Under the pieces are notes generated by a model. That model saw nothing but the letters and a program-made list of their open reading frames with translations. It was not told the origin of the DNA and searched no databases. Below, piece by piece: positions 1-64,000 of a stretch of 64,000 nt of DNA. Every line of letters begins with the position of its first letter. Within the stretch, counting starts at the first letter, position 1. The translations under genes and the position numbers were made by a program. This DNA comes from Plasmodiophora brassicae (taxonomy: Eukaryota): positions 62,001 through 126,000 of the forward strand of contig CP145418.1 of assembly GCA_036867785.1 (NCBI GenBank). Direction: 5' to 3'.

Positions 1-1284
1 CAGGTCAGGAAGGCTGACCGGGAAGCGCTGGGGACATGACGACGGAGGTCTAGAATTCAACGACGCTGGCATTCCCAATGCTTCTTTGCGGATTCGCTGG
101 ATCGCCCGCCCTCCGATCAAACTGACCCGTCCCGCTCGTGACGCTCGATCAGGTGCGATACTGTCGTTGCGGACGTGCCATCTATGGTCAAAAGCTGAGA
201 TCTGTTTAGGCCCAGCATCGATATCTAAACTCTTTTTCGCGTGTATAAACCGGTGTCTAGTCCTGGCGCGCGCGTGTGTGGCCAGGAGACAGGAGGGCAA
301 CCGCCACCGGTGCCGCTACGTCACGCTGCGCAACGATATTTAGAACGCGCAGAATGTCAGTCATCGTCTCATCGACCATCGTCTCCTGAAAGTACCATAA
401 TTAGACATCAGTCCGACTGTCGCTGAACCGCGCAGATCGACGATGACTCGTCGGCGGGTGGTGATTGACTGCTGGGGCCTCACAATCGTGACACGCGGAC
501 AAAGACGACTTCAGGAAGAACGAGCGCGAATCGTTCCAGGGTAGCACAACATGTCGTCGAACGATGACCTGGGATTCCTGGCATGCCTGGCCTTGTGCGC
601 CGGCACGAGTCTGTGCTGTGCCGCTGCCGCCGCGGAAGAGGCCGAGTACCAGGACATGAAGGCGAGGCACAGGACCACAGGTCACTGAGTCGCCAATGTC
701 CTTGCCGTTCTGCAAACTGACATTGGAACGCACGTACAGTGATCCACGCGCCTCCACCTCCACAACGAGTAGTCGTTGTGCATCATCAACCCCCACCACC
801 ACCACCAATGCAAACGGTATATGTCAACGGGGGTTACACGACGACAACGACGATGTACCAACAACAGCATCCACCGCCATACTACTGAATGATGACCAGG
901 GTACAATAAACGGAAGCGTCCGCGTTGTACTCTAGCTCTTCGGGATCTGCACGTGCTGTCGTCCTAGTTGTGTACTGCACGGCCCATGGGCCCACATCGA
1001 AGCCGCATCAAGCCGGATGTTGGCTGGCATGACCTGGTTCTTCACCATCGACGTGCATAAGGAGTTCGGAGATCTGCTCCTGGCCGGCGACGGTGCGTAC
1101 AGACCTATTTACTAGAAGCATCCAGGACACGACCCACTCTGCATTGCAATTCAAGGCGCGGATTGCGAAGGTCTTCTACCAACTACTCTATGCTACAACA
1201 TGAAGGGATTTTGAACCCGTCTCATGTTAGCAGTGAAGTCCGTGGTGTTGGCGGCGGACTCCGTGGCGGACTCCGTAGTTGGCC

Positions 1285-4200
1285 ATGCCGGGCCCTGCTG
1301 CTGCTTCCAACAACCACGCCGTCGTCTACCAGCGGCTCAGCTCTGCCAAGTTCGATGCCCGTAAGGCGGCCATTGCCGAGTTGCTCGATGCCTGCATCGA
1401 TCGGCAGTGCGATGTCGCGTATGCTTTGAAGCGCTTGATTCGTGGACTGTCGTCGTCGGCGCGATCCGCCCGCCAGGGCTTCGCACTGGCTCTGTCTGCC
1501 GTTCTTCAATTGGGGCCGACCATTATCACCGACGACGCCCTGTTGTCTGCTGTCAAACAGCACATGCCACGCCAGGCGCCAAACCAGAACCGCCAGGATC
1601 GCAAAGACATCATTATCGGTACGGAATCGCGTGTTGCACACTGTCATCGAATGGCACGTTCTCATTTCGTGCAGGCCGATGCTTTCTGATTCAGGCGCTC
1701 TGTAAGGGACAGCGTTTGGTGTCGGTTGCTGAGGTACTGCCGGACATCGTCAATGACCTCGTGGCGGTGTCGTCTATTGACTGGGCCGCCGAGCTAGTCC
1801 ATGCGACCCTGGCGGACCTGGCTTCGTCACCATGCTGCCCTGCATCATTGGACAAGTCGGTGATCGCCGCCCTGGCGAAATGGTCCACTGCGAACGGGTA
1901 CCTTGTGGCCAGCGCCACGTGTAACAAGAACGAGAACCATCCGGACCTTCCTGCCGTCCTGGGCGACCTGCGCCGGTACCTACCGCACCGTCACTCGGCC
2001 ATACGCACCTTGATACGTGCCCGCACCCGGTTCCCAATCGCGACCCTGTGCGCCAGCTCCGAACTGAAGGACAAGTTCCTGGGCGTTACGCTGCTGGAGG
2101 CCTGTATCGATGCCGGCTATGACAATGGCGGCCTGAGCGACACGCTCACCGGCGATGTCGTCGACGTTCTCGCGCACAGCGCCTCGAATCGCAAGGCTGC
2201 TCTGCACGATGTCGCCCAGCGTGTCCTGAGCAGTCTCAAAACGAACATCACGTCGTCGTCGATGGCCTACGAAGTCATCTCGTTGCTTACCGCGTCGTTT
2301 GACTCGCGGTCTCGATCGGGAACCTGTTCGGCGCTGGCCGCCCGTCTGGACGTTGCCGACTACAAGCGGTACGTCGACTCGTTGGTGGCAGCCGGCGCCA
2401 TCGAATCGATCTACGCGACCGTGCGGCAACCGTCGATCCAGGATGATTGCCTCGAGTACGCGATCGAGACACTGCTGACCTTGCAGGACAACGACGACCG
2501 AGTGGCGCATCAGCGCCTGCTGACGACCCTTCAGCACCTGCCCATCGACCTGGATCGGCACCATCGTATCGCCATGCGCATTGCCCGTTCGAACCAGGCG
2601 CTGACGAAGCTCGTCGAGGCTGGGCGCCTCTGCCAGGGGCGTGGCACGGTGCAGGCGGGTCAGGCCCTGGCTCGACTGGCGTACGCCATCGGCATTCACG
2701 CTGGTGCCGACATCGACAGCGTAGTCAGCGACCTGATCACGACCTGCGAGCGTTATGCTGCTGACGATCACGTCGATGACGACAAATTCATCAGCGTCCT
2801 GGTCGATATCCTCATTGCGATCAGCGCCACACCGTCCGCGTTCCTGCACAAAGCGGTTCTGGGCGTCGCACGCGCCTTCGCGAGCCAGATCTGCGCCCAG
2901 AAACAGCACCTGGCTGACATTGTCAGTGCGATCGCGCCCAACCCGGACACGGACCAGGATGTCGACGTCGACGATGATGACGACATGAGCGAAGATGACG
3001 ACGCTGACGAAGATGATGCGGATGATGATGATGACGACGATGACGACGACGACGACGACGAACCGAAGCAGATGTCCGACGATGGCAGCGATGGTGATGA
3101 AGATGGCGACAGCGACAATGGTGAGGACGAAGAGGGCGCAGACTCTGATGAGGACAAGTACGAGTCGGCGCTGGCGTCGTATGTGCGGGCGCGTTGTGAT
3201 GCGAAACGCGCCGCGTCGGCCGCCGTCACGGCTGCGATGCACTTCCGCTGCCGCCTGATCGACCTGCTGGAGCAGGTCGTGCGCGTCTGCTCCCGATCCC
3301 CGGTTCTAGTATCGTTGATCGGCGACCTGCACGCGTACCTGCGCACCTTCCAGGCGCGTGGTCCTGGGGCGGCCCCCGTCGTTAGCCACCTGGCGTCGCT
3401 GCTGACGAAACGTATCTGTGCGGCCCGACCGCTCGGTCTGGCAGAGGACGCCGCGCATGACCTGGTGACGGGTGCGATCCGGCGTGCCGGTTCGGCGCGC
3501 GATGCGCTGTCGTTGGCGTGTGCGCGTGCGGAGCTTCAGCACGCACTGCGCGCCTGCCGCACCGCCTGCGCGACGCACCCGGGCTGCTGGGCTGCGGACC
3601 GTGTCGCCGAGTTCCTGCAGGCCTACATCCACCGCCAGCATCGCAACATCAACGCCAAGTTCTTCATCGACCTCATCGAGCGGCATGCGGACCTGGCCGC
3701 ACCGCTCCTGCGCTGCCTGGCTGCGGCCGCGCCGACGGCCGTTAACGATTTCCTACAGGCGCAGTGCGGCGCCCTGCTCGGCGTCCTGCTGCGCAAGCAC
3801 GGGAAGGATGCGGCTGTGCGACAGGTCCTGCACGACGATGCCGACCTGGTTCGAGGCGTTCTCCTCCAGGCGTTGCAGACGACGTCCGCCAAGGCGCAGC
3901 GCGTTCGCATGGCGTTCGACACGGCCTTCTCCATCCTGAAGACGATCGATGAAGGCGACCGACCGGTGTACCTGTCCAGTGAGGTGCGCCAGGCGGTCCA
4001 GAGCGTCCAGGAGCGACACCCGCAGGTCTACCGGCGCATGCGCATGTCGTTCCAAGCGCTGGCCGACATGATGGACAAGACGCCGATCGCATTCGAATCG
4101 ACACCGCCCACGAAGAAGAAGAAGAAAAAGAGCAAGCAGTCGGCCCAGGTTGCCGACGCCACTGACACAGCGACAGATTCGGCAAACGGCGGCGGCCCGG

Positions 4201-4682
4201 CTGCTGTCGAGGCAGTCGACCCTGACCGGAAAGACGAGAAACCGGCGAAGAAGAAGAAGAACAGGAAGTCGCCCAACGGAGCTGGTGCTGCTGACACAAA
4301 GGAAGTGGGACGGGACCCGGCGACCGTCGACCCGATCCAAGTGGACCAGGGGGACGGCACGTCGGCGTCCAAGAAGAGTCGTCGGAAGAAGGCAAGCAAG
4401 GCGGCGGACGCCTTGCTGGCGCACGACGACGGTAACGGCACTACGACCGTCGGTGAACCGATGGGAAACGCACCCGCTGGCGTTGACAAGGACATCGAGG
4501 GCGGGCGTGGTCGAACCGATGCTATGGCGGTCCAAGCTCATGACCAGGGCAACAAGAAACGTTCGAAGAAGAAGAACAAGATATCGTCGCAGACTTCGGC
4601 GGACGGTGCCGATGCCAAGGTATCGGCCGACGGTGACGAAACCGTCGCAGCAGCGTCGGCGACAAAGAAACGGCGCCGGTAA
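1285..4682 (+). CDS. MYBBP1A: Myb-binding protein 1A / DNA polymerase phi (Pol5)-like nucleolar protein; one intron 1619-1674
   Basis: Exon 1 has the family signature YALKRLIRGLSSSARSARQGFALAL. A GT-AG intron joins it in frame to the long ORF, which has an acidic D/E tract (~2960-3150), HFRCRLIDLLE and a Lys-rich NLS/NoLS-like tail. Confidence 0.85.
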
Positions 4683-5409
4683 AAGTCGCAGCAAGCATGA
4701 CTCAGTGAAGCCTGCGTCGTATCTTTGGTCCATTCGTGTCTGCGTTCGACAGCTCGCGGGAGTAACTCGCAATCCCTAATTACTTGGCCGACGTTACTGG
4801 TAGGCCGCAACGCTGGTCGACGCTGGGCGCCAAACGTCCACGGGGCAGGCCCTTTGTGACGCTGTGCACGGCGCTTGCCATCGTCTCATTCGGTCTGCTT
4901 TGAAAGAGGACGTAGACGAACCTGCGAACGTCACCTGGTGGTCGCTGACGTGCCGCGACATTCGCCATCACCCCTCTGTGCCCATCTGTGCTGGGAGAAG
5001 ACGTATAGACCGCAGTGAACGCTTGCAAACGTCCTGCACGAATTCGTTTGTACGTGATCTGCTTTGGCGACGCCTGAGCTTTCGGGAATGTTTAAGTTGT
5101 GCAGCGTATCCTCAATATCAGCCAATGTCTTCGCTGCTCTTGCCCGGAGCGCAGCGGCCACGATTGTACCAGGGAACTTTTCGACGAGGTGACCCCAGGA
5201 CGCGCCTTCTTTCCCCGTTTGACGCGGCTGCAGCGTCGTCACCTAGAACATTCACTTGGGACTAAACCGACATGTTCCTCTGCGCATACTTCAACACCCT
5301 ACCAGCGATCGGGGCTGGAACGGGTCGACGGCAGGTACCCTGTTGAATAGTAGTATTATAGTGGTGCCCGCTGTAGTAATTGGCATTCCAGCACCCCCTG
5401 CCGTCGCCA

Positions 5410-6533
5410 ATGAGGCCTGAGGCTGGCGATGACATCGACGATCTCAGGCGCCTGGTGACGCAGGCGTACAGGGCGAGCGACGGCGGCGAACAGGTTGCCG
5501 GCACTGGCGATCCGGTCAAAGAGCGGCGCCGTTCCCGGTCGTCGATCGTCCGCCAATGGGTGGCCGTCGTTCGACGGCTCATCGGGTGCCTGCCGTCATC
5601 GCCAGTCTACGAACGCGACGCGTCCCCGTCGCAGCAGGTGCGTGCGCGCCCTGCATCCGCTGGCCCGGACGCGCATCTCATGTTCACGCGCCGGCACGCA
5701 GGCGCCCATAGCACTGGGCATCTTGCCGCCACCCGATAGTCGCCGGGCTCGCCGCACCCTGATCCTGGACCTGGACGAGACCCTGATACACAGCTCGTTC
5801 GTCCCGATACCCAAGTACGACCTGCTCGTTCCGATCACGATGGCGCACCGGAGCAGGTATGGGGTCGTGGCGCACGGGCCGTCGTCGTGATTGGGTGCTG
5901 ATGCGCGCGCGCCCACCTGTAGGCTGGTCTACGTCCAGAAGCGCCCGCACGTCGACGAGTTCCTCCGACGGGTCCACGACCTGTTCGAGGTCGTCGTCTT
6001 CACCGCCAGCCTGTCGCTGGTGAGCCTCTGCGCCCGCCGACGCCGATCGTCGCTGACCGGCGGGCGCGTGTCCCTCTGTAGTACGCGGACCCGGTCCTGG
6101 ACGTGCTGGACCCGGCGAACACGTCGTCGTACCGCCTGTACCGGGAGCATTGCGTCCAGGTCGACGGGCAGTACATCAAGGACCTGTCCGTGCTGGGACG
6201 CGACCTGCACCGAACCATCATCGTCGACAACAGCCCGCACTCGTACTCCCGGCAGCCCTACAACGCCGTCCCGGTGGCGTCCTGGTTCGGCGACGACGAC
6301 CAGGACCGGTCGCTGATCGACACGGTAGCGCAGACGCCCCCCTCCCCCCAACATGACGATGGCTGAGTGCACCTACATAGGTCCTGCCCCGGCTGGAGGA
6401 CATCGCCATGCACCCCGGCAGCGTCTACGACGTCCTGCACGGGAAGAAGCCGCCCCCGCGCCTGGCCATGGCCACGAGCGCTCGCACGGCGGCAGCGACA
6501 GGGCAGGGCGAACCAGCGGGCGACGCCTTATAG
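5410..6533 (+). CDS. FCP1/NIF-family CTD small phosphatase (CTDSP/Psr1-like HAD phosphatase), multi-exon
   Basis: Spliced exons give [14 protein letters not shown] (DxDxT motif), [50 protein letters not shown]; stop TAG at 6531-6533. Confidence 0.9.
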
Positions 6534-6716
6534 ACGTGTAGTAGAATGAATGCATACATTACGTATCTACACACGTGCAAACGTACATCAGCGATGCACG
6601 GGGGGCCTCTGGGCGAGCAATGGCCGATGCTATCGGGGCACCTCTGCCTGCTAGAGATACAGGGTACGGTCGTACATTTATCGCTTGGGTGCCGTCGGTC
6701 GCCCCGCCTGCCTGCC

Positions 6717-9700
6717 ATGGACCTCGGCAGGCCCAAGGGCGTCGGCCTGAACGACCTCGTCCTGCTGGGCAACGCCACCGACGCGTCCGTCACCGGCAAC
6801 CTCCAGCAGCGATACATGGAGGACTATATCTATGTACGGCAGCGGCCGTCGCCTGCTGATCGTGCCCAGCGTCGCTCTGACTGCCGCCCCCTGACCAGAC
6901 CAACATCGGCCCCGTGCTGATCGCCGTCAACCCGTTCAAACAGATACCCGGCATCTACACCGACGCCGTCATTCGCAAGTATAAAGGTACGATGGGCCCA
7001 GGCGCCCGGTGCACGGCGCGCGCGCTGAGCACCGCACCGCCCGCACACGAACGCAGGTCGCAACACGTTCGAGCTCGTGCCGCACGTGTACGCCCTGGCC
7101 GACCAGGCCCTGCGCAACCTGACGTCGTTCCGCGAGAACCAGTGCATCATCATCACGGGCGAGAGCGGGTCAGGCAAGACCGAGGTAAGCACGACGCGCC
7201 TGCTTCCGTGCGGTCGCCGGAGTCCCTCCTGAACGCTGCGCCCGCACAGACCTCCAAGATCGTCATGCAGTACATCGCGGCCTGCACCGGGCGCAGCGCC
7301 GACGTCCAGCGCGTCAAGGAGCGCATGCTGGCGTCGAACCCGGTCCTGGAGGCGTTCGGCAACGCCAAGGTGGGGCCGGCGGTGTGCACAGCGGCACGCC
7401 GGCGACTTACTGATGACGCGCCGGGCGCAGACGCTTCGGAACGACAACTCGAGCCGGTTCGGCAAGTACATGCGGATCGAGTTCAACGGGCGCGGCGACC
7501 CGGTCGGCGGGTCCATCTCGTCGTACCTGCTGGAGAAGATCCGGGTCGTGGACCCGCACGCCGGCGAGCGTAACTTCCACATCTTCTACCAGGTCTGCGC
7601 CGGCCTGCACGGCAACGACAGGCAGAAGTACCAGGTGTACGGGCCCGATCAGTACCAGTGTAGGTGGCGCGGGCGATCCCCCTCCCCCTCCCCCGCCCCC
7701 CGCGCGCGCTCACCGCTCATCGTCGCAGACCTGTCGTCGTCCAAGTGCTACACGATTCCGGGGACGGACGACGTGAAATCGTTCCAGGCAACGATGAACG
7801 GGCTGCAGGCGCTCGGGGCGACGACAACGCAGATGCAGTCGATCCTGTCGGTGCTGTCGGCGATCCTCTGGCTGGGCAACGTGACGTTCGCCGAGGACCA
7901 CCAGGAGAAGTCCAGCGTCCACGACTGGGACACGCTCGACCTGGTCGCCAGCCTCCTGCAGGTCGACACGACCGAGCTGGCGTCGGCCATGACGACGCGG
8001 ACGATCGAGATGGGGCAGGGCACGCGCGCCGAGGTCTACACGAAGCCGCTGACGGCCAGCGACGCGTACATCACGCGCGACACGCTGGCCAAGGCGCTGT
8101 ACGCCCGCCTGTTCGCCTTCGTCGTCCGCCTGGTGAACACGTCGCTGGCGCTGGACGGCGAGGCGTCCGACGCCGCTGACCCGTCGTCGCTGATCCACAT
8201 CGGCCTGCTGGACATCTACGGGTTCGAGATCTTCAAGGCGAACTCGTTCGAGCAGCTGTGCATCAACTTTGTCAACGAGCGCCTGCAGCAGGTCTTCATC
8301 GAGCAGACGCTGCGCGCCGAGCAGGACGAGTACAGGCAGGAGGGCATCCCGTGGCAGGACGTCCAGTACTACAACAACAAGCCCTGCTGCGACCTGATCG
8401 AGGCCAAGCCCGGCGTCTTCTCCATCCTCGACGACGCCTGCAACACCAGCAAGGGCGACGCCGGCTTCCTGTCCGACCTGACGTCCTTCTTCGGCGGCAA
8501 CGCGTTCCTGCGCGGCGGCACCGGGCACAGCTTCGTCATCGCCCACTACGCCGGCGACGTCCAGTACGCCATCCAGGGGTTCACCCTCAAGAACAAGGAC
8601 ACGCTGTTCGACGACCTGATCCAGTGCCTGCAACGGTAACGGGGGGCGTCGTCGTCGCCATTCGCCGTCTGACGCGCTGTGCGTGTGTGTGTGACAGGAG
8701 CACGGCGCCGTTCGTCGTGGATCACGGCTGGGACCAGATCGAGGTGCAACGCGGGCAGAAGAAGAAACCGCCGACCGTCGGAATGTACGACGCGTGCTCT
8801 GAACGCGGCCTCTGCTGACGCGCGCGTACCCCCTCCCCTCGGCAGGCTGTTCAAGGGGCAGGTCACCGAGCTGATGGGCGAGCTGGCGACCTGCACGCCC
8901 CATTACTGCCGGTGCATCAAGCCGAACGAGACGAAACGGGCGCGCGACTTCGACGTGCAGTACACGCAGAACCAGGTCCAGGTAATGACGGTCGAGGGCC
9001 CAGGTCGTTGGCCCGCAACCGAATAACGGGGCCGACGCCGGCGCGACCGCATAGTACCTGGGCCTCGTGGAGAACATTCGCGTCCGCCAGGCGGGTTACT
9101 CCCAGAAGTTCCCCTACGACAGGTTCGTGGCGCGATACGGTCAGCAGACGTGCATTGCCGGGTCGCATCGGGCGGGCAGCTGAACGACCGGGTTGCACAG
9201 CAATCTGCTGCCCGGCGGTCTGGAACGCGAGGAGCAACGGGTCGCTGTCGAACCCGGGTCGGGCGACGGCCGCCATCCTCCAGCAGCTGCAGTGGACGAA
9301 CGGTACGTGGCGACGTGCATTGGGTCGGGCGACGCGCCGTCATTGTGAACCCCCCGGGGGGCGCGCAGGGGAGCACTTCGCGATGGGGCGCACCAAGGTG
9401 TTCATTCGCCATGCGGAATCGGTGTTCGCCCTCGAGACCTACCGGGAGCAGGTGCTGAACCGCTCCGCCCTGACCATCCAGCGCGCCTTCAAGCGGTTCG
9501 CCAACCAGCGCGTCGCCCTGCAGAACGCCTGGGATTGCTACAAGGTAGGCGCGGGCGCGTCAGGCGACGCGCGCGCCCACACCGGCCGGCCGTTCACCGG
9601 GTGCTGGGGCAGGCGTTCGAACAGCGCAAGGAGCGTCGCCCGGCGTCGGTCGGGCGGTACCACAAGGGCGACTACATCAACCTGTGCCTGTACAAGGAGA

Positions 9701-12503
9701 TCACGGCGCAGTTCAACGGCGACCGGATCCTGTTCGCCGACCGCATCCTCGACGTCATGCTCAAAGGTAAGAAGGGTCATGACACACCCTCCCCCCACCC
9801 AGTTCGGCTGACCTCGCCCGGCGCGAAGGCAAACGCGGCATGCTGAGACAGCTGATCAAGAAGGTCATGCACCGGAGCCAGGCGCGCCGGTTCCTGTCGT
9901 CCAAGTTTGTGGCGCTGACAGCGTCCTCCCTGGTAGGGCAGCGCATGCTGAGGTGCCGGCGTCGGCAACGGCAACCGTATCGTAACCGGGTCGGTGTGCG
10001 TTCAGTTCTGCATGTCGATGACGCCGGGCGACGACGTGACGGGGACGCCGCCGCGCATGGTCATGGAGTGGCGCCTGTCGCTGCAGTCGATCTCGAGCAT
10101 CGCCATGAGCCCGTACGCCGACAACGTCTACGTCATCGAGTCGCATTCGGCGATCCCCGTCGTGCAAAGGTCGGCCCCAGCGCGCGTGCCGCATCGTTGC
10201 CTGTGTGCGACCGCCAGGGCACCGACGATCCCCTCTCCCGTAGTTGCAGGCGCAAGACGGAGCTGATTGGCCTGATGGTACGCCAGATCAAGCAGTCGTA
10301 CCGGCAGCAGGTGCCGCTCCACATCGCGCCGGCCTGGCCGCTCACCGTCACCTACAAGGGGCACGTGTCGCGGATCGAGGTGCGCTTCCAGCAACGGCCG
10401 GACGGCGACGTCGAGGAGACCATCCAGGTCGACAATGGCAACATCGTGGTCCGCGTCGGCCATGGCATCCCCGGCGCCATGTTCCAGGCGCCGTTCCAAC
10501 CGAGGGTAACCTGGGCGTGTCGCCCCCCTCGTTTCCGGGTGGTGATCGACCGGCTCACCCTCTCCCCCGTAGGAGATCGACAGGACGGTGCAGGTGCGCG
10601 ACGTGCTCGAGGCCATCTACGAGTACAACGGCAACGGGGTCGACGAGCTCAGCATCCAGATCGGCGATCAGCTGTACCTGTTGCTGGACGACGGCGACGG
10701 GTGGTACCGGGCGGAGCTCAAGAACGGGCAGAAGGGGTACATCCCGGCCTCGTACGTCAAGCGCGTGCCCCGGGGTGCCAAAGCGTCGCCACCGCCGCCG
10801 CAGGACCATCGTCCCGCGCCGAAGGCGGGCCCCAGCAAACATGCAATGGCGAGCATCATGTCGGATACGGACGGGGAGGCGGCCGACCCACGGCCGTACG
10901 TCGGCGGCGGCGCCGGGAAGGACGAGAACCCGAACGCGCAGGCCATGCAACGGTTGGCGTCCGCGATGAAGTCGCCGACAGGGGGACCCGGGCCCAGTGC
11001 CGGCGCCCGAACCCAGACGTGGCGCGCTCAGCACGGGCAGCAGCAGCAGCAGGAACAGGTCGGCCGGGTGCAGGACGACGACTACGCGGATCCGACACCA
11101 GGGCCACCAGCGTCCAGGCCGACAGCGACGACCGGCCGGCCGGCAGCGTCACACCAGCCTGATCAGCAGCAGCAGAGCCCACAGAGGCAATCGTCGCGGT
11201 ACCCCGTTCATGAGCCGGCCGGCGCGGGTCGTCCTGGCGGGCAAAGGCGCCCCCAGCAACAGACGGCGGACGCCAACGGGGATGCCCAGCCCCGGCTGAC
11301 GGTCAGGACGACGGTTCTGCCGAAGAAGGCGGCGGGCGGCGGCGGTGGCGGCCCTGCAACATTGCCGGCCAACGTCGTACAGGAGTCGTGGCCGGCTGAC
11401 GACGTGCCGGATTCCCCAGCTGATTACGAGCCGCCACGGGCGCCTCTGCCGCCGCCATCGGCCGGTCCAAGAGCGCGGGCGGGACCGACAGGTACGGCTG
11501 CCAGGCAGAACCCTGCCAAAGGTCCTAGTACGAGAACGTTGCACGAGGCGGATGACCCGCCGTCTGCGTCTGAGCCCGCGGCTAAGTCGCCGCCCAGAGG
11601 AGGGGGCACGAAGCGGATCAAGGGCAGCGGCGCTGAGATCAACCCGGACGAATGGGACGACGTGCCCGCCCCGTCGCAGGCGGGGGTGAAGGGCCGCGGG
11701 CGACCACCGCCGACGACGAGAAGCCCAGCTGGGAGCCGAGCCGATACGACGCCGGCGCCCGCTGCCGTTCAATCGAGAAGGATGGCACCCGATAGGCAGG
11801 CCTCGTCGAAGCAGCCGGCAGCGCCGCCCGACGAGTGGAACGAGACGGGGGCGTCCGAACCCGTGCACAGCAGGGCAACGGCCAGGCAGCAGCGGCAGCA
11901 GCAATGGCAGCAACAGAAGCCGCCCCAGGCGCAAACGCATCTGCAGGCAGCGGCCGCGTTCGAAGAGGTTCGAAGGTGGAAGGGGAGGGGCAGGCAGACA
12001 GGGCTGACTCGGTGCGTCCAGGTCGAGTGGAGTGATACGCCCGAGCCGGTGGTCAACCGTGTGTCCTTCATCAAGCCGCGGACGACGGGCGGCGACCCGG
12101 GGCCTCTGCCGAAGACGACGGGCGGTCGTGCCCAGAACCCGATGTTGGCCGACACGGTACGAGTGGCGTCCGGCAAACTGGCGGCGCCGTCTCGCAACGC
12201 GGCCACCGGGTCAACGCGAATCTCCCAGAAGGCGACGTCAGCGGCGACCGCGTCATCCCCGTCGGCGATCGCCGCCGCCAGCGCATCGGCGCCGAGCGGC
12301 GGCAAGCTGGACCAGGCCGGGCAGCCCGACTGGCAACCCTACTTCGACGGTACATGCGAACGAACGGCCGCCCATCGTGCGAACTGACGGGGCTACTCTC
12401 TCTCTGTGTGTATGTGCTGTGCTTCGCAGAGTCATCCAACGCCTACTACTGGTACAATGCACGAACAGGCGAGTCGTCCTGGGACAAGCCGCGCAACGCG
12501 TAA
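6717..12503 (+). CDS. MYO1: Class I myosin: motor, IQ, TH1, SH3, Pro/Gln-rich tail, C-terminal WW domain; many short introns
   Basis: [10 protein letters not shown]-loop, [46 protein letters not shown]1-like [18 protein letters not shown]3 (AIYEY...ELSI...GWY...GYIPASYV). The last spliced exons give [28 protein letters not shown] (WW). Confidence 0.93.
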
Positions 12504-12845
12504 TCGCCGGCGACTCGTCGGATCGTTAAACGATGAGGTACCCCCGAGGCGGCGCGCGTAACAGCAGACGGCGAGGGACGTCACGCGAACGTCTCTGCCG
12601 TACTATACATTCATAACTGTTCCATTATCTCGATACGCACGCCCAGCTCGTCGCAAACTGCCCCACAGACCACTAGGGCCCTGTGGTCAAACAACCCGGT
12701 AGGTGGCCGACTGCTGGACAAGCTGCCGCTAGTCGGCCCATACCATATCCACCTACACGCCAGTGGCACAAGTACTGATAGAGACTCTGTCCGCCACACG
12801 TCGTTGTCAGTGTATGTGTGTGTGTGTGTAACGGAACGGTTGTAT

Positions 12846-14167
12846 TCACGCTCGGCCCAGTGGTGCAGCACGAACTGGTGGTTTCGGCCCGCGTGTCCAC
12901 ACATTGCGGCCCTTGCCTGTGTTCCCTGCTGGCCTGTCCTCCTGCCGCCGCTTGTGCCGAGGACGTCGTCGCCGGTCTCCCCGCACTGGCGGCCGGCGAG
13001 GCGCGCCGCGATCCTGGTCCGGCCCCTGCTCCTCCTCCACGGTCGCGTCGTACCAGGAGGTTCCTGGCGGGATCAGGATCGCGAGCTCGGCAACGATATC
13101 ATCGAATTCCGTGTCACAATCGGGAGCCCAGGCACCGCGTGTCGACGAATGAATACTCTCGCCGGGGCGCTTCTCTTCCCGCTCAGAGCTTGTCGTCGTC
13201 GTCGTCGTCGTCGCCGCTGGCAGCGGGCCCGTCGCTGGGTCGACTCCCGTGGTCACGGCGAGCAGCAAGGCGGCCGGCTCGTGATCAACGTACTGGATTT
13301 GGGGCGACTGGACACGAACGATCGTGCGCGTCACGACACGCCCCAGGTCTTTCGGTACCGTGACGACGAAGGGCGAGCCTGATGTGCGCATCGGGATGTC
13401 GTCCTGCACCGGCGCCTCTTCCTGCTCCGCGCACGTCGTCGTCGTCGCCGCTGCTGGCACCAGGCCCGTCACCGTGTCGACTCCCTTGTTCTCGGCGAGC
13501 AGCAAGGCGGCCGGCTCATGATCAACGTGGTCGATGACGGGCGACCGGACACGAACAATCGTGCGCATCACGACACGCCCCAGGTCTTTCGGCATCGCGA
13601 CGACGAAGGGCGATCCTGCTGTGCGCATCGGGACGTCGTCCTGACCCGGCGCCAAGGGCATGCTCTCGTGTCGATCCGTACAGGCGCGGCTGTCGGGCGG
13701 GCACGAGCGCGAGGACATCGCGTTCGCCGTCGCCTGCGATGCCAGGGCGACGGTCTCGACCTTGCAGGCCTGCGACGACGTCGAATGCACATCGGCAGGA
13801 CCGGAGGGTGTGGCGTCTGGAACGCATTGACCAGGTCGTCAGCGTCGACTGGATGCTAACGGCGTTGGGGTTGCGACGTACCGTCGGGGTAGAACGGGCG
13901 AAACGCGTCTGCGTTCGCGCGCGACCACGTCTGCTTCGCCATCTGCAACGTGCGTGTCAGGCGTCGCTGTGGTCCGATCCCGAGGCTGGCAGCGCGAACC
14001 TTATACAGGCGGAGCAGGACGGGCGCCCTCATCCCTGCAATGATACGGGCGCCTGCGTCGGCGACGCTGGACGCAGCTGGGCACGTCGTCGTCGAGGCCA
14101 GGACGCGGCCGGCGACGTCGACGACGCAGCGCCTGACCTTCGATGCGAACACCTGCAACTTTGGCAT
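12846..14167 (-). CDS. Hypothetical repeat protein, left palindrome copy (2 internal repeats); intron 13817-13881
   Basis: Mirror image of the right-arm gene: ATG MPKLQVF..., GT-AG intron, then an open frame with QDDxPMRTxGSPxVVxxPKDLGxVVxRTIVR repeats. Confidence 0.6.
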
Positions 14168-15098
14168 CGTTGCTTCGCGTGTGATCAACCGTTCGGTCGT
14201 CGACGAATTAACTGACTGGCCTGAATCAGGCGTAACGTGGACGCGACGTCGGAGAGTAATGGGCAAGAATCTGCCAGGGGCCGGTTGCCGAGGAGTACTA
14301 CAATTGCACTGCTAGGCGGTCGTCAGCCCCTCATTGTTCCCCCCGTATAGTGAACCCTGTAGGATGACCTTGAGGATGCGCGATACGGCACAGGCCAGGC
14401 CTCCACTGATGACTGACGCCCTCCTGGGTACCCAGCCGTGGTTGGTCGGATGCGGATTGCATGCCTGACATGCTGGATCCTGGTCCCGTCCATTCGTGAG
14501 AGCATGCATTCAACAGCAGAAAGACCCATACTCGTTGACGTACCGCAACGTCGTCATTGTCCGAAGTGGACGAGCGCTCACTCCTCGCGAGGGCCGCCGA
14601 CGAATCCCGCGGCACCATGCAGGGTGGCTGAATCATCAAGGTGCGCTCCCTCATGTTCCCGCAAACCTGCTACAACGCCGGTGCTGACACGAACCACCAG
14701 AGCAGCAGCGCGTGGTCATATACCTGGACAGTGGGTATGGGTCTTTCTGCTGTTGAATGCATGCTCTCACGAATGGACGGGACCAGGATCCAGCATGTCA
14801 GGCATGCAATCCGCATCCGACCAACCACGGCTGGGTACCCAGGAGGGCGTCAGTCATCAGTGGAGGCCTGGCCTGTGCCGTATCGCGCATCCTCAAGGTC
14901 ATCCTACAGGGTTCACTATACGGGGGGAACAATGAGGGGCTGACGACCGCCTAGCAGTGCAATTGTAGTACTCCTCGGCAACCGGCCCCTGGCAGATTCT
15001 TGCCCATTACTCTCCGACGTCGCGTCCACGTTACGCCTGATTCAGGCCAGTCAGTTAATTCGTCGACGACCGAACGGTTGATCACACGCGAAGCAACG

Positions 15099-16669
15099 AT
15101 GCCAAAGTTGCAGGTGTTCGCATCGAAGGTCAGGCGCTGCGTCGTCGACGTCGCCGGCCGCGTCCTGGCCTCGACGACGACGTGCCCAGCTGCGTCCAGC
15201 GTCGCCGACGCAGGCGCCCGTATCATTGCAGGGATGAGGGCGCCCGTCCTGCTCCGCCTGTATAAGGTTCGCGCTGCCAGCCTCGGGATCGGACCACAGC
15301 GACGCCTGACACGCACGTTGCAGATGGCGAAGCAGACGTGGTCGCGCGCGAACGCAGACGCGTTTCGCCCGTTCTACCCCGACGGTACGTCGCAACCCCA
15401 ACGCCGTTAGCATCCAGTCGACGCTGACGACCTGGTCAATGCGTTCCAGACGCCACACCCTCCGGTCCTGCCGATGTGCATTCGACGTCGTCGCAGGCCT
15501 GCAAGGTCGAGACCGTCGCCCTGGCATCGCAGGCGACGGCGAACGCGATGTCCTCGCGCTCGTGCCCGCCCGACAGCCGCGCCTGTACGGATCGACACGA
15601 GAGCATGCCCTTGGCGCCGGGTCAGGACGACGTCCCGATGCGCACAGCAGGATCGCCCTTCGTCGTCGCGATGCCGAAAGACCTGGGGCGTGTCGTGATG
15701 CGCACGATTGTTCGTGCCCAGTCGCCTCAAATCGAGTACGTTGATCATGAGCCGGCCGCCTTGCTGCTCGCCGTGAGCAAGGGAGACGACCAGAGGGTGT
15801 CCCCACGATCGTGCCCGCCCGACAGCCGCGCCTGTACGTATCGGCACGAGAGCATGCTCTTGGCGCCGGTTCAGGACGACATCCCGATGCGCACCGCAGG
15901 CTCGCCCTTCGTCGTCACGGTGCCGAAAGACCTGGGACCTGTCGTGACGCGCACGATCGTTCGTGTCCGGTCGCCCGTCATCGACCACGTTGATCATGAG
16001 CCGGCCGCATTGCTGCTCGCCGAGAACAAGGGAGTCGACACGGTGACGGGCCCGCTGCCAGCGGCGGCGACGACGACGACGTGCGCGGAGCAGGAAGACG
16101 CGCCGGTGCAGGACGACGTCCCGATGCGCACATCAGGCTCGCCCATCGTCGTCACGGTACCGAAAGACCTGGGGCGTGTCGTGACGCGCACGATCGTTCG
16201 TGTCCAGTCGCCCCAAATCCAGTACGTTGATCATGAGCCGGCCGCCTTGCTGCTCGCCGTGACCACGGGGGTCGACCCAGCGACGGGCCCGCTGCCAGCG
16301 GCGACGACGACAACGACGACGACAAGCGCTGAGCGGGAAGAGAAGCGCCCCGGCGAGAGTATTCATTCGTCGACACGCGGTGCCTGGGCTCCCGATTGCG
16401 GCACGGAATTCGATGATATCGTCGCCGAGCTCACGATCCTGATCCCGCCAGGAACCTCCTGGTACGACGCGACCGTGGAGGAGGAGCAGGGACGGGGCCA
16501 GGATCGCGGCGCGCCTCGCCGGCCGCCAGTGCAGGGAGACCGGCGACGACGTCCTCGGCACAAGCGGCGGCAGGAGGACAGGCCAGCAGGGAACACAGGC
16601 AAGGGCCGCAATGTGTGGACACGCGGGCCGAAACCACCAGTTCGTGCTGCACCACTGGGCCGAGCGTGA
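15099..16669 (+). CDS. Hypothetical repeat protein, right palindrome copy (3 internal repeats); intron 15385-15449
   Basis: ATG at 15099. Intron GTACGT...TTCCAG (65 bp, CTGAC branch-like site) joins exon 1 in frame to the 397-aa ORF. The frame stays open in both diverged copies. Confidence 0.62.
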
Positions 16670-17059
16670 ATACAACCGTTCCGTTGCACACACACACATA
16701 CACTGATATGGTCCTGACAACGACGTGTGGCGGACAGAGTCTATCAATATTTGTGCAACTGGTGTGTAGGTGGATATGGTACCGACTACCTCGGCACCAT
16801 GCACGGTCGGTCAGACCCGGCAGAGACGTCAGCGGGTTCGTGGTCGTCGACAACGCCGTCAGAGGTTTCGTGGAGCCAGCTCACTGGCGGGACGATAACA
16901 CGCTTTGCTGATCGTCGGTCGTGCCACAGCAGCCACCAGCATGAGGTCGATACGTCGGCCGATCAGATGATCTGAATGATGTCATAGGGAATATGAACCG
17001 GAACACGGAACGTTCGTTGTCAAGCCTGTCGGGGGATCCTCCTCGTCGCAGCAACCGGG

Positions 17060-18287
17060 ATGTGCCGCCGCGGACTTCGCGCAGTCCGTGACGGCTGCCA
17101 GCGCGATCCGCTGCTGACGATCGCCGCCTCCGCCATCGCCTATATGGGCCTGGTGGATCCTCCCGCCTGGCACGGCCTGCCTGACACCAGTCCGCTGTCC
17201 TATGTCGACCAGATGATATTGGCGCCGATGGTCCGCGTCGGCACCCTGCCGATGCGCATTCTGGCGCGACGCTATGGGGCCACCATCGTCTACTCCGAGG
17301 AGATCATTGATCGCAAGCTGTCATCGTGTACGAGGTACGCCGCTCCAGATGGACGCGTCGAGTACCGGTGCACGCGTGAGGGGCCTCACCAACCCGTCCT
17401 CGTGACCTACCCCGGTGAGCGCCTTGTTCTACAGATCGGCACGAACGATGCTATTCGGGCGTTGTCCAGCGTCGAAGTCGCCCATCAGGACATTCGTGCC
17501 GTCGACATCAACATGGGGTGTCCGAAGGCATTCTCGCTGCAGGGCGGCATGGGAGCCGCTCTGCTCACGAAGCCCGACCTTGTGCACGACATCGTCAGCA
17601 CGCTGCGCCGCAACGTGACCGCCATGCCCGTCACCTGTAAAATCCGCCTCCTGGAGTGCGAGAGGCAGACCGTCGAACTCGCTCGCCGTATCGAGAAGGC
17701 CGGCGCCATGGCCCTGGCTGTGCATTGCCGTTATGTCGCCGACCGGGACCGCTACAAGTCGCTGCCCGACCTTGTGCGACCCATCGTCGATGCCGTCGAC
17801 ATCCCCGGTACGTTGCCGCCGGCGCATTGCCTGTCGTCGACACGTGTCTTACGTCCGTTCGCTGCGCTGCTGTTCAGTAATCGTCAACGGCGACGTGTTC
17901 ACGTACGAGGATATCGCGCGCATACGGGAGCGCACGGGCGCCCATTCGGTGATGATTGCGCGTGGGGCCCAGTGGAACCCGTCCGTGTTCCGGAAGGACG
18001 GCCCGGTTCCCGTCTGGGATGTCATGTCCGAGTACCTCCAGCTATGCCAGACCGTCGGCAACACGTTCGCCAACAGCAAGTACACGCTGATGCAGATGAA
18101 GGCGTCGCACTGCCCGAAACCCATGAGCGCGTACGTCAATCGCACCAAGACGTTCGACGCCCTGCGCGCTGACCTGCTCGAGCTGAAAACCGTGCCCGCC
18201 CTGTCCGGGCCGTACTCGCCACCGATCACGCTCATCGAGAGGGACCAGATGGATCCGCCGCTCAAGAAGCAGAAACGGTCACGCTAG
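17060..18287 (+). CDS. DUS2: tRNA-dihydrouridine synthase, DUS2-like (start may be 17144); one intron ~17807-17877
   Basis: ILAPMVRVGTLPMRILARRYGATIVYSEEIIDRKL, LQIGT, DINMGCPKAFSLQGGMGAALL, TCKIR, AVHCR, VIVNGD, MIARGAQWNPSVF. Confidence 0.92.
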
Positions 18288-18416
18288 GCGGTGGTTGGTT
18301 CCCGGCTGTGCCGCTGCCGGGCGTGCGGCTGTCGCTGTCGATACGCGCCATCGTGGAAATCGCCAGCATTGTCGTTCAATATATATAGTGACGAACTCGT
18401 CCAGGCTCACTCGTCG

Positions 18417-20447
18417 TCATGTTGCGGTTGCTGATTGGATTGCGGGTACCGGCGCGGCCGTATGCGATGGCGGCGCTGCCTTTCGTATCGCGACTTGCTG
18501 GTCGGCCTCCCGCAGCAAGGCCTTCGCGCTGACGATGGCGGGGTCGCTGTAGAACGGCGATTCTCTGGGGATGTCGTTCAGGACCCGCTCTAGAGTTCGT
18601 CGCACGTTGATGACCCGGTCAGAGGCCAGGGCCGTCATGGGCGCCAGGAAGTGCAGACGGAACCTCATGGGCGGGATCGTCCCCAGCAGCGACTGGCACA
18701 GCAGAGCGAACAGCTGCCGGTCATGGCAGGCCGATGCCGACGCCAGCGCCAGGCAATCGGACAGGAGCTCGTCGTACGCCTCACCGGAACACTGCATCAG
18801 CAGTGGGCCGACCGCCTGCAGAGCGGCCTTCCGAACCGCGGCCACCCTGTCGTGCAGGAGTTGCAGGGCAAGAGCAATTACGGTCGTGTACAGCGCGTCG
18901 GACGTGAGCATGGACGACAGGTCGACGAGCTGCCCCGCTAACTGCCAGCGAAACCTAACGGACACGCATAAGCCGCACCAGCGGAAGGGGGCGTTCGCGC
19001 GCGACAACGCACCTCCAGTTGTGGTTCGTCTCGCGCTGGATCTCCCACAGCATGTCAACATGGCGCAGGCGGGCCTGGGGCGACATGGCGCGCAGCACGT
19101 CGGCCACAGTGGCCACGATGCCCGCGCGCACCTCTTCCAGGTCCTTGAAGAACAGTCCAAAGTACTCGGCCAGGACCGCGTCCGTCAGCTCGGGGCCGAG
19201 GACCCGCGCGACCGCATGCAACGAGTAGGCCAGCGTGCGTCGCACCTTGAACTTCGGGTCGTGGCACAGCGACAGGTACGCGACCGACACTTCAGGCCAG
19301 CGCCCGCTGCCGATGCGCGCAATGACGGCTGGCGAACCAGTAAACGTTAGCGCGACGGTTGACCCGGTACCTCACACCGACCTGGGAAGTCGAAGGCGCA
19401 CGCGAAATTGGCGTCGTTGTCGCTGGCGTCGTGCGGCAGGGTCGGTATGCGCGTGTAGAGCGACAGGAGGTCGGCGTCGATGGCCTCGGCCGGCAACCGG
19501 TACAGGAACTGGCCCAGCGACAGGTGCGCCTGGTTACGCACCCACCTGGACGCGTCGTCGCAGGCGCGGACCATGACGGGGATGAAGATCGCCCGGTCCA
19601 CGAGGCAGTCGGCAACGGCGTTGATCGCCTGTATGGCAGCCTGTCGGACGCTCCAGATAGGATCCTTGGCCAGCGCCTCGACGACGGGTGGCAGCAGGTT
19701 CGCCGTGTCGGTCGGCAGCCTGCCAGCGGCCGCGTCGGCGAGCGCCACGGCGACGCCCTTCCGGACGCGGAACGACGCATCGGCCAGCAGCGACGGCAGG
19801 AGGTCGGTGAAGATCGCGCGCGCGTCACCAGGCGCAACCCAACGGGCCAGGCGCAGGACGAGCTGGGCGCCGGTGGCGCGCAGGTCGTCGGCGGTCTGCG
19901 CGATCAGGGCGCGTGCAACGGGCACCAACTCTCGCCAGCACTCCCTGTCGGACAGGTACTGTGAGATGAGCAGGGCCGCGTCGATGGCCCCTTGGCGCAC
20001 GTCGACGTCCGTGTCCGCCAGCAGCGTCGACACGGTCGGGATGCACGAGGCCGACGCCGACGACAGGACCAGGAGGCGTTGCAGGTGCGGCAGTTCGGTG
20101 CACAACGATACGCGCACGGACGATTCCGGGTCGCATGCGATGCGGCCCAGGCGTGGGATAATACGCGCCGTCAGGTCGGGTGGCGGCAGCGACGCCGACA
20201 GGTGCGCCAGGCGCCGGACGCACAGCAATCGTTGGGCGTCAATCTCCGACTGCACCAGCGCGTCGAACCGGTCCAGCTCGGACAGCGACGGGTCGACAGC
20301 TACGGAATCATCGCACACGACACGTTCAGGGGTCGTCGTCGACGACGGGCGGGCCACCGCACACATACACTGACCGTCGTCCTGCACGCCCGTCAACGTC
20401 ACCTGGTCAGACGTCACCACGACCGAGAGCACCGACGGCGCTGCCAT
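18417..20447 (-). CDS. PPP4R1: HEAT-repeat Ser/Thr phosphatase 4 regulatory subunit 1-like protein, spliced
   Basis: Multiple HEAT repeats (DASFRVRK, DPIWSVRQA, DASRWVRNQA), ACAFDFP and DPKFKVRRTLAYSLHAVARVLGPELT, typical of PP4R1. Confidence 0.8.
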
Positions 20448-20551
20448 ATCCGGGTTCGGACTCGGCGTGCGCCAACGCCGTCCGCCGTGCGAACAACAAC
20501 AGCGCCGCGCGTCGCTCTATCCCCCCGAACTGTCGATCGCTGCGGGCGAAT

Positions 20552-20576
20552 CCCCCCCCCCCCCCCCCCCCCCCCC
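20552..20576. repeat. Poly-C homopolymer (25 nt)
   Basis: Directly visible run about 100 bp upstream of the PPP4R1-like start codon. Confidence 0.95.
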
Positions 20577-20755
20577 TCAGTCCGCCCGGCGAATTTTGCT
20601 CGCCTCGGTGTGATGGCCGCCATTTTTCGGGAACGACGGCTCTGGGCGGGGCCAAGCCCGGCCGCCCGCCCAAAATAGGGTCTGCCAGTGCACGACTGCA
20701 GCTACCACCACCAGTCTGACGGCGGGCCCAGCAGAGTGATCAGTAAAATGGCGGG

Positions 20756-23049
20756 TCAGGTTCGTGGTAGGGAGGCGCCCCAGGTGGTCGTGCCCACGCT
20801 GGAGGTCGTCGTGTGCGCCCCTTGGTTGAACTTGTCGCGCGCGACGCCACCTCGCGCCTCCACGTGCCGGATGTACTTGTCGATCGGGGACGTCCGCGGC
20901 ACGGACGCGATCGTCTGGACGGACGTCGCCGTGCTGAAGTACGACGGCGGCGGCAGGGACGACAGGTCGTGGGCGCCCCGGGTCATGAACGCGCGCTGCG
21001 TGTACTGGAGCGTGTGGCGCCGGCGCCCCCAGTACGTGACAGCGATGGCAGTAAACGCAATGACGAAGGCGGCGATGAAGACCATGAGGACGATCACTTT
21101 CGCATCAACTGCCAGCGGCGGCGACGACGACGCTTGCGACAGCGGCTCTGCGGTACGTGGGCGCGCGGATGACGTCGTACCCCTCCCCAGGTGGCGTTGC
21201 TGACGACGCGCGCGGCGATGTCAGGGCCAGATCGGCGATGGCGTGTATGGCAGGCATCGCTTACCGTCTGCACCTGCCTCATCGTGGACCTGGTCGGAAT
21301 GGCCATGCCGGACGGGGCGGCGCGCTACCAAACGTCGTCACGTCAGCAACGGGCCCGACCCACGCAGGGAGCGACCGTGGGCGTACGCTGGGCGACCGCA
21401 GAGCCCCGCCGCCACGACCCAACGTCGACATTAGCGGGGCCGCTGCCGAAGATGCGGGCGTCGAAGCAGGCGCGGCAGTACCGGGTGCGGGTACGGGCGT
21501 GGCCACCGGTGCGGGTACGGGCGTGGCCACCGGTGCGGGTTTGCTGCGCACGACGGTTGGTGGCACGGGCGTGCGCCCGGGCGTCGGTGCAGGTGTCGGC
21601 CCGAGTGTCGGTGCACGTGTAGGCCCGAGTGTCGGTGCGGCCGTCGGTGCGGCCGTCGGTGCTGGAGTGGGTGCCGGAGTGGGTGCCGGTGTCGGTGCGG
21701 GAGTGGGTGCCGGAGTTGGTGCGGGAGTGGGTGCCGGCGTCGGTGCGGGAGTGGGTGCGGGAGTGGGTGCCGGAGTTGGTGCGGGTGTCGGTGCGGGCGT
21801 CGGTCTCGGAGTGGGTGCGGGCGTCGGCCTCGGAGTGGGTGCCGGAGTGGGTGCGGGCGTCGGCTTCGGAGTGGGTGCGGGCGTTGCTACCGACATTCAC
21901 ACGTGAGTATCGCCGGACGATGTCGCGCCGGCTGCAGGTGCAAGGGACACACGCGGGGAGCAATATGGCAATCCAGACGGGTACAGGTAGGCGCCCTGAG
22001 GCGGGGCGTACGGGATGCAGGTCAGCGACGACATGCCCGTGTCCATTGTGATGCCCCTGAACGGGTGCACGCCCCGAATCAGCAACAAGGTCGCGTACGT
22101 TGCCATGCGCGCGGACGGACTCGTAGGATGCGGACCCCATCACGTTCATCATGGCGAACAGGTTCACAGGTAACGACACCAGCTGGGCGTTGTCGTACAG
22201 AGCCCTATGACGAACGCCAACACGTTAATCGGCAGTCGAGCACGGCAGCGTTGTCCCACGACGCCCGACAACGTGTTCAGTGTGCCGGCCACAACGTCGA
22301 ACGTGTGGTCGCCAACCGATTGCAGTACGTTGTTGTTCAGGTATCTGCCCACGTCGGTCAGCGCGATGGTGTCAGCTGAGGGCAGGCCCGTCTGACTGAC
22401 ATGGCCGCCAGGGAATACATGCCGACGAAGGCATTCTGCGTCAGTGACACGATCTTGTTATCGTTCAGGTACCTATGGAGACCGCAGGTGTCCACACGTC
22501 AGGCGGCGGTCGCCTCGTCGACCACGAACGGGGACGTACAGGGCCTGGACGCCCGAGAACGAACCCAGGGCGCCGTCGTTGATGCCGGTGATGTCGTTGC
22601 CGTTCAGGGCCCTGCGCGCCCCCGCGTGCTCAGTGTGCGCAAACGCAAAGCAGCAATGAGAAAACGGTGTACAGGACTTGGATGGCGCCCAGGTTCGACA
22701 GCCCGGCCCACCAGGACGAGTCGACGTTCCCTGTGGAGACACACTCGCCGATGAGTCGCGTGCGCGGGTCGCGTGTCGCTGCTGATCAACCGCATCCCGA
22801 CCGCTGATCAGGGATCCCTGCGTGGGGAACTCGCTGCAGGGGGAGGGACGCACGGGTCAGTGAATCCGCTCCCGGGCCACGCGCGCCAAGCCGACACACG
22901 AACAAGGTCGTCGCCGTGCAGGCATTGGGGAGCGTTGCGGCGACGCGCTGGCAAAGGTTGTCGCCCCGGACCCCGGTGCACATGATGAGCACGACGACGG
23001 CCATGGCAGTCGCCTGCCGGTTCGGCCTTCGGCGGCGGCGGCTCGACAT
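20756..23049 (-). CDS. Type I membrane protein: signal peptide, leucine-rich repeats, PTPA mucin-like stalk, TM helix, short cytoplasmic tail; multi-exon
   Basis: Hydrophobic N-terminus ([15 protein letters not shown]); LRR-like [30 protein letters not shown]; (PTPA)n tract; [25 protein letters not shown] followed by GRRR. In-frame GT-AG introns were found between stalk and TM. Confidence 0.75.
21590..21890 (-). repeat. 12-bp coding tandem repeat encoding (PTPA)n
   Basis: Repeated GGAGTGGGTGCC/GGCGTCGGTGCG units on the + strand. Confidence 0.95.
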
Positions 23050-23234
23050 CTCCCGTCCAGGCTGCACGAACCGAGACAAATATCTCGGGGTTCAAGAACA
23101 ACCTCACCCGGGGACGGGCGAATCTCGTGTGTACAAACGTGTTGAGGACCGGGTCAGCTCCTGATGCACCCCCACGATTCTCGCTGTGCCACGCGAGCCA
23201 TTCGCTGACGTCGCCCCCGCCCATTGCGTTCGAT

Positions 23235-24127
23235 TTATATACACAGTGTAAATAGATCGAGTACGGAACGGCCGCACTCGTGGTGGTGCTCTGGTCGTAC
23301 CGGCTGCTGACACGGATCAGGTAGCGGATTCGGCTGTCCAGCAGGGGACGCACGTCGGCGTCGTCGCGCCCGTTCGCGGTCGACGCACGAATCGCCCCTG
23401 CCCGTGTTCACGCACCGCTGGCAGGGCCGATTGCGATCGCACCGCAGCTTGTGTTTGCTGTTTGCCAGCCATTCGTCAGTGAGCGCCCACCATCCAGCAG
23501 CGGCACGATTACTGACCTGCAGTGGACGCAGGCAACCCTGGTGTTGTACCGAGCATGCTTGGGAACGCGGGCGGCGGCCGCTGCCACTGGATCCTTGACC
23601 AGGGACCCAGCAACGGGTATGTGACAACCTGTGGAGGCTGGTTGCCCTTGCCGTTCGACGTCAGGAGCAGGTTGGTGGGGTCGCTGAGGCACCGGCGCCT
23701 CGCATCGTGGAGCCGGGTCGGACGCCTGGCAGCACCGGGCACGCTTCGCAGGTCGAGGCTGCGTGATGGCGACCAGGGGATCCTTCGCGATCGTCGCGAT
23801 GCTACTGACGTCGTCCTCGGCGGCAGACGCCCGGTGACGCTTCCCGGCGCGCGATCTGCAGTCGACATTAGGGCACCGCGCATACAATGGGCGCTGGTCG
23901 CCGGGGACGTACGGCAGCACCGGATCGTCCAGCAGAAGCTCGGCCCAGTGCTCGGTCGGGTCCCCGGCTAGGCACAGGGCGAACGGCGTCATCGCGTAGT
24001 CGAGGAGGCGCACCGGGGACGGGTCCCGGATGGGCGCGCGCAACGCGTCCATCGTCATCAGGTCGTCGAGGCCAGGCAGGCGCACCCAGACGAGCAGGTC
24101 GTCGTCCTGGATGCACTCGCTCGACAT
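23235..24127 (-). CDS. Zn(II)2Cys6 binuclear-cluster transcription factor-like protein; intron 23458-23516
   Basis: Splicing gives ACVHCSKHKLRCDRNRPCQRCVNTGRGDSC, i.e. C-x2-C-x6-C-x5-C-x2-C-x8-C, followed by basic RERARRRRR. Confidence 0.8.
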
Positions 24128-24308
24128 CGTGTCTTAAACAACTACTGTTACCGGACAGTCGGCCGGCCGGTACCTGAATATCTACGCGTGCCAGACCCGT
24201 ACCCTAACGGCCCGGCCGAACCCCAGCGGCAGTCCAGCGAACGTTCGCCCGGTGGAGGGGGGCGCCATCCTGATGACCTATATTCATATACGTATGGTGC
24301 TGCGTCGT

Positions 24309-38156: not shown

Positions 38157-38665
38157 CCTGCTTTGGCGACGATGTACCTGGATATCAAGGGTTCGCTCCC
38201 CGGAACGGGTACGCAGGGCAGATTCATTACTATCGGGGCCGATCTTCGATGGCTGTGCCGAATCGAACCATGTACGTGCTCTTTCACTACTGCCCACGTC
38301 TACCTGCGTCTACAGATACTACTGACTGGATGACTCGCATCACCTGGGCGACATGCCATTGCAGGCGGGAAGGTCATTGCTCTGGCAATCGCGAACGAAC
38401 CGACGACGACACGACTGTAGAAACGGAACGGCAGCTGTGGCTGGACGCCAGGACGGCGAGACACCAGGTGCCAGTTTACGGATGACTGTACCAGGTTGCT
38501 AGTGCCTAGGCGTACCACCGCTGGAGACGGTGGCCTCGACAGTCTGTCCTTGGCGATGCCGTGCGGTCCCCTTCTGCTGTCCGTCTCCGGCTCGGCACAG
38601 TGTCGCCAGTCGGGTACAGGCTGGCGATGGGTCTGGACCAGCGGGCATTAGCAAGAGGCGCCACC

Positions 38666-41600
38666 ATGTCGACTATGCTGCGCGTCGTCGTGATCTTCGT
38701 GCTAGCCGCCGCTCCAGCCATCGGCAGCGAGTGCCCGTGCAAGAACCGGTCTGCCGTTAGCCTCGTCCTGCTCCAGTACGGAGATCCAACCAGCGACCGC
38801 CCGTTCGCGGTACCGCCTGGGCGACACGTGCACACACCAGCTACGATACCTAACTGCTCCCTGCGTTCAGCAAACGTTGGCCGGGTTCCTGGAAGGCGGC
38901 AAGGCCATGCGAGTCCGCGCGACGCCGATCCACATCAACCCAGCGCTTCGCGCGACGAACAGCTTGCCGGGGACCACCACCTTCATGAACCAGCACCTGG
39001 ACGCGATCGCCAGTATGGATCCGCCGCCGAGCGGCGTCATCCTGCCGCTGCCCAACTACCCTGCCATCGCCAGTAAGCTGTCGGTCCTGGTCAGCAAGGG
39101 CATCCCCGTCATTTCGTTCGGGTCGGGATGGTCGGTGGTCAAGAACATGGCGAACCCGCCGACCCTGTTTCACATGGGGGCCGACGAGGTCGCCACCGGG
39201 AAGTCAGCGGGCGGGCTGGCGGCGCGTATCGGCGGGCACCGTGCCATGTGCCTGTACGACCAGTCGGACGACGTCGCCCTCACCGACCGGTGCTCCGGGT
39301 TCGCCCGCGGGTTCAACACGTCCTGCGCGTCGACGGTCGACGCCTGCCCAACGCAGTCGCTGCTGATCGACAGCAGCGACCTGACCGCCATGCAGATCAT
39401 GCTGCAGGACGCGATCGCGGCGAACGCGAACCTGAACGTCGTCGTCGTCAGCACGGGTGCCATTGCCGCGGCCGTCGTCAGGTTGATCGGCAACATGGCC
39501 CTGCCGTACAAGATCTACGTCGGCTGCTTCATCAGCGACCAGTACACGGACGCGTTGCTGGCGTCGGAATCGCTCTTCTTCGCCGTGTCCCGCCAGGAGT
39601 ACCTGATGGGGTACCTGGCCGCCACGCTCCTGCAGTACTACGTCACCACAGGGCAGAAGTTCGCCAACCCAACCATCTCCACCGGGCCCGTCTTCCTCAC
39701 GCCCGGGTACACCGCCCCGAAGACGGCGTCCATCGACAACGTGCTGGTCGAGCAAGTCGTGCACGGTAACGGCGGCGCGGCGCAAACGGGTCAGCGTCGC
39801 GCTGACGGCACCCACCTGCACAGGCCGAGCCATTGACCCGTTCTGGGGCGTGTACGCGACGGGCGCCAGTGAGGCGGCCCGAGACGTCGGCCTGAGGTTC
39901 GTCAACTGCGACGTCGCCGGGTCGGTCTGCGACGGCACCCGGCGCACGCTGACGTACCGTTCGCCCGGCAACCAGTTCGACCTGACGACCATGGCCACGA
40001 AGCTGCTGACGTCGGCGTCAAACGCGCCGAACGCGATGATCCTATCGGACCCGAGCACGCAGGTCCTGGGCTCCACCATCAACCAGGTCGTGAAGACCAA
40101 CGGGATCCCGGCGGTCGGCGTCAATGCGGGAGGCAACGACGCCGAAAGCCTCGGCCTGCTCATGTTTGTACGTCATGATCAGCGCTGACGGTCGCCCTCC
40201 CATGGGATCCTGAACCCGTGCCCAGTTCGGGTCGAACGAGCCCATCGCCGGACAGGCTGCTGGAAAGCAGCTGGGCATTGCAGGTGTCACCAAGGCCCTC
40301 TGCGTCAACCACGAGCTCGGTTGGCCTCCCCGCACGTCGGATGCACGCCTGGGCTGACCCATGCGTCGTCCTACACAGGGAACTCGGCGCTGACGCAACG
40401 CTGCCAAGGCCTGGGCACTGGTCTGGCTGCCTACCGGGGCGTTAGCGACCCGACGACAGTGTACACGATGCTGCCCATCTCCCTGACGGATGTCTCCGGC
40501 ACGGCAACGGCCATCACAGCAGCGCTGCAGAACGACCCGTCCATCAATGGTGTCCTGGTGCTCGGTTCGGCCGCGGTTTCCAGCGTTCTGCTCCCGCTCC
40601 AGCAAGCGGGTTGGGTCGCTGGCCACCCGAGCACCGACCGCGTCAAGGCCATCGGCTCGTTCGACCTGGACGGGCCGTTGCAGGCGGCCATTCAGGCCGG
40701 GTACGTCCTGTTCACTGTTCTCCAGCAGCAGCACATGCAGGTCGGTTGCTGCATCCGCTCTCGGTAGGGCATACCGCTAAACAGTTCGAACAACCAGGCC
40801 TACATGCCCGGCATCGCGATGACGTTGCGTTCGTCGACCGGCCTGAACCTTCTGGAGTCCTGGATCCTGACGGGACCCTCCCTCATGACGAACGTCGGTC
40901 GCTCGTGCGCGCTCGTCGGCCGCGCCTGCCCCTGACCTGTGCACTAGTCGTCGATCGCCGCAGTGAACTGTCAGGGCGAGCCTGCTTGTCCTTCATCGAT
41001 GGAGTACAACGTGGCCGCGTCAGAGTCGTCGTGCCCGCGTCCAGAGGTACGCCAGTGCGGCGTGATGACGCGCGATGGATGGGACCCTGGTTCTGACGGG
41101 TGGCATTGCGCGTCGCAGTGGGCCGGTGACGGGTGGTGCGATGCGATCAACAACGTCCCTGGCTGCTACGACGGCGGCGACTGCTGCTCGTCGACCTGTG
41201 TATCGAAGACCGACTACTTCCAGTGCGGGTCCGACCTGTACGGGCAGGGCACGAACAGGTTCAACTGCCTGGATCGCAGCACGGTCGAGGGCGAGGCCAT
41301 CTACTGCAACGCGCACCTGTCCGACCCGACGTGCGTCAGCACGGCCACCAAGTACATGCCGGCCGGCGTCGCTGCTATGTTCATCGCCCTGGCCTGCACT
41401 GCCATCGCTTGCCAAGGTGTGAGGCGTATGCATCATGCCTTGCGCTAACTGACGACCGTCCGCCCTACTGCTTGGCTGGATCGCAAGCCAGCGCAAGACG
41501 AGGACGCTCTTCTACGCGTCGCCCCCAATGCTGGCCGCGAGTCTGGCCGGTGGCATCCTGGCCGGTGTGTTCGCGCTCCTGACGTCGGTGACGCAAACGG

Positions 41601-42595
41601 CGAGCATTTGCACGGCGCGGGCGTACCTGGCCCCGATCGCCGTCACGCTTGCGCTCTCGCCCAACACGCTCAAACTCTTCCGCTTCTACAAAGTAAGGGG
41701 GGCGAATGGGTGTGAACCGTTCTGCGCGCATGGGGTTCACTCGTAATCGTCGCCCAGATCTTTAGGAACAAGACGATGAAGGTGGTGAAGATCCCGAACG
41801 CTCAGCTCCTACTGGGCGTCGCTGCGCTGCTCGTCGCCGACATTGTCGTCGTGTCAATCTGGGTTGGGGCGTCGCCGTTCACGATGAATCTGCGCACGCC
41901 AAACACGTGTCTGTCGCCGCTGGACACACGCTTCGTGATCGCCCTTGTCGTTCTGAAAGCGCCGCTGTTCCTTTCGGCAATGTACTTCTCGAACAGCCTC
42001 TCCCGTACGACCTCAAAGAGCTTCGACGTGTTCAAGGTCGACGTTGGCGCCATCACGACGTTCCTGTGGGTTGCGGTCATCTCCTTCGCCATGATCATTG
42101 TGGTCATCGTGGTCGTGGGCACGTCGGCGAACGGGACTGTGCTCGCTCTTCAGACGGCCGCCGCCGTTATCATTGCCGGTCGGTGCCATTCGGATGGATA
42201 CTCGCCGTTCTGACCCATGGGAACGTCTAGCTGGGCCGACGTTCCTGACGGTGCAACGTGGCATCATCGTGTTGCAGGACGCACGTGACGCCAGCAAGAC
42301 GAAGGTCACTGTGAAGAACTTCTCGGGGCTGGGCACGATTTCCGGCACGCAGCGGCCTGCATCGACGTCGATCGGTAAACCGGCCGGCGCATCCGATGAG
42401 GACGCGACCAGCGGGGAGCACAAATCGCTGGCGGCCGCCATCGCCGACCTGAAGGGCCAGCTCGATCGCGCCACGCTCGACTTTGAGACCAAGATGAACG
42501 TCATGCTGCGCGCGCAGGAGAAACTCGACGCCATCCGCGACGAGTACATGCGCCTCGTCGTCGAGCAGGAGTACCAGGAGGCACACGGCAAGTGA
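38666..42595 (+). CDS. Class C (GABA-B-like) GPCR: signal peptide, two periplasmic sugar-binding-type domains, LNR-like Cys-rich module, 7TM, C-terminal coiled coil; multi-exon
   Basis: Signal peptide MSTMLRVVVIFVLAAAPAIG; two repeats with GIPVISF/GIPAVGVN, ALTDRCSGF/ALTQRCQGL, QEYLMGY/QQHMQAY and DPFWG; WAGDGWCDAINNVPGCYDGGDCC; 7TM with ASPP, CTARAYL, KLFRFYKIF; heptad-rich tail. Confidence 0.82.
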
Positions 42596-42767
42596 AACCC
42601 GCCGCCCGCCATCCGATGGCGCAGGCCAGACATCTCCTCGTTCCACGAATCCTTTTCGTTTCAATTGTGCTGGTAAACAGCTGCGCTCAGAACGCGTTCT
42701 ACCAGGTGTGTTCGCACAGGGGGGGGGGGCACACAAGCGAGTTCGGAGCGCAATGGCGTTGGGCGAT

Positions 42768-45700
42768 TTAAGTAGAAGTCGTCGCTTCCGGCGCGTGCTG
42801 GGGCGCCTGTTGCCGGGATGGCCGGGGACCTTCGATACCCGCGACCATCTGCCGGGTTGTTCGTCTGGACGGGCGTGGCGCATCGCTGCGTCGCGGCGCA
42901 TCAGCGACGTTCTTGGCGTCGTTCGCCCGCTCGGCGCCGTCGTCCTCGTCGTCGTCCGGGTCCTCGAAATCGTCGTCGTTGTCGCCCTGGATCTTGCGGA
43001 CGATCACCTTGAGCAGGTCGAGCGGCAGGACGATCAGGATGGCCCACATCCAGGCCAGCGCCGCCAGCCTCCACGAGATGCCCATGAACATGGTCCGGAT
43101 GGAGAACATGGTGACCGGGCCGAAGCCGTACACGCCGATGAACGTCGCGATCGTCTGCGCCAGGAAGAACGCCGCCAGCATCGCCCGTGGCGGCCGCGAC
43201 GCGAACACGGAGCCGCGCGTGCGCGTCACGAAGATCGTCAGCTGGCTGCTGACGCTGACGATGATGAAGATCAGGGCGCGCAGGCGCGCCAGGCGCCCTT
43301 GCTGGATGTGGCAGACCTCGACGGCCAGCGCCTCGTGACATGGCCACATGATGTCGCCCTGCAGGCTGTACGTCTGCTTGTAGTACTCCCAGATCGCGTC
43401 GTCGTACGACACGCGGGGCGGCACCGGGCGTAGGAAGTTGCCCGCCTCGCACGGGGACAGGTCGGCGCGCGGGAACCGGAGCTCCCAGTTGCAGTACGGG
43501 TCGCTGTCCGGCCCGACCCGGTACGTCCCGTCGAACGCCTGCAGCGGCTGCACGCCGAACACCTTCGGGAACAGGGGCGTGTTGCGCGCCAGCGAGAACA
43601 GGATGATGGTGGCGAACGCGAGCCAGAGGGCGGCGACGGCCGCTTGGCCGATGACGCGCCCCAGGCGCCATCGCTGCGGGCGCCGGGCGACGCGCTGCCG
43701 GTCGGTGGCGATGACGACCATGGTGGCATCGTTGACGACGACGATGAAGATGACGGCCGTGGCCGGGTAGTACCAGTTGTACGCGATCGTCAGCAGGCCG
43801 AACGTCAGGGCGATGCGCAGGGCGGACGCCATCGAGTACGTCGCGTACGCGCGCATCCGCGCCATGGCCTGGCGCGACAGGCGGATCGCGGCCGCCAGCG
43901 ACGACAGCCCCGGGCGCACCGACACGAAGTCGGCGGCCGACCGCGCCGGCGCCGTCGCGCCCGCCAGCGCCACGCCCACGTCCGCGTGCGACATGGCGGG
44001 CGCGTGCGACCCGGACGTGCCGGTCGCGGCGACGATCGGCGCCTCGTCGCGCGCGTCCTCCTCCTCCGTCGGCGGCTCGGCGTCCGGGTCGGCGCCGGCC
44101 TGCGCCGGCGCACTGCGCAGCGACTGCAGCGCCTTGATGCCGTCGACGATCGTCACGTACTGCTCGGACTTGACGCTGGCGTAGTTCGTCCCCGCCGGGT
44201 CGTCTCCGATCGTGAACGTCTCCGACGCCACCTTGACGGGCAGCGCCGGCAGGCCGACCCGACCGACCAGGTCGGCGACGGCGTCGGCCCCGTCCGCGGA
44301 CACGACCATGGCCCGAACGTGGAGGTTGTCGACGACGTCTTTCGCGGCGGACGTGTCGTCGTTGTTGCCGCTGCCGCCGCTGCTGCTGCTGCTGTCGTCG
44401 TCGCCTTCGCGCAGGACGGCGACGCCGACAAGCTCCCAGTTGACGTCGCCGAACGGCATATCGGTCGGGTCGCGACTGACGCCGACACCGACGCAGACGA
44501 CGCCGCGCTGCTCTTGCAGGGCGTAGACGTCGTCCAGGACGCGCTGCCGGTCGTCGTCGCCGAGGTACCCGTCCATGCTGACGACGACGTGCGGTGTGCC
44601 GATCGCGACGCGGAACGTGTTGCCGTTGGCGCGCACGCGCACCGAGGCCACGGCGCGTTGCGTTTCAGGCGACCAGGGTAGGCGGTGCGTCAGCTCCAGC
44701 TCGCGCCACAGGTCGTCCGCCTGCGGGCACGCCTCCAGGATCGCGTCCCGTTCCCGGTCGCGATCGTCGTCGCCCGTCCTCGTTGTCGGCATGCCGACCG
44801 CCGCGTAGAACACGACCTCGTCGGGCGAGAACGCGCTCGATGCGATACAGGCGCCGTCGTCGAGGCGCAACGGGCGCTGGACCGGGTCGTGCCCGTCCGA
44901 CGTGATCGCGATGACGTCCATGCCGGACAGCCGGTCGATGGCCTGCAGGCGTCGAGCGACGAACGCGAACTTGGCCATGGCGATGGCGGCGACGGCGCGC
45001 GTCACGCCCAGGACGATCGGCATCGCCAGCGGCATGGCACCGACGATGACGACGAGCGTGTTGCTGACCAGCGACTTCCACGGCTGCTGCCGGGAGCGGC
45101 TGACGGCGATCTCGACGACGACGATGACGCTGGCGCAGGCGACCAGAACGGCCGCCATCTTGGACAGCGTCGGCGCCCGTGCCGGCGGCTCGGCGCTGAT
45201 CGCCTTTAGGTGCCGACCGTAGACCGTGTCGGGCCCGGTGGCGACGACGATTGCCTCCGCCGTCCCCGACAGGATCGTGGCGCCCGCCAGCAGCAGCTTG
45301 CCGGGCGCCTTCTCCACCGGCGCCGTCTGCGACGTCACCGGGAACAGGTCGACGCGCACGGCCCCCTGCGTCGTGATGAGGCAGTCGGCGGGCACGACGT
45401 CGCCGGGCCTCAGGTCGAGGATGTCGCCGGGGATGACGCGCGACGCCGGGACGGTTCGCCAGGTTCCCGATCGCTTCACGGTGCTGTCGGCGGGCAGCTG
45501 GCCGTCCAGGGCGCCCAGGAGGCCGGCGTGGCGCAGGGCGGTGTAGTACGACAGGACGGCGTGCAGGACGCAGAGCAGGGCGATGACGACGCCGTCCGAG
45601 ATGTTCCCGAGGCCGAACGACAGGAACGCCGCCAGGGCCATCAGCAGCGACAGCGGGTGGAAGACGGCGCGGACGGCGCGACGCGGGCGGGAATCGGGGC

Positions 45701-45962
45701 GCACGCGCTTGAGCAGGTCGTTCGACCCGGCGGTGAAGCGTTTGAGGATGGCGGACGACTCGTCGACGCCGTCGGCGAGCGACGAGCCGAACTGGGCGAC
45801 GATCTCGTCCAGGGGTCTGCGCTCCCAGTACAGAGCGTCGAGGTCGCTGACCGCGACTGGGTTGGATGAGGGGTCGGCGTCCGGCCGTGGCGTTTGTTGT
45901 TGCTGCGGCTGCGCTTGTGGCGGCGGCCGATCCCGGCCGTCGTCGCCGGCATCGCCCTCCAT
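42768..45962 (-). CDS. P-type IIIA (plasma-membrane H+) ATPase-like protein with degenerate catalytic motifs, intronless 1064 aa
   Basis: PGDILDLRPGDVVPAD, VVATGPDTVYGR, GAMPLAMPIVL, APAMSHADVGVALAGATAPARSAAD, SRQAMARMRAYATY, VVNDATMVVIATD and IFVTRT all follow the P3A layout. DKTGT, TGES and GDGVND are absent. Confidence 0.85.
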   Translation of the reverse strand: MEGDAGDDGRDRPPPQAQPQQQQTPRPDADPSSNPVAVSDLDALYWERRPLDEIVAQFGSSLADGVDESSAILKRFTAGSNDLLKRVRPDSRPRRAVRAVFHPLSLLMALAAFLSFGLGNISDGVVIALLCVLHAVLSYYTALRHAGLLGALDGQLPADSTVKRSGTWRTVPASRVIPGDILDLRPGDVVPADCLITTQGAVRVDLFPVTSQTAPVEKAPGKLLLAGATILSGTAEAIVVATGPDTVYGRHLKAISAEPPARAPTLSKMAAVLVACASVIVVVEIAVSRSRQQPWKSLVSNTLVVIVGAMPLAMPIVLGVTRAVAAIAMAKFAFVARRLQAIDRLSGMDVIAITSDGHDPVQRPLRLDDGACIASSAFSPDEVVFYAAVGMPTTRTGDDDRDRERDAILEACPQADDLWRELELTHRLPWSPETQRAVASVRVRANGNTFRVAIGTPHVVVSMDGYLGDDDRQRVLDDVYALQEQRGVVCVGVGVSRDPTDMPFGDVNWELVGVAVLREGDDDSSSSSGGSGNNDDTSAAKDVVDNLHVRAMVVSADGADAVADLVGRVGLPALPVKVASETFTIGDDPAGTNYASVKSEQYVTIVDGIKALQSLRSAPAQAGADPDAEPPTEEEDARDEAPIVAATGTSGSHAPAMSHADVGVALAGATAPARSAADFVSVRPGLSSLAAAIRLSRQAMARMRAYATYSMASALRIALTFGLLTIAYNWYYPATAVIFIVVVNDATMVVIATDRQRVARRPQRWRLGRVIGQAAVAALWLAFATIILFSLARNTPLFPKVFGVQPLQAFDGTYRVGPDSDPYCNWELRFPRADLSPCEAGNFLRPVPPRVSYDDAIWEYYKQTYSLQGDIMWPCHEALAVEVCHIQQGRLARLRALIFIIVSVSSQLTIFVTRTRGSVFASRPPRAMLAAFFLAQTIATFIGVYGFGPVTMFSIRTMFMGISWRLAALAWMWAILIVLPLDLLKVIVRKIQGDNDDDFEDPDDDEDDGAERANDAKNVADAPRRSDAPRPSRRTTRQMVAGIEGPRPSRQQAPQHAPEATTST

Positions 45963-46219
45963 GGCCTGGATGAAAAGTTTTCAAGTGGCCAGAGCCGGCG
46001 TGTCGACCGGAACCATATCGTCGGGTGACACAACGTCGGCGTGACGTCACCGGCGCGACGACGTCACGAGCCGACGTTTCCGAAACGGCCTGCGTTTACA
46101 CAGGTTGTGCACAACCTGTACGCCGCCACGTTGCAATACATAAGGAAAGGTCGGGGGGATCGCCGGAACGGTACCCGGCCGCCGTCGGGGCACTGATCGG
46201 GTCGTGCTCGACGTGGCGA

Positions 46220-49200
46220 ATGCAATTCCTGGGGCGCGGTATGCGCCGACTCGGTGTCGACGCCGCCGACACGACGTTCGACGACCTGCGTCGCGAGCTG
46301 GACAAGGTGACGGCGGCGGCGCCGCCTTCCGCCCCCGACCTGCACCGTGTCGCCGAGCTGAAGCGCGAGGTCGTTGCCGTTCGGCAACGCTTCGTCGAGT
46401 ACGCCGCGCTGCTCCAGGACGTCGTGCTGGATGCCGTCCGCGAGACGCGAACGAAACGCGTCGTCCCGGTTGTCGTGGAGCAGCACACAGGTCATGTCGA
46501 CACGTTCCAGCAACGGTACGACGCCCTGCAACGCGTCATTGCCGACGAGCGGCGCGCGGCGAACCTGCTTCCGCGTGTCGTCGTCAACGTGGAATCGCCG
46601 GGCAATCGTCTGGACGTCATCGTCGAGCTCGCCCAGGCTCGTGCGGAGCATCAGGCACCACGGTGCGGCTGGCAACCGAGCGACAACGCATCCGCTTGCC
46701 AGGACGAGGTCGCCGCGCTTCGTGCTGCCTTGTCCCGCGAGGTGGACCGAAACGCGGCCCTCGTGGCGAACGCGGGCGCGCTCGCACGAACACACGAACG
46801 GGTTCGTGCCCTGGTGGAAGCCGGGTCCACGTCGTCGATGTCGGAGCTCTTGTCGCTGCGATGCGATCTTCAAGCCGGGTTGGCGCGCGAGACGACGCTC
46901 CGCGCGGACCTGGATGATGCCCGGCACGAGGGCGAAGAGCTTCGTCGACGACAGGGCGAACTGGAGTCGTTGCTGAAGGAGAGCAGGAGGAAGGTGTTGG
47001 ACGAAGAGGCGTTGGTGCAGCGTCTGACCACCGAGAGGCGTGAATCGGAGGAGACGTGGCTGGCGCGAATGGAGGCGATGCGGGAGGAGATGCGCGCCGA
47101 GGCGGAACTGTGGAAGGACGAGCAGTCGAAGGAGATGGAGCGGCACCGCCGATCGTTCCGCGAACGGCACCGCCTACTGGACGAGCAGTGCGCCGCCCGG
47201 GAGGCGGCCCTCGCTGAACGCCACGAGAAAGAGATCGCCCAACTGGTGATCCTGCACGACGAGCAGGTCCAGCGCCTCCAGGACGAGATCCGCACGTACG
47301 AAGGCATGGTGCCCGTGGCCGTCGTCAACGACAAAGTCGCCGACGTCGAGTCGCGATGGGCGGATGAGCGCCGCCACTGGGAGGCATCCAGGTCGGCGTC
47401 GCTCGCCGAGCACGAGGACATGCGATCGCAGATCGCGACCCTGCGCGGCCAGCTGCACGAGATCCGGGCCAAGCACGCCGACACGACGAAGGCGCTGCAG
47501 GACGCTCAGGCGGCGACCGTCGCCGACCGGGACAGCGCCGAGCGCCGCGTGCAGGACGCGTGGCGGGCGGCACGCGACGAGGCGCGCGCCGACCTGATCG
47601 CCGAGCGCGACCGCTGGCAGGCGGACCACCAGCAGATCGTGACGGACATGCAGAGCCGCGCGCGGGACGCGATCGCCGCGTACGAACAGGTCTAAGCACG
47701 CGACACCGCGCGCAGTCCGTGGCTGCTGCAGCTCTGACTCGCGGTCGCTGCCAGAAACTGGACGCAGCGGCGGATGTGGCGCGCGCCCTGGACGCGCGCA
47801 TCGGCGAACTGACGGCGGAGCGGGCCCGATCCGCGCATCGCATTGCCGCGCTGGAGGATCAGGTGCGATGCGTGACGGAGGCGGCGACGCAGGCCGACGC
47901 GGACGCACGCGCCGAACGGCACCGCGCGCTGGAGCTCGCTGAGGAGCGTCGCGCTCAGGACCTGGCGGGCGCGGCGCAACAGTACCCACCGCGTCGTTCG
48001 TCCCGGGTCGGACGCCGCGAGGACTCAACCCGATGTGGCAGGTCGGCGGCGGCGCTCGCGCAGGTTCGCGAGGAGGGCCGACGGGCGGTGCTGGAGGCGC
48101 TGGAAGCGGCGCGCGCCGACCTGGACCGGCAGCGGCTCGAGTGGGCACGGGACGCAGACGTACGTCGAGGGCGGCGCGCGTCCGCGCGCTCACGCCTGTC
48201 TGACGCGAGGGCGTCCTCCATCAGGAGCGCCTGCAACGTGAGCTGTCGGCCCGGGAAGCGTCCACGGTCGCCCAGTGGCAGAGCAGAGTCGAGGCCGACG
48301 CCGATCGCATGCGAGCCGTCGTCGAAGGGCACGCCGCGCAGGTCTCCGAAATGTCCAGGTCGGGGGGCGTGTCGAACCCGTCATGGAGGGGGGGCGCCGC
48401 CGTTTGCCTGACGCCACGCGGCACAGCCGACTGGAGGCGGCGCGCGACAAGTTCGAATCCGACCTGAACCGGCAGGTCGCGGCGCACAACGCCGAGGTCG
48501 CCGCCCTGCGATCGCAGATCGACGCGCTGGCGGGCGACGTCGCCAACGAGCGCCTGGCAGCGACGGAAGCGAGGCAACGTACGAACCGTCGGGCGGCTGC
48601 CATGGCGGAACCACTAACCTGGACGAGCACAGGATGCGCCACGCTGGACGCGCTGCGGGTCGACGTCGAATCCGCCGCCCTGGAGCGCGATCGGAAACGG
48701 GCCGAGGAATGGACGGAACAGAAGGCGGAGCTCACGGTCCTCGTTCAACGACAGGCCGAGGAATTCGCCAAGGAGCGCCAGGTCCGAATCGCCGCGTGCC
48801 CTGTACGACGCTAGTGATAACGTTGTCGCCCCCGGCAGGCGCTGCTGAACCGGATCAGCGAGCAGCGCGCTCGACACGCCGAGGAGCACGCCGAGCTGGT
48901 GGAGCGCGCGCGGGACTCACTTCCGGAGGACCGTGAGCGGATCCGGGTGCTGGAGGTGGAGGCGGCCCGGCAGCAGGCGGCCGCCGAGCAGATCGTCAAC
49001 GAGGTGCGGTTCTACAAGCTCGAGCTCGTCAATCGGGACGAGGCGCTCCTGAAGCGCTTCGGCGACCCAGAGCAGAGCCGCTCGCGCCCGTCCGTCCCCG
49101 GCGCCAAGCCGCACCTGGCCAGCGTCCCGAGGCGGAGGCCTCGTGAGGGGCAGCTGCCCGTCGTCGTCAACCTGAACAACCAGGCAGGACTCGGGCCTGG

Positions 49201-49261
49201 GAACGGAGGGGTTCCTCGACCGCGACAGATCATCCAGCATCACTGGTCGTCGTCTAGCTAA
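46220..49261 (+). CDS. Long coiled-coil protein, FAM184-like, multi-exon
   Basis: Extended E/R/A-rich heptads across several exons. C-terminal RFYKLELVNRDE resembles the conserved FAM184 C-terminal motif (recalled, not searched). Confidence 0.6.
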
Positions 49262-49286
49262 ACGATAGCACATTGTATGGGACCCC

Positions 49287-50822
49287 CTACCCCATCTTCA
49301 GGATGTCGGCGGCGATGTCCGTCTCCAGGAACCGATGGAAGGCGGCGTACTCGAGCAAGGCACGAAGCTCGGTCCAGGCGCGGTCGAACACACGGCTGTC
49401 GATATCGATCGAGGGTGCCGGCCGCGTGTCGACCTGGGCGCCCGGCTCGAACAGGTTCACGTAGGCGCGGCGAAGCGCACTGGAGATGTTGATCTCGAAG
49501 GGCGCGCCGATCCGGATGAACGTGGTGTAGATCGTGTGCGCGTCGACGACGACCTCGTCGGCCACGATGCGTAGTGGGTCGGTCCATTCGGGTTCCATCA
49601 GCGCTACAATCGATGAATCGCTTCGTTCGCCTGTTGCTGTTGTCGTTGTTGTTGTTGTTGACATTGCAGACAGCAGCGGCCGATCGTGCTGTACTTTGGA
49701 CCATTTCCTGATGAACTGTCGGCGCGCCTCGTGGAACAGCATGGACTCGACGGCGAACTCCTTCTGCAGGTACTCGGTGAAGGCGAGGCGGATCATGTCG
49801 ACCTCGAGTAGCTGGTCCATGCGGCCGTACTGTGGCCCGACACGCGCGTTGGCGCGCCGCGCCCAGTAGACCGGCATTAGCAGCGATACACTGGTCGTCA
49901 CCTTTGTCACGATCCACGTCGACAACCGCTTCATTGGCGTATGCTGTCCGTCTATCCGATACGATTTGCACCCATTAGGACGACCCATATCGAACGTCGA
50001 GTGAGGGACAGGCGCCTACCGATGGGCGGGACGCAGTAGTTGGCGACAATGGTGCCCACGATGCCTATGACGGAAACGGCTGTGATCTCCAGCTGTCCAG
50101 ACGCCGACTCAGTCCCGTTAACCCATGATGGAAGGTTGCGCGTCACCGCGAACTTTGATATGGAACGCATCGTGGCAATTGCCCAGCTGCAGGATGATGA
50201 CAAAGACCATGATCAGGTGCAGGAGGATGACGCTGTTGTTGAATTGTGTGAAGGCGCCGGGCAGGGCGGGCATGCCCTGGCATTCCGCATAGGCAACGGC
50301 CATAACGACGACGTCGATGGCCATCAACCCGAGGAGCACTTTGAACCAGAACGCTTCCTTCACCAAATAGGGACGTGTGGCGAACAGCATATCGGTTCGG
50401 CTGGCCTGGCCCTGCTCAGGATGCGGTTGCACAGACGAGGCAATACGCAAGACAGTGTGCTGCTGTGCAACGGCACCGGTATGGGCGAAGGTGGTGGCGC
50501 TCAGCAGCACTTTCGCCCTCGTCCGCCGATAGTTGCAGTACAGGAACGCGGTGCGCACCAAGGTGCCATGCAGGGGCGTCAGGTTGAAGACGACGGCGGC
50601 GATCAGACTGGCCAGGATCGACTCGGGGTATTGGCTGGCGACCCAGTCGCTATACGGGATCAGGGCGACCAGCACCTCGATGACGATCACGATCGTCGGA
50701 TGCCGCTCCCGGATCGGCGTCCGGTCCCAGTGCCGGACGAAGGCCACGAACATCGCCAGCAGGACCGTGCAATCGTACGCCAGGAAGCCGACCAGCTCCA
50801 CCTGGTCGTCGTGGCTCACCAT
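49287..50822 (-). CDS. 7TM-RGS protein, tandem copy A (two introns)
   Basis: MVSHDDQVEL... TM helices, NCHDAFHIK, then RGS FTEYLQKEFAVESMLF...FIRIGAPFEINISS...FDRAWTEL...AFHRFLET. Confidence 0.88.
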
Positions 50823-50902
50823 GTATCGCTATTCTATCCACCGACGGTCGTACCACCCGGAATCCTGGGCCCGGTCGACATGGTATCTGTACTAGGACGA
50901 AT

Positions 50903-52434
50903 CTAGCCCATCTTCAGGATGTCGGCGGCGATGTCCGTCTCCAGGAACCGCTGGAAGGCGGCGTACTCGAGCATGTGTCGAAGTTCGCCCCAGGCGCGGT
51001 CGAACATGGCCTTGTCGACGACGTCGAACTCAGCCGGGGGCGCCTGTGCGCCCGCTGGTGACTGTTCGACGCGGTCGGGTTCGAACAGGGCCTCGTACGC
51101 GCGGCGTAACCCGCTGGAGATGTTGATCTCGAACGGCGCCCCGACCTTGATGAACGTCTTGTAGATCGCGTAGGCGTCGTCGACAAGTTCCCCAGGAACC
51201 GACCCGACGGGGACGGCCCACTCGGGGGCCATCGACGCCGACGAATGGCTTTGTTCGGATAGCGTCGTCATCACCGACAGGGGCGTGCGATCGACGGCTC
51301 TGGACCATTTCCTGGTGAACTGGCGGCGTGCCTCGTAGAAAAGCATGGACTCGACTGCGAACTCCTTCTGCAGGTACTCGGTGAACGCCATGCGCACCAC
51401 GTCGACGTCGAGCAGGCGGTCCATGCGGCCGTACTGTGGCCCGACTCGCGTCACGCCGCGTCGCGCCCAGCAGACCGGCAACAGCAACGACACGCTGGTC
51501 GTCACCTTCGTCAGCAGCCACGTCGCCAACCGCTTCGTCGTCGAATGCACGTCGCCTGCAGGAGCCACCCGAATCGATTAAAACAGCACACGACGTTGTA
51601 TGGGATCGGGACGCGCGTGTACCCGCAGGCGGAATGACGTAATCGATGACGATGGCTGCGACGAATCCGAGAACAGCATTCGTTGTGATCTCAAACTGGA
51701 TCATGCCCGGAGAGTCAGCCTTGCTGTGCATGCAACGAGGCGACACGAAAGAAAGGGGGCACCTTGATGTGGAACGCGTCGTGGCAGTTGCCGAGACGGA
51801 CGATGAAGACGACCATGAGGATAAGGTGCAGGTAGGTGGCGCCGTTGTTGAACGACGTGAAACTGGCGGGCAACGTCGCCATCCCGCTGCACATCGCATA
51901 GGTGACGGCGATGACGACCAGGTCGGCGACGATACAACCGAGGAACGCTTTGAACCAGAACGTCTCCCGGACGAGGAACGGGTGCGCCGCGAAGAAGACG
52001 TCCACTCGAGTGACCTGCGGTCGCTGCTGCCCCACACGTCCAGGTTGGCCTTGCCCTGCGTTGGAGGTCGCAACGTCTACAACAGGAGGGCACAGGGCGA
52101 CGCCGGTCGCGCTCAGGAGCACCTTGGCTTTGGTCCGCCGATAGTTGCAATACAGGAACATGGTACGCAGCAGGGTGCCATGCAGGGGCGTCATGTCGAA
52201 GATGACAACGCCGACCAGGCTGGCCATTACGGAACCGGGATACTGGCTGACAACCCAGTCGCTATACGGGATCAGGGCGACCAGCACCTCGATGACGATG
52301 ACGATCGTCGGATGCCGCTCCCGGATCGGCGTCCGGTCCCAGTGCCGGACGAAGGCCACGAACATCGCCAGCAGGACCGTGCAATCGTACGCCAGGAAGC
52401 CGGCCAGCTCCACCTGGTCGTCATGGCTCACCAT
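50903..52434 (-). CDS. 7TM-RGS protein, tandem copy B (two introns)
   Basis: Paralogue of copy A with the same intron positions and RGS motifs (FIKVGAPFEINISS). Confidence 0.88.
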
Positions 52435-52528
52435 GCTGCCTCCCAACCCGGACGCAGCGAGCCGCGATCGTACCCAGATCCGTCGATCGTTCGACCCGAC
52501 GCGGGCGTTTACCATGATGTGTACCTAG

Positions 52529-54067
52529 CTAGCCCATCTTGACGAGGTCGGCGGCGATGTCCCCCTCCAGGAACCGTCGGAACGCGGCGTGCTCCAGCAT
52601 GGAACGAAGTTCGTGCCAGGCGCGGTCGAACATGCGGATATCGGTATCGATCCAGATGGTCGGCGTCGGGTCCTCCCCCGAGGGATTCGGGCGGTCGGGT
52701 TCGAACAGGGCCTCGTACGCGCGGCGTAACCCGCTGGAGATGTTGATCTCGAACGGCGCCCCGACCTTGATGAACGTCTCGTAGATCGTGTCCGCATCGT
52801 CGAGGAGCTCATCGGGCATCGATATCAGCCCGGCGGTCATGGGCAGGATTGTCGTCGTCGTTGATGGATCGCTGTGCGATGTGGCCGATGCGGTTGCTGC
52901 TGTTGTGGTCCCGGCTCCGGCTGACTGGGCCTGGCGGCCGAGCAACGTGGACCATCTCTTCGTGAACTGATGGCGGGCGTTGTAAAACAGCATGGACTCG
53001 ACGGCGAACTCCTTCTCCAGGTACGCGGTGAACGCAATTCGAATCACGTCAACGGTGAGCAGCCGGTCCATGCGTCCGTACTCGGGGGCAATGCGCAACG
53101 TCGTGCGTCGCGCCCAGTACACTGGCATGAATAACGACACGGCTATCGTCGTTCTCGTGACAATCCACGCCGACAGCCGCTGCAGGGTCGTGTTAGCCCC
53201 ACCTGCAACCGCCCACGATTCATCAGGGCCAAACACGACGCGCAGGCGGCCGCGTACCGCCTGGTGGGATGACATAGTTGGCGGCAAGGTTCCCAGCGAT
53301 GCCCAGGATGGCGTTAGCTGTGATTTCGAACTGGAACACATCCGCTAAGCACCTGGGTCGATACGCGCCAAACGACACAGTACCTTGATGTGGAACGCAT
53401 CGTTGCAGTTGCCCAGGTGAGCAATGACGACGAACCCGATGAGCAGCTGCAGGACCATACAGGTATTGTTGAAGAGATTAAAGCTGTCCGGTAGCGCCGA
53501 CATCCCATGGCAGGCACCATAGGCGGCGACGACGACGACCAGATCGGCGGCCATGCCAATGAGGTAGACCTTGAACCAGAGCGCTTCCCGCACCAGGGTC
53601 GGGTGCCTCGCGAAGAAGACATCAACTCGACCGGCGCCCTGCCGCTGCAGTACGTTGTCGAACTTGCCACTGGATCCCGGGTGTGGATCCCTGATCGCAG
53701 CGGTGACGCGACGCTTTGTAACGACGGCGCCGGTGTCGGCGGCGCCCAGGAGCACGTTGGCTCGCGTGCGCCGCCAATTGCAGTACAGGAGCAGGACCCG
53801 GATCAGCTCGCCGTGCAACGCCGCCTGGTTGAACGTGACGCTGGCGACCAGGTTGGCGAGGATCGAGTCGCGATACTGCCCCGCCACCCAGTAGCCGTAC
53901 GGGATGACGATGGCCAGGCCCTGGATGACGAGCACGATCTTCGGATAGCGCTCCCGGATCGGCGTCTGGTGCCAGCGCCGCACGAACGCGACGACCATCG
54001 CCAGCTGGACGGTGCAGTCGTACGCCAGGAAGCCGGCCAGCTGCGCCAGGTCGTCGTGGCTCACCAT
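52529..54067 (-). CDS. 7TM-RGS protein, tandem copy C (two introns)
   Basis: MVSHDDLAQL..., NCNDAFHIK, FTAYLEKEFAVESMLF, APFEINISS, ending DIAADLVKMG. Confidence 0.88.
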
Positions 54068-54300
54068 GACGCCGATACCGGACTGTACCCAGATACGTGT
54101 CGCTCCAACGTCGATCCCCCCTGTACGCGTGCGGCGCGAACGCCACCAGCAGCAGACCGTACTGTCGTACGCCAGGGGCGACGCATCGCCTTCACGATGC
54201 TCGTCGCCATCCTCGCCGCCTATTCATAGCGGCGCGCGGGCGGCGTCGTCGTCTTCGCAACCCCTCGCCGGACGTCGCGTCATCATCGCATGGCCCTGCA

Positions 54301-57020
54301 ATGCTTCGCGCCGTCGTCGACCTGATCGGTCGCGTCCGACTCGGCCTCGTTCGAGCGCCGCCACCGCCTGTCGCAGGGCCATCATCCGACCCGGTCATCG
54401 CGACGGTTGCCCGTCAACGACAACCACCACAACAACCGCCGTCACCACCGATGCTGATGCTGCCGGTACGTCCACCCGTACGCCTCCTCCCACAACACGT
54501 TCGGCGGCACGATCGTCGCCCGACCAAGGAGCGACGGCAGGACACGGATCCAGGGCGACCCACCGTGGAGGGGAGGATCCAGGCCGCTGTACACGTCGAC
54601 GCCCCGCTTGTTCACCCGATCGACCATGCATCGTTCGTGCAGGCGCTCGTCCGCGAATCGCAGTGCACGGCGCAGGTGACGTTGGCGGTCAGGCGTCGTC
54701 GCCGGTTCCTCGTCGAGCATTTCAGGACGGCGTTCCTGAGGGACCCCTGCGTCACGACGCGTCAGGTCGCGCAGGCGGTGACGGCAATGTCGGCGATCGC
54801 TCCTCCGCGCGTCGTCCTGCTCGCGTCCGCCACGTGCGCCCGCCTGCTTCGCCACTTCTCGCCCGCCGATCTGTCCCAGTGCCTGCTGGCGTTCGCACGG
54901 CTCGACCAGGGCGCGCAGCGGGCGATCCCCGACGAGACGTGGCAGGCGTTCGCGAACGCCGCCGTTCAGCGGATTCCTGTAGCGGAACCGGCGGTCGTCA
55001 CCGCGTTCGTGCACGCGTTCGCCCGCGCCCGTCAACCGTTTCAGTACGCGCTCGCCGTTCACCGCGCTGCGGTCTCGCTGGATGGGTTCGATGTGGGCAC
55101 GTTGCTCAGCCTGCTCGTAGCGCTTCGTGCCGCCGGCGCCCTGGACACCTTCCCATGGGACACGTGCTCGCCGCTCATCGCGTCCAGGGTCCCCGACATG
55201 GACGCAGCCGCATTGGTACGCCCCGATTCGCAATCGAACATGCTCCTCGTGAATGCGTTGCTGTGTAGGCCACACTGGCGGGGCTCGTTTGCACGTCGCC
55301 ATCGCCCAATGTCGCCCTAGCCAATGCCGTTGCAGGTCGAGTCCTGGGGTTGATAAGCGGGATGGACGCCCGACAGGTCTCCATGTTCCTGGGCGCGATG
55401 CACGACCTCGGCAGGGAACTTACGCGGGCGTTCGTCCAGCGCGTGAACGAGCTTCGCCCCGGTGCCGACGTCTACGCGCTGTCGATGATGGCGGCCGGCC
55501 TGCTTCGGCACCCGGCTGTGCACCATCAGCCGATCGTGCAGCTGACGCACCAGGTGCGGGAACTCGTCCCCGCGCTGACCGCTGCACAACTCCACCTGGT
55601 CGCGACGTCGTTCTTCCACGTGCGCGTCCGCGACGATCCCATCTTCGCGGCCATCGCCCAACGAGCCATCCAGATCCGGGGCGACCTCAGCGCCGGCCAG
55701 GCTCTGTCCATCGTCGACGTGTGCAGCAGGTTCGGGCACAATTACGAGCACTTCGGGCGCCAGGTACCCGCTCCGCACCGACGGCGCTGCCCCTGACCCA
55801 CACACTGATCGTTTCGACAGATGCTGGCGCGCGTTATCGCCCAGAGTCGGACGCTGGCGCCGCAGCAGGTCGCCGTCGCGATTGATAACCTGGGCCGGAC
55901 GCGCACGATCGGGACCGGCATCGACCTTGGCCCGATCAGGGCCCGGTACCTGGCCCTGGCGGCGTCGCTGACGCCAACGCAGCACGCCACCTGCCTGCAA
56001 ACGTTCGGGCAGGACGGTCGCGGGTCGGCCTCCTGCATCCGGACCGCCTGCCTGTACGTGCCCAGCATGGACGTCTACGACATCATGAAGGCGCTGGCCG
56101 GCGTAGGGCAGTCGTCGGGCAGCAACCTGCTGGAGCCGGTCGTGCGTCGCGCTGAGGAACTCGTCCCGTCCATGAACAGCCGGCAGCTGGCCACGACGCT
56201 CTGGTCGCTCGTCTCCCATGGTCGCGATCGTCGTTCCCTGTTCGCCGACGTGCTCGTCAAGCTGGAGTCGCTGCTTGCTGATGACGAAACGGACGGCAAC
56301 CTGCTGGCCAAGATCATGTGGGCGGGCGCGTTCGCATCCCTGTCCGGGTTCGCACCCGTTGCCCAGTGCTGCCTGGCGAGGGCGGTGGTCTGCCTGCGTC
56401 TGCCTCGCAGCGCGGCCGCCACGATTGCCTGGGCGATCGCCGCTCTCGACCTGCAGGATATGGATGCCGACCACCTGGCACAACTCTGGAAACGCGTCGC
56501 ATACGGCCTCGTCGACAAGACGCTGAGACCGGGGAGCAGCACGACCCAGCTCTGGCAAGCGTTCCTGTGGATGCGGATGAGGTTCCCGACGATTGTCGAT
56601 GCGCTGGACGGGCGCGCCCTCGAACTGATCGACAAGCACGGCCGGGCATCGATGGCGTACAACGCTGGCCGGGCGGTTGCGCCGACGGTCGCCCATGGCG
56701 AGCTCGTGAAGCTCGTGCGGGACCTGGGCGGGCAATGCAACGTCCAGGAAGGGTTCGTCTGCCCGAAGACCGGGTTCCGCCTGGCGATTGCCTATACGAG
56801 CCCGGTGTCCCGACGACGTTCCGCCGTCGAGCTGCTGTACAGCGGCCATCGGTTCGGCAACCGCCTGAACGGGTCACGTGCGCTGCGCGATCGCCTGTTG
56901 CAGGGCGCTGGATGGGAGCTGAACCCGATCGATGTCTTCCTGTGGAACCGGCCCGGGTTCGATAAGATCCAGCACGTCGCCGGCATCGTCCGACAGGTCG
57001 ATGAGCACCTCGACATATAG
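54301..57020 (+). CDS. RAP-domain helical-repeat (FASTK/OPR-like) organellar RNA-binding protein, spliced
   Basis: Arg-rich N-terminus resembling a mitochondrial presequence; repeats such as FSPADLSQCLLAFARL and MNSRQLATTLWSL; C-terminal RAP-like AVELLYSGH...LNGSRALRDRLLQGAGWELNPIDVFLW. Confidence 0.78.
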
Positions 57021-57106
57021 TATAGACTAAGCCGTTGTGACGATCGGATGTGTATTATGGGACCCTGTGGACGATAGGGCGTTTCTGGGTAATGATAACG
57101 TCGACC

Positions 57107-57826
57107 TTACTGCGTGTTGGAGACGTGCGACGTACGACGGCTGGCCTTGCGCTGCGCCTTGCGCTCCTTCTGCTCCTTGAGGCGCAGAGCGACGACGGCG
57201 TCGTAAGCGTCGGCCGTAGCCTTGCTCTTCTCGATGCGGCGGCGCTGCTCGGCGTACCACTTCCGCTTGCGCTGCAGACGCTGAGGTGTGACGAGTCGCT
57301 GGATCTTGGGCGCCTTCGTGTACGTCTTGTCACCCTTCGTGATCTTGCGCTTGATGACGAACGCGCGCACGTCGTCGTCCTTCTCGAGGTTGAACAGCTT
57401 GCGAATGCGGGTCGCACGCTTCGGCCCAAGGCGACGGGGCTTGGTGTCGTCCGTCAGTCCGGGGATGTCCTTCTCACCCTTCTGGGTGACGACCAGGTGC
57501 AGGACGGACAGGTCGCTGCTGACAATGCAACCGCGGACCGACTTGCGTTTGCGTTCGCCGGCCGTGCGCGGGCGGTAGCACGAGCTGCCCTGCTTCAGCA
57601 GCAGACGAACACGGCTGTTCGTCAGGACACCCTGCTTCATCGGGAAGCCCTGTTTGTCGTTACCGCCGGTGATCTTGAAGGTGTACCCGGCGAACTCCTC
57701 GCCGAGGTCGGCACCGTTGACCTCATGCGACAAGCGCTTGTCGTACAGGGCGACCAGCTTCTTGTCATCCTCGATCGTGATGCATTTCTGCAGGCCCGTC
57801 GCCGGGTACGAAATGTTCAGCTTCAT
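57107..57826 (-). CDS. RPS6: 40S ribosomal protein S6 (eS6), intronless
   Basis: [67 protein letters not shown]. Confidence 0.99.
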
Positions 57827-58893
57827 GACGGCACCCGCGCCTACTACCCCAGACCGAATGAATCGCACGGGAGGTCGCGGACTCCGTGGACGGACTTCCA
57901 CGACTTTGTTAGGGCGCCGTCATATATCGACCCACGATCCCAATTTCCGCGGCATCCTGTGAGTGTGACGCCCTGGATGTGCATTATTCGCGATGCCATC
58001 ATCCCCGAGATAGGCTGCGGGCCTCCGCATGTGAGAACCGACGCGCCGAAACAGGTGATGACCATCTGTTCGGCGCATCGGCGCGTTTCATATCTGTTCA
58101 CACCTGCAAGTCTTTAACCGTTGATGCCGATATCGCCGACAGCACTGCCGGCTTCAAACTTAGGGTACTGGTCTCCTGACACATCGTCGTTTGTTGCCGC
58201 GATGCCGGCGATGTCCGCTGGCCACTTTCTTGAACCTCGACAGAATGGGGAGGAACTGGCGCTGCTGACCCTGCGCTTGTCCAACTCCTCTTCCTTTGCG
58301 GTCTAGGCCGACACCGGCGACGCCACCGACTACGACGCCGTTCATCGGAATGACTATGGGACGGACGACACTGCCCGCCTACGAAGACGATCGATGCCGA
58401 TGCGGCACACGGTGCATGCCTGATCCGCGAGCACCTACGTTTCGGCTGACTGATCGACCGAGGCGGTAAACGGGTATCCTCGGCTCGCTAATTCGTTCGA
58501 GCTGGGGGTCGCCCGCAGCGATTCATCACTTCCGCTCAAGGCGCTGCGTCCCGCTCTTCGTCACCGCTGAACTCGTTCTGTCCCGATGCTCTCGCGCCTA
58601 TCGACGATTGCGACAATGGAGTCTGGCACGATACCGATTTCTTGTCCCACTTGACACTTTGCGGGACGTCGTCGTCATCGGCGGCGGGCTCCAAGCTGGA
58701 ACGATCAATAAAAGCCCGGCAAGTTCAACAATATTAGAGCTGGCCTCATACTGTCGACCTCTATTCGGAGGATTGCGTCCGCGACTCCGCGGCGCGTCTG
58801 AAGTCGGAACAGTTGGCCCTAAATCCTAAGCGCTCGACCAGAGAGAGAGGGAGCAGCGAGCGGTCAACCGACATCCCCATCCGTGCTGCAGCA

Positions 58894-60179
58894 ATGTCCA
58901 GCGGTAATCGCACTCATCGAATTGTCGTGTCGCCGGGTCTTCTTCTTTCCTTCGTCCTGGCCGTTAACGTCATCGATGCCGCCAGGCTAATATCCAAAGA
59001 CGGTGCTGTATTCATGCTCAACGACATTATACCTCTTGCGCAACATTCTCGCATGATACAGCGCATGATTAATGCAGGTGTCGACCGCATCGGCAACGTG
59101 TTGCTGCCCAATGTCTTCGATAGCCATTTACGCCTGATCGTCGGCTTTGCCAAGCGCTTTTCGCCGCTGGAAAAGAAATATCAGGTGTGGCCGCATTGTC
59201 TTCTGTTTGGCTCCTCTGCGATCAGTGACGTCGGCAACAGGTTCACCTCGCAGCCGACTGGCTGCAGAAAAGGTTCCAGGAATTGGGGCAAGATGGCACG
59301 GTGGGGGAATTTGTACAGGCGCTTGAGTACCTGCAGATGCCTTCGATGTTGGTCGCCATGGGTTGGATGCTGCGACTACGGTTCCCCGACTGGCTCGCGT
59401 GCACGACAGATCGCGCTGCGTTTCGCGAACGCCCAGAAGCGTACCGTTTAATAGCGGGGCCCATTCGGCTCTATCATCTGGCCAAGAAGTACCGCGATAC
59501 GAACGCAGCTGAGCACATTTGTAATCTTGTCGTCAGCGGCAGCAACGCCTCTCACGTCGACGCCAAGGTATGGGGCTGGGGCGGGAACGTCTTGCACTGC
59601 GCCGCCCACGATGGTGAAGAATTCGTCGTCGACATGCTCCTGCATCTTTCCGGCATCAAAGTCAATGCGCATGCCGATAGAGACCTTAAGAAGACGCCGC
59701 TACATTACGCAGCGGAAGAAGGACATCCTGTCGTCGTGCGACTTCTACTGCAACACCCCGATATTCAGGTCAACGCACGCGACGATGACGATTGCGCGCC
59801 TCTACATCTCGCCAGATCGGGCGACGTCGTCAGAGAGCTTCTGCATCACCCCGGTGTCAATGTCAACGTCGAGGCGGGCCAGCCCCAGTGGACGCCGCTT
59901 CTTCTGGCCGCTCAGCAGGATCGTGCCGAAGTCGTCCAGGCGCTGCTGCTGGCCGCCGACATCCGCGTCAATCAACCATCGGCCAACATGGTGTGGACAC
60001 CATTGCACTGGGCCGCCAGTCTTGGACATATCGACGTTGTCCAAGTGCTGCTGCGTGACAAACGCGTTGAGATCAACCCGCTAGATCTACTTCGCCGTAC
60101 TCCACTGACGCTAGCCATGCTCGCTGGGCGCCCGACCATCGCTGTCGAGTTGGCTGCGCGAGAGGCAACGGTCTACTGA
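58894..60179 (+). CDS. Candidate secreted effector: signal peptide, Skp1/BTB-like domain, ankyrin repeats; intron 59185-59240
   Basis: Hydrophobic leader (GLLLSFVLAVNVIDA); LISKDGAVF...SRMIQRMI...LLPNV...LRLIVGF...FVQALEYLQMPSML; ankyrins NVLHCAA, TPLHYAAEEGH, TPLLLAA, TPLHWAASLGH. Confidence 0.85.
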
Positions 60180-60511
60180 AGGACGGTGTGGTCGCCAATA
60201 TACAGACGCCGTTGATACACTGCGAGACGTCGTGTACGTTGGTTCGCACAGATGGTCGAATGAGTGTCGCATGCTAATTATTATTAATGCAGGACGACAC
60301 TGTCGCCGATGGTGCCTGGTGCCCAGGGAAGATCCCGGTTCGCGCACACCAAGTCACCGGCTCACGCTTGTGCTGAACTGACGTGATCGTTTCCGTGCCG
60401 AGCGGGCAGCGCCACCAAGAAGACGACACGCGCCGATGACGATGACGAATTGTACCAGTCGCATAAGTTTGACGACGCTGATCAAATCGGCAGTGCTCGG
60501 GACCAACAGAT

Positions 60512-61175
60512 TAGGGGTCGGCGCGGTTTGGTTTCGAACCAGAAACCGTGAACCAAACCGAAATGCGCGGTTTTGGTTCCAGGTGGACCCAATTAGTTTG
60601 GTTTGGTTTGGTTTAGTTCGAGGTCCGCCCAAACCTGTTCAAACCGGTTTGCTTCCGGTGGAACCGGTTTGAACCGTGGTTCGCACCGAGTGGCTATATA
60701 TGGCGGCTGCGCTAGTAATACAGGAATCCCGAGCCGCGAGCGCGCTGTCCAGCGTCTGCACAGTGGCCCCAGCGCCTCCCGTATCGCGTTCGAAGCAGAT
60801 TGGGAGCGTAGGAGGTCCAGTTCTCGTGTCTGTCATGCTTGGTCATTGCCTAGATGGAGCAAGTATCAGCGATCACGATTTGTCGTCATCGTCTGAGACT
60901 GGTGTCGAGTTTGTTCCCTCTCAGCTGGATGCCAATCAGCAACGTGACCTCACCGACAATGACGATGTCGTGGACCTTCTCCTGAAGGAGTTGGATTAGG
61001 GACTTTACGCCACACACTGTCGTGATTCATCTAAACCACGGTTTGTTGGTTTAGTTTCGGTTTCGGAGGCCCGGTTCGGTTTGGTTCCGGTTTCTAGCTC
61101 TTAGATATACTTCGGTTTGGTTTAGTTCGGTTTGGCCCTCAAAAAACCAAACCAAACCAAACCAAACCGCGCCTA
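60512..61175. mobile_element. Non-autonomous hAT-like DNA transposon (MITE-like, 664 bp)
   Basis: 8-bp direct repeat CAACAGAT at 60504-60511 and 61176-61183; termini TAGG...CCTA with imperfect TIRs (GGCGCGGTTTGGTTT / AAACCAAACCGCGCC); dense subterminal GGTTT/AAACC repeats at both ends. Confidence 0.88.
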
Positions 61176-61348
61176 CAACAGATCATCCGCGGACTGGCCT
61201 GCCTCACCTGCCGACCTGTCGCGCAATTATTACGGTCCTTGCAGAGTCGCGTTGGTGCGGGTCGTCCCGACTCCCCAGATGGCAGCGGAACAGTGAAACA
61301 GTGCGCCGCCGACTTCTCCTGAGGACAAGACGAACTCGGCGATGCTAC

Positions 61349-62579
61349 TCAAAGTCGTATATTGATCATCATGCGTTCGAGGAGCCTGCATGTTCGTTCG
61401 GGTCGTCGTTCCCGACAAAGTTGACTACCTGGGCGAACCCGGTAAGATGGCACTCTCGAAACACAACGCTGGCAGCGAACCTTAACGCGAGGGTTGCTTT
61501 CTGCGATTCGATGGAACGATCGCAGGACGTACTGGTGCTGCTCGCCATACCCGACGCAGATGATAACGAGAGTAGCGCGTTTGTCCTGCGTTAGAGCCAG
61601 TTCGAACTTATCGATGTCAGGGGCCTCGCCATCTGTGACGACCACCGCCATGAAAGGAGGCTGTCCATGATCGGCATTCAACCTCCCGAATTCTTCGTCA
61701 AAGACCCGGTTCAGTTCGAGCCATCCAGGCATGAGGTAGGTCATCCCTCCCCAAACGATTTGATCCCATTTCCTGACAATGGCGCAGTTAGAATTGATCG
61801 ATCGGGTGGCCCATCCATGACGGCGCGCGTCTGACGCACTCTTGCAGGTTTTCGGGATTCAGTTCGCCAATGTCGTTAGAATGCCCACCTGCAAACGTTA
61901 TTGCCCGAAGCCCGGCGCCGCGATCGCTGCCGCGAGAGTCCTGCGAAGGTTCGCCTTTCAGCTCCGACATCACGACGCCGATAGCTTCTCGAACTATAAA
62001 GTTGCGGCTCGTCGGGTTCTTCGCTGACGTCGGAAACGCCATCGACGCACTCGTGTCTAAAAGAAGCATCACCTTTCGCTCTTCCGCAGCGAAACTTCTC
62101 TCAGGCTCGCTTGCATGCGGGCTTGTTTGCGCGTTCGTACTTGTAGTGTTTACCACCACGAGCGGCTCGACATCAGGGCTGACATTGCCTGGCTGAATAC
62201 GGCGACACTGAACTGTATCGGCACCCAACAGGCATCCACCCAAGAACCTGCGCAATTTGCTCCACCCAAATCGAACCATTTTCTTAGCCAATCCTGGAGA
62301 TGCAGAACGATCATTCAGGTACATGCCCGAAGATGGTGTCGTTTGCACGTGATGTAGACGACGGTATGCTGTCGACGGCTGAAGACCCGGGGACGGTGTT
62401 GTTTGCGACGACGTCGTGCCAGAAAATGCCTGCACGTCAGCAAGGCAGTGGTCGAAACGGCGATGCTGGCCGCGCGGTTTTCTCAGTGGGTTGCAAGAGC
62501 AGGAGTTCCCAGCGGTCCCAAACCCCGCTGCCCCGATCGCTACGATGATGGCGGCGGCCATCAGTCGCATCTGGACCAT
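61349..62579 (-). CDS. Candidate secreted von Willebrand factor A (vWA) domain protein, spliced; 3' end uncertain (61349-61371)
   Basis: Signal peptide MRLMAAAIIVAIGAAGFGTA; MIDAS-like VMLLLDTSASM, ITFAGG, GGMTYLMPG, AVVVTDGEAPD. Confidence 0.75.
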
Positions 62580-63520
62580 GGTATCCTGGAACGGGACCGT
62601 ACGTACGCTCGCTGGCTCGATGTGGATTGGAACTGGTCAGCCGCCCTGTCGCGCAGTTCTGCACTGCCGTCGAGTCGCGCAGGCGCCACTGCAGATTGGA
62701 TTCGCGCAAACAGCGTGATACCTACTGTACACTGTACAGCGCCGTTGTACAGGTCGAAACGACTGCAACAATGTCCACACCAGCTTGCTGATGCCCTCTA
62801 GATAGTACTCATTGTGAATATAACAATGCAAGTGGCAGCACCAGTGAAGTTTTGCCTTAACAGCAACGTCACGCGAAAACAGGTTCAGTATATTGTCGCA
62901 TATCTTGTGCGACAAGTGTCGTCCCGGATTCCAGCAATCTATCAGGTTCACCGGCAAAGCTGGCCACTTGAAAGACGACCAGCGCCGCAGAATAGTATCC
63001 AAATGTCGGTAGATCTGGGCATCTGAATGCGAGGGTTGTGTGCTGCAACTGGATCGAACGGGGCCAACACATCAATTTGATGGCCTCTGTCATAACCGAC
63101 TCCGATTTATCATAGCGGGCGTGCGTCATATCACACAAGTCGTCTGGAATATTATTCGCTGAGATCGCCAGCTTCCGTAACTTGGCTGCACCTCCATGAG
63201 AATCATTTCTGTCACACCCGATGCGCGACCGATGTGCCTGGCCCAACGTCGTGCTATCTCGACGTCTGTGCCAGATCATATACACCTACTAAGCGACAGC
63301 ACGCTGCCAGGGGAGACACAGCTAGCAGTGAAGAAGGGCCCCAGGAACACAAGATTGCATGGATAGAGGTCAAATCTTAATCCTATCGTCACAACAGAGC
63401 CGCACCCAAACTGAGTTTCGACGCTGAATCCACATCCATTCACAACATTCACAATCGCCTTCCACTGTGATATTCACTGACTATGTTGTATGTATATATG
63501 CTGAACAACCGACCGATCAA

Positions 63521-64000: not shown

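Follow-up and report, generated by a model that had tools for sequence, protein, structure and literature searches.

The analysed window comprises 64,000 nucleotides of contig CP145418.1 from the Plasmodiophora brassicae assembly GCA_036867785.1 (positions 62,001 to 126,000, forward strand) and contains a palindrome of about 4 kb, whose outer edges are located at 12730 and 16788. At its centre, a spacer of 203 bp (14532–14734), the predicted loop of a hairpin, is flanked by two inner arms (13550–14531 and 14735–15716) that are exact reverse complements with 982 of 982 bases matching in a self-alignment of the window, a perfect match that extends neither inward nor outward. The outer parts (12730–13549 on the left and 15959–16788 on the right) are about 97% identical. 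The step in identity coincides with an indel of 249 bp, an additional repeat unit of 83 codons (15710–15958, plus strand) that is found in the right gene only. The spacer is unique, its matches elsewhere in the window reaching E 0.6 at best, and a 12-nt match to the right flank is at chance level (E 0.6). Its predicted fold is inconspicuous (z 0.09), and an Rfam search of 12300–17200 returned no family. A previous sequence-only reading had correctly described the inner arms and their unique spacer, and its palindrome of 4 kb with substitutions in the outer arms still stands, whereas its edges (12741 and 16791) had to be shifted and the repeat-unit indel at the step had been overlooked.

The arms harbour two genes in a head-to-head arrangement. 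The left gene (12846–14167, minus strand; exons 14167–14000, 13942–13882 and 13816–12846) encodes a protein of 399 residues with two repeat units and its right twin (15099–16669, plus strand; exons 15099–15266, 15324–15384 and 15450–16669) a protein of 482 residues with three, the first unit of the left gene being a hybrid of units 1 and 2 of the right gene. Orthologues of both were deposited from another assembly (SPQ98977.1 for the left gene, termed P0004, and SPQ98976.1 for the right gene, termed P0003), and both reading frames are intact in two haplotypes. Contigs of four of the 24 listed sequencing runs were compared on the left arm and spacer only, and among these, run X9 was treated as RNA-like based on a guess and the presence of a spliced contig. 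The identical region was found to contain two introns instead of the single one previously proposed. Intron 1 (57 nt, 13943–13999, minus strand; twin 15267–15323) is removed in the RNA-like contig, leaving the joint 13942/14000, whereas intron 2 (65 nt, 13817–13881, minus strand; twin 15385–15449), which we deduce from the deposited proteins and a paralog on contig C8 of genome G000, is kept in the sole RNA-like contig that crosses it. The two-intron model agrees with the deposited proteins. Also included are 364 bp of duplicated upstream DNA (14168–14531, minus strand; twin 14735–15098), close to the 360 bp estimated before. Of the first repeat unit, which had been assigned to this region in its entirety, the identical part holds no more than the initial 157 bp or so.

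Relatives of these proteins were confined to P. brassicae, with two matches in 8000 candidates scored and two in 1.84 billion representatives. The genes are restricted to this lineage without being orphans in the strict sense, since there is one old paralog on C8. Pfam contained no family for the proteins P0001–P0004 and only a sub-threshold SpoIIE match for P0005, an Atlas search gave no usable match for P0004 or P0005, and a single 24-nt motif searched in JGI metagenome contigs remained without match. On the left, the palindrome is preceded by the 3' part of a gene (10573–12503, plus strand) with an SH3 domain assigned by Pfam, whose stop codon is located 226 bp before the left arm and whose product, from its translation, we take to be a class I myosin. 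On the right it is followed by a dihydrouridine synthase (17144–18287, plus strand; Pfam Dus, E 5e-35). A fold-back transposon with terminal inverted repeats was rejected since no dispersed copies were seen among the matches in G000, which comprise, as a lower bound, the two arms and one paralog fragment of 68% identity. A transposon with long terminal repeats was considered and equally rejected. By eye, no target-site duplication was found at 12730/16788.

The step in identity between the inner and outer arms exceeds chance expectation. After correct alignment of the arms, we counted 19 substitutions in 711 bp of the outer coding part, 12 of which are amino-acid-changing, and none in the 982 bp of the inner part (Fisher p = 6e-8). 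No exact inverted run of more than 132 bp at distances up to 20 kb was present in 592 kb of genome sampled without selection from outside the window. Purifying selection as cause of the identity was rejected since the introns and the upstream DNA are identical too.

A second feature of the locus emerges from small-RNA data. A study from 2026 has found P. brassicae to be rich in phased 21-nt siRNAs, and has demonstrated AGO-mediated silencing by its small RNAs, in an organism that has no RdRP, where the source of dsRNA is unknown and where the enzyme PbDRL is able to cut long dsRNA (PMC13547706). Our evidence consists of the locus coordinates published for the assembly of another isolate (PMC13547706, Table S6), which we have lifted over to the window. 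Two phased loci, PHAS21-434 (12965–14532) and PHAS21-433 (14735–15839), coincide with the palindrome and include the duplicated upstream DNA. Each terminates no more than one base away from the edge between arm and spacer, thereby excluding the latter, and the two are separated by a gap of 202 bp in the published coordinates. Their phasing p-values (6.1e-9 and 2.4e-8, respectively) are those of the publication and may be inflated by double mapping. The lift-over offset is bounded to 1270158–1270234 by an exact miRNA anchor, and the two inner edges imply values of 1270183 and 1270182. The published contig was matched to Ctg_9 via sequence anchors, whereas Ctg_11 was dropped, and the multi-copy anchor miR052b, which implies a change in offset of 5.5 kb left of 45 kb, was excluded. 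With the same offset, the neighbouring loci PHAS21-432 and PHAS21-435 fall on palindromes that had been found beforehand. On this chromosome, where the 14 of 16 loci with an established offset were counted (leaving out PHAS21-421 and PHAS21-422), 13 overlap with an inverted repeat, or 11 of 12 if the present locus is removed, compared to 4.1% of random intervals. The exception, PHAS21-423, shows no inverted repeat at the thresholds used. Where the arms are identical, each read maps twice and to both strands, which possibly biases phasing callers towards inverted repeats and which lights up both arms even if only one of them is the source. The segment 15840–16550 of the right outer arm lacks an siRNA call, though its left partner is called.

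Together, these observations suggest that fold-back transcripts of the palindrome supply dsRNA for siRNAs, and we assign a probability of about 0.75 to the overall explanation of a converted palindrome that also serves as a fold-back source of siRNAs. In the proposed mechanism, occasional transcription through arm, spacer and arm would yield a putative precursor that folds into a perfect stem of 982 bp with a loop of 203 nt, a bulge of 249 nt and a further stem of about 800 bp with 97% identity. The promoter may be provided by read-through from the left neighbour, a candidate source of the plus strand, or by antisense transcription from the promoter of the Dus gene, a candidate source of the minus strand. 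Processive cleavage of the fold-back RNA by an RNase III, presumably PbDRL, would then generate phased 21-nt siRNAs without requirement for an RdRP. The hairpin RNA of about 1 kb that had been envisaged from the sequence is supported at the level of the locus, by published loci of phased siRNAs on both arms that leave out the spacer, with the precursor itself as a predicted intermediate. Run X9 contains contigs over the spacer (14507–14726) and the upstream part of the arm (14305–14527) besides the spliced contig, and it holds both left- and right-specific sequence; none of the listed contigs, which carry no strand, bridges arm, spacer and arm. X9 does not cover 12300–12709 and shows little cover at 14191–14304; neither these gaps nor contig depths read as expression levels entered the evidence.

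As an effect of such siRNAs, a partial self-damping of the twin mRNAs might be envisaged, a tentative proposal to which we give somewhat less than even odds. The twin mRNAs are the only near-perfect target among those tested for, whereas the paralog on C8 would be a poor one, with none of 1915 21-mers within one mismatch and five within two. Any silencing would have to be incomplete because both genes are intact and a spliced transcript is present. The most serious competitor departs from our explanation only by denying regulation: any transcribed fold-back would be diced, and the siRNAs would be a neutral by-product without effect on the twin genes. We consider this to come close to an even chance, in light of the same signal on many unrelated fold-backs, the frequency of amino-acid-changing differences between the arms, the integrity of both genes and the presence of RNA of both types. 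It is countered by the preservation of both reading frames in two haplotypes and by the fact that the siRNAs would match both mRNAs perfectly in an organism where AGO-mediated silencing is known (PMC13547706). At the other extreme, the phased siRNA system of P. brassicae could be fed almost wholly by genomic fold-backs, with conversion and spacer remodelling re-sharpening or blunting the hairpin in each haplotype. Although this is unlikely in our estimate, a duplication would in that case bring its own dosage brake, and isolates would differ heritably in the self-silencing of the twin genes.

Recent gene conversion between the arms, which the sequence-only reading had proposed, is supported by several comparisons. 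Within residues 1–165, the two genes of the window show no differences compared to seven between P0003 and P0004, whereas in the outer residues the respective numbers are 11 and 17 of 234. In the same inner segment, the arms of one haplotype show no differences whereas orthologous arms of different haplotypes differ at two to five positions. Ser 112 and Met 151 are derived, as repeat unit 2 carries CCA and GTG and P0004 Pro and Val at the equivalent positions, and they are found in both arms of the window but only in the right-type protein of the other assembly. In run X10, a contig covering 14059–14473 differs from the window by 12 substitutions and two one-base gaps. Its depth is 1.98 times that of the X10 spacer contig, although only 1.64 times that of a long flank contig (93.5), compared to at most 1.51 expected if the ten listed differences were arm-specific and to 1.57 for the X10 outer-arm contig. 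Since the ratio of 1.98 exceeds 1.51, both X10 arms would share other alleles in this region, and judged by depth this diverged run thus appears to have been homogenised for a different set. The 249-bp indel is present in both haplotypes, with the joint 13717->13476 in all four runs, and is therefore older than the conversion tract. We thus envisage that a Plasmodiophora-specific gene was duplicated locally in inverted orientation and that the resulting arms would repair each other through intrachromosomal gene conversion, where at least one recent tract may have homogenised the inner 982 bp from the edge of the spacer to the first large heterology, the 249-bp indel. A right-to-left direction is slightly favoured but uncertain, given that the two haplotypes do not differ in the right outer arm (0 of 234 residues) and that polarity is confounded by recombination between them. 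The arms probably owe their perfect identity to the palindrome geometry, as a by-product, and not to selection for a switch.

Alternatively, the duplication might be young, or fold-back repair might have acted just once, to create the 982 bp without recurring conversion, and a single template-switch event could account for this haplotype alone. The X10 spacer contig, which contains 143 letters on its left side that were not aligned to the window and overlaps with the arm by only two bases, suggests that haplotypes may vary in the position of this boundary on the inner side. However, the presence of the full duplication of 1.8–2.0 kb and of the unit indel in both haplotypes and the apparent homogenisation of X10 for different alleles render such an origin rather improbable. 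Still somewhat less probable are siRNAs originating from intermolecular duplexes of sense and antisense transcripts. The genome is compact, with neighbours at distances of 226 and 355 bp from the ends of the arms, and one RNA-like contig extends past the right arm by about 270 letters, in the direction of the Dus gene. Yet transcripts reaching the inner edges would pair in the spacer too, whereas the loci stop within one base of it, and the chromosome-wide tie to inverted repeats is not predicted.

The proposal of an invertible switch, where the spacer would be inverted by recombination of one arm with the other so that a different gene becomes active, finds no support and is very improbable. 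Identical arms of 982 bp would permit a crossover, and the inner mosaic, with codons 47 and 87 resembling P0004 and codons 90–151 resembling P0003, would fit one historical crossover combined with conversion. However, because the 364 bp preceding both start codons are identical, a flip would only change DNA further upstream. In addition, left- and right-specific sequence is found together in one RNA-like run, the immediate neighbours, the only flanking genes considered, encode the SH3 protein and Dus but no recombinase, and in the human palindrome P6, three inversions are contrasted by 56 conversions in the accessible part of the report (PMC3723533). Rare historical flips of the spacer that do not act as a switch are plausible, though less likely than not. 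Cruciform extrusion, likewise suggested before, is unlikely with a 203-bp loop according to data on spacers in the part of a review available to us, where a spacer of 52 bp does not cause frequent fork stalling in eukaryotic cells and a repeat spaced by 280 bp is stable in wild-type yeast (PMC7999016).

An assembly artefact does not account for the arm identity. In each of X1 and X3, which are runs from two studies and one of which may be the source sample, a single 982-letter contig ends exactly at 13550 and 14531 and shows no differences, and the joint 14531/14734 to the opposite strand is present in X1, X3 and X10. The depth of the 982-letter contig relative to local depth is 1.93 (X1) and 2.17, compared to 1.42 expected at the divergence of the outer arms, contig depth being an imperfect measure of copy number with a calibration that is off by up to 0.28. 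Given its ratio, X1 may conceal between one and three differences within the 982 bp. Although contigs drop variants and cannot prove strict identity, and either run might be the source sample, the recurrence of the same contig ends in two studies at about twice the local depth, the deposition of both genes from another assembly and the matching gap of 202 bp between the siRNA loci in a further one leave only a very small probability for an assembly or polishing artefact.

Our analysis ties an oddity in DNA to published small-RNA data. Since the siRNA loci and the stem agree in their edges to one base and inverted repeats underlie 13 of the 14 loci checked on the chromosome, it offers a candidate answer to the open question of the dsRNA source (PMC13547706). 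It also illustrates how a palindrome of 4 kb evolves in concert within one species, with a tract ending at an indel. In the literature searched, mostly without subscription papers, we have found no account of this locus or of its link to the siRNAs of P. brassicae. By lift-over, PHAS21-433 and PHAS21-434 are this locus, but they are given as two separate loci by coordinates only (PMC13547706), in a study that shows a palindrome solely as miRNA source (Fig. 2G legend) and whose main text and supplement 2 do not contain the word 'inverted'.

The architecture as such is already known from Arabidopsis, worms and flies. The locus shares inverted near-identical genes and a short non-palindromic loop with VIM4-VIM2, PAI1-PAI4 and hpRNA-type loci, and the confinement of siRNAs to the stem is found at locus level in the lifted-over table of the other isolate. 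Judged from the accessible part of its description, the head-to-head inverted repeat VIM4-VIM2 of Arabidopsis Cvi is the closest known case (PMC13213937). It equally combines head-to-head paralogs, a short non-palindromic loop and a polymorphic spacer with an identity that reaches 100% over the first exon and intron in one genotype but is lower in another, and small RNAs with a phased signal map to the stem but rarely to the loop. In that case, the genes have a known function, and DNA methylation, cleavage of the target and read-through transcripts were demonstrated, whereas in P. brassicae both precursor and effect are predicted, RdRP and Dicer are missing, the genes are confined to the lineage and the stem includes 364 bp of upstream DNA. 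Mammalian Y and X palindromes such as human P6, in the portion of the report available, similarly surround a unique spacer with arms homogenised by conversion, with a mean tract of 2068 bp and rare inversions, but their arms of about 100 kb and large spacers reside on sex chromosomes (PMC3723533), unlike the present palindrome, whose 2 kb and 203-bp spacer are short enough for one hairpin transcript. The inverted pairs F44E5.4/F44E5.5 and CBG13231/CBG13232 and the hsp-16 locus of Caenorhabditis are likewise divergent paralogs, whose arms are more alike than orthologues and for which gene conversion was proposed. The available part of this work compares species instead of isolates and makes no link to small RNAs (PMC1803023), whereas in P. 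brassicae a repeat-unit indel marks the exact position of the step. Finally, in the accessible text on Drosophila, hairpin-RNA loci such as hp-pncr009 and 825-Oak generate 21-nt endo-siRNAs from inverted repeats as dedicated non-coding transcripts that depend on Dicer-2 and act in trans, and transcription across divergent paralog pairs is theorised to give rise to such loci (PMC10317233). The twin genes correspond to the divergent pair of this theory, and unlike in the Drosophila loci, both arms are still intact genes.

The palindrome is a real feature of the chromosome. On self-comparison of the window, its reverse-complemented right inner arm (14735–15716) equals the left inner arm (13550–14531) at 982 of 982 bases, with a spacer of 203 bp in between, as anticipated by the sequence-only reading. 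The inverted duplication extends to 12730 and 16788. In a global alignment, its arms are separated by 27 substitutions, none of them inside the inner 982 bp, and by four gaps (249, 9, 2 and 4 bp). Arm identity ends within 7 bases of the start of the 249-bp gap, which corresponds to a single copy of a repeat within the coding sequence; this repeat unit is present three times in the right gene and twice in the left, the first unit of the latter being a hybrid whose 5' part matches right unit 1 and whose 3' part matches right unit 2. The sharp step in identity noticed previously persists once this gap is removed: the outer coding part differs at 19 of 711 bases, the inner part at 0 of 982 (Fisher p 6e-8). 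Elsewhere in the genome assembly, exact inverted matches within 20 kb are at most 132 bp long in 592 kb of unselected sequence outside the window, and an inverted duplication of actin on contig C1 (G000:C1:1311500–1322816, regions L069–L070) contains 2191-bp arms with 4 differences around a spacer of 6936 bp but, unlike the palindrome at 13550–15716, no inner–outer step, which is why we regard this type of palindrome as rare yet not unique.

The initial concern that the perfect identity would reflect an assembly artefact has proven unfounded. Among the contigs of four of 24 sequencing runs, which were compared with the left arm and the spacer, those of X1 and X3, originating from two studies and either of them possibly the source sample, each include one contig of exactly 982 letters that reproduces 13550–14531 with 0 differences. 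Its depth is 1.93 (X1) and 2.17 times (X3) that of local single-copy contigs, compared to an expectation of about 1.42 for inner arms as divergent as the outer ones with variants dropped. Since predictions of the depth model for two outer contigs (1.49–1.50 and 1.36) deviate from the observed values (1.55/1.78 and 1.23/1.56), the accuracy of the method is about 0.3, and one to three hidden differences in the 982 bp are compatible with it.

Each arm carries one three-exon gene directed outward, encoding 482 residues on the right and 399 on the left. Close relatives were found only within P. brassicae, namely SPQ98976.1 (482 aa) and SPQ98977.1 (397 aa), whose accessions are consecutive and whose genes have the same two introns as the window genes. 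Searches of Pfam, Atlas and Rfam returned no match. A single old paralog of 257 aa, related at 47% across the matched part, resides on contig C8 (L003, G000:C8:1288766–1291997), flanked on either side by a small gene with a hydrophobic N-terminus and cysteine-rich repeat units; by eye, both of these small genes look secreted-like. In the RNA-like run X9, contigs specific to each gene copy are present; as one contig skips intron 1 and runs through intron 2, splicing of the latter is deduced from the deposited models and from the paralog. The stop codon met upon retention of intron 2 (13856–13858, 85-aa product) is altered in the run X10.

The proposed conversion between arms is supported by comparison of the two protein pairs. 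Within residues 1–165, the window genes show 0 differences compared to 7 between SPQ98976.1 and SPQ98977.1, and in the outer 234 residues the window pair differs at 11 positions and the deposited pair at 17. At two inner sites, repeat unit 2 allows polarisation: S112 and M151 are the derived states, found in both arms of the window and only in the right-type protein of the other assembly, which amounts to a transfer between arms later than the duplication. The 249-bp unit indel occurs in both haplotypes and is thus older than the conversion tract; the tract probably stops at this large heterology, in line with general knowledge of homologous repair. X10 represents a diverged haplotype, its left flank carrying 13 substitutions over about 500 bp, and 12 substitutions and two one-base gaps separate its contig at 14059–14473 from the window sequence. 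The depth of this contig is 1.98 times that of the X10 spacer contig, where at most 1.51 would be expected if the listed differences were specific to one arm, but only 1.64 times that of a long flank contig, and it thus lends support, short of proof, to a second, independent homogenisation of the arms for other alleles. Elsewhere the X10 arms split (13547–13770 and 14028–14058), and since 143 letters on the left of its spacer contig, which overlaps the arm by 2 bases (14474–14531 region), remain unaligned with the window, the inner boundary and the spacer length may differ between haplotypes. A right-to-left direction of conversion is slightly favoured and not fixed, as the identity of the right outer protein in both haplotypes points to recombination between them. 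From residue 88 onward the right protein (15960–16669) is identical between the window and SPQ98976.1, in contrast to the diverged left protein and flank, suggesting a recombination breakpoint inside the palindrome; a preprint describes a recombining cluster among 192 P. brassicae isolates.

P. brassicae is reported to contain 21-nt phased siRNAs, two Argonautes and a Drosha-like RNase III, but no Dicer and no RdRP, and the dsRNA source of its siRNAs is stated as unknown in the respective study (PMC13547706). Its Table S6 lists, on an assembly of another isolate, PHAS21-433 (Ctg_9:1192344–1193448) and PHAS21-434 (Ctg_9:1193651–1195218), located 202 bp apart. Four Ctg_9 miRNAs match contig C9 of the genome assembly exactly in reversed order, the nearest anchor limiting the lift-over offset to a 77-base range. 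At the offset used, 1270183, these locus-level coordinates place PHAS21-433 at 14735–15839 and PHAS21-434 at 12965–14532, both inner ends within one base of the arm–spacer edges, and the flanking PHAS21-435 and PHAS21-432 each fall on an earlier-found palindrome, one per side. Upstream, exonic and intronic parts of the arms thus lie within the lifted-over loci and the loop lies outside, which fits a diced fold-back, as at VIM4-VIM2; past 15839, no locus is called on the right outer arm. The hairpin RNA suggested from sequence has thereby gained locus-level support, with a putative precursor transcript and a putative effect.

On the chromosome, 14 of the 16 Ctg_9 PHAS loci were tested, two lacking a usable offset, and 13 of them overlap with inverted repeats, defined by a stem of 50 bp or more, identity of 75% or more, a gap of at most 3 kb and a tolerance of 300 bp. 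For random intervals, drawn from 656 kb of genome sample that still included the palindrome, the proportion is 4.1%. The loci tested stem from one contig and represent 14 of 435 PHAS loci, offsets of interior loci are interpolated, and double mapping at inverted repeats may favour phasing calls. Besides the palindrome's own loci, 11 of 12 show such an overlap (on G000:C9 e.g. 45176–45669, 233905–234623, 345742–346557, 373445–375549 and 702287–702953). PHAS loci hold 5,280 of 78,890 siRNAs (PMC13547706), and clustered old gene copies in inverted orientation, 67–70% identical (L024–L025, G000:C9:200334–208271), are not among the phased-siRNA loci listed. The same lift-over could yield small-RNA evidence for other fold-backs of the genome.

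In the proposed mechanism, each twin gene would usually be transcribed outward from the copy of the shared upstream DNA in its own arm, and an occasional transcript from a neighbour would cross both arms, either by read-through of the SH3 gene (10573–12503, +), which ends 226 bp to the left, or in antisense from the promoter of the dihydrouridine synthase gene Dus (17144–18287, +). X9 contigs, which do not specify the strand, extend across the spacer and the upstream arm and reach about 270 letters beyond the right arm. The crossing transcript would fold into a perfect stem of 982 bp with a 203-nt loop, a 249-nt bulge and a stem of about 800 bp at 97%, which the RNase III PbDRL may dice into siRNAs that could damp both twin mRNAs; the C8 paralog, the only further target examined, is a poor one. 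Since dicing would not need perfect identity, we regard the latter as a side effect of nearby inverted copies repairing one another. An invertible promoter switch, also raised by the sequence-only reading, is unlikely as a flip would leave the 364 bp adjacent to either start codon unchanged; in the human palindrome P6, inversions are reported to be far rarer than conversions (PMC3723533). Equally, the 203-bp loop makes a cruciform unlikely (PMC7999016).

Elsewhere in the window, a sequence of about 1.6 kb is repeated in tandem three times with 68–70% identity (49287–54068, −); its copies, combining a hydrophobic N-part with a C-part containing an RGS domain (Pfam E 2e-9, one copy scanned), probably constitute a membrane-RGS gene array, and a coding tandem repeat with a 12/24/36-bp period is found at 21484–21892.

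Collectively, it is the small-RNA match, more than the palindrome alone, that gives value to these results, as it makes a stated question on the dsRNA source testable with existing data. Neither a link between palindrome and siRNAs nor a chromosome-level tie of phased loci to fold-backs is described in the literature searched, so that both the proposed hairpin-siRNA link, which concerns a rhizarian lacking RdRP, and the tie to fold-backs would be new. In its anatomy and, at locus level, its small-RNA placement, the palindrome agrees with the hairpin-siRNA class. It resembles the Arabidopsis VIM4-VIM2 inverted repeat (PMC13213937), with small RNAs placed here at locus level; it appears to evolve like the inverted pairs of Caenorhabditis, one of which displays the same step from identical inner to diverged outer parts (PMC1803023); and its twin genes share the inverted arrangement that was proposed in Drosophila as a cradle of hairpin RNAs (PMC10317233).

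Follow-up and report, generated by a model that had tools for sequence, protein, structure and literature searches.

The best described relatives of the protein reported here are P3A H+-ATPases, represented by Arabidopsis AHA2 (PDB 5KSD), the yeast and Neurospora Pma1 (7VH5/9UGB/7NXF) and the NCBIfam family TIGR01647. An active P-type ATPase requires the phosphorylated Asp of DKTGT (PMC10654040). Catalytically dead Pma1 alleles hetero-oligomerise with the wild type; in yeast D378T and D378N, which put the Thr of P. brassicae and the Asn of Spongospora at the phospho-Asp, misfold, are retained in the ER, poison the wild type and are dominant-lethal (PMC3692421). The plasmodiophorid changes, in contrast, are natural, fixed and old.

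Two systems offer precedents for a partner role. Petunia and Citrus PH1, a P3B ATPase with no known transport activity, binds the P3A pump PH5 and boosts it (PMC6391481, PMC10654040). Among parasitic protists, trypanosomes retain prozymes, catalytically dead paralogues by which AdoMetDC or deoxyhypusine synthase is activated (PMC5201418, PMC3663545); these are soluble enzymes with shown binding to the active paralogue, whereas here we infer such binding. No natural dead P3A pump is described in the papers listed by our literature search, and the words 'pseudoenzyme' and 'inactive' are absent from a 2023 review of the P-type superfamily (PMC10654040).

PBRA_007898 of Plasmodiophora brassicae, the clubroot parasite, shares with P3A pumps the domain order, the ten-helix fold, the M4 PxAMP motif, the M5 Arg and the M6 Asn-Asp. 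It differs in having lost all of the ATP-binding, phosphorylation and dephosphorylation motifs, in having His in place of N106, and in a large four-Cys M7-M8 loop.

Locus and transcription

The gene lies in a window of 64,000 nucleotides (contig CP145418.1, positions 62,001 to 126,000), where it forms a single stop-free ORF of 1064 codons.

42768..45962, minus strand: P3A H+-ATPase pseudo-pump, intronless ORF of 1064 aa, PBRA_007898 locus (homology and RNA contigs)
43869..44156, minus strand: in-frame GT..AG stretch, aa 603-698, an intron in the NCBI model (crossed unspliced by RNA contigs of four studies)

GC3 is 0.93 over the whole ORF, a coding signature. RNA contigs of four out of four studies cross the ORF unspliced, and the annotated intron as the true form is unsupported by the contigs of these four runs. 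No run listed as carrying the sequence is recorded as RNA, and the contigs are taken to be RNA from spliced GT..AG joints in neighbouring genes; they omit rare variants, and their depth cannot rank genes by expression level. An artefact of frameshift, intron or assembly is ruled out: Logan protein P0002 and the NCBI model share the frame, and the RNA contigs span the ORF without a joint (15 of the 17 joints listed). Literature searches for PBRA_007898, and for P3A with Plasmodiophora and ATPase, found no paper. Protein-level support was not found. There was no match in the supplements of PMC4471660 and PMC4815078 (both in part), PMC11191646 and PMC7397026.

Family and predicted fold

TIGR01647 is the best profile (E 2.7e-116; next profile 6.6e-32), at a score of 390, below its cut-off of 615, and the Pfam Hydrolase domain is not detected in the protein by profile search. 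Alignment to AHA2 (5KSD) with phmmer has an E-value of 1.9e-79 and places each degenerate motif at its canonical site. AHA2 and Pma1 are the top matches both by sequence and by Foldseek. The AlphaFold2 model retains every part of the P-type fold (pLDDT 81 on average, pTM 0.81; TM-score 0.83 against 5KSD by target length); aligned active pumps drive the prediction. Hydropathy and the model agree on A, P and N domains and about ten transmembrane helices. With the protein nested within the eukaryotic P3A tree, PBRA_007898 is evidently a P3A H+-ATPase by descent.

Loss of the catalytic motifs

The altered motifs were located by alignment.

44883..44921, minus strand: phosphorylation loop MDVIAITSDGHDP, aa 348-360
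45324..45335, minus strand: actuator TGES replaced by TSQT, aa 210-213, with loss of the dephosphorylating Glu
44592..44603, minus strand: KGAP replaced by IGTP, aa 454-457, with loss of the ATP-binding Lys; KGAP intact in Spongospora
44292..44300, minus strand: TGD replaced by SAD, aa 555-557; TSD in Spongospora
44004..44021, minus strand: Mg-binding hinge GDGVND replaced by GTSGSH, aa 648-653; GDGVHD in Spongospora

Within the phosphorylation loop DKTGT has become TSDGH, with Thr354 (44901-44903) in the phospho-Asp position; Spongospora has NKSGT. DPPR, kept in Spongospora, reads EGDD, and the P domain carries low-complexity insertions. Positions D329, K330, T331, T333, E184, K423, R456, D487, G512, D588, N591 and D592 are invariant in 39/39 canonical P3A pumps and all altered here; this set had been chosen beforehand for DKTGT, TGE[SA] and GDGxND, where invariance is by construction, and invariance at K423, R456, D487 and G512 is independent of that selection. 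A functional Asp motif at the catalytic site appears in none of the alignments made. As a clear homologue of an enzyme family without its catalytic residues, the protein classes as a pseudoenzyme.

An earlier note on this DNA, made from the letters alone, had described an uninterrupted 1064-aa ORF with P3A topology, which the ORF, hydropathy and the AlphaFold2 model bear out. Its motif readings hold when aligned to AHA2: TSQT was placed exactly, the degenerate phosphorylation motif moves from ~44885-44925 to 44883-44921, the GTSGSH hinge was off by 1, and IGTP and SAD do stand at the KGAP and TGD sites.

Orthologue and phylogeny

The note had also suggested looking for relatives. An orthologue, likewise disabled, is present in the potato parasite Spongospora subterranea (A0A0H5QW77, P0122); it is 39% identical and scores 619 bits, the next match scoring 337. 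It resembles PBRA_007898 in the actuator Glu-to-Gln change (TGQI), the lost M3-M4 Cys loop, the N-domain hairpin and the extracellular loop, and is milder in its other losses. Since it keeps KGAP, DPPR and N106, nucleotide binding might persist.

The two proteins form a clade (support 100/99) with the intact pump P0314 as sister (99/98); under the C20 mixture model the values are 96/96 and 98/99. Derived changes common to the pair include E184Q, G284A and the lost M3-M4 Cys loop. The shared E-to-Q change indicates that inactivation is older than the Plasmodiophora-Spongospora split. The P. brassicae branch is very long (1.8 under LG+G4), and P0001 was flagged as a long branch with odd composition; long-branch attraction joining the two dead proteins is unlikely given their shared indels, motifs and C20 support. 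A single origin of all degenerate P3A-like matches (P0145, P0191, P0150, P0170 and P0211 with the pair) was rejected (AU p 5e-62).

In metagenomes, 471 pattern matches came down to 17 loci; their identity to the query is 21-32%, and no orthologue is among them. The first word search for relatives missed even canonical eukaryotic P3A pumps, and a region search with residues 640-920 of P0122 missed the window's own protein, so that blanks for orthologues are weak.

Conservation pattern

Loss is uneven across the protein. Conserved columns are kept at 23/73 in the P domain versus 26/35 in M5-M10 for P. brassicae (p 3e-5), and at 54/73 versus 34/35 for Spongospora (p 0.003). Relative to the median canonical tip, the P. 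brassicae branch is 13.8x as long for the P domain, 5.4x for M1-4, 3.6x for A, 1.5x for N and 1.4x for M5-10. Constraint is seen in the N domain (1.5x and 0.4x canonical tip length), and the membrane half evolves roughly as fast as active pumps do. PLAMP and the VVND Asp of M6, both read as kept in the earlier note, are retained.

45018..45032, minus strand: M4 PLAMP, aa 311-315, kept (alignment)
43728..43817, minus strand: M5 Arg716 (AHA2 R655) to M6 Asn744-Asp745 (AHA2 N683-D684), kept (alignment)

VVND occupies aa 742-745, and aa 301-320 (M4) are identical to Spongospora at 14/20 positions. M3 and the M3-M4 loop are poorly kept.

A probably retained pump body and its proposed partner role

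It is highly probable that the ancestor shared by Plasmodiophora and Spongospora lost the catalytic cycle of this copy, which has since been kept for a non-pumping role. A transcribed disabled copy with a disabled Spongospora counterpart implies that the pump body has seemingly been kept for a non-pumping job. Expression, orthologue and constraint on the membrane half all favour the retained non-pumping protein that had been proposed from the letters. PBRA_007898 is not a young pseudogene; intact, transcribed and conserved, it is, on this evidence, a pseudoenzyme rather than a pseudogene.

The sequences show decay in steps, from the intact sister, through point losses in Spongospora with the motor still recognisable, to the collapsed P domain of Plasmodiophora. 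What stays constrained is static (M4, M5-M10, the outer loop with its Cys and the N-domain surface), and what is relaxed moves (P, A and M1-M2). The likeliest job is that of a subunit resembling a prozyme: joined to an active P3A pump by way of the membrane domain, it would adjust that pump's activity, assembly or trafficking, much as PH1 acts on PH5. The hetero-oligomers of dead and wild-type Pma1 favour this role; the misfolding and poisoning seen in yeast tell against it. We give this whole reading, a retained pseudo-pump acting as partner of an active P3A pump, a probability of roughly 45%; the functional reading draws on two orthologues only.

PH1 is the model for the partner role and differs in being a P3B, MgtA-like ATPase without the TM5 Arg, as stated for P3B (PMC10654040). 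PBRA_007898, unlike PH1, is a P3A without a motor in which the membrane Asp and Arg are kept. PH1 keeps DKTGT. A Spongospora spore transcriptome holds five transcripts annotated EC 7.1.2.1 (PMC8256667); known by annotation alone, they make it probable that other P3A copies coexist in that species. Among the three roles first offered (pH sensor, passive H+ conductor and regulatory partner), the conductor is the weakest and the regulatory partner, an unproven role, the best supported.

Alternative readings

The protein might instead be a stand-alone surface sensor or scaffold, with the four-Cys loop outside in contact with a ligand, protons or the host surface, signalling through the cytosolic N-domain surface and no active partner; this is possible, if somewhat unlikely.

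43287..43577, minus strand: extracellular M7-M8 loop, ~97 aa, with four Cys (824, 838, 875 and 884) (alignment)
44616..44651, minus strand: N-domain segment VASVRVRANGNT, 12/12 identical in Spongospora and near-identical in P0314

The loop is more alike within the dead pair (46% identity) than against P0314 (27-35%, with 35% for the P. brassicae loop), P0314 itself being ~21% identical to other pumps there. The N domain is constrained even though the ATP Lys is gone in P. brassicae, and VASVRVRANGNT is a candidate interaction surface. Asp745 and His134 could together titrate. However, all four Cys are common to Spongospora and intact P0314: the Cys-containing late loop of the earlier note is present but is no novelty of the dead protein. 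The loop comes by inheritance from active pumps, and kinship partly explains the identity within the pair. Its model (pLDDT 69, built from 4 rows) has no Foldseek match at E 0.001, there is no family match, and every match in the ESM Atlas is below 0.9. His134 is not in Spongospora, and in a eukaryote the receptor-like neighbours do not indicate that functions are linked.

No intact P3A named P. brassicae or Spongospora occurs among the 120 matches listed, which favours a sensor over a partner in P. brassicae. Recall in that search was poor, with 5/10 control pumps due to rank listed, but 4/4 were listed among controls sharing at least 12 words with the query; P0314 shares 28, and with the word-rich controls all recovered the paralogue blank carries some weight. 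A bolder version, which we think unlikely, is that P. brassicae is without any working P3A and that its only copy, stripped of the motor, became a receptor at the surface that senses pH or contact with the host through the four-Cys loop and the buried Asp, His and Arg. If true, the intact sister, Spongospora and Plasmodiophora would be a stepwise record of conversion from pump to receptor, which could be relevant to how clubroot depends on pH. Liming suppresses the disease.

A passive, uncoupled H+ conductor (leak or uniporter) through the retained Asp745/Arg716 site is distinctly unlikely. The equivalents of D684, N683, R655 and P286 are retained in both dead proteins, neither M5 tyrosine column varies in the alignment, and these residues line the AHA2 cavity (PMC5387105). 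The gate tells against it.

45561..45563, minus strand: His134 replacing the M2 gate Asn (AHA2 N106) (alignment)

This Asn is present in the Spongospora orthologue and in 39/39 canonical pumps, and the M2 entry glutamates E113/E114 are both lost in P. brassicae (Thr141, Ala142); the roles of these residues come from work on AHA2 (PMC5387105). M1-M2 is the least conserved membrane part (20% identity within the pair). Conduction is the weakest role because decay has reached this moving gate and the residues at the cytosolic entry. In addition, R655 of AHA2 is proposed to block proton re-entry (PMC5387105), and without a motor there is no known driver of alternating access. We infer that Asp745 and Arg716 pair up to serve the structure of the membrane core, possibly sensing pH, rather than to form a transport site.

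Equally improbable is a gene in slow decay with no present function, at least in P. brassicae. The long branch and the P-domain insertions fit decay, as does strain variation: among the 40 of 129 rows listed, at least 11 variants are non-synonymous, all listed ones cytosolic, and pN/pS is ~0.66 overall and ~1.3 for cytosolic residues, a sign of drift in much of the protein. In the same rows, and in favour of retention, the membrane part has 0 non-synonymous and 3 synonymous variants (Fisher p 0.03, with domain borders set after the variants were known and the aa 333 change sitting at a border). One strain model has an in-frame indel in a Ser run. Against decay, the 1064-codon frame is intact, none of four other data sets lists a stop or a frameshift, GC3 is that of coding sequence, the gene is transcribed, the membrane half stays near the active-pump rate, and inactivation predates the Spongospora split.

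Finally, an active non-canonical pump using another energy source or Asp356 of TSDGH, two positions on, is extremely improbable despite the predicted P-type fold and the Foldseek matches to Pma1 and AHA2, as the model is shaped by active pumps, Asp356 is Ser in Spongospora (for which we rejected it as a shifted catalytic Asp), and the partner motifs (ATP Lys, DPPR, hinge Asp residues and TGES Glu) are also gone.

Implications and further observations

P-type pumps are treated as strictly catalytic; here a dead P3A is fixed in two crop-parasite genera. Under the retained pseudo-pump reading, the intact sister and the two dead forms are a natural series for the parts kept once pumping stops, and pose a testable question: are regulation, sensing or leakage open to a P3A body that has lost its motor? 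A0A0H5QW77 is auto-annotated 'Plasma membrane ATPase', a name from which its losses are absent; together with the unspliced 'intron' removed from the P. brassicae model, this means that proton-pump inventories of these parasites may be wrong.

In Pma1 hexamers TMH7/10 are packed on TMH3/4 (PMC8575881), which favours the partner role; M3 and the M3-M4 loop belong to that interface, and their poor conservation here tells against it. Downstream of the stop the transcript has a short tail.

42742..42767, minus strand: short 3' tail; RNA contigs of 4/4 runs end at 42742-42748

One contig has a loose end there, a weak hint that these positions are the transcript end.

Identity and catalytic state

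The ORF at the centre of the analysis, from ORF reading, is:

42768-45962, minus strand: pump ORF, stop-free, 1064 codons

The intact 1064-aa ORF claimed in the earlier note is borne out as a single minus-strand frame without a stop, and all the motifs quoted there were found, a few bases at most from their given positions. The locus is that of Plasmodiophora brassicae PBRA_007898 (98% identity). Its product (P0001) is P3A by descent: it matches TIGR01647 in NCBIfam (E 2.7e-116; score 390, cut-off 615) and, by phmmer against PDB, AHA2 (E 1.9e-79) and Pma1 (E 1.5e-53). Foldseek with its AlphaFold2 model (mean pLDDT 81) returned Pma1 and AHA2 at ranks 1-6.

We compared the protein with 39 canonical eukaryote-type P3A pumps, picked from the matches by DKTGT, TGE[SA] and GDGxND. 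AHA2 numbering was taken from the 5KSD alignment (offset 11, fixed by D329, N106 and D684 of PMC5387105), and roles of catalytic and proton-path residues follow the available parts of PMC10654040 and PMC5387105. At the phosphorylation and actuator sites, D329 is Thr and E184 is Gln; in the hinge, D588, N591 and D592 are Thr, Ser and His. K423, R456, D487 and G512 are replaced by Ile, Val, Glu and Ala. D95, P286, R655, N683 and D684 are retained; N106 is His, and both M2 entry glutamates are gone. The replacements at D329, E184 and the hinge support the earlier proposal of a catalytically dead copy. By membership test the protein appears not to be an active P-type ATPase, and it falls under the sequence definition of a pseudoenzyme.

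Separately, an Asp/Ser/Gly low-complexity insertion at ~44354-44410 takes the place of the DPPR hinge; its length varies between strains by an in-frame indel.

Orthologue and active sister

In a full HMMER search over 1.84 billion representatives, one match stood out: P0122 (619 bits, 39% identity; runner-up 337), which its source calls Spongospora subterranea A0A0H5QW77. The orthologue that the earlier note had suggested looking for is likewise disabled (NKSGT, TGQI, TSD, GDGVHD) and still carries KGAP, DPPR and N106. An additional search found P0314, an N-terminally truncated protein from an ENA contig with 55% identity to P0122 and every catalytic motif present. It has in common with the dead pair the N-domain segment SxRVRANGNT and a four-Cys M7-M8 loop.

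IQ-TREE grouped the dead pair with support 100/99 and P0314 as sister with 99/98 (26 proteins); a C20 mixture model gave 96/96 and 98/99 (14 proteins), with P0001 on a long branch and of odd composition. Derived characters common to the pair are consistent with this topology: E184Q, G284A and a deleted M3-M4 Cys loop. On this grouping and these characters, inactivation began before the two genera separated. P0314 would provide a natural active control for the family.

Transcripts and neighbourhood

Four sequencing runs from four studies, their RNA status only a guess, were compared with 37500-49500. All four have GT..AG joints in genes nearby, and in each a single joint-free contig covers the entire pump ORF, ending at 42742-42748, 20-25 bases beyond the stop codon. 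The expression check is thus positive in 4/4 presumed-RNA runs, with the ORF crossed unspliced; contigs lose rare variants and do not yield expression levels. PBRA_007898, the NCBI model, cuts out aa 603-698 (43869-44156, in-frame) as an intron. No matching joint occurs among the 15 joints listed (of 17) for the four runs, and the annotation is probably wrong, the stretch being retained in all four data sets. Proteomic evidence for the protein was sought and none was found.

The divergent neighbour is:

46220-47695, plus strand: 491-aa ORF, intronless, no Pfam match, starting 257 bases from the pump ATG

In two runs (X1 and X4) one contig, which is no proof of a single transcript, covers both ORFs across 45962-46220, so their 5' regions may overlap or have a common promoter. 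ORFs resembling RGS-domain, periplasmic-binding and 7tm_3 receptor proteins are abundant nearby (36630-38156, 38907-39836, 41776-42213, 49287-49988 and 50903-51424). Searches of the open-access literature turned up no description of the PBRA_007898 gene or of any natural dead P3A, and the available parts of the supplements of PMC4471660, PMC4815078, PMC11191646 and PMC7397026 gave no matches.

Pattern of conservation

Plasmodiophora brassicae keeps 23/73 conserved columns in the P domain versus 26/35 in M5-M10 (p 3e-5); Spongospora keeps 54/73 versus 34/35 (p 0.003). Within the pair, M5-M10 (44-50% identity), the outer loop (46%) and N (40%) are the most alike, against 21-28% in P and 20% in M1-M2. 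The pattern is opposite in active pumps, where the P domain tops conservation (65-81%). With topology fixed and 12 sequences, the branch to P. brassicae relative to the median canonical tip is 13.8 for P, 5.4 for M1-4, 3.6 for A, 1.5 for N and 1.4 for M5-10. The motor and moving gate are decaying; what persists is the static membrane core, the outer loop and one surface on the cytosolic side. The window protein is a real, old and conserved pseudo-pump.

Among the strain differences listed, 17 fall in the ORF; 11 are non-synonymous, all cytosolic, and the 3 in the membrane part are all synonymous (contrast p 0.03). This contrast is weak because 40 of 129 rows are covered (40 of 42 for the run carrying the ORF differences), the borders were set after the variants were known, one change falls on a border, and pN/pS for the whole is ~0.66.

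Proposed role

The best fit, held tentatively (probability about 0.45), would be that the protein serves an active P3A pump as a partner subunit. In the available parts of the sources, Pma1 oligomers make contact through TMH7/10 and TMH3/4 (PMC8575881), dead Asp-to-Thr Pma1 alleles co-assemble with wild type to harmful effect (PMC3692421), and PH1 boosts a P3A pump without transporting (PMC6391481). The change in those alleles is identical to that in the window protein, and PH1 offers a model for the partner role. For Spongospora, the accessible part of the PMC8256667 supplement has five transcripts annotated EC 7.1.2.1, by annotation only, three with near identifiers that may be one locus. 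Against a partner role, no intact pump named from P. brassicae or Spongospora was among 120 matches listed, from a search that recovered 5/10 controls and 4/4 of those with at least 12 shared words.

A stand-alone sensor or scaffold is unlikely, though the strongest of the alternatives. A passive proton leak is improbable, and a gene in slow decay equally so. A non-canonical active pump is very hard to credit: the Asp two positions past the usual phospho-site, considered as a shifted nucleophile, was dropped because the orthologue does not have it and its partner motifs are missing.

Other degenerate P3A-like proteins

Six further P3A-like matches (P0145, P0191, P0211, P0169, P0150 and P0170) have altered phosphorylation or TGES motifs. 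P0191, for instance, has NKTGT and TGQW, and P0211 has NKTGV and TGDC. A common origin with the plasmodiophorid pair was rejected (AU p 5e-62, tested without P0169). The five tested fall outside the pair, and therefore Asp-to-Asn and Glu-to-Gln losses recur independently.
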